Shown: positions 1 to 64,000 of the stretch, in pieces
How positions within the stretch are numbered: the first letter of the stretch is position 1
Layout of the letters: each line of letters begins with the position of its first letter
Origin: Myxococcota bacterium
GTDB taxonomy: Bacteria; Myxococcota_A; UBA9160; SZUA-336
Direction of reading: 5' to 3'
Assembly: GCA_965247115.1 (NCBI GenBank)
Contig: CBDFGR010000003.1
Coordinates: 2,048,001 to 2,112,000, forward strand
Length of the DNA: 64,000 bases
Position numbers and translations under genes: made by a program
The notes under the pieces: model-generated
The model's database searches: none
Told to the model about the DNA's origin: nothing
What the model saw: only the letters and a program-made list of their open reading frames with translations

Positions 1-876
1 CTTGGCGAGTTTCTGCTGCTCACCGTGTACGACGTGCTCGCGAATCCCTTCGCCTCCAGTGCGGAGGGCAAGATCCTGCCGATCGTGGTGTTCGCGATCA
101 TGCTCGGTATAGCACTCCTCCAGCTCGGGTCTGCGGCGCAGCCGCTGGTGAGCGCGCTCGGGAGCGGATACGCCGCGATCATGCGCATCATCGGGTGGGT
201 CATCCGGCTCGCGCCCATGGGGATCGCTGCGCTGCTCGGGAACCTGATCGCGACGATCGGCTTTCGCGATCTCGTGGAGAACCTGCTCTCGTTCTCGTTG
301 GTGGTGATCTCCGGTACGCTGCTCCATGCCGCCGTGACCCTCCCCCTCGTAGCGCTCTTCGTGGCGAAGGTCCCCCCCATGCGCCTCTTCCGGGGCATTC
401 GCGAGGCCCTGGCCGTTGCCTTTACCACGAGCTCGAGCATCGCGACGCTGCCTGTGACCACGCGCTGCATCGAGACGAACCTCGACGTTCCTCCTCGTGT
501 GGCGAGCTTTGTCCTGCCCCTCGGTGCGACCGTAAACATGGACGGCACCGCACTCTACGAGGCGATGGCGGCCGTGTTCGTCGCAACGATCTACGGCATC
601 GAGCTCTCGCTGGGCTCGCAGCTCGTGATCGTCTTCGTAGCGATGGCCACGGCGATTGGCGCACCAGGAATCCCCTCCGCGGGAATGGTCACCATGGTCG
701 CCGTACTCGAGTCGGTCGGGCTCCCGGTCGAAGCCGTTGGGATCCTGCTCGCGATCGATCGTTTCCTCGACACCTTCCGCACCGTGGCCAACGTGGAGGG
801 CGATGCGGTCGTCGCGATCTGTGTCGCGCACATGCCCGCAGCGGAAGTCCGAGATCCAGGCGCAAGCCCCGCCTGA
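1..876 (+). CDS. Dicarboxylate/amino acid:cation symporter (DAACS family), 5' truncated by window edge
   Basis: Hydrophobic ORF with AFTTSSSIATLP, PLGATVNMDGTALYE and DRFLDTFRTVANVEGD family motifs. Confidence 0.9.
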   Translation, partial: LGEFLLLTVYDVLANPFASSAEGKILPIVVFAIMLGIALLQLGSAAQPLVSALGSGYAAIMRIIGWVIRLAPMGIAALLGNLIATIGFRDLVENLLSFSLVVISGTLLHAAVTLPLVALFVAKVPPMRLFRGIREALAVAFTTSSSIATLPVTTRCIETNLDVPPRVASFVLPLGATVNMDGTALYEAMAAVFVATIYGIELSLGSQLVIVFVAMATAIGAPGIPSAGMVTMVAVLESVGLPVEAVGILLAIDRFLDTFRTVANVEGDAVVAICVAHMPAAEVRDPGASPA

Positions 877-888
877 GCGAGGGCCCGT

Positions 889-2277
889 TTACATGGCGGC
901 TTCGAGTACCAGCGACGGGGAGGCCTGGCGCAGCTCCGCCAGGCGTTGCTCTTTGACCTCGTCGAAGCGGACGCGCTCGTGCTCGGAGATCGGGCCGCCC
1001 TTGGGGAACTTCACCTTGAGTGGATCGACGAACCGACCTCCGATACGGAGGCGATAGTCGAGGTGCGGGGCGGTGGCGAGTCCCGTCGAGCCGACGAAGC
1101 CGATCACCTGCTTCTGGTGCACTCGCTGTCTTTTCTTGAGGGACTTCGCGTAGCGAGAGAGGTGACCGTAGTAGGAGACGTAGCCGTTGTTGTGGCGCAC
1201 CTTGATCAGTCGACCGAAGCCACCGCTGCGGCCCATGAAGGTGACCTCGCCGTCGGCCACGGCCCAGACGGGCGTGCCTACCGGCGCGGCGTAGTCCACG
1301 CCTTCGTGCGGGCGCCGAACCTTGAGGATCGGGTGCAGACGTGACTTCGAGTAGCGCGAGCTGATCCGGGTATAGCTGACCGGAGCGCGCAGGAAGGTGC
1401 GCCGTAGCGAGTTGCCTTCCGGTGTGAAGTAGCCCGCACGACCCTCGCCGTCTTCGAACAGGAGCGCGACGAACTCCCTGGCCGACGCCTGGTACTCTGC
1501 GGCCAGGATCCGTCCGTACTGCACGAATCCCTCTCTGTCATAGAACTTCTCGAACACCAGCCGGAACTCGTCTCCAGGCCTGGTCTCGGTCGAGAAGTCG
1601 ACGTCCCAGACGAACAGATCAGCAAAGCCCTGAACGAGATCGGAGCGCTCGCCGAGGCCGCGCAGCGCCTCCGACAGCGAGCGGTCGATCATTCCGCCGA
1701 GCTGTACCACGCGACGCTCGAGAGGCGCCTCGTTCTTGCTCGCTACGAGTCCTCCCTCACCGGGCTCGACCCGGTAGATGGTGCGTCGGCCGCGATGATA
1801 TTCGAATGAAAGGAGCTGACCCGTTCCACCCTGAATGAGGGAATAGAAGTCGCGGGGCTGCGCACCACGAAAGTCGAAGAGAGGCCGGATCGTGCTCGCG
1901 ATCCCGTAGACCAGCTGCGACGACACCCCGTTCGCGATCAGGGCACCCGACAGGGTCCCCCCCTGGGGCACACGGCCAGTAACAACGTTCAGTGTAGGGA
2001 CCGGCGGGGTGGGCTCGCGCGGCGCGGGCGGCGGGGAGGGAGCAGCCACGTCTGGCAGCGCTGCGGCCGACGCCACCCGAACCCCCACTGCCGCCTCGGC
2101 GACGTTCGGGGAGCTCCGCTCGGGGCTCGTTCCACCCTGAAAGGCGGAGTAGGAGAGGACCGCGCAGAGCGCGAACCAAGCGACTGCGCTCCATGTGCGG
2201 CGTCTGTTCCGGCGGAGGTGCAGCCGAACGGCCCACGCGGGAATCCCGTCGTGAAGCTGCGAGCTCGTCCCCCTCAT
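889..2277 (-). CDS. M23 family peptidoglycan DD-metalloendopeptidase (MepM-like)
   Basis: HEGVDYAAP and PHLDYR zinc motifs, N-terminal TM segment; ATG at 2277 follows GGAG. Confidence 0.85.
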   Translation of the reverse strand: MRGTSSQLHDGIPAWAVRLHLRRNRRRTWSAVAWFALCAVLSYSAFQGGTSPERSSPNVAEAAVGVRVASAAALPDVAAPSPPPAPREPTPPVPTLNVVTGRVPQGGTLSGALIANGVSSQLVYGIASTIRPLFDFRGAQPRDFYSLIQGGTGQLLSFEYHRGRRTIYRVEPGEGGLVASKNEAPLERRVVQLGGMIDRSLSEALRGLGERSDLVQGFADLFVWDVDFSTETRPGDEFRLVFEKFYDREGFVQYGRILAAEYQASAREFVALLFEDGEGRAGYFTPEGNSLRRTFLRAPVSYTRISSRYSKSRLHPILKVRRPHEGVDYAAPVGTPVWAVADGEVTFMGRSGGFGRLIKVRHNNGYVSYYGHLSRYAKSLKKRQRVHQKQVIGFVGSTGLATAPHLDYRLRIGGRFVDPLKVKFPKGGPISEHERVRFDEVKEQRLAELRQASPSLVLEAAM

Positions 2278-2337
2278 CCTCTCTCCTCGCATCCAAAGCC
2301 ACAAGTGCAGCCGGGTGGCGACTATCAATGACCTATA

Positions 2338-3756
2338 GTGAAATTCGTGGCAAGCCCAATTCTGGCAGGCGCGGCCCGGGTCGAGATCACGCCGCGGCCC
2401 GGAGTGGAGCTCATGGGGTACGGAGCCCGGCGCGGAGGGGCTGCAGCCGTGCACGATCCGCTCTTTGCACGGGCCCTCTGCCTGGCCCCGGATTCACCGA
2501 AAACTGCTGGGATTGCGCTGGTTTCGGCCGATCTTTGCCTGTTGGATCCGCGCCAGGCCGAATCCGTGCGCGAGCGCATCTCGGCCGGCTCGGGCCTGCC
2601 TCGGGAGCGGATTCTCGTCCAGTGCACGCACACCCACTCCGGTCCCGAGACAGGGCTGCAGGCGCTGAACACGAGCCGACCGCTGCCTGCCCACGTGGCT
2701 GGCATCCTGGACGGCCTCGGCAGAGCGGGACTGCAGGCCTGCGCCGCGCTGGCCCCCGCGAGCCTGCGCTGGTGCAGCTCTGAGGTACGGATTGGGCGGA
2801 ATCGAAGCCTGGAAGACGGGGCACTCGACCCGGCCCTTCACGTGCTGGACGTACGGACGGCAGCTCGAGACCCACTGGCCACGCTCTACCACTACGCGTG
2901 TCACCCAACGGTGCTGGGGCACGACAACCTCGAGATCTCGGCGGATTGGCCCGGTGTCGCGAGCGCGAGGCTAGAGCGCGAGACGGGAGCGGTTGCGCTG
3001 TTCATGCTGGGCGCCCACGCCGACATTGATCCGCGGACGCGTGGGCTGAAGGATATCTGCATTCCGGGCCAGAGCGTGGGACTCGGGTTCGATGCCGTGC
3101 GCGTGCTCGGAGAAGAGGTCGCAGGCGCCGCGCTCGAGGCGCTCGAGCAGGACGGTGGCGCTGCGCGTGAGGCCTTTCTCGGAGCTGCGAGCTGCCGGGT
3201 TCCCCTGCCCCTTCACTTGGGTGATCGCAGCGCCGACGCGACGCGCATCGAGCTCGAGCGCCGCAAGCGCCAGCTCGCCGATCTGCTGGGCGTGACTCCA
3301 CAAGAGCTCCCCCGACTCTCGGAGCTCGACCATCACGTGTCCAAGCGCGTTCGAGACCTGCCAGTCGCCGAGGCACGCGAGCAGATCGCGCGGGCTCGCC
3401 TTTACGTTCGCGACAAGACGGCGCCCTTCTTCGCCTCCGGCCAACGCGAGATCAAGGTCGAGGTCCAGGTCCTCCGCGTTGGCTCAACGGCCATCCTCGC
3501 CCTGCCAGTCGAGCCGACGACAGAGGTCGGGCTCGACTGGCGCCGCCGCACCAGTGGAAAGGCGATCGGTAAGGTCGCGGGCATCGCGAACGGCTGGCTG
3601 CGCTACCTGCCGCACCCGACAGACCTGGGCCACCCGCGGGCTCACCAACGCTACGAAGTGCTCTCGAGCATCCTCGCCCCCGGCGCATGCGAAGCCCTCC
3701 TCGACGCCGGCGAGCAGCTCCTCACACAAATCGACACCGCCCCCAAACCGCACTAG
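2338..3756 (+). CDS. Neutral/alkaline ceramidase-like N-terminal domain protein
   Basis: HDPLFARAL, CTHTHSGP, YACHPTVL and ISADWPG motifs. Confidence 0.75.
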   Translation: MKFVASPILAGAARVEITPRPGVELMGYGARRGGAAAVHDPLFARALCLAPDSPKTAGIALVSADLCLLDPRQAESVRERISAGSGLPRERILVQCTHTHSGPETGLQALNTSRPLPAHVAGILDGLGRAGLQACAALAPASLRWCSSEVRIGRNRSLEDGALDPALHVLDVRTAARDPLATLYHYACHPTVLGHDNLEISADWPGVASARLERETGAVALFMLGAHADIDPRTRGLKDICIPGQSVGLGFDAVRVLGEEVAGAALEALEQDGGAAREAFLGAASCRVPLPLHLGDRSADATRIELERRKRQLADLLGVTPQELPRLSELDHHVSKRVRDLPVAEAREQIARARLYVRDKTAPFFASGQREIKVEVQVLRVGSTAILALPVEPTTEVGLDWRRRTSGKAIGKVAGIANGWLRYLPHPTDLGHPRAHQRYEVLSSILAPGACEALLDAGEQLLTQIDTAPKPH

Positions 3757-3770
3757 CAGCCGAGCCCGCT

Positions 3771-5081
3771 TCAGCGACCAGAAGTTCCGACCAGCTCTTG
3801 AATCGCCTGGTGGATGAAGTCGAAGAGGGGCTCGATCTGATCCTCGTCCAGGCAGGAGAACGCGACTCGGATGTCGCTCTCGCCCAGCGAGATCAGGCCG
3901 ATGCCGTATTTGTCCAGCAGGTGCAGGCGCAGGCGCTCCGAATCCACACCCTTTGCCCGCAGGCACATGAAGTAGCCCGCGTTGAAGGGGTAGACCTGCC
4001 AGCTGTCGGCGTAGACGTCGCGCGAGACGACCTCGGCGACTTTCGCCGCTCGGGCCTTCAGGATCTCGAGCTTCTCTGCCCTCTGTGCGGGGGTTGTCGG
4101 GTCCTCGAGTGCAGCGAGCACCAGACTCTGGGAGAGATGAGAGCAGTTCGAAATGCCGCCACGGATCGCGCCCATGGTCTTTCGCTCCAGCGCGCCCAGA
4201 ATCAGCTCAGGCTCGGCACAGGGTGGCGGCGCGAAGGTCAGGAAGCCGCAGCGGAGACCCCAGACGAACAGCTCCTTCGTCGCGCCATCCAGCTTTATCG
4301 ACAGCACATTTCGGTGTACGTTCGCGAGCAGGCCGAAGGGCGACTCGTCGAGGGCCAGCTCGGAGAAGACGAGCCCGTAATAGGCGTCGTCGAAGATCAC
4401 GACGAGCTTCTTGCCCGCCTCCGCAGCGTCGACCACGGCGGCACAAATTCCCTCGACCTCGGTGCGAGTAGGCATGTAGCCCGTTGGGTTGTTCGGGAAG
4501 TTCAGCAGCAGCAGGGTCTTCTCGGGCCCGGCGCGCAACGCCTCGGCGAGCCCCCCCACGTTGAAGCCGCTCCCCGCGTACGTGGGGAAGGTCTCCACGC
4601 ACGCACCGAGCCTGACCTCGTAGGTAAGTCGATAGTTCCCCCAGAGCTTGTCTGACAGCAGGATGCGGTCCCCCTCGTCGACGAACAGGTCGCCTACCAG
4701 GCTCAGGCCATGGGTGATGGCGCTCGTCACGATGGGAAGTCCGAGAACGCTGCTCCGGAGCAGGGGATTCTCGCGCAGCAGCTTCTCCCGCCAGGCTCTG
4801 CGAAGCTCGGGTTTGCCCGCTACAGGCGCGTAGCGAACGGCGTCAGCCGCGTCGATCTGATGCAGGTGCGAGAGGATCGAGTCCAGCGCCATCGGCTCGT
4901 CCCCCTCGGTGGCCTCGCCGATCGTGGCGTTGTACAGGTGCGCCTTCTCGTTCGCCTCGGCCGTCTGCGAGAGGATGCCCCGCGGAAAGTAGAGCTCCTT
5001 CCCACGCCGAGACAGAAGTGCGTACGTCTCGGGACTCTGCGACTGAATCTGCTCGTTCAGCTCGGTCGCCAGGGGGTTCAT
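3771..5081 (-). CDS. Class I/II PLP-dependent aminotransferase
   Basis: NFPNNPTG, DDAY and DGATKE...GLRCG motifs. Confidence 0.85.
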   Translation of the reverse strand: MNPLATELNEQIQSQSPETYALLSRRGKELYFPRGILSQTAEANEKAHLYNATIGEATEGDEPMALDSILSHLHQIDAADAVRYAPVAGKPELRRAWREKLLRENPLLRSSVLGLPIVTSAITHGLSLVGDLFVDEGDRILLSDKLWGNYRLTYEVRLGACVETFPTYAGSGFNVGGLAEALRAGPEKTLLLLNFPNNPTGYMPTRTEVEGICAAVVDAAEAGKKLVVIFDDAYYGLVFSELALDESPFGLLANVHRNVLSIKLDGATKELFVWGLRCGFLTFAPPPCAEPELILGALERKTMGAIRGGISNCSHLSQSLVLAALEDPTTPAQRAEKLEILKARAAKVAEVVSRDVYADSWQVYPFNAGYFMCLRAKGVDSERLRLHLLDKYGIGLISLGESDIRVAFSCLDEDQIEPLFDFIHQAIQELVGTSGR

Positions 5082-5146
5082 GGCAGGCGCAAAAGTAGCG
5101 TTACCTGCCGGTCTCGCACGCCGTCGGAGGGCGGGGTTTGGGGGAG

Positions 5147-5623
5147 CTAGATCTTTTCCAGTATGCGGGCGCGGTCGATGAAGTTGCGGCGCTGCCAGAA
5201 GCGTAGACCGTCCTCGTTGCCGCTCTCCACGCGGACGGCAATTCGTCCGCCGCCACGCCTCTCGAGGAACTTCTCTGCAGCCTCGACCAGAGCGGAGCCC
5301 ACGCCGCTATCGCGCTCCTCAGGCACGACGTAGAGCTCGTGGATCCAGGACGAGCCCGGACCGCTCGCTTCGCGGGTCTCCACGCGCTCGACCTCCGCGA
5401 AGGCGAATCCCACGAGGGCGTCGTCGAGCTCAGCAACGAGCAGGCGGCAAAGCCCCCCGAGCAGGCCCCTCTTGACCTCCTCGCCCAGCGCCTCGCGAAT
5501 TCCAGGCACGACCGGATACAGCGGGTCGAGTGCGCGGTGGTAATCGATGAGCGCCAGCCAGAGATCGAGGATCGCCTCTCGATCGCGCGGCCTGGCGGGA
5601 CGTATTGCGAGCGGGGCCGCCAT
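5147..5623 (-). CDS. GNAT family N-acetyltransferase
   Basis: LYVVPEERDSGVGSALV acetyl-CoA motif A and N..G..FW motif. Confidence 0.85.
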   Translation of the reverse strand: MAAPLAIRPARPRDREAILDLWLALIDYHRALDPLYPVVPGIREALGEEVKRGLLGGLCRLLVAELDDALVGFAFAEVERVETREASGPGSSWIHELYVVPEERDSGVGSALVEAAEKFLERRGGGRIAVRVESGNEDGLRFWQRRNFIDRARILEKI

Positions 5624-5644
5624 CAGAGCGAGTATATCGAGGAA

Positions 5645-6649
5645 CTACCCAACCCCTGGCCCAAGGACACGCGAGAGCTCGTCGCGCTCATAGCGCTCGA
5701 GCACTTCGCCGTCGGAAAAGACGACGCCGGCGCCTTCCCGCGCCGTAGCAATCGCGCGGACGCTGTAGCCCTCCGCCAGAAGAGCACGGCTGGCGGGCTC
5801 GGCGTCCAGCGTCGAGAACGCGGCCAGCAATGTGCCGGAGGCCAGGGTCCCCCAGGGGTCCGCCCCGAGCGCAGCGCAGAGCGCGGTGCCGGGCTCGAAC
5901 CACAACACGCCGTCCGGAGAGAGCACGAGCTTCACGCCGGACGCCTCTGCGAGCTCGTGCAGCCCCGCGGAGAGTCCACCCTCGGTGGGATCGTGCAGGG
6001 CTGTGGCACCGAGGGCCGCCGCGCGCAGAGCCGGCTTCACCACGAGGATGCCGGGCTCTCGGAGCGCGTTCCGGGCTCGCTCGAGGAGCTCGCCGTCCAC
6101 GCTCCCCAGGCGATCCGCGGCCTCCGCTACCAGTACCGCTGCGCCCTCGACAGGCGCCTCGCCGATCTGGAGCACCACGTCTCCCGTGCGCGCCCCGGAC
6201 GTGCAAACGAAGGCGCCGCGCTCGCAGAGGCCCAGCATCTGCCCGACCACGACGGGCTGCGTGACGGCCGCCGTGACCTCCGTGTGCCCACCCACGAGTT
6301 CAGCACCCAGGTCGGCGAGGGCGTCCCGGATCCCGTCGAAGACCACCCGCACGTCTGCGTCTTCGCTGCCGATCGGCAGCAGGATCGTCGCCAGAAACCA
6401 GCGCGGCCGCGCGCCCATCACCGCGACGTCGTTCGCGTTGATGTTCACCGCGTACGCACCCACCTCGCCTCCGGTGAGCGTGATGGGATCGGTGGCCGCG
6501 ATCAGTACACCCTCCGGCACTTCGATCGCGCACGCGTCCTCTCCCGGAGCCGGACCGACCAGCACCTCGCTCGAGGCCGCGGGCCCCGACGACAGCAGCT
6601 CGCGCATGAGCGCGGCAGGAAGCTTGCCCGCCTGGAGAGTCACAGGCAC
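5645..6649 (-). CDS. AIR synthase/HypE/ThiL-related protein
   Basis: GEDAC, NANDVAVMGARP, GGHTEVT and HDPTEGGL motifs. Confidence 0.8.
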   Translation of the reverse strand: MPVTLQAGKLPAALMRELLSSGPAASSEVLVGPAPGEDACAIEVPEGVLIAATDPITLTGGEVGAYAVNINANDVAVMGARPRWFLATILLPIGSEDADVRVVFDGIRDALADLGAELVGGHTEVTAAVTQPVVVGQMLGLCERGAFVCTSGARTGDVVLQIGEAPVEGAAVLVAEAADRLGSVDGELLERARNALREPGILVVKPALRAAALGATALHDPTEGGLSAGLHELAEASGVKLVLSPDGVLWFEPGTALCAALGADPWGTLASGTLLAAFSTLDAEPASRALLAEGYSVRAIATAREGAGVVFSDGEVLERYERDELSRVLGPGVG

Positions 6650-6691
6650 AGAGGTACCTCCGCGGATCTGCGAATGCCACGGCCTGTTACA

Positions 6692-6708
6692 CTGGCGAGA
6701 GATTTGCT
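6692..6708 (+). promoter_or_regulatory. Putative sigma-54 (-24/-12) promoter
   Basis: CTGGCGAGAGATTTGCT fits YTGGC-N-TTGCW with GG-N10-GC spacing, about 54 nt upstream of ATG 6762. Confidence 0.55.
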
Positions 6709-6761
6709 TCTACCGGGACCGCCCCGCGCGCGTCGCGGACCCGAGCCGAAGGCCACCGGAA

Positions 6762-8627
6762 ATGGCGACGATCTGGATCCTCTCTAACGAACGTTCCCTG
6801 CCCGAGACGCTGGCGCATCACCTGAGTGCGCTCGGCAGCGTGCACACGGGTCGGCCCGATCGCGCGAGCTGGAAGAACACGGAGAGCCCAGACCTGATCA
6901 CGCTGATCGGTGCGGAACCACCCGAGGACCTGGCCGACCTCGAGGCCTGTCTGGACTTCCTGCACTCGATTCCCCTGGCGCGCCGCGCAGCGGCACCGGT
7001 GATCTACGTCCAGCCGTCAAGCGGCAGGCCGACGCTCCCGCTGCTGCACCAGCTGATCGACGACCGACCCCTGCGGGTGCTGGGCTGGCCGCTCGAGCCC
7101 GATGATCTGGTCGACGTTGCGGCCTCATTGCTCGATCAACCCCATCGCCCGAGCTCCCTCCGCGAGCGCGCACGGCGCGCCTGGGTAGCGCGCCGCACCG
7201 AGCTCTTCTACGCCCAGATCGACCTGGTGGAGCTGCGCCATGCGGTCGACCCCCGGAACGCGCGGCGCCCGGTGCTGCTCGTCGGAGAGCCGGGCAGCGG
7301 CCGCGGCATCCTGGCGCACTACATCCACCAGCTCGCGGAGCCCGTGCGGGACGAGCTGATCGTGGTGCCAGCCTCCTCGTTCGCAGCGGACAGCGAGCAA
7401 CGCTTGCTGGACCAGACCCGAGGCCGCCGCGTGAGCATCTATCTGGAAGGCATCGATCGAGTCCGGCGCGAGGTCCAGGACCGGCTGCTGCAGCTGCTCG
7501 GCTCCAGTGGAGCGCTCGGTCTCGAGTCCATTCGCTGGATCGCCAGCGTCAGCCGAGCGCGCGCCCTGATTGCACCCATGCGACAGCTGCCCTGGATTCG
7601 CGTCCCGCTTCCTGCCCTGCGCGAGCGAGACGACCTGGACAGCCTGGCGTACGGCCTCACCGCTCTCTGGTCGGAGGGTGCCGGACGCCCTGTGGAGCTC
7701 GACCGCAGCGCGCTCGACGCGCTCGCTGACTACGCGTGGCCCGGCAACCTGCGGGAGCTGGAGGCCGTGCTCGACGCGACGTTGGCCAAGGCGGCGGGTC
7801 CTCTGGTGGGAGCGGAGGACGTGAGCATCGGCCTCGGCAGAGCTCCAAACGCGACCGCGACTCCGCAGACCCGGACCGAGCCCGCAGCCGCGCCTGTCTT
7901 CACGCCCGAGCCCCCGGCGGCTGCGGCAGAGTCCCCGGCGGCTGCGGCAGAGTCGCCCGCAGCGCCGGAAGCTCCGAGCTCTGAGCCCGCGCTCGGCCAC
8001 GTGATCCCCCCGCTTGCTCAGGAGATCCGGGAGCCGATGCTGGCCATCCGGACCTACGCGAACCTGCTGGAGCAGCGGCCGGACGACACGTCGGTCCGCC
8101 GCGAGTTCTCGAAGCTGGTCGAACGCGACCTGGGACAGCTCGAGGAGACGATCAATCGGCTCGAGCGCTTTGCCGGGCTCAAGGATGAGGGGACCCGAAG
8201 CTTCGGCCTCGCGGCCCTGATCGGAGCGGAGCTCGAACGCCGTGCCGACAAGCTTCGCGCCCGTTCGATCGTGCTGCAGCGAGAGCTCGACTACGCGGCG
8301 CCGGCCGCGCTCGCGGACGAGGAGCGGGTCCGCTTTGCGATCGGCATGCTGCTCGACCGGGCGCTGCGCATGCTGCCGAGCTCGGGCGAGCTCTACGTCG
8401 GGAGCCTCCATCACGCGGAGAGCGCGGAGCGTTCCGCGCATCACCGCGTGCTGATCCGTTTCCAGAGTCCGGAGGAAGTGCTCATCGCGCCCGAAGACGG
8501 ACCGGGGCCCTCACAACCACTCGAGGTGGTGCTCGCCCGCGCGCTGATCGAGGGTGTGGGCGGGAGCTTTGCCGTCGACGTCTCCGGCGTACAGGACAAC
8601 CTCGTCCTGATCGAGCTGCCCGGCTGA
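6762..8627 (+). CDS. Degenerate sigma-54-activator AAA domain fused to a degenerate histidine-kinase-like C-terminus
   Basis: PVLLVGEPGSGRG and YAWPGNLREL motifs, then an LAQEIREPM HisKA-like helix; start taken at ATG 6762 because the upstream part of the track ORF is antisense to the previous gene. Confidence 0.65.
   Translation: MATIWILSNERSLPETLAHHLSALGSVHTGRPDRASWKNTESPDLITLIGAEPPEDLADLEACLDFLHSIPLARRAAAPVIYVQPSSGRPTLPLLHQLIDDRPLRVLGWPLEPDDLVDVAASLLDQPHRPSSLRERARRAWVARRTELFYAQIDLVELRHAVDPRNARRPVLLVGEPGSGRGILAHYIHQLAEPVRDELIVVPASSFAADSEQRLLDQTRGRRVSIYLEGIDRVRREVQDRLLQLLGSSGALGLESIRWIASVSRARALIAPMRQLPWIRVPLPALRERDDLDSLAYGLTALWSEGAGRPVELDRSALDALADYAWPGNLRELEAVLDATLAKAAGPLVGAEDVSIGLGRAPNATATPQTRTEPAAAPVFTPEPPAAAAESPAAAAESPAAPEAPSSEPALGHVIPPLAQEIREPMLAIRTYANLLEQRPDDTSVRREFSKLVERDLGQLEETINRLERFAGLKDEGTRSFGLAALIGAELERRADKLRARSIVLQRELDYAAPAALADEERVRFAIGMLLDRALRMLPSSGELYVGSLHHAESAERSAHHRVLIRFQSPEEVLIAPEDGPGPSQPLEVVLARALIEGVGGSFAVDVSGVQDNLVLIELPG
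7912..7953 (+). repeat. Two 21-bp tandem units encoding a PAAAAES linker
   Basis: ccccggcggctgcggcagagt present twice in tandem. Confidence 0.9.
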
Positions 8628-8659
8628 CGAGGCGCGCGCGCTGCGCTAGCGTCGCTGGG

Positions 8660-9187
8660 TTGACCCTGTCGAAGCTCCAGAGGAAGCTCGTCTCTGTCGT
8701 TTCGGGCGCAGAAGTGGACGGCGCAGGCTTGATCATCCGTTTCAGCCCCACGAGCGGCAAGCCTCACGAGATCTTGGATCGGATCCCGCTGGCACCTCAA
8801 GGTGAGATGCCCGCGGTGTACGGCGTCGGGCGGGTCGTTCGTATCCTGCGCGCCGCACGCGTCCCGGTCCCCTCCGACCCCTACCGCTACATGGCAGACC
8901 CCGAGCGGGCCGCTGCGCTGTTGCGCCGCTGCAACGGCGTCGTCGTGTACCTGCACGTCGCGCGACGCATGGAGAGGGTGCTGACACTGTGGACCGAGGA
9001 GGGTGTCGAGCGGATTCGCGGGGTGCTGGACTTCGTCGAGGACAAAGAGGGCCTGTCGGTGCGGCGACGGAACGGCGAATCCGTCCTGGTCTTCTCGCGC
9101 AAGAAGCTGATTCGCTACGAAACCAGCTCGCAGGAGTCCTTCGAGGTCGTCTCGGTAGAGGTGCCTCCCCGCGTGACCTTGCAGTAA
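8660..9187 (+). CDS. Hypothetical protein
   Basis: 175-aa ORF with GC-typical codon use filling the gap in a + strand gene run. Confidence 0.6.
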   Translation: MTLSKLQRKLVSVVSGAEVDGAGLIIRFSPTSGKPHEILDRIPLAPQGEMPAVYGVGRVVRILRAARVPVPSDPYRYMADPERAAALLRRCNGVVVYLHVARRMERVLTLWTEEGVERIRGVLDFVEDKEGLSVRRRNGESVLVFSRKKLIRYETSSQESFEVVSVEVPPRVTLQ

Positions 9188-9220
9188 CTGACGCGCTACC
9201 TTCCCGAGAGGAGGCGAGCC

Positions 9221-9505
9221 TTGTTCGGCATCGGAATGCCTGAGCTCCTGGTGATTCTGGTCGTGGCGCTATTGGTGCTGGGCCCGAAGCGCTTGCCCGA
9301 AATGGCACGGTCCTTGGGACGCGGCATGGCGGAGTTCCGCCGTGCCTCTACGGAGCTGCGCAACACCCTCTACGCTCCCCTGGAGGAAGTCAAAAAACCC
9401 CTGGAAGAAGACAAGAAGGAGGAGTCGAAGCCCGTTTCAAAAGAGCCCGACCCCAAGCCCGACGCAGCTCGGGATGACGAGGCGAAGCCGAAGACCGATG
9501 GATGA
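9221..9505 (+). CDS. Twin-arginine translocase TatA/TatB subunit
   Basis: [27 protein letters not shown] motif; GGAGG RBS; overlaps tatC. Confidence 0.9.
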
Positions 9506-10247
9506 TTCGCCGCGTCCGCTGATCGACCATCTCAGCGAGCTGCGTCACAGGTTGTTCTGGGCGCTCGGAACCTGGCTCCTGTTCGCCGTGGTGGCGGGCT
9601 ACTGGGCGCGCGACGTCTTCAAGATCTTGATGCTACCGGCCGTGGCGGCAGTAGAGGGGAAAGGGCACAAGCTGGTGGTCATTGCGCCCCCCGAGCTCTT
9701 CTTCACCTACGTCAAGAGTGCAATCCTCGCCGGCTTCGTCGTCTCACTCCCCGTCTCTCTGTACCAGGCCTGGTCGTTCGTGTCGCCGGGCCTCTACGCA
9801 AAAGAGCGGCGCTTCGCGCTGCCCTTCGTCCTGTCGACCTCGGTCCTGTTCGTAGTGGGCTGCTCGTTTGGCTACTTCCTCGCCTTTCCGACGATCTTCG
9901 ACTGGTTCCTGTCACTCGAGGCAGAGTACGTCACCACGTCGTGGACGACCCAGGCCGTCTTCTCGTTCGTTTCCCGCCTCTACATCGTCTTCGGCCTGGC
10001 CTTCGAGCTGCCGATCGTGATCGTCTTCCTGGCACTGGCCGGCATCGTGACTCCGGAGGCGCTCGCTCGCGGTCGCAGGTACGCCGTCCTGTGCATGTTC
10101 GTCGCTGCTGCTGTCCTGACGCCGGCGGACCCCGCCAGCCAGATCATGCTGGCGGTCCCGCTCATGCTCCTCTACGAATCCGGCATCTGGACCGCGCGAC
10201 TGCTCGTGCGGCGGCGCGAGCGCGTGGCTTCGGCGGAGGCCAGCTGA
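9498..10247 (+). CDS. tatC: Twin-arginine translocase subunit TatC
   Basis: [26 protein letters not shown] and LLYE motifs; ATG at 9498. Confidence 0.93.
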
Positions 10248-10250
10248 CTC

Positions 10251-10943
10251 TTGGTCCACGATCCCATCGAGGCGGTCCTGCTCGACATGGGCGGGGTGTT
10301 GATTCCAGAGGTAGCGACCTATGAGGCCGCGAGTCGCGACAGCCACCTGATCGAGGCGCTCCGAGAGCTCGACGTCGAGGATCCGGAAGCGTGCATCATG
10401 GACCGCGCTCAGCGGCTGCGCGAGGCCTATCGAGCGCTCGAGCCCGCGTGCACCCAGCCGGACATCGATGCGGTCTGGAGTGATACAGCGCCTCCCGTTC
10501 GGGCCTTGCTGCTGCAGGCGTTGCGTCGCCAGGAGACGCAGCGCCCTTACTCGTACTCCCGCGAGGTCGTGGCCGGGCTCGCGCGTCGCTACCGGCTCGG
10601 CCTCGTGTCGAACAACGTCATCCCCGGCGACCAGCACGCGCGAGCGCTGCACCGTGCCGGTGTGATCCAGCACATCGACTGCGCGCTCTGGTCCGCCAAC
10701 ACCGGCCGTCGAAAGCCCGACCCAACGATGATCCATGCGGTGCTCGAGCAGCTGCGGGTACCCCCCAGGCGAGCGATCTTCGTCGGAGACAAGCTGCGGA
10801 CCGATGTGGCCGCAGCACGGGCTGCCGGAGTGCGCTCCATCTACCTTCAGAGACGCGACTCCCCGAACGCCTCGGGGCCGCGACCGGACTTCAGACTGCG
10901 CGATCTCCGGGAGCTTCCGCTGCTACTCCGCCGCCTGCACTGA
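10251..10943 (+). CDS. HAD-superfamily hydrolase
   Basis: LLDMGGVL motif I, KPDP and FVGDKLRTD motifs. Confidence 0.85.
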   Translation: MVHDPIEAVLLDMGGVLIPEVATYEAASRDSHLIEALRELDVEDPEACIMDRAQRLREAYRALEPACTQPDIDAVWSDTAPPVRALLLQALRRQETQRPYSYSREVVAGLARRYRLGLVSNNVIPGDQHARALHRAGVIQHIDCALWSANTGRRKPDPTMIHAVLEQLRVPPRRAIFVGDKLRTDVAAARAAGVRSIYLQRRDSPNASGPRPDFRLRDLRELPLLLRRLH

Positions 10944-10987
10944 GCCCGCGCGAGGCGCGCTGGGTCTGGAGCCAGGCTCGGATCGCC

Positions 10988-11509
10988 TCAGTCGTCGTCC
11001 GGAGGCTCGACCACGAGCAGGAGCGCGTCGGCGTCGACCGTCCCGCCCTCGCTGGTGTTGATCTCCGTCACGACGCCGGCGACCGGGCTCTTGAGCTCGT
11101 TCTCCATCTTCATCGCCTCGATCACGACCAGCCCCTGATCTTCAAGGACGAAATCGCCCACCTTGACCAGGATCTTCACGACCTTGCCCGGGATGTGCGC
11201 CTTGAGCTCCTGGCGCCCCGTCAAGGTGGCTGCGGCCCCGGCCACGAGAACTTTGCGGCGCAGATCGATGACCGTGCAGCCGAAAGCGCTGGCGCCGACG
11301 TGAACGTCGAAGCTGCCGTCCTCCAGCTCGTCCACGCTCCCCTCGTACTGTCTCGACCCGATCAGGATCGAGTACACGGTCCGCGGGGTCTTCATCACGT
11401 CGAGGCGCACTGGGTCCCCACCATCGACGCTGACGTCGAACAGGTCGCCCCCGACGTCCTTTACCTCGACGCTGTGCGCGTCCTCCCCGATGGTGACCTC
11501 ATAGTGCAC
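10988..11509 (-). CDS. Biotin carboxyl carrier protein
   Basis: EAMKMENEL biotinylation motif. Confidence 0.9.
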   Translation of the reverse strand: MHYEVTIGEDAHSVEVKDVGGDLFDVSVDGGDPVRLDVMKTPRTVYSILIGSRQYEGSVDELEDGSFDVHVGASAFGCTVIDLRRKVLVAGAAATLTGRQELKAHIPGKVVKILVKVGDFVLEDQGLVVIEAMKMENELKSPVAGVVTEINTSEGGTVDADALLLVVEPPDDD

Positions 11510-11512
11510 GGC

Positions 11513-13039
11513 TCATCTCCGCAGCTGGCGCGCGCGGCCCGCCGCCTTCCAGGCGGAGACGCCTGGACCTCGAATCGACTCCGCGCGCGCGGCCCGTTCG
11601 CGATCGCGTCGGTAGGCCGCAACTCCCGCCAGCATCACACCGACCTCGCGCTCCTCCGCGTCGACCGGCGTGGTCATCGGGTCGTTCGGGAGAATCTCCG
11701 TCTCGATAAAGCTCGTATCGAAGTCCCCAGCGCGGAACTTCTCGTTGGTCATGACCTGCCGATGGAACGGGATCGACGTCTTGATGCCCTTGACCACGAA
11801 CTCCTTGAGGGCGCGCTCCATGCGCGCAATGGCCTCATCCCTGTCTCGGCCCCAGCACACGAGCTTGGAGACCATCGGATCGTAGTAAACGGGCACCACC
11901 GCGCCCGCAAACACGCCACTGTCGTTGCGCACCCCCGGCCCACCCGGCGGGCTGTAGACGAGGATCTCACCCGGCGACGGCCGGAAGTTCCGCTCCGGGT
12001 CCTCCGCGTAGATGCGACACTCGATCGCCCAGCCGTTGACGCCGACCTCGTCCTGGGAGATTCCGATCTCTGCCCCCGCGGCGATTCGAATCCCGGTCTT
12101 GACGATGTCAATGTTCGTGATCATCTCGGTCACGGGATGCTCGACCTGGATGCGCGTGTTCATCTCTAGGAAGTAGAAGCGGAACTGGTCGTCGACGAGG
12201 AACTCACAGGTGCCCGCACCCTCGTACCCGACGGCCTTTGCCGCGGCCACGGCGGCCTTGCCCATCTCTTCGCGCAGCGAAGCGGGCATCCGATTGGCTG
12301 GCGCCTCCTCGATCACTTTCTGGTGGCGCCGCTGGATCGAGCACTCGCGCTCGAACAGGTGGATGATGTTGCCGTGCGAGTCACCGAGGATCTGGATCTC
12401 GATGTGACGCGGCTGGTTTACGAACTTCTCCAGGTAGATCGAGTCGTCGCCGAAGGAAGCCCGGGCCTCCGAGCGCGCGCGTTTGATGCTCTGCTCGAGC
12501 TCACGCTCCTCGCGAACGAGCCGCATGCCCTTTCCCCCGCCGCCCGCGGAGGCCTTCACCATGACGGGGAACCCGATCTCTCGGGAGAACTTGATCGTCT
12601 CCTCGTCGCTCAGCCGCTCGGTCGTTCCCGGAACGATCGGCACGCCCGCGGCCTCCATCTTGCGTCGCGCCACGACCTTGTCCCCCATCTCCGCGATCGT
12701 CTCGGGACGAGGTCCGATGAACGTAATGCCCTCCTCGGCGCAGCGGCTGGCGAAGGCGGCGTTCTCGGAGAGAAAGCCGTAGCCCGGGTGGATCGCCTGC
12801 GCTCCCGAGTCCTTCGCGATCTCTACGAGCCGATCGACATTCAGGTAGCTCTGGGCCGCGGGCGCCGGCCCACAAGGGTGAGCCTCGTCGGCGTGCCGGA
12901 CGTGCAGCGCGTTGCGATCGGCCTCCGAGAAAACCGCGACCGAGGAGACGCCCAGCTCGCGGCAGGCGCGCATGATCCTGACTGCGATCTCCCCCCGATT
13001 CGCGACCAGTACCCTCTCGAAAGGGGGAGGAGCACTCAC
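11513..13039 (-). CDS. accC: Biotin carboxylase subunit of acyl-CoA carboxylase
   Basis: [27 protein letters not shown] and [14 protein letters not shown] motifs. Confidence 0.92.
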
Positions 13040-14586
13040 AACGGGATGTTCCCGTGCTTCTTCGGTGGGTTCTCGTCGCGCTTGTTCTGCAACATCGCCA
13101 GCGACTCAATGATCCGGGGCCGCGTTTCCTCGGGGCGAATCACGTCGTCGATGTAGCCGAGCTCAGCGGCGCGGTAGGGGTTCGCAAAGCGTTCGCGGTA
13201 GTCCGCCTCGAGGCGCTTGCGTGCCTCCTCGGGGTCTTTGGCCTCTGCGATCTCATCGCGGAACACGATGTTCACCGCGCCGTCGGGTCCCATGACGGCG
13301 ATCTCGGCCTGCGGGTACGCAAAGCTGATGTCGCCGCGGATGTGCTTGGAGCTCATCACGTCGTAGGCGCCGCCGTACGCCTTGCGCGTGATGATTGTGA
13401 CCTTTGGCACGGTCGCCTCCGCGAACGCGTAGAGCAGCTTGGCTCCGTGCAGGATGACGCCGCCCAGCTCCTGGGCGACACCGGGCAAGTAGCCCGGGAC
13501 GTCGACGAACGTGACGAGAGGGATGTTGAAGGCATCACAGAAGCGAACGAAGCGGGCCGCCTTCTTCGCCGAGTCGATGTCCAGAGAGCCGGCACTGTAG
13601 GCCGGATTGTTGCCCACGATTCCCACGCTCCAGCCGCCAAAGCGCCCGAAGCCGATGATCATGTTTCGCGCGTAGTGCGCGTGAACCTCGAGGAAGATCC
13701 CGTCGTCCGTGACCAGCTCCACGAGCTCCTTCATGTTGTAGGGCTTGAGATGATCGACAGAGACCAGCGTGTTCAACCTGGGCTCGATCCGGTTCGGATC
13801 GTCGTCGGTGGGGACAAAAGGTGGATCTTCCTGGTTGTTCTGCGGGATGAAGCCGAGCAGGGCGCGGATCAGCTGGATGCACTCCTGGTCCGTCTCGGCC
13901 GCGAAGTGCGCAACGCCGCTCTTGGTGCTGTGCGTGGTCGCCCCGCCGAGATCTTCCTTCGTGACCTCCTCGTACGTCACGGTCTTGATCACATCAGGGC
14001 CCGTGATGAACATGTTGCTCGTGCCCTTCACCATGAGGATGAAGTCTGTGAGTGCGGGCGAGTACACCGCGCCGCCGGCGCAGGGACCCATGATGGCGGA
14101 GATCTGGGGGACGACGCCCGACTGCAGGATGTTGCGCAAGAAGATGTCCGCGTAGCCGGCAAGGGAGACCACGCCCTCCTGGATCCGCGCGCCACCGCAG
14201 TCGTTCAGCCCGATGAACGGCGCGCCGACCTTGGCCGCGTGATCCATGACCTTGCAGACCTTCTCGGCGAACGCACCCGAGAGGGAGCCCCCGAACACCG
14301 TGAAGTCGTGCGCGAACAGGAAGACGAGGCGTCCGTCGATCCGGGCGGTGCCGGTAACCACCCCGTCGCCGAGGATCTTCGTCTCCTCCATGCCAAAGTC
14401 GTGGGCGCGATGGGTCTTGAAGCGGTCGTACTCGCGAAACGTGCCGGGATCGACGAGCAGCTCGATCCGTTCGCGTGCGGTGAGCTTGCCCTGGGCGTGC
14501 TGCCGGTCGATGCGATCCTGGCCACCTCCGAGCTCGGACTGGGCGCGGAGCTCGTCCAGGTGCTTGAGCTTCTCCTCGATCGACAG
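13036..14586 (-). CDS. pccB: Acyl-CoA carboxylase carboxyltransferase (beta) subunit, probable CTG start
   Basis: [20 protein letters not shown] and KKHGNIPL motifs; the frame stays open upstream of ATG 14391 and encodes the conserved [16 protein letters not shown]. Confidence 0.88.
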
Positions 14587-14588
14587 CG

Positions 14589-16850
14589 TTAGTACTCCTT
14601 CTGGGTCTGCAGCACCGTTACCGCCGTCATGTTGACGATGTCCTCGACCGTCGCCGTGGGCTGCAGCGAGTTTACGGGACTGCGCATCCCCATCATGATC
14701 GGGCCAACGACGCTTGCGTTGGCAGCGGCATCCATGAGCCTCACGCCGATGTGCGCCGCGTGGAGGTTCGGGAATACGAGCACGTTCGCCTCGCCCTCGA
14801 TCTCGGAGAAAGGAAAGCGCGTGGCGCGCTTGGTCGCATCGAGTGCAAGGTCGGCCTGCATCTCACCATCGATCTTGAGATCCGGCCACCGTTCCCGTGC
14901 AAGGCGGACGGCCTCCGCGGGCGGACTCGTCTCCTCGCCCCGGTAGCTGCCGTAGTTGGAGAAGGAGAGCACGCCGACCGTCGGATCGTAGCCCAGCCAC
15001 TCCGCCGTCGACGCAGCCATACCGGCGATCTCGGCCAGGGCCTCTGCATCCGGATCGATGTTGATCGCCGTATCCGCAAAGAACATCACCCGATCGCTCT
15101 GGATCACGAGCGAGACTCCGGCGGCGCGCCGGTGGCCCTCGGAGAGGCCGATGACTTCGAGGAAGGGAAGGATGGATGCGGGGTAGGACTTGGTGAGACC
15201 TGCGAGCAGACCGTGGGCGTCCCCCAGACGCACCATCATCACGCCGAAGTAGCTGCGGCGAGCCAGCAGCCGCTCTGCGTCGGGGACGGTCACTCCCTTG
15301 TGGCGCCGCAGCTGGAGGAGCTCCTTGCGGTAGTAAACGCTGCGATCGGAGCTCCGCGGATCGATCAGGGTCACGCCGTCGAGATCGACGCCGAGCTGTT
15401 TTGCGTTGCCCCGAATCTCGCTCTCGTCTCCCAGCAGGACGGGTTCGGCCAGCTCCTCCTCGCGCAGGATCTCGATCGCGCGCAGCACCCGCTCTTCGCT
15501 TCCCTCCGGAAAGACCACGCGCTTGAGCTGCTGGCTCTTCGCCGTGTTCATCACGGTGCGCATGACCTGGCGCGTAACGCCACGATAGCGCTCGAGCTGG
15601 TTGCGGTACTCGTCGATGTCGAGCTCGATGCGTGCGACTCCCGTCTCCATCGCGGCCTGAGCGACCGCGCTCGCCTCGTAGATGAGTACGCGAGGATCGA
15701 AGGGTTTCGGGATGATGTACTTCGGTCCGAACTCGAAGCGCTCGCCAGGATACGCCTGGCGTACCTCTTCGGGCAGCCCCTGCTCGCCCTGCTTCGCCAG
15801 CTCCGCCAGCGCGCTCACGGCCGCGAGCTTCATCTCGGTATTGATCTTGCGGGCGCGCACGTCGAGGGCCGCCCGGAAGATGAACGGGAAGCCGAGCACG
15901 TTGTTGACCTGGTTCGGGTAGTCCGAGCGCCCCGTAGCCATGATCGCGTCCTCCCGCACCTCGGCCACGTCGGCAGGAGAGATTTCCGGGTCGGGATTGG
16001 CCATCGCAAAGATCAGCGGCCGATCGGCCATCGAGCGCACCATCTCCTGCGTTACGAGACCCGCCGCACTGACGCCAATGAAGGCGTCGGCACCGCGCAT
16101 CGCGTCCTCGAGAGTGCGCGCATCGGTCTCGACGGCCAGGCGCTCCTTGTAGGGATTCATGCCCTCGATGCGACCGGTGTAGATCACGCCGCGGCTGTCC
16201 ACCATCAGCATGTTCTCGCGCTTTACGCCGAGCTCGAGGTACAGCTCGGCGCAGGCGACGCCCGCGGCGCCGGCGCCGGCAAAGACGACCTTGCAGTCCT
16301 CGATGCTGCGCTCCGTCAGCTCGAGAGCATTGAGAAAGGCCGCGGCGGAGATGATGGCCGTGCCGTGCTGGTCGTCGTGAAACACCGGGATGTCGAGGGC
16401 CTCGATCAGCGCCTCCTCGATGTAGAAGCAGTCCGGGGCGCGGATGTCCTCCAGGTTGATCCCGCCAAAGGTCGGCTCGAGCAGCTTGCAGGCCAGGATC
16501 ATCTCGTCCGGGTCTTCCGTATCGAGCTCGATGTCGAAGACGTCGACGCCAGCAAAGCGCTTGAACAGGACGCCCTTGCCCTCCATCACGGGCTTGCCCG
16601 CGAGGGCGCCGATGTTGCCCAGACCGAGCACCGCAGTCCCGTTCGTCACGACGGCGACGAGATTCGACCGCGCCGTATAGCGGAACACCTCGTCCGGCAT
16701 GCGGTGGATCTCGCGACAGGGCTCCGCCACGCCGGGCGTATAGGCGAGCGAGAGGTCGCGAGCGGTGACCGCACGCTTTGTCGGAACGACCTCGATCTTT
16801 CCGGCCTTTCCCTTACTATGATAGTCGAGTGCGTCTTGCTTGCTGATCAC
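14589..16850 (-). CDS. maeB: NADP-dependent malic enzyme with C-terminal phosphotransacetylase-like domain
   Basis: [18 protein letters not shown] and [12 protein letters not shown] motifs, plus a PTA-like VVFPEG/DGEMQAD domain. Confidence 0.93.
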
Positions 16851-17033
16851 GTCAGATCCTTTGTCGAGTCGAAAGCGACGAGAGAACGAGACCTCTCTGA
16901 TCTCCGCGCGGGTCGCCAGAGCTTATCAGAGCGCCGCCACCGGTGTCCTAGGCGTGCGCTGCTTCAGCCGCCCGACTGAAAGTGCTCTGGCGAGTGCGTA
17001 GGTGGCGTGGACGAGTCCCTGCCAGAGGCTGCG

Positions 17034-17681
17034 CTACCTCTCTTTGATCTTCTCCCAGTCTGCCAGGAAGCGCTCGATCCCGATGTCGGTCAGGGGATGT
17101 TTGGTCAGTGCCTGCAGCACTGACAACGGCATGGTTGTGATGTCGGCGCCGATGCGAGCGGCGTCGACCACGTGTGTCGGGCTGCGCACGCTCGCGACGA
17201 GCACCTCGGTCTCGATCTCGTAGTTCGAGAAGATCTGACAGATCTGCTCGACGAGCTCCATTCCGACCTGCTGGATGTCGTCGAGCCTGCCCACGAAGGG
17301 CGAGACCATGGCGGCGCCAGCCTTGGCCGCCATCAGTGCTTGAATCGGACTGAAGATGAGCGTGCAGTTACAAGCGATGCTCTGATCGGCCAGGATGCGG
17401 ATCGCTTTCAGCCCCTCCGTCGACATCGGGATCTTGACCACGATGTTGGAGGCGACCTTGGACCACTCGAGACCCTCGCGGACCATACCCTGCGCGTCGA
17501 GGCTGACGACCTCGGCACTGATCGGACCGTCGCAGATCTTCGCGATCTCGCGCACGACCTCCCGCGGATCGCCGTCTTCTTTCGAGAGCAAGCTCGGGTT
17601 GGTCGTCACGCCATCCAACAGGCCCAGCGCCGCGGCTTCTCGAATGTCGGGTACGTGGGCGGTGTCGAGAAAGAACTTCAT
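17034..17681 (-). CDS. tal: Transaldolase / fructose-6-phosphate aldolase (short type)
   Basis: [21 protein letters not shown] and SPFVGRLDD motifs. Confidence 0.88.
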
Positions 17682-18244
17682 TGTCCGATGACCTCCGGGC
17701 GAGCACGTCGCCCCTGGCGAAATCGTCGCCCTGCTCCAGCTTCGCCCGCACGGTGCGAGGCGTCAGCGGAGATTCTCTCACTGCGTAGGGGATCGTCAAG
17801 GTCCCGGAGCAGCTCGTGGGCGCGTTTGCCGCTGCGCGGATCTCGCAGCTCCGGGGCGATCTCGACGAGGGGCTCCAGCACGAAGCGCCGGGTGTGAAAG
17901 CGCGGATGGGGCAGGCTGAGCTCGGGGCTCTCGAGAACGGTCGAGCCGAACAGCAACAGGTCGAGATCGAGTTCGCGCGGCCCCCAGCGGGGTCCTCCCA
18001 CCTTCCGCCCGGCGGCCCGCTCGAGCGCCTGTAGGTGCCGGAGCAGCTCGCGCGGCCCCAGCTCACACTCCACGCGAGCCACCGCATTCACGAACCAGGG
18101 CTGATCGCGCCGCCCCTGCGGCTCGGTCCTGTACAGCGACGACGCGTTCACTGGACCGAATGCCAGGAGAGACCTGATCGCCGCGCCCACTGCCCGCTCC
18201 GGGTCGCCCTTGTTCGCGCCGATCCCCACCCAGGCCGTCGTCAT
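17678..18244 (-). CDS. folK: 2-amino-4-hydroxy-6-hydroxymethyldihydropteridine diphosphokinase
   Basis: [18 protein letters not shown] and LPHPR..R.FVL.PL motifs. Confidence 0.92.
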
Positions 18245-18768
18245 CAGCCGTCGCTCTCGCCTGGGACCTTCTCGTCCGCTGGCTGGCTCAGCATCTCCAG
18301 CAGGAGCAGGCCCACACCCACCACGATCGCGCTGTCGGCGACGTTGAAGTCAGGGAAGACAAAGAGCCGGAGGTCGAACTGCAGAAAGTCGACCACCTCG
18401 CCCCGCGTAAGGCGGTCGATCAGATTGCCGAGGGCGCCAGCCAGAATGAGACCGAGCGAGAGCGCCTGGCGCTGATCGTCAGCTTCCAGGCTGCGGTAGA
18501 AGGACCCGATCAGCCACAACGCCGCGACCGTGAGCAGGACGAAGACCCAGACCGGAAGCTCCTGGGCCAGCCCGAATACTGCTCCCGGGTTCCTGGCATG
18601 GGTGATCTTCAGGAGACCGTCGATGACCGTGATCGGCTCCCAGGGCGACACGTTGGTGGCGACCCAGTACTTCGTGAGCTGATCGAGTGGAACGATCACC
18701 GCGAGCACGGCGGCGAGGGTGCAGAGCTTGGGTGTGGGCGAGAGCGCGCTGCGAATTCCTTCCGGCAC
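18244..18768 (-). CDS. lspA: Lipoprotein signal peptidase II (start approximate)
   Basis: DQLTK, NPGAVFG, GALGNLIDR, VVDF and FNVADS motifs. Confidence 0.9.
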   Translation of the reverse strand: MPEGIRSALSPTPKLCTLAAVLAVIVPLDQLTKYWVATNVSPWEPITVIDGLLKITHARNPGAVFGLAQELPVWVFVLLTVAALWLIGSFYRSLEADDQRQALSLGLILAGALGNLIDRLTRGEVVDFLQFDLRLFVFPDFNVADSAIVVGVGLLLLEMLSQPADEKVPGESDG

Positions 18769-18877
18769 AGCCTGATGGTAGTTCCGCCGGGAAGCGCTCG
18801 CACATGGCCTCCCTTGCGGCTCCCCAGCCACCCGGGCATCCTCGCTCCCGGCCTCAATCCGGGCCAGGGGCGCGCGC

Positions 18878-20302
18878 ATGGCCGAAGCGAAGACATCCCC
18901 GACCTGGGGCGGGCGCTTCGAGAAGGGCGCCGACCCGAAGCTCGAGAGCTTCGGGAGCTCCACCGGGTTCGACGTGAAGCTCGCGCGGCACGAGATCCGC
19001 GCCAGCCAGGCCCACGCGCGCATGCTCGGCCAGCAGGGCATTCTCTCCGCCGAGGAGGCCCAGGAGCTGGTGAAAGGGCTCGCGCAGGTCGGCGCGGAGC
19101 TGGCAGACGGCGCGCTCCAGCTCGATCCGGCCCTGGAGGACATCCACATGAATGTGGAGCGACGCCTGGGTGAGCTCGTGGGGAGTGTCGCGGGCAAGCT
19201 CCACTCCGGGCGCAGTCGCAACGACCAGGTAGCCACCGCGTTCGCGCTGTGGATGCGCGAGGGCATCACGGGGACGCGAGCGGCCCTGCTGGACCTGCGG
19301 GCTGCACTCGTCGAGCGAGCGGCCAGCGAGATCGAGGTCGTGCTGCCGGGCTACACGCACCTGCAACGGGCGCAGCCGGTACGGCTCTCGCACCACTGGC
19401 TGGCTCACTTCGAGGCGCTCACGCGGGACGACGGACGCCTGGCGGACGCGCGGGCGCGCATTTCCACCTCACCGCTCGGCTCCGGTGCGCTGGCGGGGAC
19501 CACGCTTCCCATCGACCGCGAGAGCACTGCAGAGTCGCTCGGCTTCGCGGGCCCGGCGCGGAACAGCCTCGATGCGGTTTCCGCACGCGACGCCGCCCTG
19601 GAGCTCCTGGCCGTGCTGGGAATCCTGATGGTCCACCTGTCTCGAATCTGCGAAGAGCTGGTGCTCTGGAGCACGTCGGAATTCGGGTTCGTCGAGCTCG
19701 ACGACGCCTTCAGCACCGGCTCGAGCCTGATGCCCCAGAAGAAGAACCCGGACGTGCCCGAGCTGGTGCGGGGGAAGTCCGGCCGCGTGGTCGGCGATCT
19801 GGTCAGCCTGCTGATGACCGTGAAAGGGCTGCCGCTGGCCTACAACCGCGATCTGCAGGAAGACAAGGAGCCGGTATTCGACGCGGTCGAGACCGCGACC
19901 GCGTGCCTCGACATCCTGGCCGCGACTCTGCGGACGCTGCGCGTGCGCTCCGAAGTCATGCTGGAGGCCGCCTCCGACGGCATGCTGCTGGCGACCGACC
20001 TGGCAGAGCACCTGGTGGAGCGGGGGGTTCCGTTCCGCGAGGCGCACGGGATCGTTGGGGGCGTGGTCAAGCACGCGCTCGAGTCCGGGCAACCGCTGTC
20101 GGAGCTCAGCCAAGCTACGCTCGTGGGGATCCATCCGGCGCTGGATATCGAGCCCAGCGCCTTCTTCTCCGTCGAGCGCTCCATCGAGGCGCGGCGTGCT
20201 CCCGGGAGCCCGGCGCGTCACAACGTCCTGCGCAGCCTCGAAGAGGCCAGGTCCCAGCTCGAGCAGACCCGGGCCGAGCTCGTCTCCACGGAGCCGGCAT
20301 GA
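18878..20302 (+). CDS. argH: Argininosuccinate lyase
   Basis: WGGRF, RSRNDQ, PGYTHLQRAQP and GSSLMPQKKNPD motifs. Confidence 0.95.
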   Translation: MAEAKTSPTWGGRFEKGADPKLESFGSSTGFDVKLARHEIRASQAHARMLGQQGILSAEEAQELVKGLAQVGAELADGALQLDPALEDIHMNVERRLGELVGSVAGKLHSGRSRNDQVATAFALWMREGITGTRAALLDLRAALVERAASEIEVVLPGYTHLQRAQPVRLSHHWLAHFEALTRDDGRLADARARISTSPLGSGALAGTTLPIDRESTAESLGFAGPARNSLDAVSARDAALELLAVLGILMVHLSRICEELVLWSTSEFGFVELDDAFSTGSSLMPQKKNPDVPELVRGKSGRVVGDLVSLLMTVKGLPLAYNRDLQEDKEPVFDAVETATACLDILAATLRTLRVRSEVMLEAASDGMLLATDLAEHLVERGVPFREAHGIVGGVVKHALESGQPLSELSQATLVGIHPALDIEPSAFFSVERSIEARRAPGSPARHNVLRSLEEARSQLEQTRAELVSTEPA

Positions 20303-20451
20303 GGCGCCCGCTCACGCTCCTCCTGGCCCTTGCCCTGTGCCTGCTCGCCTGCGGGCACTACGGTCCCGCGAAGCGACCGGGTCTCCAGCCGACCCCGGCA
20401 TCGGACGCCTCGGAAACGGACGAGTCCGAGGAGACGGAGAAGAGCGAGTGA
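20299..20451 (+). CDS. Small lipoprotein, LptM/YifL/LppL-like
   Basis: MRRPLTLLLALALCLLA-CGHYGP lipobox; overlaps the argH stop (ATGA) and the dapF start (GTGA). Confidence 0.7.
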   Translation: MRRPLTLLLALALCLLACGHYGPAKRPGLQPTPASDASETDESEETEKSE

Positions 20452-21293
20452 CCGCCACGAGGAAGCTTCCGTTCGCCAAGATGCACGGCGCGGGCAACGA
20501 CTTCGTCGTCATCGACTGCACGAACGGAGATCTCGGCCTTGACTGGTCCGAGTTCGCACGCACCGCCCTGGATCGACGCTTCGGCATCGGCGGCGACCAG
20601 CTCCTGCTCTGTCAGCCCTCAGGCGAGGCGGATTTTTTCATGGGCATTCGCAACCCCGACGGCAGCACGGCCGAGATGTGCGCGAACGGCATCCGCGCCT
20701 TCCTGAAGTACGTGCGCGACCGGGGACTGGACAGCCGCGATCAGATCCGTGTCGAGACGCTGGCCGGCATTGTGACGCCGCGCTGGCTGGGAGACGACCA
20801 GGTGGAGGTCGAGATGCCCCCGCCGGAGCTCCGGCCCAAGCGCATCCCCGCGGAGCTCGGCGGGGAGGGTCCCCTCGTGGAGGTCCCGCTGCAGCTCGAG
20901 AGCCAGCGCCTGCTCGTCAGCGCCGTCTCGATGGGAAATCCGCACTGCGTGATCTTCGTCGACGACCCTGAGAGCACGCCCGTCGAGCAGATCGGACCGC
21001 AGATCGAGAGCCACCCTGCGTTCCCCAAGCGCACGAACGTGGAGTTCGTGGCGCTGCGCTCGCGCAGCCTGCTCGAGCAGCGCACGTGGGAGCGAGGAAC
21101 GGGCGAGACGCTCGCCTGCGGCAGCGGGGCGTGTGCGAGCTGTGTCGCTGCGGTCCTTGCCGGAAAGAGCGAGAGGGATGTTCAAATCCGCCTCCGAGGC
21201 GGTACGCTACGGGTACGCTGGCCCGAGGACGACGGACCGGTCTGGCTCACGGGACCCGCGGCACACATCTTTAGTGGGGAGATCGAGATCTGA
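20448..21293 (+). CDS. dapF: Diaminopimelate epimerase
   Basis: KMHGAGNDF, EMCANG, SMGNPH and ERGTGETLACGSG motifs; GTG at 20448. Confidence 0.95.
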   Translation: MTATRKLPFAKMHGAGNDFVVIDCTNGDLGLDWSEFARTALDRRFGIGGDQLLLCQPSGEADFFMGIRNPDGSTAEMCANGIRAFLKYVRDRGLDSRDQIRVETLAGIVTPRWLGDDQVEVEMPPPELRPKRIPAELGGEGPLVEVPLQLESQRLLVSAVSMGNPHCVIFVDDPESTPVEQIGPQIESHPAFPKRTNVEFVALRSRSLLEQRTWERGTGETLACGSGACASCVAAVLAGKSERDVQIRLRGGTLRVRWPEDDGPVWLTGPAAHIFSGEIEI

Positions 21294-22174
21294 TGGAACT
21301 CCGGGGAACCTACACCGCACTCGTAACGCCATTTCGCGCTGACGGAGGTATCGACTTCGACTCGCTCTCCTCGCTCGTGGAGTGGCAGATCGAGTCGGGG
21401 ATCGACGGACTGGTCCCGTGCGGCAGCACGGGAGAGGCGGCCACCCTCTCCCACGCCGAAGACGGGAGCGTGGTTCGTCACGTGGTCGACGTCGTGGCCG
21501 GGCGCGTACCGGTCGTGGCTGGAACGGGCTCCAACTCGACGCGCGAGGCGGCTGGGCGCACGCGGGAGGCCCGCGAGTCCGGGGCCGACGGCGCGCTGCT
21601 CATCTCGCCGTACTACAACAAGCCCACGCAGGACGGGATCTTCCTCCACTACCGCGAGGTCGCGGAAGAGTCGGGGCTACCCCTTGTGCTGTACAACATC
21701 CCGGGGCGCACGAGCTCGCGGATTGAGCCGGAGACCACGGCACGCTGCTCGCGCCTCCCGGGAGTGATCGGCCTCAAGGAGGCGGGCGGCGACCTGGGTC
21801 TGAGCTCCGAAACCATCGCGCAGTCCGACCCGGACTTCTCGGTCGTTTCCGGCGACGACTCCCTGACCCTGCCGTTGCTCGCCATCGGCGGGCGCGGCGT
21901 GATCTCCACCACGTCGAACGTGGCACCGGTGGAGATGGCTGCCATCGTGCAGGCCTTCTTCGACGGCGACACCGAGCGTGCGCGGCGCCTCCACTACGAG
22001 CTGCTTCCGCTCATGAACGCGCTCTTCATCGAGACGAACCCGATTCCGGTCAAGACCGCCTTGCAGATCCAGGGACGCATCGCGGATGCCACACTGCGGC
22101 TTCCCCTGACGGAGATGCAGAAGGGCAATCGCGACCAGCTCGAGGCCGCGCTCGGAGCCCTCGACCGCGCATGA
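21293..22174 (+). CDS. dapA: 4-hydroxy-tetrahydrodipicolinate synthase
   Basis: GSTGE, PYYNKP, YNIPGRT, GLKEA and ETNPIPVK motifs. Confidence 0.95.
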   Translation: MELRGTYTALVTPFRADGGIDFDSLSSLVEWQIESGIDGLVPCGSTGEAATLSHAEDGSVVRHVVDVVAGRVPVVAGTGSNSTREAAGRTREARESGADGALLISPYYNKPTQDGIFLHYREVAEESGLPLVLYNIPGRTSSRIEPETTARCSRLPGVIGLKEAGGDLGLSSETIAQSDPDFSVVSGDDSLTLPLLAIGGRGVISTTSNVAPVEMAAIVQAFFDGDTERARRLHYELLPLMNALFIETNPIPVKTALQIQGRIADATLRLPLTEMQKGNRDQLEAALGALDRA

Positions 22175-22965
22175 CACGCGTCGCGGTCGTCGGAGCCGCA
22201 GGTCGCATGGGCCACCACATCCTGCGGGCCCTGGAGTCCAGAGCGTCGTTCGACGTCGGCGCGGCCCTCGATAGCTCGAGCCACCCCGACCTCGGCAAGG
22301 AGGTCTCCCCTGGCGTCGAGCTCACGAGCGACCTCGGGGCGGCCCTCGCGAGTTGCGACGTCGCCATCGACTTCTCCGTCCCGTCCTCGACCCTTGAGCT
22401 GATCGCCGAGGCGAGACGCGCAACCGTCGCGAGACGCGCAACCGTCCCCCTCGTCATCGCGACGACCGGATTCGAGGAGCCACAGCTCGAAGACATCCGC
22501 AACGCTGCCGAGCAGCTACCGATCGTCATGGCCGCAAACTACTCGCTCGGCGTAAACGTCCTACTCGACCTGGCAGCGGAGGCCGCGCGCCGGCTCGAGG
22601 GCTACGAGATCGACATCCTCGAGATGCACCACGACCAGAAGGTCGACGCCCCGAGTGGCACGGCTGTGCGCCTGGGCCGCACCGTCGCCGCTGCCAGGGG
22701 CCAGGACTTCGACCGCGTCGCCATCTACCAACGCGAAGGCCAGACGGGCCCCCGCTCCCCCGACGCGATCGGAATGCAAACCCTCCGCCTGGGCGACAGC
22801 GTCGGCGAACACACCATCTACCTGGCAGGCCCCGGCGAACGGCTGGAGCTCTCCCACCGAGCCCTCTCCCGAGAAAACTTCGCCACCGGCGCCCTCCGCG
22901 CCGCCACCTGGATCCAAGACAAACCCCCGGGCCTCTACTCGATGGGTGACGTCCTCGGCTCTTAA
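22171..22965 (+). CDS. dapB: 4-hydroxy-tetrahydrodipicolinate reductase
   Basis: GAAGRMG, IDFS and EMHHDQKVDAPSGTA motifs. Confidence 0.95.
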   Translation: MTRVAVVGAAGRMGHHILRALESRASFDVGAALDSSSHPDLGKEVSPGVELTSDLGAALASCDVAIDFSVPSSTLELIAEARRATVARRATVPLVIATTGFEEPQLEDIRNAAEQLPIVMAANYSLGVNVLLDLAAEAARRLEGYEIDILEMHHDQKVDAPSGTAVRLGRTVAAARGQDFDRVAIYQREGQTGPRSPDAIGMQTLRLGDSVGEHTIYLAGPGERLELSHRALSRENFATGALRAATWIQDKPPGLYSMGDVLGS

Positions 22966-22983
22966 AGGATCAGCCTGCAGGGA

Positions 22984-23102
22984 GGCGGTGGAGGTCGGGA
23001 AACTTCCCCCGCAGGATCGTGTAGCGGTGCCCGAGGCGACCCCGCTGCAGATCCAGCTGAGTAGCGAGATCCGGCGGGGGAAGTTTCCCGACCTTCGCCG
23101 CC
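22984..23102. repeat. Family B long-hairpin element, copy 1
   Basis: About 35-bp inverted arms (ggaggtcgggaaacttccccc / gggggaagtttcccgacct) around a GTAGCGGTGCCCGAGGCG core; lies between convergent dapB and glnA. Confidence 0.9.
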
Positions 23103-23127
23103 GGATTCCCGACGAGAGCTCTTCCCT

Positions 23128-24552
23128 TTAGATATCGAAGTACAGCTCGAACTCATGCGGATGAGGCCGCAACGCAACCTGCTTGCACTCTCTCTCCCGC
23201 TTGTACTCGATCCAAGTCGACAGCGCGTCCTCCGTGAAGACATCGCCCTTCAGCAAGAACTCGTGATCCTCTTCCAGGCAGTCGAGAGCCTCTTCGAGCG
23301 TCCCAGGCATCACGGGCACGTGCGCGAGCTCCTCTGGCGACAGGGCGTAGATGTCCTTGTCGAGCGGGTCACCGGGGTCGATCTTGTTCTCGATCCCGTC
23401 GAGGCCGGCCATCAGCATGGCCGTGAACGCCAGGTACGGATTGCAGGTCGGATCGGGGAAGCGGATCTCGACGCGCTTTGCCTTCGGGCTCGGCGAGTAC
23501 ATCGGAATGCGGGCAGCCGCTGAACGATTCCGACTCGAGTACGCCAGGCTGACCGGAGCCTCGAAGCCTGGCACCAGACGTTTGTAGGAGTTCGTGGTCG
23601 GGTTCGTGAACGCCGCGAGGGCGCGCGCGTGCTGGAGCACACCACCAATGTAGTACAGACAGTCCGACGAGACGCCCGCGTACTCGTTGCCGGCGAAGAG
23701 CGGCTGGCCGTCCCGCCAGAGCGACTGGTGGACGTGCATGCCCGTGCCGTTGTCGTCGAAGACGGGCTTTGCCATGAAGGTCACCGTCTTGCCCGCGCTT
23801 CTTGCGACGTTCTTGACCACGTACTTGTAGAGCAGGAGCGAGTCCGCCATCTCTACCAGCGGCTTGAAGCGCATGTCGATCTCGGCCTGCCCTGCCGTCG
23901 CGACCTCGTGATGCTGGGCCTCGATCTGGATCCCGAGCTCCTCCATCTGCAGGACCATCTCGCTGCGAAGGTTCTGGAGCGAATCGCTCGGCGGGACCGG
24001 GAAGTATCCCTCCTTGTAGCGCGGCTTGTAACCCAGGTTCGGGCCCTCCTCCCGGCCGCTGTTCCAGCGGGCCTCGACCGAGTCCACGTAGTAGAAGCCC
24101 GAGCTCTGGCTCGTCTGATAGCGAACGTCATCGAAGATGAAGAACTCGGCCTCGGGTCCGAAGTAGGCCGTGTCCGCGATGCCGGTGAGCTTCAGATAGT
24201 TGATCGCCTTGGTGGCGATGTGCCGCGGATCTCGGGTGTACGACTCGCGCGTGATCGGGTCGACGATGTTGCAGATCATCGACAGGGTGGGATGATCGCA
24301 GAACGGATCGATGAAGGCGGTGTCCGGATCCGGAACCACGAGCATGTCGCTGGAATCGATGCTCTGCCAGCCGCGAATGCTCGAGCCGTCGAAGCCGAGC
24401 CCATCCTGGAAGGTGGACTCCTCCAGCTCGTGAAGGGGGACCGTGAAGTGCTGCCACATTCCGGGCCAGTCAATGAACTTTAGATCGACGAGCCGCGCGC
24501 CCTTGGCGCTCGCGAAGTCCAGTACGTCCTTGGGGGTTCTAGGGGTATGCAT
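23128..24552 (-). CDS. glnA: Type I glutamine synthetase
   Basis: [24 protein letters not shown] and NRSAAARIP motifs; adenylylation Tyr in KDIY. Confidence 0.96.
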
Positions 24553-24570
24553 CAGCTCCTCCGTGCGGGT

Positions 24571-24993
<423 letters not shown>

Positions 24994-25022
24994 TCACCAC
25001 CACTCCTCGCAACCTACCTTCC

Positions 25023-25061
25023 TGCCTAGAAAATAGGCAGGACTGCTCCACTGCCTGAGCA
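25023..25061. promoter_or_regulatory. Putative NtrC-type enhancer site(s)
   Basis: 17-bp palindrome TGCCTAGAAAATAGGCA (TGC-N11-GCA) plus TGCTC-N8-GAGCA, about 80-110 bp upstream of the sigma-54 site. Confidence 0.5.
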
Positions 25062-25068
25062 GCGTCAA

Positions 25069-26400
25069 TCAGTCGAAGACGTATGACACCTCCACGATTC
25101 CATACAGGGCATCGTCTTCGAAGCCGGAGCTGCTGTCGTCAGGGAAGATGTTGCCCCCGCCTCCGATCGTCCGGTCGTCGTCAGCCTTGTCGTAGCGGAG
25201 CTCGGTGCGGACCGTCAGGTGGTCTGTGAGCGCATACCTGAGGGTTCCAGTCAGGCTGTACGCCTCGAAGTCCGTCGTCACACCCGGGATCGTTCCCGAG
25301 ATACCGCGGATCGCCTCGTCGTCCTCGAAGTACTCCCCGCGCAGGGCGAAGCTCAGCTTGTCGGTGATGGTGAGGTTCGTTCCCAGCGCGATCCCCAACC
25401 AATCGGCGTCGCCGCCCGTTGGGTCGCCATCCTCTTGCTCGCCGTAGTCGACGTTCAGCCAGAAGGAGATCTCGTCGTTCAGCGTGTAGCTGGCGACCAG
25501 GTCGAGGATGAGCTGGTCGTCCGACGACCCGGGTTGACCCATCATCCCCTGGAACGCGTCGGCGCCGTGGTAGGTCGCGAGCGACGTGAAGAAGGGTCCC
25601 TGCTCGAACGAGATCAGGCCGATCACCCCCTTGCTGTCGTTGGTCTCGACGGTGTTGTTGAACCCGTTCACGACGCCGACGCTCCAGCCTACGTTCTCGC
25701 CGAGGCTGCCGCCCGCCATCAGCCCGGTGTGGTAGAGCGGGATGGCCCACGTGAAGAGAATGCCGTGCGTGACGTTGTAGTTCTTGTGCGAGTCGAGCAG
25801 CTCCCAGCCCAGCAGCGTCTCGAAGTTCCCCATCTTGAGCTCGACGCCGTTGTAGTTGTACGAGACGTAGGCCTGCTGAACGAACAGGCTGAAGTCATCG
25901 TCGCCAAAGGCACCCGCGCCGCCCGCTGTGGGTGACAGGAAGCGTGAGATGTCCGCGTTCTGGCCGTACAGCAGGTCGAGCTGGAAGCCCGCATCGCCCG
26001 GGTTGGTTGCGGGCTTGCCGATCTCCAGCTTGGCCGCGTCGAGACTGAACTCGTTGTTGTTGCAGTTGAACTGGCACAGCGGCTGGCCGCCGCTCGGACC
26101 GCTACGCGGGCTGTTGAAGTTGTAGAGGTACGACGTGGTGACGTGGCCGCCGACCTCCAGGCTCTGGAAGAAAGAATCGACCCCCGAGCCTTGAGAGACA
26201 GCAGGAGCTGCTTGGGATTTGAGCAGACCCTGCTGCTCTTCGATCACCCGCTCGCTGGCGTCGAGCTTGTCCTCGAGCGCCAGGAGACGCTCCTCCAGCG
26301 CCTGCATGCGCGCCTCGGACGCGTCGTCTGCGAATGCCGTTGTCGACCCGAAAACCCCCATGACGAGGGCGGTTACGAGCCCGACGAGCCTTCCGTACAT
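25069..26400 (-). CDS. Outer-membrane beta-barrel porin with N-terminal coiled coil
   Basis: Signal peptide, coiled coil, amphipathic beta strands and C-terminal VSYVF(D). Confidence 0.8.
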   Translation of the reverse strand: MYGRLVGLVTALVMGVFGSTTAFADDASEARMQALEERLLALEDKLDASERVIEEQQGLLKSQAAPAVSQGSGVDSFFQSLEVGGHVTTSYLYNFNSPRSGPSGGQPLCQFNCNNNEFSLDAAKLEIGKPATNPGDAGFQLDLLYGQNADISRFLSPTAGGAGAFGDDDFSLFVQQAYVSYNYNGVELKMGNFETLLGWELLDSHKNYNVTHGILFTWAIPLYHTGLMAGGSLGENVGWSVGVVNGFNNTVETNDSKGVIGLISFEQGPFFTSLATYHGADAFQGMMGQPGSSDDQLILDLVASYTLNDEISFWLNVDYGEQEDGDPTGGDADWLGIALGTNLTITDKLSFALRGEYFEDDEAIRGISGTIPGVTTDFEAYSLTGTLRYALTDHLTVRTELRYDKADDDRTIGGGGNIFPDDSSSGFEDDALYGIVEVSYVFD

Positions 26401-26511
26401 GGTCCTGGACTCCCCTCCGTCCGCCGTCCCCGCGCGGGCGACGAACCCCGACCTCGTCCCCGCGAAACCGACGCAAGGGAAGCATGAGATCCGTTCAGGG
26501 AAGGACCCCAG

Positions 26512-26528
26512 TGCAACTCCGGTGCCGA
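26512..26528 (-). promoter_or_regulatory. Putative sigma-54 promoter of the porin gene
   Basis: Minus strand TCGGCACCGGAGTTGCA, close to the TGGCAC-N5-TTGCA consensus. Confidence 0.6.
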
Positions 26529-26532
26529 GCGC

Positions 26533-27186
26533 CTACGACCGGAAGTCGCGTAACCAGCCCAGCGTTCGAGGCGTCAGCGCCTCGGACAGCTCCGGCTCGA
26601 GCAGCTCGAGGTCGGCCCCCGTGTCCACGTCGTAATGCGGGGGCAACAGCTCGGTACGGAGCCCAGCCTCCCTCGCGCGCTCGAGCGTCTGCTCGAGCAC
26701 GCTGGCGGTACTCATCTCGAGCTCGAACAACGCATCCTGGGGCTCCCGCAGCCCGATCAGGTTGTAGCCCCCATCGAGGTCGGGACACAGAACCACGTCA
26801 CTGTTCTCGAGCCGGGCAAAGGCCTCCTCGATCCGTTCGATCGGAAGCGTGGGACTGTCGCTGCCCCGCAGCACCAGCCGCGTGTAGCCCTCTACGACAT
26901 GGCGATGAAACAGATACTGCATCCGCTCGGCCAGGGTGTCTCCACGCTGCGGCAGCAGCCTGTACCCCTCCGGAACTGCGCTCCGAAACCACTGCTGTGC
27001 AGAGGTCGGCTCGTACCAGAGCACCCGATCAACGCCATCGCCCCGCGAGTGCTGATCGAGAATGTCGCGCAGCATCGCCTCATAGAACGAAGCCGCCTCC
27101 TCGAGAGAAAAGGGCGGCGAAAGCCGGGTCTTCACCTTCCCGGCCACCGGTTGCTTCGCGAACAACGCAAGCACGCGTGCGGGCAC
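26533..27186 (-). CDS. CofC-like/DUF2064 glycosyltransferase-fold protein
   Basis: FAKQPVAGKVKTRL, GSDSPTL, DGGYNLIG and YDVDT motifs. Confidence 0.8.
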   Translation of the reverse strand: MPARVLALFAKQPVAGKVKTRLSPPFSLEEAASFYEAMLRDILDQHSRGDGVDRVLWYEPTSAQQWFRSAVPEGYRLLPQRGDTLAERMQYLFHRHVVEGYTRLVLRGSDSPTLPIERIEEAFARLENSDVVLCPDLDGGYNLIGLREPQDALFELEMSTASVLEQTLERAREAGLRTELLPPHYDVDTGADLELLEPELSEALTPRTLGWLRDFRS

Positions 27187-27208
27187 TGGCGGGGATTATA
27201 GGGGGGCC

Positions 27209-27333
27209 GGGAGCCGGAGGTCGGGGGAACCTTCCCCGGCGGACTCCGCTCCTTGCGTGCTCAGAGGGGCCTGCTCGCCTCGGGTACCGCTACCACAGTC
27301 CGCCGGGGAAGGTTCCCCCGACCTCCGGCTCCC
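27209..27333. repeat. Family B long-hairpin element, copy 2 (core inverted)
   Basis: Perfect ~37-bp inverted arms; the reverse complement of the loop gives GTAGCGGTACCCGAGGCG. Confidence 0.9.
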
Positions 27334-27342
27334 TTTGGCTCT

Positions 27343-28260
27343 CTATTCGGGGCCTGTGACCGTGGTGGGAATGCCTTCGATTTCTAGGCTGGTGCCGGGC
27401 TGAGCCTGATTCTTGTGGACGTAGCCAAGCGCCAGCGGGCCTGTGGCGGCCGAGCTCGCAGCGCTCGTCACGCGGCCCACGTTTTTGCCATCAGCCATGA
27501 TCTTGGCTCCAGGAGCCACGGGCTGCTCGGGAGCGAGCGTGACGAGCAGCCGATTCACCGCGCCGCGCGAGTCGATACGCGCAACGATCTCCTGTCCGAC
27601 GTAGCAACCCTTGGTGAACGATACGGCTCGGTCGAGACGCGCTTCCTGGGGGAAGCTCCGGTCCGTGAAGTCGATGCCGTGCGCTGGGCGGCAGCCCTGG
27701 ATGCGCAGTACTTCACACGCCTCTGAAGAGAGGGAGGGCAGCTCGAGCGCCACCCGTAGGTCCGCCAGGGCCGCAGGGTCGCCGAGGATGCGGGCGCCTT
27801 CGGGCCCGAGGCTGCCGCCAGCGAGCCAGATGCGTCCGGACTCGTCGACCTCGAAGTGCCCGAGCGCCAGTGCGGCAGGAGCGTGTCCCGCGATCGCGGC
27901 CAGAGCACCCGGGCCCTCGATCCCGAGCTGCTCCCAGCCCTGCAACCGCACCAGCTCCACGTCGTCGGCAATGATGTGCTTCTCGAGCGTCTCGGCCAGA
28001 AGCGGCTCCACCGTTCCGAGCATGTCGAGCAGGACTTCGTCGGGCAGCACCAGGAGCGAGAGCTCTGCCAGGATGTGGCCTTTTCGGTCCAGCTGGAGCG
28101 AGTCACACAGCTCGCCCGGAGCCAGGATGGCCACGTCGTTGCTGACCATCCCGTTCAGGAAGCGGACGCGATCTCCCCCCGTCACGCGGATCACGCCTCG
28201 CGGACCCAGCTCACGAAGCGCGACGGAAGAGCCAACGACCTCCTCGAACGTCTCAGCCAT
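27343..28260 (-). CDS. ygfZ: Folate-binding Fe-S repair protein YgfZ/GcvT family
   Basis: KGCYVGQE signature. Confidence 0.88.
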   Translation of the reverse strand: MAETFEEVVGSSVALRELGPRGVIRVTGGDRVRFLNGMVSNDVAILAPGELCDSLQLDRKGHILAELSLLVLPDEVLLDMLGTVEPLLAETLEKHIIADDVELVRLQGWEQLGIEGPGALAAIAGHAPAALALGHFEVDESGRIWLAGGSLGPEGARILGDPAALADLRVALELPSLSSEACEVLRIQGCRPAHGIDFTDRSFPQEARLDRAVSFTKGCYVGQEIVARIDSRGAVNRLLVTLAPEQPVAPGAKIMADGKNVGRVTSAASSAATGPLALGYVHKNQAQPGTSLEIEGIPTTVTGPE

Positions 28261-28263
28261 CGT

Positions 28264-29202
28264 TCATGCCGCGCTCGCCCGGCGAGCCTGCATCTCCTTC
28301 CAGCGTCCCATCATCTTCTCGGCCACTGCGAGATCTACCTCGTTGTCGATGTCGATCGCCGCGCCGCCGAGCTCCGTCGTGACGAAGCGCAGCCGCGTGC
28401 GCAGCATTTTACCCATCCCACGCTCCACCGCCGGCAGCGAGACCCAGCTCCGCATTCGATCCGCAGCGCGCCTGTAGCCGTGCCGATCGAGGATGCCAGC
28501 CAGGTGCAGCACGATGAACAGGAACAGGACAGACAGGTTTCGGAACTCGTGGGTGAGCATACGCCACGCCAGCCGAAGTCCCTTTCCGAGCTCCTTCTGA
28601 TAGCGGTTCTCGTAGACCGCCTGGATGTAATGCCGGTTGCCCACGCGCAGCGGGCGCACCATCGTCAGGTTGTTCTGCCGGAAGCGCCCCTCCGCAAGGT
28701 TGAAGTACGCCATCGTGATTCCGTCTTCCCCGTCCCTTGGGGCGAACGGCTCGAGGGCCACGTCCGGAGACAGACCCAGCGCGTACTCGGCGTCGCTCTC
28801 GAGCGACTGCTGGAGGAAGCTGGAGATCTCCTGCGGCAACGCGAGGGGAATGTCGGCCGGGACTACGAGGATCGGATGGTCCGGGTCCAGGGTCCCCGGG
28901 GGCATCGTGAGCAGGAACGTCTCCCACACGTTCTCGTATAGAGAGTCGCGTTGGGGCAGGACGTGGAGCGGGCAGCCCCGGGCCGTGGCGAGCTCCGCAC
29001 AGCCCTCCTCGGCCATAGCCTTCTCGAGCCGTGGCACATCGCCAACGACCCAGATCTCGCTCACTTCGGGCGTGCGCAGTAGCGTCTCCAGCACGTAGAC
29101 GAACATGGGCCTGCCCGCGAGCTCCACGAACGTCTTGCTGCTGGCAGCGACGGCGCGGCTGGCGCCCTTGTCGCCAGCGACCAGAACGGCTTGGATCTGC
29201 AT
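28264..29202 (-). CDS. Nucleotidyltransferase (MobA/NTP_transf-like) family protein
   Basis: AVLVAG...SK...LAGRPM, ADIP and DIDN motifs. Confidence 0.7.
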   Translation of the reverse strand: MQIQAVLVAGDKGASRAVAASSKTFVELAGRPMFVYVLETLLRTPEVSEIWVVGDVPRLEKAMAEEGCAELATARGCPLHVLPQRDSLYENVWETFLLTMPPGTLDPDHPILVVPADIPLALPQEISSFLQQSLESDAEYALGLSPDVALEPFAPRDGEDGITMAYFNLAEGRFRQNNLTMVRPLRVGNRHYIQAVYENRYQKELGKGLRLAWRMLTHEFRNLSVLFLFIVLHLAGILDRHGYRRAADRMRSWVSLPAVERGMGKMLRTRLRFVTTELGGAAIDIDNEVDLAVAEKMMGRWKEMQARRASAA

Positions 29203-29414
29203 CGGTACTCTCCCCCGTGGCCGCGCCGGACGCGCCGCTACGCTCTTCCCTTTTCAGCGGCGTGGCGAAAAGGGTATCCCCTGTCGCGGACCACGCAAAA
29301 CCCCGCGCTCACCCTCATAGGTGGTCCGCTGCGCAGAGAAGTGTCGCGCCGCGCGACACTGCCGCATCCCGAGCACGCAGCTGTCCTGGCCAGGTGCGGG
29401 GATCGGGACGGTTC

Positions 29415-29490
29415 TGGTGGAGATGAGCGGGATCGAACCGCCGACCTCTGCGTTGCGAACGCAGCGCTCTCCCAGCTGAGCTACATCCCC
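29415..29490 (-). tRNA. tRNA-Ala(CGC)
   Basis: GGGGATGTAGCTCAGCTGGGAGAGCG CTGCG TTCGCAA CGCAG ... GGTTCGATCCC...CCA; 76 nt with encoded CCA. Confidence 0.96.
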
Positions 29491-29561
29491 TTCGCGATCT
29501 GACTCTAACGGCGTGCCGAGCTGCACGCCAAGTCCCCGAAAAAAGTGCCGATAGGAACCGA

Positions 29562-31514
29562 GTGAGCAGTCGAGTCATCGGTATCGATCTGGGCACGCTC
29601 AACAGCTGTGCCGCGTCGGTCGAGGACGGGCGCGCCGTCATCTTGAGCGAGGACCAGCACACGACCGTCCCGTCCTGCCTCGCGTTCAAGGGCGAGAAGG
29701 AGCTCGTCGGAGGGGCCGCAAAGCGCTACGCGGTGACTGACCCCGAGAACACCGTGATCGCGGTCAAGCGCCTGTTGGGTCACCCCTTCGATTCTGACGA
29801 GGTTCGCGCGGCAACCATAGCCGCACCGTACAAGATCGTGGCCAGCTCCAAGGGCGGTGTACTGCTCAAGATCTCAGGCCATGAGCTGACACCGATTCAG
29901 GTCTCGGCTCGGGTTCTGGGCCGCGTGCGCGAGCTCGCGGAGAAGGCGCTCGGCGAGTCCGCGACCAAGGCCGTAGTCTCCGTCCCCGCACACTTCAACG
30001 ACGTGCAGCGCAAGGCAACGAAGCTGGCCGCCGAGTCCGCAGGCATCGAAGTGATCCGTCTTATCAACGAGCCCACGGCGGCCGCCTTTGCCTACGGTTA
30101 CAAGAAGGGCAGGGACTTCACGCTCGCGGTCTACGATCTCGGCGGCGGAACCTTCGACGTCACGATCATGCGCGCACGGGGAGACACCTTCGAAGTGCTG
30201 GCCACCGACGGGGACTCCTACCTCGGCGGCGAGGACTTCGATGCTGCGATCGCCGGCTGGCTCCGGGAGGAGTTCGAACGTCAGCACAACTCCCGCCTAG
30301 AAGGCGACGACACCGCGCTCCTGCGTCTCAGGGAGGCGGCCGAGAAGGCCAAAATCGAGCTGGCCGAGGTCGACACGGCTCAGATCGAGCTGCCCTACCT
30401 GGCGCAGCTCCCCGACGGTGGACACGTCGACTTCTCGACGACGCTGACCCGAAGCAAGGCGAACGAGCTCGTCCAGCCGTTGATCCAGAGGACGCTGGAG
30501 CTCTGCTCCCGCTGCATCGAGAATGCCATGGTCGCTCCCGTTGAGCTCGACGACGTGCTCCTCGTCGGCGGCCAGAGCCGCATGCTGGCGGTGCAGGAGG
30601 CAGTTGCCGGGCTCTTCAAGACGGACCCACGACGCGACATCAATCCCGACGAAGTGGTCGCGCTCGGAGCCGCCCTCTACGGGTACTCGATCTCCGCGGA
30701 CTCGCTCAAGGCGTCCGCCGAGGACGCGGCGGGAGACGCCCTGGGCATGGCCTTGAAGGAAACTGGAATCGCGCGCAAGCTTCTCAACAGCGTCGACGAG
30801 GTGCAACAGCACTCGTCGAGCGACGACTCGCTGCAGACCTTGCTCGATGATCTGCTCGATGCGCAGGGTACCGGAGGCACGGATGAGCTGACCAGCGATC
30901 CAGACGCAGATCTGCCGGCGGCCTCCAAGAGGGTTCGCAACGAGCTGCTGGAGCTCGACTACAAGATGTCCGAGCTCACCGAGAAGCTCGACACGGATTC
31001 CCCTGAAGGCCTCGAAGCGGCTCTCGAGCAGATCTCCGAGCAGCTCAGTGCAGCACACTCCTTCTCGGACGAAGCGAATGAGTATCTCGAAGAGGCAGAG
31101 CAGCATGCCTCCGCGCGCAAGATCGAGCTGCAAGACGTCACCTCGCTGCCGCTGGGGATCGGAACCATCGGCAACGTCCTCTCGATCCTGATCGACCAGA
31201 ACACTCCGGTGCCTACAGAGCACCGGCGCATGTTCACGACGAACGAGGACGCGCAGGAGGAGGTCGAGATCTGCGTCTACCAGGGACGCTCGCGCGACGC
31301 GAGCGTGAACCAGCTGCTGGGCGCCTTCACTCTGTGGGGCATTGCGGCGGCACCGCGGCTCACACCAAAGATCGAGGTCGCCTTCTACATCGACGAGGAC
31401 GGCATCCTCTCGGTCAGCGCCTCCGACGCCGCCTCCGGAGCCCAGCAGAGCATCCGCGTAGAGGACCCCCTCGGCGTCCAGGCCACCCAGTCCCACCGCA
31501 AACCAGGGCGGTAA
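29562..31514 (+). CDS. Atypical Hsp70/DnaK-family protein
   Basis: GIDLGT, VPAHFND, NEPTAAA, DLGGGTFD and NPDEVVA motifs; long insertion before DVTSLPLGI; no C-terminal lid. Confidence 0.9.
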   Translation: MSSRVIGIDLGTLNSCAASVEDGRAVILSEDQHTTVPSCLAFKGEKELVGGAAKRYAVTDPENTVIAVKRLLGHPFDSDEVRAATIAAPYKIVASSKGGVLLKISGHELTPIQVSARVLGRVRELAEKALGESATKAVVSVPAHFNDVQRKATKLAAESAGIEVIRLINEPTAAAFAYGYKKGRDFTLAVYDLGGGTFDVTIMRARGDTFEVLATDGDSYLGGEDFDAAIAGWLREEFERQHNSRLEGDDTALLRLREAAEKAKIELAEVDTAQIELPYLAQLPDGGHVDFSTTLTRSKANELVQPLIQRTLELCSRCIENAMVAPVELDDVLLVGGQSRMLAVQEAVAGLFKTDPRRDINPDEVVALGAALYGYSISADSLKASAEDAAGDALGMALKETGIARKLLNSVDEVQQHSSSDDSLQTLLDDLLDAQGTGGTDELTSDPDADLPAASKRVRNELLELDYKMSELTEKLDTDSPEGLEAALEQISEQLSAAHSFSDEANEYLEEAEQHASARKIELQDVTSLPLGIGTIGNVLSILIDQNTPVPTEHRRMFTTNEDAQEEVEICVYQGRSRDASVNQLLGAFTLWGIAAAPRLTPKIEVAFYIDEDGILSVSASDAASGAQQSIRVEDPLGVQATQSHRKPGR

Positions 31515-31519
31515 GTCTC

Positions 31520-31918
31520 GTGGGACCCGGCGCGCGAGCGGTCGCGCGCCACCCACCTCCGCTCAGGCCTACGGCCTTCGCTGCGCGCGCCGCTTCCGCG
31601 GCGCGCGCAGGTTGTTTGGCCGAAGTCGGAACTTCTGGTCACTCTGGCGGGACTCTTGGGCACATTCGTTCATCTGGGCATCGCTGCGGTCGTCTCACGC
31701 GGATTAAGTTCTGATTAAGGACCGTCCCTAAGTTATGTGCGCGGAATAAGTTCAGATTAGGGACCGGCCCCTGGTTGAGCGCGTTCCGGTTCTGGAGAGA
31801 ACCGGCAACCGCCTACGGGGCTTGGCAGCCTGCAAGCGCCGCGGATGCGGCGCGCGCAGCGAAGGCCGTAGGCCTGAGCGGAGGTGGGTGGCCGCGGACG
31901 CCCGCGGCCGGGTCCCAC
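31520..31918. mobile_element. Composite palindromic repeat cassette 1 (A>, D, C, C, <E, <A), REPIN/MITE-like
   Basis: About 72-bp family A elements inverted at both ends (GTGGGACC...GGTCCCAC); internal modules shared with 50809-51240. Confidence 0.75.
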
Positions 31919-33531
31919 TAGTCTTGGCTGCGTTTGCCTAGCTCGCCGGCTGGATGGCGGCTCTGGTAGTCCTGGCGCGTGAAGCCTCTCAGGCGCTCGA
32001 GCTCGACGGAGAGTGCCGCCAGCACGAGGACCTCCGCCAGGATGCTGGCTCGGGGGGCGAGCCCCAGCGGTCCTCCCTCCGCGTCCACCCGTGCCTCCAG
32101 GACCAGACCCGCAGCTCGTCCGAGGGGCGAGCCCGCACGGCCGGTGACCGCGATCAGATCGGCGCCGAAGCCCCGCAGTGCCCGCGCCAGCTGGAGGAGC
32201 TCGGAGGTGGTGCCGCTGTTCGAGATCGCGATTACCACGTCGCCGGATCGTACCTGGCCCAGGCTTCCGTGCGTGGCCTCGGTTCCGTGCAGGAAGGTCG
32301 CGGGCGTCCCTGTGCTCGACAGCAGAGAGGCCACATAGCGGGCGACGTGCTCGGGTTTGCCGACGCCAGTCACGTGGACGCGGCCACCGCCCTTCTCCGC
32401 GCGCAAAATGCTCTTTGCGGCGTCATGGATCGCGCTCCGATCCGCGCTGCCCGCCACACGCTCCACCTCCCGGGTCGCGATGGACAGAAAGCGCTCGAGA
32501 TCAGCCGAGCCCTCCTGTTGCTGTGGGTAGAGCGGCTCGACAAGCTCGAGCGTGGGCCCGTCCAGCGACGCGTACAGCTCGAGCACCCGGGCCCGCACCC
32601 TCTCGGGAGCGTCGGGGAAGGCCCCGATCTGCTCGCAGCAGACGGCACCGCACGCATTACCGAGGCGGGCCGCGTCCTCCCAGCCGAGGCCCGTCTCGAG
32701 CCCCGCGAGAAAGCCGCCGAGAAAGGCATCTCCGGCCCCGGTCGTATCGGCGACCGCGACCTTTGCAGCCGGCACCTCGACGTCGCCCGCGTCGGCCCGA
32801 ACCAGCGAGCCTGCCGCGCCCAGCGTCACAGCCACCGCGTTAGGACCGAAGCGGGAGGTCAGCGCGCTGGCGAGCTCGCGCGGCGAGTCTCCCTCCACCA
32901 GACCCTCCAGTGCAGAGCGCGAAGGTTTCAGAATGTCCGCAGCCGCAAGAGCCGCCAGCAGGTCTCGCTCGCTGCCGAGCGCTGGAACCGCAGCCGCGAT
33001 CGGCACGTCCAGGTCGAGAACGGTGCGGGCTCCGCTCTCGCGCGCGATCTCCAGAACGCGCCGTACGACTCGGAGCGGCAGCTGGGAGATCTCGCTCGTC
33101 ACGACGCGGGCGGACTCGATCATCGGCCGGTGGAGCGTCTCGATCTCCTCCGGACGCACTTCTCCAGTTGCCCCAGGCGCCATGTAGATGGCGCGACTCC
33201 CTGCTGCGTCGACGTAGACCTGCGCGAAGGACGAGGCGCTGCCCGACAGGTCCAGATGATGCTCGATGCCCAGACGGTCCATGCCGGCCCGCAGAAAGCG
33301 GCCGTTCGCATCGTCGGCCTGCTTGCCGAACACGCCGACCCGGAGCCCCAGGACGCGCGCCCAGGCCAGGTGGTTGAGTGTCACCCCGCCGACGAGCCGG
33401 CGTGTGATCGCGCCGTCAGCATCCGCGAGCAGGAACGCCTTCTCGTCCGGGCCAGCAAGGCGCGGCGTCATGCAGATCGAGTCCACAACCATGCTGCCGA
33501 TGCCGACGACGTCGTAGCGCTTCTCGCTCAC
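31918..33531 (-). CDS. PfkB-family sugar kinase fused to a KdsD/GutQ-like SIS isomerase domain
   Basis: DTTGAGDAF PfkB motif, then TGVGK, SSTGTP, HGSLG, ISNSG and HPAG.LG; GTG 33531 with GGAGGAG. Confidence 0.85.
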   Translation of the reverse strand: MSEKRYDVVGIGSMVVDSICMTPRLAGPDEKAFLLADADGAITRRLVGGVTLNHLAWARVLGLRVGVFGKQADDANGRFLRAGMDRLGIEHHLDLSGSASSFAQVYVDAAGSRAIYMAPGATGEVRPEEIETLHRPMIESARVVTSEISQLPLRVVRRVLEIARESGARTVLDLDVPIAAAVPALGSERDLLAALAAADILKPSRSALEGLVEGDSPRELASALTSRFGPNAVAVTLGAAGSLVRADAGDVEVPAAKVAVADTTGAGDAFLGGFLAGLETGLGWEDAARLGNACGAVCCEQIGAFPDAPERVRARVLELYASLDGPTLELVEPLYPQQQEGSADLERFLSIATREVERVAGSADRSAIHDAAKSILRAEKGGGRVHVTGVGKPEHVARYVASLLSSTGTPATFLHGTEATHGSLGQVRSGDVVIAISNSGTTSELLQLARALRGFGADLIAVTGRAGSPLGRAAGLVLEARVDAEGGPLGLAPRASILAEVLVLAALSVELERLRGFTRQDYQSRHPAGELGKRSQD

Positions 33532-34628
33532 GGCTCCTCCGACTCGTCGGCTCGGCTCACCCAACGAGCCGGCAACGTGGCCTGCACAAGGGAACGCAGG
33601 GTCTCGAGGCTGCGATCGAGCAGACCTGCCTGCTCGATGCCCAGGGCCGGAGTCCCGTTCGCGACGGCATCACTGGAAATCACGCCCAGCCCGAGCAGTC
33701 CGCGCTTGAGAGCCGCCAGACTGCGCTTTCCACCTGGGAAGGTGTATGCCTCTCGGTAGGCGTCGAAGATCCGCTTCATCTCGGCCATGAACTCCACGTC
33801 ACCCGCGCTCGCGACCTGCCAGGCCCGCTGCCACTCGCGCGGCCAGAGGTTGGCGGGGCCTGCGACCACGCCAGTGGGCAGCAAATCGTGCAGCAGGAAG
33901 CGGTTCCAGTGCTCGTTCAGCGTGCCCCAGAAGCCGCGCCGCGGTCGCATCATCTCCAGGATGTAGAGCGCGTCCCCGACGTAGATGCCGAAGTCGCCGA
34001 GATCGCGGAACTGGCGCGCCGCCTTCGTGTAGTGACCCAGCCGGCGCGGTGGCGCGGACACCTTGATTCCGCGCACGAAGTCGAGCCGACTCAGGCGCTT
34101 GACCGCCGCGGTGGGCAGGTGGGACGGCGCTCCGACAGCGATGTCGGCATTATCGTAGAGAAAGATCGGCAGCCGCACGTCACGCAGGTCGAGCAGCTCA
34201 GCGACGTCACGGGCCAGGAAGCGCACCGGATCGTCGACGTCCGCAATGGCGAGCGGCGCGATCACTCCCGCGTGGGCCCCCGTCTCGAGCGCCAGCTCCA
34301 GGGTCTCCAGGGTCTCCGCTCGCGTCGGCGCGGTGAGGCCTGCCCAGACCTCTACCTCCCCCTGGCCGAGCTGCGAGAGGCGCGGGTTCTGCTTCCGCAC
34401 CTCCTCAACCACGACGCGGATGACCTGGTGGCGGCGCCTCTGGTCCAGCCGATTCCCCTCGCCCGTGGTGCCCATCGCGAAAATCACGTCCGCGCCCCGC
34501 CCAGACTGCATCAGAAAGCGGGTCAGCCGGCGCTGGTCCGCCTCCAACAGCTCACCGTCCGGAGTCAGGACCGTCACGCACGGGATCGAGAGCCCGCGCC
34601 TAGGGGAGAGTCCCTCCAGCGTTTTCAC
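33528..34628 (-). CDS. DHDPS/N-acetylneuraminate lyase family aldolase
   Basis: MGTTGE, FLYDN and GIKVS (Schiff-base Lys) motifs. Confidence 0.75.
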   Translation of the reverse strand: MKTLEGLSPRRGLSIPCVTVLTPDGELLEADQRRLTRFLMQSGRGADVIFAMGTTGEGNRLDQRRRHQVIRVVVEEVRKQNPRLSQLGQGEVEVWAGLTAPTRAETLETLELALETGAHAGVIAPLAIADVDDPVRFLARDVAELLDLRDVRLPIFLYDNADIAVGAPSHLPTAAVKRLSRLDFVRGIKVSAPPRRLGHYTKAARQFRDLGDFGIYVGDALYILEMMRPRRGFWGTLNEHWNRFLLHDLLPTGVVAGPANLWPREWQRAWQVASAGDVEFMAEMKRIFDAYREAYTFPGGKRSLAALKRGLLGLGVISSDAVANGTPALGIEQAGLLDRSLETLRSLVQATLPARWVSRADESEEP

Positions 34629-34664
34629 GCGACGAGTGTAGACCCCTCGCCAGACGCGGGCGAC

Positions 34665-35696
34665 CTAGGAGTCCTGGCGGCCTGCCGGCGATCCGAGCGC
34701 ACCTTGCCGCCCGGAGAGCGGCTGTAGGGTCGCTCTCTGCACCCCGGGGAGCGCCAGCTGCTCGGCACCACGCGGCCGAGAAGCTCGATCTGGCAGGCCC
34801 GTGCGCTCGCGCAGGCTCGCGACGCGCCGGTCGAGCTTCACCGCCCAGCCCGGGTCGACGTCGATCCCGCGCGCGAACAGGCGCCGGTAGGCGGGCAGCT
34901 TCTCGGGCATCACCTCGGAGAGCCAGTCAAGGAAACGCCGGCGACTGCCCGAGGCCAGGAAGAGTGGTCCCACCGAGATCCACCCCGCGTCGTAGGTCCG
35001 GGCACGCTGGAACAGAAGCTCGAGATCCCGGGCGCTGTCGTTGATCGCCGGGAGAATGGGGAGAGCGTTGATCCCGACCGGGAGACCCGCGTGCGCGAGC
35101 GTCTGGACCGTCTTCAGGCGGCGCTCGGGAGTCGGAGCACCGGGATCGAGCTTTCGAGCCAGGGTCCGGTACGGCGTGATCAGCGAGACGCTGATCGTGA
35201 GCCGCGAGCGCTCGCGGATCCGCACCAGTAGATCGAGGTCCCGCACGATGAGAGCCGACTTCGTGATGATCCCGATCTCGAGGCCGCGGAAACGCGCGAG
35301 CACCTCGAGGATGCCCCGCGTGAGCTCGTAGCTGGCCTCGGCGGGCTGGTAAGGATCCGTCGCCGTCCCGATCGCGATCGGCCGAGCCTGCAGCTTGCGC
35401 TGGTTCGCCTCGGCGCCGAGCACTGCGGCAGCGCCGGTTTTGACGAAGATCTTGCGCTCGAAGTCGAGCGGATCGGACAGACCCAGAAACTCGTGGGTGT
35501 AGCGCGCGTAGCAGTAGCGGCAGCCGAACGAGCATCCCCTGTAGGGATTGATCGTCCAACAATCGGGCATCCGCTCCGTGTCGCAGTGGTTGAGCAGATG
35601 CCGTGGCGTGAGCTCCGTGTACTGAACTCCCGCCCGCTCGGCGAGATCCTCACCAATCAATGCATGGATACCGCGTGTGGCAGGGGAGGGTTCCAC
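34665..35696 (-). CDS. Radical SAM protein, spore-photoproduct-lyase-like family
   Basis: INPYRGCSFGCRYCYAR and GTATDPYQPAE motifs. Confidence 0.88.
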   Translation of the reverse strand: MEPSPATRGIHALIGEDLAERAGVQYTELTPRHLLNHCDTERMPDCWTINPYRGCSFGCRYCYARYTHEFLGLSDPLDFERKIFVKTGAAAVLGAEANQRKLQARPIAIGTATDPYQPAEASYELTRGILEVLARFRGLEIGIITKSALIVRDLDLLVRIRERSRLTISVSLITPYRTLARKLDPGAPTPERRLKTVQTLAHAGLPVGINALPILPAINDSARDLELLFQRARTYDAGWISVGPLFLASGSRRRFLDWLSEVMPEKLPAYRRLFARGIDVDPGWAVKLDRRVASLRERTGLPDRASRPRGAEQLALPGVQRATLQPLSGRQGALGSPAGRQDS

Positions 35697-35705
35697 GCCT
35701 CTTAG

Positions 35706-35731
35706 TTTCGTTTTATTTTCGCCTTTGTCAA
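35706..35731 (-). promoter_or_regulatory. Sigma-70 -35 box with a direct-repeat operator (possible LexA-type)
   Basis: Minus strand TTGACA followed by CGAAA-N6-CGAAA in an AT-rich island directly before the radical SAM start. Confidence 0.5.
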
Positions 35732-35738
35732 CTCACCC

Positions 35739-36755
35739 TCAGACCCGAGGATCGAGGGCGTCACGCAGGGCGTCGCCCAGCAGGTTGTAGGAGGTGACGG
35801 TCACGAAGATCGCGGCTCCGGGGAAGACGGCCAGCCACCAGGCGAAGGTATTGGCGCGGGACTCGGCCAGGATCGAGCCCCAGGTGACGAGGTGCGCAGG
35901 CACCCCGATGCCAAGAAAGGACAGACCGGACTCCGCCAGCACCGCGGTGGCGACGCCGAAGGCCACCGCCACCAGTACAGGGGCCAGCGCGTTGGGCAGG
36001 ATGTGGCGCAGCATCACCCGCCGATCGCTCGCCCCGAGGCTCTTGGCTGCCTCCACGAACTCCTGCTCGCGGACACGCAGGAACTCGCTGCGGATGTAGC
36101 GCGCGATCCCCATCCAGCCGGTCAGGCCCAGGATCACCATGATGAGATAAATCGAAGGCGGGAAGATCGCCGCCACGGTGATCAGCAGAAAGAAGGTCGG
36201 GATCCCCAGCATCATCTCGACAAAGCGCGAGACGACCAGATCGACCCAGCCTCCGTAGTAGCCGGCCAGAGCACCGAAGAAAATCCCGACGAGCGCCTGG
36301 ATGGAGACGACGACGAGACCGATCGTGAGCGAGATCCGCGTGCCGTGCACCATGCCGGAGGCCACGTCCCGTCCCAGCCTGTCCGTCCCGAACCAGTGCT
36401 CGAGCGAGGGCTCCGCCAGCGTCTGTCCGCTGAGATCGACCCGGCTCGGTGCGTGGGGGATCGGCGGCCACAGAACACGCTCCGCTCGGTCCTCCAGGCG
36501 CTTGAAGTCCACATTCAGCAGGGGGGCCGGCCAGCGCCGCGCGCCCACCGCCACGCCGTAGTCGATCAGGATCGGGAAGTACGTCTCGCCATCGAGCTTG
36601 ATGTAGTACGGCTTGTCGTTGGCGATGAAGTCCGCGCCGAGCGCGAGTACTCCCATCGACAGGACCAAGGACAGGCTCAGCATGGCGCTGCGCCTGCCCC
36701 GTAGCTCCAGCCAGGCCCGGCCCCAGAGGCCCCTGGATCGAACGAGCTCGTTCAT
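35739..36755 (-). CDS. Peptide ABC transporter permease (OppC/DppC-like)
   Basis: HWFGTDRLGRD, EAA loop and ESGLSFLG motifs. Confidence 0.9.
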   Translation of the reverse strand: MNELVRSRGLWGRAWLELRGRRSAMLSLSLVLSMGVLALGADFIANDKPYYIKLDGETYFPILIDYGVAVGARRWPAPLLNVDFKRLEDRAERVLWPPIPHAPSRVDLSGQTLAEPSLEHWFGTDRLGRDVASGMVHGTRISLTIGLVVVSIQALVGIFFGALAGYYGGWVDLVVSRFVEMMLGIPTFFLLITVAAIFPPSIYLIMVILGLTGWMGIARYIRSEFLRVREQEFVEAAKSLGASDRRVMLRHILPNALAPVLVAVAFGVATAVLAESGLSFLGIGVPAHLVTWGSILAESRANTFAWWLAVFPGAAIFVTVTSYNLLGDALRDALDPRV

Positions 36756-37780
36756 CCTACGCTCCGCTGGAACCGGATGCGCGGGTCGACGAGCACCAGT
36801 GCGAGATCGGAGAGCAGTATCCCGATCAGCGTGAGAGCGGAGCTCACGGTGAGCAGTGCCAGGACCACCGGATAGTCCCTGGCCAGCACGGCCTGGTAGC
36901 CGAGAAAGCCGAGGCCGGGCAAAGAGAAGATCGTCTCGATGATCACCGAGCCGCCGATCAGTGCGGGAAGGATGCCGCCGATGTTCGTCGCGATGGGGAT
37001 GATCGAGTTGCGCAGAATGTGCTTGAAGACCACGACGCTCTCGCGGACCCCCTTCGCACGAGCGGTGCGCACATAGTCCTGGCTCTTCGCGTCGAGCATC
37101 GATGAGCGCAGAATCCGCGATTGAAACGCGAATGAGCCATACGTGGTGACGAAGATCGGCATGGCGAGGTGGTGCAGGTAGTCACCCGCGCGCCGGGCCC
37201 AGGGCCAGCTCGGGTCGTAGTCGAGCGAGTGCACCCCTGCGGGTGGGAACCAGTCGAAGAAGTCGCCCCCGCAGAAGAAGATGATGATCAGCGTGCCGAT
37301 CCAGAAGGAGGGCAGGGAGACCAGCATGAACAGCACCACGGTAGAAGCCCGATCGGCCAGGCCCCCCTCCTTGATCGCCGAGAGGATGCCCAGCGGAATC
37401 GAGAACGCGAAGGTGATCAAGATGGCCGAGGCTGCGAGGGTCACGGTGAGCGGGATACGTTCGCGGATCTTCGCCCAGACCGGACGCCGGTCCTTGAAGC
37501 TGTTGCCGAAGTCTCCGGAGAGCGTCTTCTTGAGCCACACCGCGTACTGCACGGGAAGCGGTCGGTCGAGGCCGAGCTGGCTGCGCAGCGCGGCCTTCGC
37601 GCGTTCAACGTCAGCGAGCTTGTCCGTCTGAACACCCTCGGTGCCTGCAGCGAGTCCCCCTGCGAAGAACAGCTCCACGGGATCGCCGGGAGCGTTGTGG
37701 ATGATCGCGAACTGGATCACCGTGATCGCGATGAACGTGAGACCGAGCAGGACGACTCGCTGGAGCAGGTAGCCGGCCAC
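36752..37780 (-). CDS. Peptide ABC transporter permease (OppB/DppB-like)
   Basis: APGDP, YVRTARAKG, ETIFSLPGLG and RDYPVV motifs. Confidence 0.9.
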   Translation of the reverse strand: MAGYLLQRVVLLGLTFIAITVIQFAIIHNAPGDPVELFFAGGLAAGTEGVQTDKLADVERAKAALRSQLGLDRPLPVQYAVWLKKTLSGDFGNSFKDRRPVWAKIRERIPLTVTLAASAILITFAFSIPLGILSAIKEGGLADRASTVVLFMLVSLPSFWIGTLIIIFFCGGDFFDWFPPAGVHSLDYDPSWPWARRAGDYLHHLAMPIFVTTYGSFAFQSRILRSSMLDAKSQDYVRTARAKGVRESVVVFKHILRNSIIPIATNIGGILPALIGGSVIIETIFSLPGLGFLGYQAVLARDYPVVLALLTVSSALTLIGILLSDLALVLVDPRIRFQRSVG

Positions 37781-37791
37781 AGCCTAATCCG

Positions 37792-39576
37792 TCAGCGGTG
37801 TCTCTGGCTCGCGAGCGGCACCCACCACTCATTCAGATCGCTGCTCCCGCTCGGGTACCAGGTCACCCCGTGGAAGCGACGGTCCCACGCTGTGATGGCC
37901 CGCTGCATGAACAGGAACGTGTAGGGCTGCTCCTCGTAGAGGATCTCCTGGAAGCGGTCGATCAGCTTCTTTCGAACGTCGGGGTCGAACTCGACGCGGT
38001 AGGCCTCCAGAATCCCGTCCACCTCCTCGTTCTTGAAGTACACGTGGTTTGAGCCACCCTCGACTGCTTGGGTCGAGTGCCAGAGCTGGTACGGATCGGG
38101 CGGTGTGATCGACATCGCCCAGCCCAGGATCACCGCGTCGTAGGCGAAGCGCTTGACACGGTCGAGCATGATGCTCCAGTCGATGCTCCGGTAGCTCGCG
38201 CCGATCCCGGCGCGCTTCATCTCGTCGATCACCGCCAGCCCCACGGCCTGGCGGATGTCGTTGCCCGTGTTGGAGATGATCTCGAACTCGAGGGCTACGC
38301 GCGTTCCGTCGAGCTCCTTGTCCAGCACCCCGTCACCGTCCGAGTCCACCCAGCCCGCCTCTGCGAGCAGCTCCTTGCCCCGCTCCGGATCGAAGACGTG
38401 GCCCGCAAGGTTTTGGTTGTACTCCGGCCGCTCGACGAAGACGGAGCTCTCGATGGGTACGGCCAGACCCCGCAGTACCTGCTCGATGATGTTCTGCTTG
38501 TCGACGAAGTAGCCGAGCGCGCGACGCACACGCACGTCCTGAAAGAGGGGCTTCGTCATGTTCCAGCCGATGTACGTGTAGCCCGGACTGGTGTGGATCT
38601 TCTTCTGCGCCCGATTCCTGAAGCGCGCGTTGTTGGTCTGCCGCTCGTTCTGCAGCGGCGTCAAACCCATCACGTCCAGGTCGCCACCCTTGAACGCGAC
38701 CAGAGCGGCTTCCCGATCGTTGATGACCCGATAGACGATCCGGTTCACCCAGGCATCTCCGAAGCGGGAGTCGTCCGGCGCCCAGAAGGCCTCTCGACGG
38801 TGCAGGGTGATCTTCTCCCCGGTAACCACATCCGTCTCGGGATCGCGGATCTCGAACGCCCCGGCACCGACGGGATGCCGGTGGAAATCCTCGTTGAACC
38901 GCGCGGCGAAGCGCTCGGCGCGCTCCTTCGTCTCCGCGTCGAGCTCGTCAAAATTCTCGAGCTGCGGGAGCGAGATCCCGTCCAGGAGGCCGTCGGGATC
39001 GTAGTGGTAGCGCGGTAGCGGCGCGATCGAGCCCATCACGTAGATGTTTCTGAAGTACCGCTCGCGCATGTCGATGCGCAGCGTGTGAGGATCGACTGCC
39101 GTGGCATCAATAACGGAGTTGAAGTAGTTGCGCAGGTGAGGAGCCAGGACGCGCGGGTTCTTGAGCGTCTTCAACGTGAAGATCAGATCCTCCGCAACGA
39201 CCGGACTCCCGTCGGGGAAGGTGACATCCTCGCGGAGCCGGAACGTGTAGACGAGCTTGTCCTCGCTGATCTCCGGCAGCTCGCGCGCAATCACCGGGCG
39301 CGGCTCGAGCGTCTCGTTGTCGAGCGTGAGCAGGGTCGGCATGATCCAGCCCAGTACCGAGCTCGATGCCGCGTCACTCGAGGTGAGCGGGTTCAAGCTC
39401 TCGGGGTCCGCGAGCGACCACTGAACCAGCCAGTCCCCGCGCTCGGGCACGCCATTCGATTCCGCTACCGGCGTGGCCGCGCCCGCGGTGTCGTCCGCGG
39501 CCTGCTGAGGAGCACCGCAGCCGAGCCAGAGCAACACACTGCAGAGGCCGAGTACCCGCGTCACACGAACGTTCAT
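37792..39576 (-). CDS. Peptide ABC transporter substrate-binding lipoprotein (family 5)
   Basis: Lipobox LG-C, DPESLNP, YTFRLR and DVRVRRAL motifs; ATG 39576. Confidence 0.88.
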   Translation of the reverse strand: MNVRVTRVLGLCSVLLWLGCGAPQQAADDTAGAATPVAESNGVPERGDWLVQWSLADPESLNPLTSSDAASSSVLGWIMPTLLTLDNETLEPRPVIARELPEISEDKLVYTFRLREDVTFPDGSPVVAEDLIFTLKTLKNPRVLAPHLRNYFNSVIDATAVDPHTLRIDMRERYFRNIYVMGSIAPLPRYHYDPDGLLDGISLPQLENFDELDAETKERAERFAARFNEDFHRHPVGAGAFEIRDPETDVVTGEKITLHRREAFWAPDDSRFGDAWVNRIVYRVINDREAALVAFKGGDLDVMGLTPLQNERQTNNARFRNRAQKKIHTSPGYTYIGWNMTKPLFQDVRVRRALGYFVDKQNIIEQVLRGLAVPIESSVFVERPEYNQNLAGHVFDPERGKELLAEAGWVDSDGDGVLDKELDGTRVALEFEIISNTGNDIRQAVGLAVIDEMKRAGIGASYRSIDWSIMLDRVKRFAYDAVILGWAMSITPPDPYQLWHSTQAVEGGSNHVYFKNEEVDGILEAYRVEFDPDVRKKLIDRFQEILYEEQPYTFLFMQRAITAWDRRFHGVTWYPSGSSDLNEWWVPLASQRHR

Positions 39577-39752
39577 GTCTGGAAGCTGCCTCGAATCGCT
39601 GCTTCGATCCAGACCCCGGAGGTCGCGCACGGCGCGGATGTCACAAGCTGCGCTCGGCGCGATCCGGCTGGCGCAGGTGTCCAACGCCGCACTGTATGCT
39701 AACAAGTGAGCCCCGTAGCTCCCTTTCTACGACTCACCCCCCGAGGACTGTC

Positions 39753-39980
39753 ATGGAACGCGGCGACAAGCGCCGTTGCGGCCATCGGGGTCAGGGCGGA
39801 GTCTCGCTCAAGCTCTGGATCGATCACGAGCTGATCGACGTATGGCTGGACGACACGGGAATTCATTTCCGTCATCCGAGTGGGACGCAGACCGAGGGAC
39901 ACCTGCCCTGGAGCGTCGCCATCTCTACCTCTCTGCTGCCTCAGACGCTGCGGCGCAGCGATAGCGCCCACGCCGCCTAG
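39753..39980 (+). CDS. Small hypothetical protein (75 aa)
   Basis: GAGGA RBS before ATG 39753; globular-looking sequence in an intergenic gap. Confidence 0.55.
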   Translation: MERGDKRRCGHRGQGGVSLKLWIDHELIDVWLDDTGIHFRHPSGTQTEGHLPWSVAISTSLLPQTLRRSDSAHAA

Positions 39981-40049
39981 GGAACGCTATTTGAGGGGAA
40001 AGAACCTCGTCATGATCGCGGCCGGATGCCAGCCGCGGGAGTCGGCTGC

Positions 40050-40790
40050 GTGAACGAGCTGGTCCTGCTGGGAGCGGGCTTTCTCGCGGGAGTGCTCGCG
40101 GCCGCACGCCTGCGTCGTGCGCCGAAGCGCGAGACTCGCTACGAGCGCGGCAGCTTCGACCTCGTTCGCGCCGAGCTCGATCGCGATCAGGGCGCCGACC
40201 GCGTGGGATCCGCTCCAGACTGCAACAACCCCGCTCCGCACCTGCTCTCGCTCTTCGCGGAGGCGCTTCGCGAGCCGTTGCGCCAGCTTCGGCGCGAGCC
40301 CGCGCGCGCAGCCGAGGCTGTCGAGCGGCTGGAACGCATTGTCTGGCAAGCGCGCATGCTCGTCTCGCGACCCCGCCCAATGCAGGCCACCGCGACCTCA
40401 CCCATCGCGCTGCTGCAGGAGGCAGCCGAGGAGGTGCCCCTGCTCCGAGACGGGATCGTCACGGCGTCCTGGAGCTTGCTCAACCGTCAGCCCATCGAGC
40501 TCGACCCCGAACGCACGCGCGGCGCCTTCCGCGAGCTGCTCGCCGCCGGCGCCGAGGCCGCGTCCGAAGGAGGCCGCCTCGGGATCAAGATCCTCCAGGG
40601 CCAGGACTCCGGCTTCCCGGTTCGGATCGAGGTAGAGATCGGCAGACGCGGCACGGAAACCGACTCGCTGTCGTTCCTGGTCGCCCGCCACCTCCTCGAA
40701 AGCCAGGGCGCCCAGCTCGAGGTAGACGGCAACCTCACCCGCATCCAACTGAGAAACGCCGCCCCCTCCGACGCCGAACTAGCCGCCTAG
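40050..40790 (+). CDS. Membrane-anchored histidine-kinase-like protein lacking the phospho-His
   Basis: N-terminal TM, FAEALREPL HisKA-like helix and degenerate HATPase (LSFLVARHLLESQGA). Confidence 0.55.
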   Translation: MNELVLLGAGFLAGVLAAARLRRAPKRETRYERGSFDLVRAELDRDQGADRVGSAPDCNNPAPHLLSLFAEALREPLRQLRREPARAAEAVERLERIVWQARMLVSRPRPMQATATSPIALLQEAAEEVPLLRDGIVTASWSLLNRQPIELDPERTRGAFRELLAAGAEAASEGGRLGIKILQGQDSGFPVRIEVEIGRRGTETDSLSFLVARHLLESQGAQLEVDGNLTRIQLRNAAPSDAELAA

Positions 40791-40830
40791 CCAAAACAAA
40801 AAAGAAGAGCACCGGCCAAGCTGGCAAGGA

Positions 40831-40874
40831 GTCGGATGTCGGGGTCCTCCGGGGGGAGGATCCCGACCTCCGAC
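40831..40874. repeat. Family B short (core-less) hairpin
   Basis: gtcggatgtcgggg...cccgacctccgac with the same ggcaaggagtcgg lead-in as copy 3; lies between convergent genes. Confidence 0.75.
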
Positions 40875-40886
40875 GGCCTGGGTCCG

Positions 40887-41492
40887 TCAGATCCCCTCGA
40901 ACAGGTAGGACATCGAGACGCCCAAGGCCGCTGCCAACTTGCGAAGCGTGGAGACCGAGGCCGCGCTCTTGCCCAGCTCGATCTGTGAGATCAGGCTGAC
41001 CGAGAGGGTCGTCTTGTTGGCGAGCTGCTTCAGCGTCAGGTCGCGCTCCTTGCGGAGCGCCCTGATCTTGGAGCCGAGGAGCCGATTCACGCGCTCCTCT
41101 GCGTCGACCATCAAGCCCTTCTCGCGCACCGCCCTTTGAATCACATCGCGGAGCGATTCGTTGTCGAACGGCTTGCGTAGGTAGTCGAAAGCGTCCGCCT
41201 TCATCGTGTCGATGGCCCTATCGACAGATGGGTAGGCCGTCATGATGATCACGCATACGTCGGAGTCTATTGCCCGAATCTGGCGAAGCAGCGCGATCCC
41301 GTCGAGCTCCGGCATGCGGATGTCGAGCAAGACGATCTGATAGCGCCCTTCCTTGATCTCGAGCAGGGCGTCCATCGGCTTGACGAGCGTCGAGACCCTG
41401 TGGCCTTCGCGGGTCAGGAAGTCTTGCAGGTAGTCACAGACGTCCTGATCATCGTCGACGACGAGAACCTTGAGCTTCATCCTCTCGGCCAT
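40887..41492 (-). CDS. Response regulator with C-terminal XRE-family HTH
   Basis: VVDDD, LLDIRMP and KPF receiver motifs; IRALR..LSVSLISQIE.GK HTH. Confidence 0.9.
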   Translation of the reverse strand: MAERMKLKVLVVDDDQDVCDYLQDFLTREGHRVSTLVKPMDALLEIKEGRYQIVLLDIRMPELDGIALLRQIRAIDSDVCVIIMTAYPSVDRAIDTMKADAFDYLRKPFDNESLRDVIQRAVREKGLMVDAEERVNRLLGSKIRALRKERDLTLKQLANKTTLSVSLISQIELGKSAASVSTLRKLAAALGVSMSYLFEGI

Positions 41493-41566
41493 CGGGATCT
41501 CCCCTGCGGCCTCACGGCATCTTTGGGCGGACCCTATACACTCTCCTTGAGAAACTCAAGATCCGA

Positions 41567-44305
<2,739 letters not shown>

Positions 44306-44309
<4 letters not shown>

Positions 44310-45262
44310 CTCGACAGGCTGCGCAGCTCTCGACGCAGCAACACGAGGAACAGCGGTCCGCCAACGAGAGATGTCAAAGCGCCGACGGGAAGCTCGGTCG
44401 GGGCCAGGATCGTCCGCGCCAGCGTGTCTGCCAGCATCAGGAAGGCCGCACCAAACAGGGCGCAGGCCGGGACGAGCACGCGATGATCCGAGCCGACCAC
44501 GAGCCGCAGCAGGTGCGGCACGATCAAGCCCACGAAGCCAATCAGGCCCGAGACCGCGACGGAGGCCCCGATCATCAGCGCCGTCGCGAGCAGGATCCAG
44601 CGCCGCACCGTCTCCACCTCTACGCCCAGGTGCGCCGCCGTCTCATCGCCTTGTGCGAGCAGGTTGAGCGCGTACGAGTGGTACAGCCCGACCCCCAGTC
44701 CCAGCGACAGGAAGCCCGCCACAGCGCCGATCAGCCACGTATCAACCAGCCGGATCGACCCGATCAACCACAAGAAGACCCCGGCGACGCGGCTCAGATC
44801 AAGAGCGGTGGTGACGAAGACGATCAGCGACGAGGCAAAGGCGTTGAACACGATGCCTGTCAAGAGCAGGCTGTGTGAGGGCAAGGCGCCGCCGGAGCCT
44901 GCGACCGCCCACAGTAGGGCCGTCGCCGCGAGCGCTCCCAGGAATGCGATGAGCGGGACCGACATGCTCCCTACACCCACGCCCCAGCCGAGCCCGACCG
45001 CGACCACGCCCCCGAGGGCGGCGCCCCCGGAGATGCCGAGCACGTAAGGATCCGCCAGAGGATTCTGGAGCAGCGCCTGCAGCAGCGCGCCCGCCGTCGC
45101 CAGCCCCGCTCCGACCAGGGCCGCCAGCACCGCACGCGGTAGACGGATCTGCAGCACGATGTCTGTGGTCGCGTGCTCGGCCGAGCCGAGCCAGAGACTC
45201 GCGACGAGCGTCCCCGCGAGGAGCAGGCCGAGCGCGGGGAACAGCGCTCGCCGGCCTATCAC
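44306..45262 (-). CDS. FecCD/BtuC-family ABC permease
   Basis: IRLPR, NPLADPYVLGISGGA and IGFVGLIVPH motifs; GTG 45262 overlaps the upstream stop. Confidence 0.9.
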
Positions 45263-46107
45263 GGAGCGCTGCGCGGCGTGGCGTGAAGCGCAGTCTGAAT
45301 CAACCTTGCCGCACTGCCGAGCTCGGCACCCGGCACCGTCACGACTCCGGTCGGGATCAGCTCCACGCGCCCGATCCACGCGAAGCGTGACCAGTACCGC
45401 TGTGCCTCGCTGTCATCATCGAGAGGAGGGTACGTCGTATCTACGAGCACGTCTGGCCGACGCTCGGCCAGAGTCTCCAGCGCGACCTGTGGATACGGGG
45501 CGTCGAGGTCCCCAAACACGTTCTCTCCGCCGGCAATCCCGATCAGCTCGGACACGAAGCTCCCGCCACCCACGATATAGAGCGGCTCACGGTTCACCAC
45601 CAGAGCAACGCTCGGGCGCACGCGCTCCCCCGCTGCAGCCGCGATCCTATCGAGCTCGGCCACGATCCGAGCCACGAGTGCCTCGCCCTCGGTCCCGCGC
45701 CCCACGAGCGTTGCGATCTTTCGAAAGCTCGCGAGAACTTCGGGAAGGGTGTGTGGATCAAACTCGTGAACCGCGACTCCCCGCGCACGCAGCTGCTCGA
45801 AGAACGGTCGCTGCTGCGCGCTCGCAACCCCGAGAACCAGCGTCGGTCGCAGCTCGATGCTCCGCTCGAGGTCGGGAGCAAACAAGCCACCGAGCGACGG
45901 TACCTCCTCGAGCCCTGGCAGCTCACGCGAGAACCGATCACTCCCGACGAGCGCATCGCCCACCCCCAACGCGACCAGTACCCCACTGATCGAAGGCGAG
46001 AGCGAAATCACCCGCAGCCCCTCCCCGCGAGCGACAGGGTCAGGAGCACAAGCCACCAAGAGCCATACCCCCACCAAGAGCCCTGCCGACGACCACCCGC
46101 AGAACAC
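45259..46107 (-). CDS. BtuF-like helical-backbone substrate-binding lipoprotein (start approximate)
   Basis: LVA-C lipobox, RVISLSPS, PDLE..L.P.LV and AGGENVF motifs; GAGGAGG upstream. Confidence 0.8.
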   Translation of the reverse strand: MFCGWSSAGLLVGVWLLVACAPDPVARGEGLRVISLSPSISGVLVALGVGDALVGSDRFSRELPGLEEVPSLGGLFAPDLERSIELRPTLVLGVASAQQRPFFEQLRARGVAVHEFDPHTLPEVLASFRKIATLVGRGTEGEALVARIVAELDRIAAAAGERVRPSVALVVNREPLYIVGGGSFVSELIGIAGGENVFGDLDAPYPQVALETLAERRPDVLVDTTYPPLDDDSEAQRYWSRFAWIGRVELIPTGVVTVPGAELGSAARLIQTALHATPRSAP

Positions 46108-46135
46108 ACACCCTCCTCGGAGCAACGAACCAAGT

Positions 46136-46168
46136 AAGTTCAGATTAAGGACCGTCCCTAAGTTCGGA
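46136..46168 (+). repeat. Family C short repeat
   Basis: aagttcagattaaggaccgtccctaagttcgga; near-identical copies at 31706, 31748, 50940 (inverted) and 51065. Confidence 0.85.
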
Positions 46169-46184
46169 CGCAAGCCGGCAAGGA

Positions 46185-46298
46185 GTCGGAGGTCGGGGAA
46201 CATCCCCCGGAGGACTGTGGTAGCGGTGTCCGAGGCGACCCGGTCCCCTGTGAACGCGAGGAGCGGAGTCCGCCGGGGGATGTTCCCCGACCTCCGAC
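46185..46298. repeat. Family B long-hairpin element, copy 3
   Basis: gtcggaggtcggggaacatccccc / gggggatgttccccgacctccgac arms; GTAGCGGTGTCCGAGGCG core. Confidence 0.9.
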
Positions 46299-46355
46299 GG
46301 CGGAGGGTCACAAGACGGACGGGGGAGGCGCCCCCCCCCGCCCGCCTTTCCAGGC

Positions 46356-46703
46356 TCACTCGGCGAAAAGTCTCGCCGTGGTCTTTCCCTTGAGCGCGAT
46401 GTGGGATCGGATCCGTTCCAGGGCGCGTTCGCCAATCCCGGAGACCTGCGTGAGATCCTCGACCCGCTTGAAGCGTTCGTGCTCCTTGCGGTACTCGAGA
46501 ATCGCAGCCGCCCGGGCAGGTCCGATTCCGGGCAGCAGCTCCAGCTGCTCTGCGGACGCGGTGTTCACATTGACCACGCCAACCAGGCGCGTCTCCGGTG
46601 GGGCAGCACGCGGCTCCGCAGCAGCCGCAACTTCTAGAGAGAGCAATGAGAGAAAAACGGCCACCGCACCCGCGGCGACACCTCGTACGATCAGCTTGCG
46701 CAT
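46356..46703 (-). CDS. ComEA-family helix-hairpin-helix DNA-binding protein
   Basis: Signal peptide, VNVNTAS..L..LPGIG and VSGIG motifs. Confidence 0.88.
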   Translation of the reverse strand: MRKLIVRGVAAGAVAVFLSLLSLEVAAAAEPRAAPPETRLVGVVNVNTASAEQLELLPGIGPARAAAILEYRKEHERFKRVEDLTQVSGIGERALERIRSHIALKGKTTARLFAE

Positions 46704-46759
46704 CTGCGCATCCTCCTCGAGAGCTACGGGGTGAGGCGGGGGAAACGAACGAAGCTCGA

Positions 46760-47767
46760 TCAGCTGCGTCGGCGCACCACGAAGTACGTGAGCGCGAAGA
46801 GCGCCTGTTTCGCATCGCAGTCGACGAAGGACTCGATCCTGGCGCGCGCCTCCTCGGCGCACAGCTCGGCGCGCTGCAAAGTGGTCTCGACTCCCTTGTG
46901 CAGCTTGACGCACTCGGCGACTCGGTTGACGTCGTCACGATCCGCCGACTCGCCGGTCCGCGCACCCTCAGCGAAGGTCTTGAGCACAGACGCGATGAAG
47001 TCGCGCTCGGCGACCGTGCAGCGCTTGAGGGTGAGAAGCAGCGGCAAGGTAACCTTGCCTTCAGCGAGATCCGTGAGCGGAGCCTTGCCCAGCTGCTGCC
47101 CGTCGCCCGTGTAGTCCAGCGCGTCGTCGACAAGCTGGAAGGCGAGCCCGAGCTGCCAGCCGTAGTCTCGCAGAGCGCCACGTTCGGCGCGCGTGACTTT
47201 CCCGAGAATTGCACCAGACTCGCAACCGGTAGCGAGCAGCGTCGAGGTCTTGCGGCCGATGACATCGAGGTACGTCGACTCGCTCATCTCCGGATCGAAG
47301 CTGCGCGCCAGCTGAAGTACCTCGCCTTCTGCCATCGCGCGGATGGTCTCGGCGAAGCTCGACAGGATGTCCGCGTCGCCGTCCTCGACGAGCGTGCGAC
47401 AGGTATGTGCGTACATGAAGTCGCCGACGAGGATCGCGAGCCTGGCTCCGAAGCGAGCGTTGGCGCTCGGCTGCCCGCGGCGCGTCTCGGCTCCGTCGAC
47501 GACATCGTCGTGGAGCAGCGAGGCGCTATGCAGATACTCGGCGGCCAGCGCGATCTGTACGGCGCGAGGCCCCTGATACCCGCACAGTCCCGCCGAGAGC
47601 AGGACGAGCAGCGGGCGGATGCGTTTGCCGCCACTGGCGAAGGTATGCTCCGCCACCTCGGGAATGAGGGGCGCGACGGAACGCATCCCCTCGCGCATGG
47701 CGCGTTCGACCCGGGCGAGATCAGCTGTGAAGGGCGCGACGATGCGATCAATCTCGGAAGGGGGCAT
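46760..47767 (-). CDS. Polyprenyl diphosphate synthase (IspB-like)
   Basis: GGKRIRP, LLHDDVVD...RRG and FQLVDDALD motifs. Confidence 0.9.
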   Translation of the reverse strand: MPPSEIDRIVAPFTADLARVERAMREGMRSVAPLIPEVAEHTFASGGKRIRPLLVLLSAGLCGYQGPRAVQIALAAEYLHSASLLHDDVVDGAETRRGQPSANARFGARLAILVGDFMYAHTCRTLVEDGDADILSSFAETIRAMAEGEVLQLARSFDPEMSESTYLDVIGRKTSTLLATGCESGAILGKVTRAERGALRDYGWQLGLAFQLVDDALDYTGDGQQLGKAPLTDLAEGKVTLPLLLTLKRCTVAERDFIASVLKTFAEGARTGESADRDDVNRVAECVKLHKGVETTLQRAELCAEEARARIESFVDCDAKQALFALTYFVVRRRS

Positions 47768-47952
47768 CAACTCTCTTCGGGCTTCGAGGCGAGCGCGACG
47801 TACTTTACCCTCGACGCCCGCGCATGTCAAAACGAGTCTCTGAGCTTTGCGCAGTGAAATCAGATAGTTACCAGAAGGCAACAGAGTCCCCGATGTCCGC
47901 GCACGTACCCGTCTTCCTCAAGTTGACCGTCGCTAGAGCCGATGTACAACCG

Positions 47953-48534
47953 ATGCGGCGCGGGAAGAGCGACGAGGTCGACGAGCAGCTCAACGAGCTC
48001 GACCAGAACATCAAGCGACTCCGCATCGAGTACGACCAGTACTTCATGGGAACCATGAAGCGTCCTCCGCAGGTCCTGCAAGGTAAGGTCCAGAAGACGG
48101 TGGCGTTCTTCTCGAACAAGATGCCCAGAAACACCGCGCAGAAGTTCCGCTTCAACCAGCTGAACTCCAAGTACCAGATGTACCGCCAACACTGGGGGCG
48201 TGTCATGCGACAGGTTGAAGCGGGAACGTACAAGGCGCACCGCTTCAAGGCGGCGCTCCACGATCGAGATCGCTTCGAGGGCGAGGCACACACTCCGATG
48301 GGGACGGTGGCCGTTCCGCAGGGCAGCTCGCCCGTCGACAAGCTCTGCGATGCCTTGACCTCCGCGCGCGCGAAGACCGGCGAGCAGGCGGGCATCAATC
48401 GCGGCAAGGTCGCCCAGATGGTCAAGCAGCAGACCGCCAGCATCCGCAAGAAACACCCCGGAGCCAAGATCCGCTTCCGTGTCGTTATCGAGGACAACCG
48501 GGCAAAGTTGAAGGCCAGCGTCAGCAGGTCCTGA
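47953..48534 (+). CDS. Hypothetical protein resembling MXAN_5187 C-terminal-domain proteins
   Basis: LRIEYDQYFMG..KRPP N-terminus and F.VVIE..RAKLKA C-terminus; family recognised from memory, not searched. Confidence 0.55.
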   Translation: MRRGKSDEVDEQLNELDQNIKRLRIEYDQYFMGTMKRPPQVLQGKVQKTVAFFSNKMPRNTAQKFRFNQLNSKYQMYRQHWGRVMRQVEAGTYKAHRFKAALHDRDRFEGEAHTPMGTVAVPQGSSPVDKLCDALTSARAKTGEQAGINRGKVAQMVKQQTASIRKKHPGAKIRFRVVIEDNRAKLKASVSRS

Positions 48535-48553
48535 CTGGTACTGTGAACACCCC

Positions 48554-49708
48554 ATGCGGGTGGCGCTCGTTCACGACTGGCTGACGGGACTGCGGGGCGG
48601 CGAGAAGCTCCTCGACGGCCTGGCCAGCCTCTTCCCCGAGGCCGATCTGTACACGCTGGTTCACGTTCCGGGCTCAACCACCGAGAGGATCGAGCGGCTG
48701 CGAATTCGCGCGAGCCCGCTCTCTCGCCTCCCGGGCGTCGCCCGCCACTACCGAAAGCTGCTGCCCCTGTTTCCAGCAACGATCGAGCACTTCCATCTCA
48801 AGGGCTACGACCTGGTGCTCTCCAACAGCCACTCCTTTGCCAAAGGAGTGCGGGTGGCCCCGGGTACACCGCATGTCTGTTCCTGCATGACGCCCATCCG
48901 CTACGCGTGGGACCACATCGACACATACCTGGGTAGGGGAGTGAGACGGGCGCTAGCCACTCCGCTCGTGGAGTACCTGCGCCGCTGGGACAAACGCACC
49001 AGCACGCAGGAGCGGGTCACGAGCTTCGTGGCCATCTCGAAGGCGGTGGCCGAGCGGATTCGACGCCACTACGGTCGGGACTCGCTCGTCGTCCACCCCT
49101 GGGCCGATACGGAGCGCTACGCTCCGAGCGGAGAGAAGCCGGAAGACTTCTACCTCCTCGTCGGAGGCTTCGCTCCCTACAAGAACGAGCAGCTCGCCGT
49201 CGAGGCGTTTCGTCGGCTCGGCCGCTCACTGATCGTGGCGGGAGACGGGCCTCGACGTCAGGCAATCGAGGCAACCGCGCCCGAGAACGTGCGCTTCCTC
49301 GGCCGTGTCTCCGACGCCCGACTGGCCGAGCTCTATGCGAGCTGCCGAGCCCTGATTCACCCCCAGGAAGAAGACTTCGGCATCATCGCCATCGAAGCCA
49401 TGGCCGCAGGTCGGCCGGTGATCGCCCTCGCCGCGGGCGGAGCGCTGGAGACCGTCGTGGACGTCCGCACTGCGGCCAGCCCGACGGGGCTGCTCTTCGA
49501 GCGGCAGGATCCGGACTGCCTGGTCGAAGCGGTGCTGGAGTTCGAAGCGATTCAGGGCGGCTTCGACCCCGCGGCAATCCGCCGCCACGCCACCCGGTTC
49601 TCGCTGCCCCGATTCCAGCGCGAGTTCGTCGCCGCGCTCGAGCGCAGCGTGGGCCCGCTTCCTGTTCTCCACGAGCGGCTCGACGCGATCAACCGGTCCG
49701 ATGCCTGA
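48554..49708 (+). CDS. GT-B glycosyltransferase (family 4)
   Basis: VHDWL..RGGE and EDFGIIAIEAMAAG motifs. Confidence 0.9.
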   Translation: MRVALVHDWLTGLRGGEKLLDGLASLFPEADLYTLVHVPGSTTERIERLRIRASPLSRLPGVARHYRKLLPLFPATIEHFHLKGYDLVLSNSHSFAKGVRVAPGTPHVCSCMTPIRYAWDHIDTYLGRGVRRALATPLVEYLRRWDKRTSTQERVTSFVAISKAVAERIRRHYGRDSLVVHPWADTERYAPSGEKPEDFYLLVGGFAPYKNEQLAVEAFRRLGRSLIVAGDGPRRQAIEATAPENVRFLGRVSDARLAELYASCRALIHPQEEDFGIIAIEAMAAGRPVIALAAGGALETVVDVRTAASPTGLLFERQDPDCLVEAVLEFEAIQGGFDPAAIRRHATRFSLPRFQREFVAALERSVGPLPVLHERLDAINRSDA

Positions 49709-50804
49709 ACGTGAGCCCATCCCCTTGCTCGACCTCCGCCCGGAGATCGAGCAGCTCCAGCCCGAGCTCCGGGCCGCCATCGACCGGGTCGTGCGTTCGG
49801 GCCGCTTCATCCTCGGCCCGGAGGTAGAGGCCTTCGAGCGAGAGATCTCTCGCTACCTCGGCGTCGCTCACGCCGTTACTCTGAACTCCGGTACAGACGC
49901 GCTCATCATCGGCCTGCGCGCCCTCGGCGTCCGCCCTGGCGACGAGGTCATCACCACCTCCTTCAGCTTCTTCGCCAGCGCGGAGGCCATCAGCCACCTC
50001 GGCGCGACTCCCGTCTTCGCCGACATCGACCCGAGAAGCTTCAACCTCGACCCGGCTTCTGTAGAAGCACGGCTCTCGAGCAGAACGAGGGTCATCCTCC
50101 CCGTCCACCTCTTTGGGCAACCCGCAAACATGACGGAGCTGGCGCGCCTCGCGCAGCACCACGACCTGCCCCTGCTCGAGGATGCAGCTCAGGCCATCGG
50201 GGCCGAGTACGCAGGTGAGAAGATAGGCACGCTGGGCACGGCGGCGGCCTTCTCCTTCTATCCGTCGAAGAATCTCGGCGCCTTTGGCGACGGCGGCCTA
50301 CTGGCCACCGGAAGTGCAAAGGTGGCCGACGAGGCCCGCAGCCTCCGCGACCACGGCGCGACCGGTCCCTACGTTCACGACAGACTCGGCTACGCCTCCC
50401 GCCTCGACGAGCTTCAAGCAGCCATCCTGCGAGTCAAGCTCCCACACCTCGACGCTTGGAACACGGCGCGCCGTCACGTCGCGGACACCTACCGCAAGCA
50501 CCTGGCAGCGGTCGACGTAGCCACTCCCGCAGAGCTCCCCCCCGCACATCACATCTACCACCAGTTCACGCTCCGCATCCCCGCCAACAAACGCGACGCC
50601 GCAAAGGAAGCGCTCGCGGCCGAAGGAATCGCGAGCGCGATCTACTACCCGGTCCCTCTACACCAAATGCCCGTATACGGTACCCCCGAGGTTGTCTTGC
50701 CCGAATCCGAAAGAGCCGCGACCGAAGTCCTGAGCCTCCCGATCTGGCCATCCCTCGACTCCCCCCGCATCGAACACATCGCCACCACCCTCAAGAGGGT
50801 CTAG
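49701..50804 (+). CDS. DegT/DnrJ/EryC1/StrS sugar aminotransferase
   Basis: SGTDAL, EDAAQA, SFYPSKNLG and SRLDELQAA motifs. Confidence 0.92.
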   Translation: MPEREPIPLLDLRPEIEQLQPELRAAIDRVVRSGRFILGPEVEAFEREISRYLGVAHAVTLNSGTDALIIGLRALGVRPGDEVITTSFSFFASAEAISHLGATPVFADIDPRSFNLDPASVEARLSSRTRVILPVHLFGQPANMTELARLAQHHDLPLLEDAAQAIGAEYAGEKIGTLGTAAAFSFYPSKNLGAFGDGGLLATGSAKVADEARSLRDHGATGPYVHDRLGYASRLDELQAAILRVKLPHLDAWNTARRHVADTYRKHLAAVDVATPAELPPAHHIYHQFTLRIPANKRDAAKEALAAEGIASAIYYPVPLHQMPVYGTPEVVLPESERAATEVLSLPIWPSLDSPRIEHIATTLKRV

Positions 50805-50808
50805 TCTT

Positions 50809-51240
50809 GTGGGACCCGGCCGCGGGCGTCCGCGGCCACCCACCTTCGCTCAGGCCCAGGGCCTTCGCTGCGCGCGCCGCGTTCCGCGGCGCTTGCATGG
50901 TTGCCAAGCCCCGTAGGAGGTTGCCGGTTCTCCACGGAATCCGAACTTGGGGACGGTCCTTAGTCCGAACTTGTTTGGCCGATGTCGGAACTTCTGGTCA
51001 CTCTGGCGGGACTCTTGGGCACATTCGTTGATCTAGGCGTCGCCGCGGTCGTCTCACACGGAATAAGTTCGGATTAAGGACCGTCCCCAAGACAAGTTTG
51101 GCCGACTCGAGGCTCATCCGGCAGGGAGTCGGGGGTCGGGAACGTCCCCCTCCGGACCGTGTAGCGGTGTTGGAGGCGTGCTCAATGCGGGCACAGCTGA
51201 GTAGCGAGGGCCGGAGGGGGACGTTCCCGACCCCCGACGG
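50809..51240. mobile_element. Composite palindromic repeat cassette 2 (A>, E>, <C, D, C>, B copy 4)
   Basis: Same modules as 31520-31918 in a different order, plus a family B hairpin at 51128-51238. Confidence 0.75.
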
Positions 51241-51256
51241 CGCCGCCTAGCGCCCC

Positions 51257-51511
51257 CTAGACTGGCTCCGCCGCACCGACCAGGACGGTCACGCGCTCGC
51301 CCGTCACCTCCGCGAAGCCCTCCGAGATGTTCAGCCGCGAAACCTCTCCAGCAGCAACGTACTCGAGCAGCCCCGGCTGAAGAGATGTCAGGAAGCGCTC
51401 GTGCGCGGGCAGCACTCCGAACTCGCCGACCTCGCCAGGAAGCAGCACGCTGTCGACCTCCAGGTCCGCAAAGGGCTCGGCCGGTGTCACGATGCTGAGC
51501 TGGATCGGCAC
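51257..51511 (-). CDS. atpC: ATP synthase F1 epsilon subunit (short form)
   Basis: IVTP, GEFGVLPAH and GFAEV motifs; follows atpD. Confidence 0.9.
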   Translation of the reverse strand: MPIQLSIVTPAEPFADLEVDSVLLPGEVGEFGVLPAHERFLTSLQPGLLEYVAAGEVSRLNISEGFAEVTGERVTVLVGAAEPV

Positions 51512-51512
51512 G

Positions 51513-53800
<2,288 letters not shown>

Positions 53801-53806
53801 GTGACG

Positions 53807-55345
<1,539 letters not shown>

Positions 55346-55352
55346 CGTTCCC

Positions 55353-55898
55353 CTAGCCCTTTCTCAGATTGTTCCCGAGCGACTCGAGCTGCGTGCGCAC
55401 GCTCCCATCGAGCAGCAGGTCTCCGATTCGCGTCACGATCCCGCCGATCAGGCTGGGATCCACACGTGTGTCGAGCGTCACCTCCGCGTTCACGCGGCGT
55501 GCTAACGCCTGGCGGAGCTGCTCCAGCTCAGCCTCCTCCAGCGGGCGGGCGGACGTGACTTCTGCAATCTGGCGCCCTGCAGCCTCGTCCACGAGCCGCT
55601 GCAGGGTGTCGCGGATCGCTTCGAGGTGGACCGTACGATTCTCGTCGACCAGCAGCATGGCGAAGGCGCGTGTCTCCCGCGACAGCTCTAGCTTCTCACA
55701 CAGCTCCCCGATCACCCCGCGCCGCTCCCCGCGCGGGTGGATGGGTGTAAACAGTACGTGCCTGAGGTCGGGGCTCTCCACGATCTGCACGGTGAGCGCG
55801 TTGAACTCCTCCAGGAGCGTCGTCGCCCCGGCGAGGTCCTCGGCCAGGCCGAACAAGGCGCGCGCCCAGCGTTGCGCGATCGCTGAGCCGCGCCTCAC
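55353..55898 (-). CDS. atpH: ATP synthase F1 delta subunit
   Basis: A.RWARAL and [10 protein letters not shown] motifs; operon position. Confidence 0.92.
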
Positions 55899-56470
55899 GA
55901 CGAGGGGCCCTCGACGCGCTGGACGAAGTCGCGCAACAGACGCTGATCGTCTTCCGCGGTAAGCCGTTCCCGGAGGATCTCGCTGGCAATGCGCGTGGCG
56001 AGTGCGGCCGCCTCATTGCGTAGCGCCTCTCGGGCCCGGAGGATCTCGTTGTCGGCGACGCGGCGTCCCTCCTCGCGAATTCGCTCGGCGCCCTGGCGTG
56101 CGCGCTCCATCGTTCGCTCGCGTTCGGTCTGCGCTTGCAGGGCGACCTGTGCAAGCAGGTCGGCGGACTCGGCTTCGAATCCGGCGAGCCGCTCTCTCAG
56201 CTCTGCGAGCTCCGCTTCGGCCTCGAGCAGCCTCGATTCGGAGTCGCGGATCTGCGTGCGGATTCCCTGACTCCGCTCCCGTAGCGCCTTTGAGATCGGT
56301 CCTCCAGCAAACCGGTAGAGCACGTAGCCGAGCACGACGACGTTGAGAATCTGCACGGCCAGGTGGAACCAATTCGGCCCGGAATGTGCCGCTCCTTCTT
56401 CGGCGGCCAGGAGCTCGGGCGCGTACAGCACCAGACAGAGCCCAAGCGCGAGGCGGAGCCAGCGCGTCAA
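55895..56470 (-). CDS. atpF: ATP synthase F0 subunit b
   Basis: TM segment followed by a charged coiled coil; operon position. Confidence 0.85.
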   Translation of the reverse strand: MTRWLRLALGLCLVLYAPELLAAEEGAAHSGPNWFHLAVQILNVVVLGYVLYRFAGGPISKALRERSQGIRTQIRDSESRLLEAEAELAELRERLAGFEAESADLLAQVALQAQTERERTMERARQGAERIREEGRRVADNEILRAREALRNEAAALATRIASEILRERLTAEDDQRLLRDFVQRVEGPSS

Positions 56471-56985
56471 AGAGTCCGACCCAGGATCTTGGCGGCCGCG
56501 CTGTCCGCGAGCGTGTGCGCCTCGTCCGCGAGAGTGGAGCGGGCCGACTCGAGCTCGCCTGCAAGCGTCTCCCGAACCTCTGCGACGCCGGCAGCCGCCG
56601 CCGCCCGCGCTGCGTCGATCAGGCTCTTCTGCTCCGTCTCGGTCTCACCGAGCATGCGGACGCGCTGCGATTGCGCTTCGGCGCGGGCCTGCGCCAGCCG
56701 CTCCTCGACGTCCGAGCGGCGAGCGAGAGCTTCCTCGCGAATCTCCGAGGCGCGTCTTGCGGTCCCTTCAACGGCCTCGATCCGCTCTCGCAGCACCCCC
56801 AGGAGCGGTTGCAGAAGGAAGCGATTCGTCGGGTAAATGAGAGCCGCAAAGATGACCACGTTCAAGGCAGTGATCCAGAGCTCCGGCTCCAGGTTCAGCG
56901 CAGCCGCCGCTCCCGCGATGCGTGGCACCGCTAGAGCTCCGAACATGACGCCGATGATCAGCGAAGCGCGCTCTCTGCCCCGCAC
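56467..56985 (-). CDS. ATP synthase F0 subunit b' (start approximate)
   Basis: TM segment, LL.PL..VL.ER motif and Ala/Glu coiled coil. Confidence 0.8.
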   Translation of the reverse strand: MRGRERASLIIGVMFGALAVPRIAGAAAALNLEPELWITALNVVIFAALIYPTNRFLLQPLLGVLRERIEAVEGTARRASEIREEALARRSDVEERLAQARAEAQSQRVRMLGETETEQKSLIDAARAAAAAGVAEVRETLAGELESARSTLADEAHTLADSAAAKILGRTL

Positions 56986-57171
56986 CCTGAACTCTCTCCG
57001 TTTGGCGCGTTGATGACGTTTGGCGCCGTAATGATTACTGGGAGAAGGACTTTGGCGCGGTACTCCAGCGAAGCGGCGCCACTGTGCCTGCTGCACTCTC
57101 GACGGTAGAGGGCGCCGTCGGGCGCAGCTGAGCCCCCGTTCCGGCGGAGTATGGCAAAGCGTTTCTCAAAA

Positions 57172-58095
57172 TCAACGCGCCGGTCGCTCGGCCGCATCCT
57201 GGACCGAAGCCGAGAGCAAGAGATCGGCGAGGCGATCGAGCTCGGCTTCGCCGAAGTAGTGAAGCTCGATCCTGCCTCGGCCCAGTCGTCCCACGATGCG
57301 GACCTTGGTCTGCACGCTCGTGCGTAGCTGATCCTCCAGGTGGACGACATGAAGATCGCGTGTCGGTCCGCTTCGCACTTCTGGACCCGTCGATCCGGCC
57401 GCCAGCTTGCGACACAGGTCCTCGGCGGCCCTGACACTGAGACCTCCGCGCACAATCTGGTCCCGCACCATGCGGCGTTGGTCCAGAGGCGCCTGAAGAA
57501 TGGCCTTGGCATGCCCCAGCGACATCCGCTGATCGATCAGATCCTGCTGGAGCTCCTGGCTGAGCTCCAGGATTCGTAGGTGATTCGCTACAGTCGATCG
57601 ATCCAGCCCAACGCGGCGGCCTGCCTCGTCCTGCGTCATTCCCTCGTCTTCCACGAGTACCCGAAAGGCCTCCGCCAGCTCGATCGGGTTGAGATCCGCG
57701 CGCTGGACATTCTCGACCAGCGCCATCTCGACGACCTCGCGGTCGCTCGCATCGAGAATCACTGCCGGAATCTCCGCGAGGCCGGCCAGCTGGGCGGCAC
57801 GCCAGCGCCGTTCGCCGATGATCAGCTCGTAGCCATCGCCCCGCCGCCGGGCGACAACGGGCTGCAGGACCCCCTGCTCCCGGATTGACGCGGCAAGAGT
57901 GGACAGCTCGCGCTCCCGGAACTGCTTGCGCGGCTGATTCGGATTGGGGGCCACGTTGGCCACTGCGATGTACAGCGGACCGCTGGTCCCCTCTTCCGAC
58001 AGAGCAGCCTCGGGCAGTGGCCCGGACCCCGGTCGCGCGTTGGGCGGCGGAATCAAAGCGGAGAGTCCTCGACCCAGGGCCTTACGGGTTGCCAT
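57172..58095 (-). CDS. parB: Chromosome partitioning protein ParB
   Basis: LGRGL.AL, QPR, GERRWRAA, ENVQR.DL motifs and HTH. Confidence 0.95.
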   Translation of the reverse strand: MATRKALGRGLSALIPPPNARPGSGPLPEAALSEEGTSGPLYIAVANVAPNPNQPRKQFRERELSTLAASIREQGVLQPVVARRRGDGYELIIGERRWRAAQLAGLAEIPAVILDASDREVVEMALVENVQRADLNPIELAEAFRVLVEDEGMTQDEAGRRVGLDRSTVANHLRILELSQELQQDLIDQRMSLGHAKAILQAPLDQRRMVRDQIVRGGLSVRAAEDLCRKLAAGSTGPEVRSGPTRDLHVVHLEDQLRTSVQTKVRIVGRLGRGRIELHYFGEAELDRLADLLLSASVQDAAERPAR

Positions 58096-58858
58096 GCTTC
58101 ACCCTTTCGAGAAGCTCCTCAGCCAAACGCAGGTAGCTGAGGGCCCCCTTTGAGTTGATGTCATAGAGCAGCGCGGGCTCGCCGTGGCTCGGAGCCTCGG
58201 AGAGGCGAACGTTCCTGGGGATGACTGTGCTGAAGACCTTGTCCCCGAAATGCTCGCGGGCGTCCCGTGCCACCTGCAGGGACAGGTTGTTGCGGGGGTC
58301 GTACATGGTCAGAAGCAGACCCTCGAGCTCGAGCTCCGGGTTCAGCTCCGCACGGACCAGATCCATGGTGTCGATGAGTCTCGCCAGTCCCTCGAGTGCG
58401 AGATACTCGCATTGCAGCGGAATGAGCACGGAATTCGCCGCTACCAGAGCGTTCAGGGTCAGCAGTCCCAGAGACGGAGGCGTATCAATCAAAATGACCT
58501 GATAGCGGTCCCGAATGCTACTCACACAGGCCGCCAACCTGCGCTCACGGTCCGCCGCTCCAGCCAGCTCGACCTCTGCGCCGACGAGCTCACTAGAGGC
58601 CGGAATCAGCTGAAGGCACTGGAGCTGGGTCCCCAACGCAACCTCGTCGAGAGTGGCCTCCCCGGTCAACGCATCGTAGATGTCACTCTTCACGTCTCCG
58701 ACCAGATATCCCAAGCTGGACGTGGAGTTGGCCTGGGGGTCGAAGTCGATCAGCAAGGTGCGGCACTCCGCCGCTGCCAGCGAGGCTCCGAGATTGACGG
58801 CAGTCGCCGTCTTCCCCACCCCGCCTTTCTGATTCGCCAAGGCGATGATCCGCGCCAT
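58082..58858 (-). CDS. parA: Chromosome partitioning ATPase ParA/Soj
   Basis: NQKGGVGKT, DPQAN, DTPPSLG and IPRNVRLSEAPSHG motifs. Confidence 0.95.
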   Translation of the reverse strand: MARIIALANQKGGVGKTATAVNLGASLAAAECRTLLIDFDPQANSTSSLGYLVGDVKSDIYDALTGEATLDEVALGTQLQCLQLIPASSELVGAEVELAGAADRERRLAACVSSIRDRYQVILIDTPPSLGLLTLNALVAANSVLIPLQCEYLALEGLARLIDTMDLVRAELNPELELEGLLLTMYDPRNNLSLQVARDAREHFGDKVFSTVIPRNVRLSEAPSHGEPALLYDINSKGALSYLRLAEELLERVKHGNP

Positions 58859-58871
58859 CTCACCCCCCTAC

Positions 58872-59187
58872 TGTGGGACCCGCGCGCGGGCGGCCGCGCG
58901 CACCCACCTTCGCTCAGGCCTACGGCCTTCGCTGCGCGCCCCCGCCAAAGGCGGGGGCTTGCTTGTGTTTTTTGAATGTAACTCTGTGAGACCCCGCGCG
59001 CGGGCGGCCGCGCGCGCCCACCTTCGCTCAGGCCTATGGCCTTCGCTGCGCGCCCCCGCCAAAGGCGGGGGCTTGCGTGCGTTTCTTGAATGTAACTCTG
59101 TGAGACCCCGCGCGCGGGCGGCCCTCCCGCGGGTCAACGACCCGCGGGCTGCTGACTGCGCCCACCCGGTGTTTTCTGAATGTAACT
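58872..59187 (+). repeat. Tandem array of family A units (two full ~113-bp units plus one variant)
   Basis: Units start at 58872, 58985 and 59099; each ends with TGAATGTAACT. Confidence 0.9.
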
Positions 59188-59190
59188 TAC

Positions 59191-59206
59191 GGTTCCACGT
59201 GAAAGA
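59191..59206. promoter_or_regulatory. parS site
   Basis: GGTTCCACGTGAAAGA versus consensus TGTTNCACGTGAAACA; upstream of parA. Confidence 0.75.
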
Positions 59207-59293
59207 AGTAGGAAACCGTGGGGTTGCCTGGGAATTTGCTCGGGGATGGACCCTGGGGGCCTCTTGGGGGGCGCTCGCCGGGATCAGCGAGGA

Positions 59294-59860
59294 CTAGTCG
59301 TGCGTTCCACGAGAAACTTCCGCCGCATGAATGCGCAGGATGCTGCCGCCCGAGACGAGTGGAATCTCCTGGGGCTGGAGGTCGGGTGGCCGCGGCTGAG
59401 CGCTTGAGACCCAGATCCACATCTCTCCACTCGGGAGCACCCAGGGGCGAGCGATGCGCGCTGACTCCGGCGGGGGCGCAACGGCTCGCAGCAGGGCGTA
59501 GGAGTACCGCTCCTGCGGTGGATCTTCGATGCGCTGGCGTAGCACGGTCGCGTGGCTCAGATCGAGCTTGCGGACCACATGGCGCAGGAAGTTGACGCGG
59601 CGCTCGCGGGCCTCGACCAGGTCGATAATCAGGTCCGGCCGGCGCAGAGCTAGCGGGATGCCGGGAAACCCCGCCCCGCTTCCCAGATCAACGATACGAG
59701 CGCCCGAGGGCAGATGCTCTGCCGCAGCCAGGGAGTCCTCGACGTGGCGTGCCAGGGCGGCGCCGTTGGTGGATCCGACGAGATTCGTGCGGGCACCCCA
59801 GCGCCGGATCTCATCCAGATAGAGATCGAGCGGGTCGGCTCGCTCCCCGCTGCGCGTCAC
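59294..59860 (-). CDS. rsmG: 16S rRNA m7G527 methyltransferase
   Basis: NL, H..DSL, DLGSGAGFPGIPL and RAV motifs. Confidence 0.9.
   Translation of the reverse strand: MTRSGERADPLDLYLDEIRRWGARTNLVGSTNGAALARHVEDSLAAAEHLPSGARIVDLGSGAGFPGIPLALRRPDLIIDLVEARERRVNFLRHVVRKLDLSHATVLRQRIEDPPQERYSYALLRAVAPPPESARIARPWVLPSGEMWIWVSSAQPRPPDLQPQEIPLVSGGSILRIHAAEVSRGTHD
59303..59318. promoter_or_regulatory. Second, degenerate parS site within the rsmG 3' end
   Basis: CGTTCCACGAGAAACT (encodes VSRGT). Confidence 0.6.
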
Positions 59861-60495
59861 TCCGGAAGGATCTTGACCCGCCTGACCGGCCCATCTCCCT
59901 CGCTCTCGGAGCGGATCCCCCTCTCATCCTTGAGGGCATTGTGGACGACCCAGCGTTCCTTCGAGCTCATCGCCGGCAGAAGCTGGGGCTCGCCGTCGTC
60001 TCTAACGTGCCTTGCGGCCTCCTGAGCTATCTTCTCCAGCTCGCGCTCCTCCTCGGTGAGCGGACGGTCGGGGTCTCGCTCCCGTCCACCACGGCTCCGT
60101 TCGCCTCGATCGTTTCGATCGCGACCTCCACGGCCGCCTCGGTCCGCACCTCGATCACCACCCTCACGACCACGGCCCCCGCGCGCGCGCTCCCCGCCAC
60201 GACCCCGATCTCCGTCCCGCCCTCGGTCGCCGCGATCTCGGTCCCGATCGCGGCCTCGGGCGTTTCGATCCCGATCTCCTCCGCCTCGCCTGCTGTCGCC
60301 ACCCCCGCTCCGCATCTGCAGGCGGCCCCTGGGCGCGGCGATCACCAGTGCACGAACCCCCAGGCCGGAAGGGGTCTCCTCCACGGCCTTGTAGTCGAGC
60401 TCCTCTTCTGAGAGCCCGAAGTAGGAGGCCGCCTTTGCGATCGCCTCCTCACGAGTTTCCCCTGCAAATTCCCTCACTTGCGATCGATCAGCCAC
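59857..60495 (-). CDS. jag: Jag/KhpB/EloR-like protein (Jag_N, RG-rich linker, R3H)
   Basis: G.T.EEAI..A N-terminus; ER.VVH..L and SESEG.G..RRV R3H domain; downstream of yidC. Confidence 0.85.
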   Translation of the reverse strand: MADRSQVREFAGETREEAIAKAASYFGLSEEELDYKAVEETPSGLGVRALVIAAPRGRLQMRSGGGDSRRGGGDRDRNARGRDRDRDRGDRGRDGDRGRGGERARGGRGREGGDRGADRGGRGGRDRNDRGERSRGGRERDPDRPLTEEERELEKIAQEAARHVRDDGEPQLLPAMSSKERWVVHNALKDERGIRSESEGDGPVRRVKILPE

Positions 60496-60530
60496 GTTTC
60501 TTCCTTTCCTTGTGGGGCCCGGCCTGCCTT

Positions 60531-60621
60531 GTGGGACCGGCCTGCGTACGGCCGCAGGCCACCCACCTTCGCTCAGGCCTTTGGCCTTCGCTGCGCGCGC
60601 CGCTTTCGCGGCGCTTGCATG
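60531..60621 (+). repeat. Family A element between yidC and jag
   Basis: GTGGGACC...ACCCACCTTCGCTCAGGCCtttGGCCTTCGCTGCGCGCGCCGC...GCTTGCATGG. Confidence 0.88.
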
Positions 60622-60630
60622 GGTGCAGCG

Positions 60631-62325
60631 TCACTTTGTTTCCTCGGGCGCGGGTTGTCGGTTGACGAATAGCTGTTGGGCGATGCCCAGCAAGTTGCTT
60701 ACGAACCAATAGAGAACCAGCCCGGAGGGGAAGCGGTAAAAGAGAAAGATAAACATCACACTCATCATCGTCATCATCTGCTTCTGCTGCGGGTCTGCAC
60801 TGGGCGTCGGCGTCATGCGCTGCTGCAGAACCATCGTCGCGCCCATCATCAGCGGGAGAAGGCGGATGGGGATGCCCGCGATCGAGAAGAGATCCTCCGG
60901 AGCCGAGAGGTCATCGATCCAGAAAATGAAGGGTGCGTGGCGCAGCTCGATCGTGCTCTGGAGCGCGAAATACAGGGCGATCATGAAGGGCATCTGGATC
61001 AGCATCGGCAAACAGCCGCCGCCCATCGCCGTCAGGGGGTTCATCCCCTTGCGCTTATACAGGCCCATCAGCTCCTCCTGCTGCTTGCCCTTGTCGTCCT
61101 TGTACTTCTCCTGAATCTCCTTCATCTGAGGAGCGATCACCCCGAACTTCTTCATCGACTTCATCGAGCGTTGCGTCAGAGGGAACGTGGCCACGCGCAG
61201 CACGATGGTGAGCAGGATGATGGCTACCCCGTAGTTCCCCACGATATGTGCGTACGTCCAGGCCAGCATGCCCGCGAAGAGATCAACCAGGGGGCGCACG
61301 AAGGCCCAGCCGACAGCCAGGGCAGGCAGAAGCTCCGGATCGACCGAGGCGACCTTCTCGCGGACCTTTGGTCCGAGGTAGAGCCGGTAGGTCCGCTCCA
61401 CCCCGGTTCCTGGGGGCACATAGAAGGCCGGATAGTTGACCTGCGCCCAGCCCAGGTTCGGACCGAGAGGTCCGAGAAAACCTGAGGATTCTCGGGGGTT
61501 TTCGACGACGGATGCGGCCAAGAAGTACTGGCTGTCCAGACCGACCCAGGAGACGGGCGCCGGCACCGGCTCACCGGTGGGTGGGCCGCCTCCGGTAAGG
61601 CCCGAGAAGAATCCTGGGCTCCCGATCCCCTGCAGCGCCCTCCGATCGATCGCGGCGTCAGCGGAAGCCACCAGGCTGAAATTCTGAAAGCGGTCCGGGG
61701 CATCGGAGTCACGCTCTCTCCCGTACCAGACAAGCTGGAAGCGAGGCTGGATCGCAACCTCCGTCCGATTCTTGATCGAGAGCCTGAGCCGACCCCCATA
61801 GCCTGCGTCATCGATGCTGATGCGACGCGTCACTGTCAGCCCCTGGCGCTCGACCCGGAGCTCCAGCTCGTATCCGGTTGCCTGCACCACCTCGTGCTCG
61901 AGGTCCTGAAGATCCGCCAGCATGGGATCATCCCCTAGGAAAACCAGTAGGTTCCCGAGCGATGGATCCGTCACGAGCTCGACCGGACCGCCTCCTCCTC
62001 CGACCCGATCGGCGTAGTCCTTGAGCTGTACGCTCACCAGACGACCACCGACGTTGCTCACCACGATCCGCAGTGCGTCATTCTCAAGAACACGAGTCTG
62101 ACGCTGCGTCAAAGACCTCCCAGCTGCGTCATCCCGCCCTTCCGCGGCCTCGAGCGGGCTCGCTGCGATCGTTTCGAGGGGCGCTTGAGGCCCGGCGGCA
62201 GGCGGAGGAGCCGTCGGCGACGAGCCGGTCTGGCTCGGAGGGGCGGGGGATCTCCCACCGAACAAGAAGGAGAGTGCGATCAGCCCAACGGCTACGGCAA
62301 TAGCGGCGATCTGCAGGCGGTCCAC
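60631..62325 (-). CDS. yidC: Membrane protein insertase YidC
   Basis: YLGPK, NYGVAIILLT, GGCLP.LIQMP, WIDDLS and GLVLYW motifs. Confidence 0.95.
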   Translation of the reverse strand: MDRLQIAAIAVAVGLIALSFLFGGRSPAPPSQTGSSPTAPPPAAGPQAPLETIAASPLEAAEGRDDAAGRSLTQRQTRVLENDALRIVVSNVGGRLVSVQLKDYADRVGGGGGPVELVTDPSLGNLLVFLGDDPMLADLQDLEHEVVQATGYELELRVERQGLTVTRRISIDDAGYGGRLRLSIKNRTEVAIQPRFQLVWYGRERDSDAPDRFQNFSLVASADAAIDRRALQGIGSPGFFSGLTGGGPPTGEPVPAPVSWVGLDSQYFLAASVVENPRESSGFLGPLGPNLGWAQVNYPAFYVPPGTGVERTYRLYLGPKVREKVASVDPELLPALAVGWAFVRPLVDLFAGMLAWTYAHIVGNYGVAIILLTIVLRVATFPLTQRSMKSMKKFGVIAPQMKEIQEKYKDDKGKQQEELMGLYKRKGMNPLTAMGGGCLPMLIQMPFMIALYFALQSTIELRHAPFIFWIDDLSAPEDLFSIAGIPIRLLPLMMGATMVLQQRMTPTPSADPQQKQMMTMMSVMFIFLFYRFPSGLVLYWFVSNLLGIAQQLFVNRQPAPEETK

Positions 62326-62336
62326 CCAGAGCTCTC

Positions 62337-62543
62337 CTAGGGAAGGTCCAGGCCGCCCTGAGAGAGCGGGCGACAGCGGAGCAGACGACCCAGAGCACGC
62401 CGGCTCCCCGACCAGGCGCCTTCAACCCGGATGACCTCGATCGCGTACTCCGAGCAGCTCGGGTAGTAGCGACACGCCCCCCCCAGGTGTGGGGAGAGGA
62501 CCACCTGGTAGGCCCGAATGGCCGCGATCAGGAGTCCGCGCAA
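62337..62543 (-). CDS. yidD: Membrane protein insertion efficiency factor YidD (TTG start approximate)
   Basis: YQ..LSP, CRYYPSCSEYA and RLLRC.P motifs. Confidence 0.9.
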   Translation of the reverse strand: MRGLLIAAIRAYQVVLSPHLGGACRYYPSCSEYAIEVIRVEGAWSGSRRALGRLLRCRPLSQGGLDLP

Positions 62544-62881
62544 CGGATCTCGTCTGTCACTCGCGACAGATCCTCCTCTACCGCCCGTAGGCCGATGCCC
62601 TCGGGGACGTCCCGCTTCACGATCACGTTGAGGTCGCACGCTCCGAGTCCCTGTCCGCTATTTCGAAACCACTCCCGCACCAGTCGCTTGATGCGATTGC
62701 GGCGCACTGCCTTGCCGACCTTGCGGGTGACGGTGATGCCCAGGCGTGGACCACCGAGATCGCGCCGGTCGTGAACCAGCACGAGAAAGTACCGGGTGAC
62801 GAGCTTCCGTCCACGCCGACTCGCTCGAAGGAAGTCGCCCCGACGCATTCGTGGTCTGAGTGCATCGGATGGTCCGGGCAT
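62528..62881 (-). CDS. rnpA: Ribonuclease P protein component
   Basis: RLGITVTRKVGKAVRRNRIKR RNR motif. Confidence 0.93.
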   Translation of the reverse strand: MPGPSDALRPRMRRGDFLRASRRGRKLVTRYFLVLVHDRRDLGGPRLGITVTRKVGKAVRRNRIKRLVREWFRNSGQGLGACDLNVIVKRDVPEGIGLRAVEEDLSRVTDEIRCADS

Positions 62882-62893
62882 GCCCGATGGAGG

Positions 62894-63043
62894 CTACTTC
62901 CTTCTGACCTGTGGGGCGAGACGGCGGCGACCCTTCGCGCGGCGCCGCGCGAGCACACGGCGACCCGCCTTCGTGCTCATCCTGGAGCGAAAGCCGTGCG
63001 TGCGCGCCCGACGAATCCGGCTTGGCTGGAAAGTACGCTTCAC
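62894..63043 (-). CDS. rpmH: 50S ribosomal protein L34
   Basis: (M)[20 protein letters not shown] at 63043. Confidence 0.96.
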
Positions 63044-63251
63044 GAGCGTCGTCCCGACAGCAACTGCTGAAAGGACAGATGCAAGCATAGGCCCCGCTGC
63101 GTGTCAACGCAGCGCGCCAGAGCACTAACACACTCGCTGCTACCAGGTCCGCAAGAAACATCTCGACGCCCGCACAATGATTCTTGCTTTGCTGCGCGGC
63201 GCTCTGATATGAGCAGGTTCACGCCACATCGAGACGGTGCACACTCCCTCC

Positions 63252-64000
63252 ATGATCACCAGTGTGGGCCCCCACTCTTCTCTCCGGGAAGCCGAGTCGC
63301 TCTGGAAGTCGCTGGTCAACTACGAGCCAGAGCGTCTCCCTGGGCGCACACGCCAGGATCTCGTCGCAAACAGTCGCTGCCTCGATCTTTCAACAGACAC
63401 GCTGCGCGTCGCACTCGATGCTGCACGGGTCCGCGCGTGGATCGACGACAGCTCGCTAGGCTCCCTCGGAACCGCGCTCCACGCTGTGACGGCAGGTGCA
63501 GTGGAGCTGGCGTTAGTTCCACTCGAAGCGGCCACGACCCGGGAACAAGATTCGAGCTACAGCTTCACTTCGTTTATCACGAGTCCGTCCAACCAGCCGG
63601 CGTTTGCGCTCGCTTCCGAGTTCGCGCGCCAGCGTGACAGCGCAACCACACTCTTTGTCCACGGCCGGCAGGGCTCGGGAAAGAGTCACCTCTTGCGCGC
63701 GATCGCCGCGGAGCTCGATCTCGCCGATCCGGCTGGAGAGGTCATCTGCTGCGGTGCCGCGGAGCTGTCACTGGAGCTGATCGGGGCGATCTGGAACAAC
63801 AACCTGGAGCAGTTTCGCCGCAAGCTCGGCAAGGCCTCGGCTCTGCTCGTCGACGACGTCGACGCTCTCGCGGGCCGGGAGGCGACGCAGGACGAGCTGG
63901 CCCACAGCTTGAAGAAGCTCGCGGGTGTCCCGGTCGTGTTCTCGGCCTCGGACGGAGTGGAGCGTGTGCGAGATCTGATCGCACCCCTCCACGAGCAGCT
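63252..64000 (+). CDS. dnaA: Divergent DnaA-like AAA+ protein, runs off the window edge (absent from the ORF track)
   Basis: Manual translation gives YSFTSFITSPSNQ, LFVHGRQGSGKSHLL and LLVDDVDALAGREATQDEL; divergent from rpmH. Confidence 0.7.
   Translation, partial: MITSVGPHSSLREAESLWKSLVNYEPERLPGRTRQDLVANSRCLDLSTDTLRVALDAARVRAWIDDSSLGSLGTALHAVTAGAVELALVPLEAATTREQDSSYSFTSFITSPSNQPAFALASEFARQRDSATTLFVHGRQGSGKSHLLRAIAAELDLADPAGEVICCGAAELSLELIGAIWNNNLEQFRRKLGKASALLVDDVDALAGREATQDELAHSLKKLAGVPVVFSASDGVERVRDLIAPLHEQ

Follow-up and report, generated by a model that had tools for sequence, protein, structure and literature searches.

REP-like repeats in a Myxococcota genome are flanked by an oriented, strand-specific substitution footprint

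When examining the silent sites of genes that adjoin intergenic palindromic repeats in the genome of a Myxococcota bacterium, we observed that, on the strand reading towards the repeat, C and A are enriched at these sites at the expense of G and T. This footprint is strong and is seen genome-wide, around the 195 repeat cassettes that we found; it decays over a few hundred nucleotides, forms irrespective of the direction of the gene or of the replication fork, and lies on a side that is set mostly by the orientation of the element itself. Its origin is likely to be mutational. The footprint is particularly clear in the 3' end of dapB (22171-22965, TIGR00036), in the window examined here, that is, the whole 64-kb stretch of DNA that was analysed.

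The score used throughout is the excess of G+T at silent sites over the genome expectation, on the strand that reads towards the element; the associated site-level p-values treat sites as independent. At the dapB end (22700-22965, plus strand), where silent G and T give way to C and A, the score is -0.32 (80 sites), and only 2 of 2694 element-free gene ends (mean -0.008, sd 0.063) score as low. The codon counts of an earlier note on this DNA were recovered exactly: the last 80 codons of dapB contain GAA and GAG at 4:1 and CAA and CAG at 3:1, and the degT-like gene goes from GAA 1:GAG 8 in its first 49 codons to GAA 6:GAG 1 in its last 75. In the part of dapB outside the last 80 codons, the ratio is GAA 1:GAG 12. 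The phenomenon had been described as a depletion of G; G is indeed lost, but so is T. Apart from its footprint, dapB contains an exact 18-nt in-frame tandem duplication (22411-22446) that amounts to six extra residues; no gaps are listed there in four public runs.

The dapB footprint lies to the left of a family B repeat in the B+ orientation (22984..23102, plus strand), which consists of 35-nt inverted arms and an asymmetric core in the alignment of 29 B copies and has the same orientation in the related genome G002. On the far side of this repeat, the 3' end of glnA (23128..23380, minus strand, TIGR00653) shows a shift of the reverse sign (+0.12), so the earlier suspicion that this flank did not fit was justified. 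Other footprints in the window, all read on the plus strand, lie at 31260..31514 (-0.15), to the left of a composite cassette A+ D+ C+ E- A- (31520..31918); at 40500..40800 (-0.25), to the left of a short B-like hairpin (40817..40877, plus strand; repeat families D7 and D9), which falls under the HMM threshold set for cassettes; at 45750..46130 (-0.18 at silent sites), covering a spacer and the 5' portion of the minus-strand gene next to it, before a cassette C+ B+ (46136..46299, plus strand); and at 50550..50804 (-0.27), within the 3'-terminal part of the degT-like aminotransferase gene, before a composite cassette A+ E+ C- D+ C+ B+ (50808..51239). The A/C-rich tracts that had been noticed by eye on the plus strand are accordingly genuine at 40500-40790 and, in the minus-strand gene, at 45750-46011 (raw G+T is 0.28 in 45950-46130), but weak at 58400-58858 (-0.09). 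By contrast, the T-rich tracts said to follow the elements at 27343, 31918 and 60631 have no significance at silent sites (-0.03, -0.08 and -0.01, respectively). Only one of the three, at 60620-60700, is rich in raw G+T (0.65); it is the G/T-rich spacer that follows a solo A+ copy (60530..60619, plus strand), and the adjoining gene end is the one left unshifted at -0.01.

The genome comprises 5.17 Mb in three contigs, with 4588 genes called using a dicodon model, 3511 of which entered the gene-end comparison; five repeat families (A-E) were delineated by iterated profiles. Among the 300 flanks with enough sites, 238 have negative scores. In the last 25 codons of 173 element-ended genes, the frequencies of C and G at fourfold sites are 0.608 and 0.218, compared to 0.463 and 0.351 at 1009 element-free convergent ends, and the A-ending fraction of Glu, Gln and Lys codons is 0.341, compared to 0.168 at free convergent ends. 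The mirror image appears in 87 genes that start at an element (G 0.447 and C 0.340, versus 0.384 and 0.417 in 2213 controls). In raw composition, the strand reading towards the element is C/A-rich over 300-400 nt, and across 260 driven flanks, that is, those on the side favoured by the polarity rules given below, the shift decays exponentially with a length of 178 ± 16 nt. The shift extends beyond silent sites: codon positions 1-2 have a G+T of 0.480 at 121 driven ends and of 0.509 at 3040 free ends, and in the last 50 residues of the 121 driven genes Pro, Thr and His are up whereas Gly and Val are down.

The proposal of a local, directional, element-anchored footprint survives the two comparisons by which it could have failed, because the shift at element-free gene ends is just about -0.01 to -0.03 and the skew falls off with distance from the elements. 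A general gene-end effect is rejected on the former ground. Genes of both orientations are affected, with antisense genes overall about half as strongly, and the direction of the fork, judged from local skew, is irrelevant (-0.085 for origin-proximal and -0.099 for origin-distal flanks, 166 of each). Fork-linked exposure of single strands, as in IS200/IS605, is rejected by this likeness of proximal and distal flanks (332 of 390 flanks have a clear local skew). Nor does any hairpin or terminator suffice, given that stems other than REP-like ones are unshifted in the few cases at hand: strong hairpins in 12 element-free co-directional or divergent gaps give -0.003 and -0.009, and three convergent non-REP stems give +0.03. 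Nothing comparable was seen at tRNA genes and tandem arrays, the downstream flanks of tRNA genes being slightly shifted (-0.05). Many of the strongest gaps classed as element-free in fact contain other hairpin repeats or genes for Y1 nucleases. The footprint is uncorrelated with the HMM score of A copies, taken as a measure of element age (rho -0.09, n 58), and evidence on dose is mixed: tandem A copies apparently double the shift (-0.24), but pooled copy number has no dose effect.

Which flank is shifted depends mostly on how the element is turned. For 79 solo A copies, the 3' flank is shifted (-0.11 in sense and -0.06 in antisense genes) and the 5' flank hardly so (-0.03 and +0.006); the weakly shifted left (5') flank of the tandem A+ A+ at 58872..59075 (plus strand) in the window is what is expected of the non-driven side of A. 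In family C, the 3' flank is mostly the shifted one, and in 11 C-C+ pairs both outer flanks are shifted equally (sense -0.20, antisense -0.17). Family B keeps its polarity in 12 of 18 solo copies, with the other side shifted in 5, and on the far side of five solo copies the shift is of the reverse sign and at least +0.15, which accounts for the misfit at glnA. These polarity rules were derived from the genome itself (G000), so the contrast between driven and non-driven flanks within it is partly circular, and outside tests were therefore sought in the orthologs of dapB and in an inverted B copy.

Among 30 dapB orthologs, a strong shift (z about -5) is found only in G000 and G002, both of which have B after the gene, and in G015, where the gap contains an unrelated hairpin tagged GTAG; the remaining 27 lie between +0.07 and -0.15. 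In G014, an A+ copy occupies the dapB-glnA gap, and it is glnA that is shifted (-0.14, z -2.9) and not dapB (-0.06), which matches the prediction. There is no footprint at the dapB gap of G009, which has a hairpin resembling that of G015, or of G013, which has a long inverted repeat. The G015 and G009 hairpins are related and of the GTAG type, the G015 copy with a strong footprint and the G009 copy with none.

The second test concerns the B copy at 27211..27331 (minus strand), which is B- in G000 and B+ in G002, a genome sampled over 2.77 Mb of about 5.8 Mb, with 1.77 Mb aligned at 86%. Behind the inverted element, in the 3' end of a ygfZ-like gene (27343..27600, minus strand), the score changes from +0.23 in G002 to -0.02 in G000. 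In this flank, 29 of 56 silent sites differ, a divergence reached by 32 of 5474 free segments, and from G002 to G000 there are 19 forward (G/T→C/A) and 4 reverse changes. The other flank (26930..27186, plus strand) retains the old shift (-0.18), which it has in common with G002, and is read as a relic. The lineage in which the element turned over is a probable assignment, read off the flanks themselves in a comparison without an outgroup. On the whole, the footprints of G002 are weaker than those of G000. The G002 orthologs of G000:C1:240895 and C1:257433 have B copies interrupted by insertion sequences.

The spectrum of changes is broad and symmetrical. Fourfold sites show equal gains of C and A and equal losses of G and T (observed/expected is 1.38 for C and 0.62 for G), and the log-odds of the keto→amino shift are uniform (C/G 0.80, A/G 0.72, C/T 0.74, A/T 0.65; A/C -0.08, T/G 0.07). 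There is no dependence on neighbours: across all contexts, G loss stays within 0.56-0.86 and T loss within 0.59-0.89, without a motif, and on this account a deaminase motif is rejected, as is avoidance of CT cleavage sites. In the 39 flanks driven only in G000, G>C, G>A and T>C stand at 101/54, 81/47 and 80/40. On the strand reading away from the element, the changes from G002 to G000 over 5777 sites of driven flanks include C>T at 260/144, A>G at 204/135 and C>G at 268/157, with A>T (23/17) too rare for power; these changes are pairwise, without an outgroup, and G→T versus C→A is unpolarised.

Close to elements, total divergence at silent sites is only marginally higher than elsewhere (0.245-0.275 versus 0.243). 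G↔C divergence, when normalised, reaches 1.41 within 120 nt (CI 1.17-1.66), closer to the value predicted by added mutation (1.51) than to that predicted by fixation bias (1.10), and normalised G↔T divergence also exceeds the fixation-only prediction; added mutation is favoured by only some of the 7 classes of change, and fourfold T↔C divergence (0.82) falls under both predictions. In AIC fits that assume a stationary ancestor and pool the flanks, the best-fitting models have additive or multiplicative keto→amino changes and are equalled by C-plus/G-minus selection when its scales are left free, whereas one-parameter selection for A/C is 4-10 AIC units worse than the best and a C-only model more than 120 worse; that the fits set the strength in the G002 lineage to zero is suggestive only. 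The earlier note had offered two sources for the footprint. Cytosine deamination alone is not supported: as a model it is 71-115 AIC units worse, G→C matches G→A in frequency on the strand directed towards the element, and there is no motif. Error-prone resynthesis, by contrast, fits both the spectrum and the decay.

Our preferred reading, to which we assign a probability of roughly 0.45, is that the footprint is left by nicking at the repeat followed by error-prone copying outwards. An HUH/Y1 nuclease of the RAYT type would nick one strand at the repeat and a polymerase of the Pol I type would re-copy the nicked strand away from it, leaving errors behind, so that the strand running 5'→3' from the element would be the newly made one. 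If so, the side, the decay and the spectrum are all explained with this single assumption. Patches of a few hundred bases would produce the exponential decay, and in family B the patch would often originate beyond the element and be extended across it, which would give the reverse sign on glnA. Components of this scheme have precedents in the available portions of the literature: single-stranded REP DNA is nicked by TnpA-REP on either side, and extension of the resulting 3'-OH by host polymerases has been proposed (PMC3333891, PMC8266576); in the Pol I footprint of ColE1 replication, the rarer member of each complementary pair of errors on the nascent strand is T→C, G→A, T→A, C→A or G→C, and error density falls exponentially from the priming site (PMC3167613). 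As far as that ColE1 account goes, C→T, A→G and C→G prevail over their complements on the nascent strand as they do here, although the system is an engineered error-prone Pol I in E. coli, RNA-primed and with a reach of about 1 kb (PMC3167613). The footprint described here is chromosomal and evolutionary, and it reaches about 300 nt from a putative priming point.

No polymerase is singled out by the gene content, which includes MutL and three matches to Y-family polymerases; one of the latter genes (G000:C3:1260016-1260453) is less than 1 kb from a B element. Pol I binds BIMEs. That the repeats are sites of active DNA processing, as the earlier note held, is something that we infer, because selection on RNA fits too and no cognate nuclease was found for A or B.

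Selection on RNA, which we consider unlikely, would keep the transcripts that run into the element A/C-rich and unstructured, for loading of Rho or for folding of the hairpin, with the element acting as an orientation-dependent pause. A rho gene is present, unstructured RNA would need just such a gain of A and C and loss of G and U, the effect is overall stronger in sense than in antisense genes, the models fit the G000-G002 pairs nearly equally, with total divergence hardly raised, and E. coli REPs have been linked to Rho termination in the accessible text of two reports (PMC6061677, 10.64898/2026.03.23.713779). However, the gain of A equals that of C and the loss of T equals that of G; the C-only model fits far worse; the tract sits within translated coding ends; the C-C+ pairs are equally strong on antisense genes; strong element-free hairpins are unshifted; and the doubled divergence behind the inverted B, by our estimate, outpaces weak selection. 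Of the traits of a rut tract, the flanks have the C-rich, G-poor composition but neither C-specificity nor untranslated RNA downstream of the REP.

The sign in E. coli argues against selection on RNA as well. In a K-12 control of 650 kb in 13 chosen stretches, with 117 REP units in 48 clusters identified by motif, REP flanks have the opposite sign, the strand reading towards the REP being G-rich (+0.10 within 100 nt, +0.04 to 400, about 0 beyond 800 nt). This shift, mostly a gain of G, occurs in sense and antisense genes and in both replichores, with REP-free ends at +0.007. It agrees with the C-over-G enrichment downstream of Rho-dependent ends near REPs in the parts of PMC6061677 at hand, which is the geometry of the Rho work, so the footprint described here differs from the known pattern. 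The two are alike in being local, over a few hundred bases beside REP hairpins, but according to the same portion of that source the C-rich strand in E. coli runs away from the REP and the skew is mainly C/G, whereas here a C/A-rich strand runs towards the element and T is lost too (PMC6061677). The E. coli skew may also stem from the same process with nicks placed upstream of the repeat.

Less likely still is damage to the away strand as displaced single-stranded DNA, in which nicking or unwinding is followed by deamination of C and A, together with bypass of abasic sites, and then re-annealing. The geometry would be the same as under nick-primed resynthesis, and the sign is that of the leading-strand skew of the genome. 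The usual changes in single strands are C→T and A→G on one strand, as observed. Such damage, however, must also yield C→G as frequently as C→T, and it has to contend with the rejection of the deamination-only model and with the lack of a context motif.

Biased conversion or repair with strand polarity, in which strand exchange or the repair of a patch would set out from nicks at the element and mismatch resolution would carry a keto/amino bias, appears improbable. It would shift fixation with little extra mutation, in keeping with forward changes being up, reverse changes down and the net rise small, and with the uniform log-odds. Also in its favour is a diverged dapB allele in other samples (32 differences in 807 nt). 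Across four public runs, this piece and one with 16 differences in 328 nt, both beside B copies, are the most diverged, with element-free pieces diverging by up to 2.3%. Against it, G↔C and G↔T divergence lies above the fixation-only prediction, and recombination tracts starting at the elements are not directly evident.

Very improbable, in our view, are promoters in the elements that fire outwards and keep a few hundred bases of the non-template strand exposed: the 16-copy Y1 family described below combines a consensus promoter with a G/T-rich sense strand, and the small shift downstream of tRNA genes points the same way, but the dapB-glnA element has no promoter-like site, the shift is absent at 32 consensus promoters remote from elements (+0.02 to -0.005), and the Y1 loci are shifted upstream too. 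The idea that elements merely insert or persist where skew pre-exists, to which the partial shift of G002 at sites without a detected element (0.370 versus 0.470) lends some colour, is already weakened and hardly credible, as such G002 gaps often contain remnants or other families, 27 of the 30 dapB orthologs have no strong shift, and inversion of B alters the flank in place.

The repeats themselves are of a known kind, judging from the available text of PMC3733652 and PMC6006769. The 195 cassettes contain 194 hits of A, 98 of C, 27 of D and 38 of E, together with B at 29 loci; they are intergenic, palindromic and multi-copy, often in mosaic clusters, as is typical of GTAG-type REPs and REPINs. 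By eye, the A consensus begins with GTGG, and B has GTAG within the core and not in the outer foot. The genome has 17 loci with Y1 genes, and at none of the 17 is the gene flanked by A or B; family C alone flanks a RAYT-like gene. Inverted C copies bracket this lone gene (G000:C3:2177117-2177944), and the flanks outside them are both strongly skewed. The gene has the NHYH and YVHLNP motifs of subclass 2.1 and matches PF01797 above the cut-off, scores 76.2 bits against the NF047646 cut-off of 80, and is frameshifted after the catalytic core, so that the frame does not run intact into a C-terminal helix-turn-helix domain, with a helical tail in a different frame; the frameshift may be an assembly error. 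The D spacers between inverted C copies look like non-autonomous derivatives of this gene.

The other 16 Y1 loci are copies of a second family, in which the sense strand is rich in G and T (0.40-0.59 G at fourfold sites) and a consensus promoter is present; the downstream footprint is -0.25 to -0.08 over 300 nt, and the upstream flanks are shifted as well. These copies are mostly in convergent gaps, with insertion-sequence remnants, which we take to be IS481, just upstream. In G002 (95% complete), four matches of a weaker kind were found, none resembling the C-flanked gene, and in G014 (89% complete) an NF047646 match is absent although the polarity of A is seen.

Comparison with known systems places the repeats close to REP/BIME/REPIN elements and their RAYTs, with which they share multi-copy intergenic hairpins, mosaic cassettes and a Y1 HUH gene that has inverted copies of a single family on its two sides, as far as the accessible parts of PMC3333891, PMC8266576 and PMC6006769 describe them. 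In the published model the 3'-OH of the nick is extended by a host polymerase (PMC3333891, available sections); the same sections describe no flanking substitution footprint, and families A and B here are without a flanking nuclease gene. The C-flanked gene resembles the TIRYT/TnpA-Y1 proteins of subclass 2.1 in both motifs, and C agrees with the TIR consensus GGGG[AT][CG]A[CG] at 7 of 8 positions, its copies bracketing the gene as C- and C+; here, unlike in the published cases (PMC3733652, PMC6006769, in the text available), the gene is frameshifted and below the cut-off, and C occurs 98 times and marks footprints. In the literature listings covered, largely outside subscription journals, we found no description of a flanking substitution footprint at such repeats. 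What the present analysis adds are the orientation rules, two tests across genomes, the spectrum and the contrast with E. coli, where the sign is reversed.

The in vivo processing and spread of REPs, and the benefit of RAYTs to the cell, have long been an open question on which almost all data are in vitro. We give slightly less than even odds to the view that REP-like repeats are standing nick sites and oriented local mutators, each nick being followed by an error-prone patch of 200-300 nt on a fixed strand, with hundreds of gene ends recoded as a result. From the skew of the flanks alone one could then tell, across bacteria, whether a repeat undergoes or once underwent processing, as well as the strand and direction involved, a readable fossil of repeat processing in living cells, with recoding that reaches amino acids. 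The footprint provides an assay that can be read from genomes, predicts the nicked strand and the patch length for each family and can date activity; thus, the relative without a RAYT-like match appears to be losing its skew. At about 4-5% of the gene ends in this genome, codon bias and divergence appear to be set by the neighbouring repeat and not by translation. Additional small hairpin families outside A-E occur at footprints as well, among other places at G000:C3:1368462, C2:1320265, C3:282965 and C1:65442.
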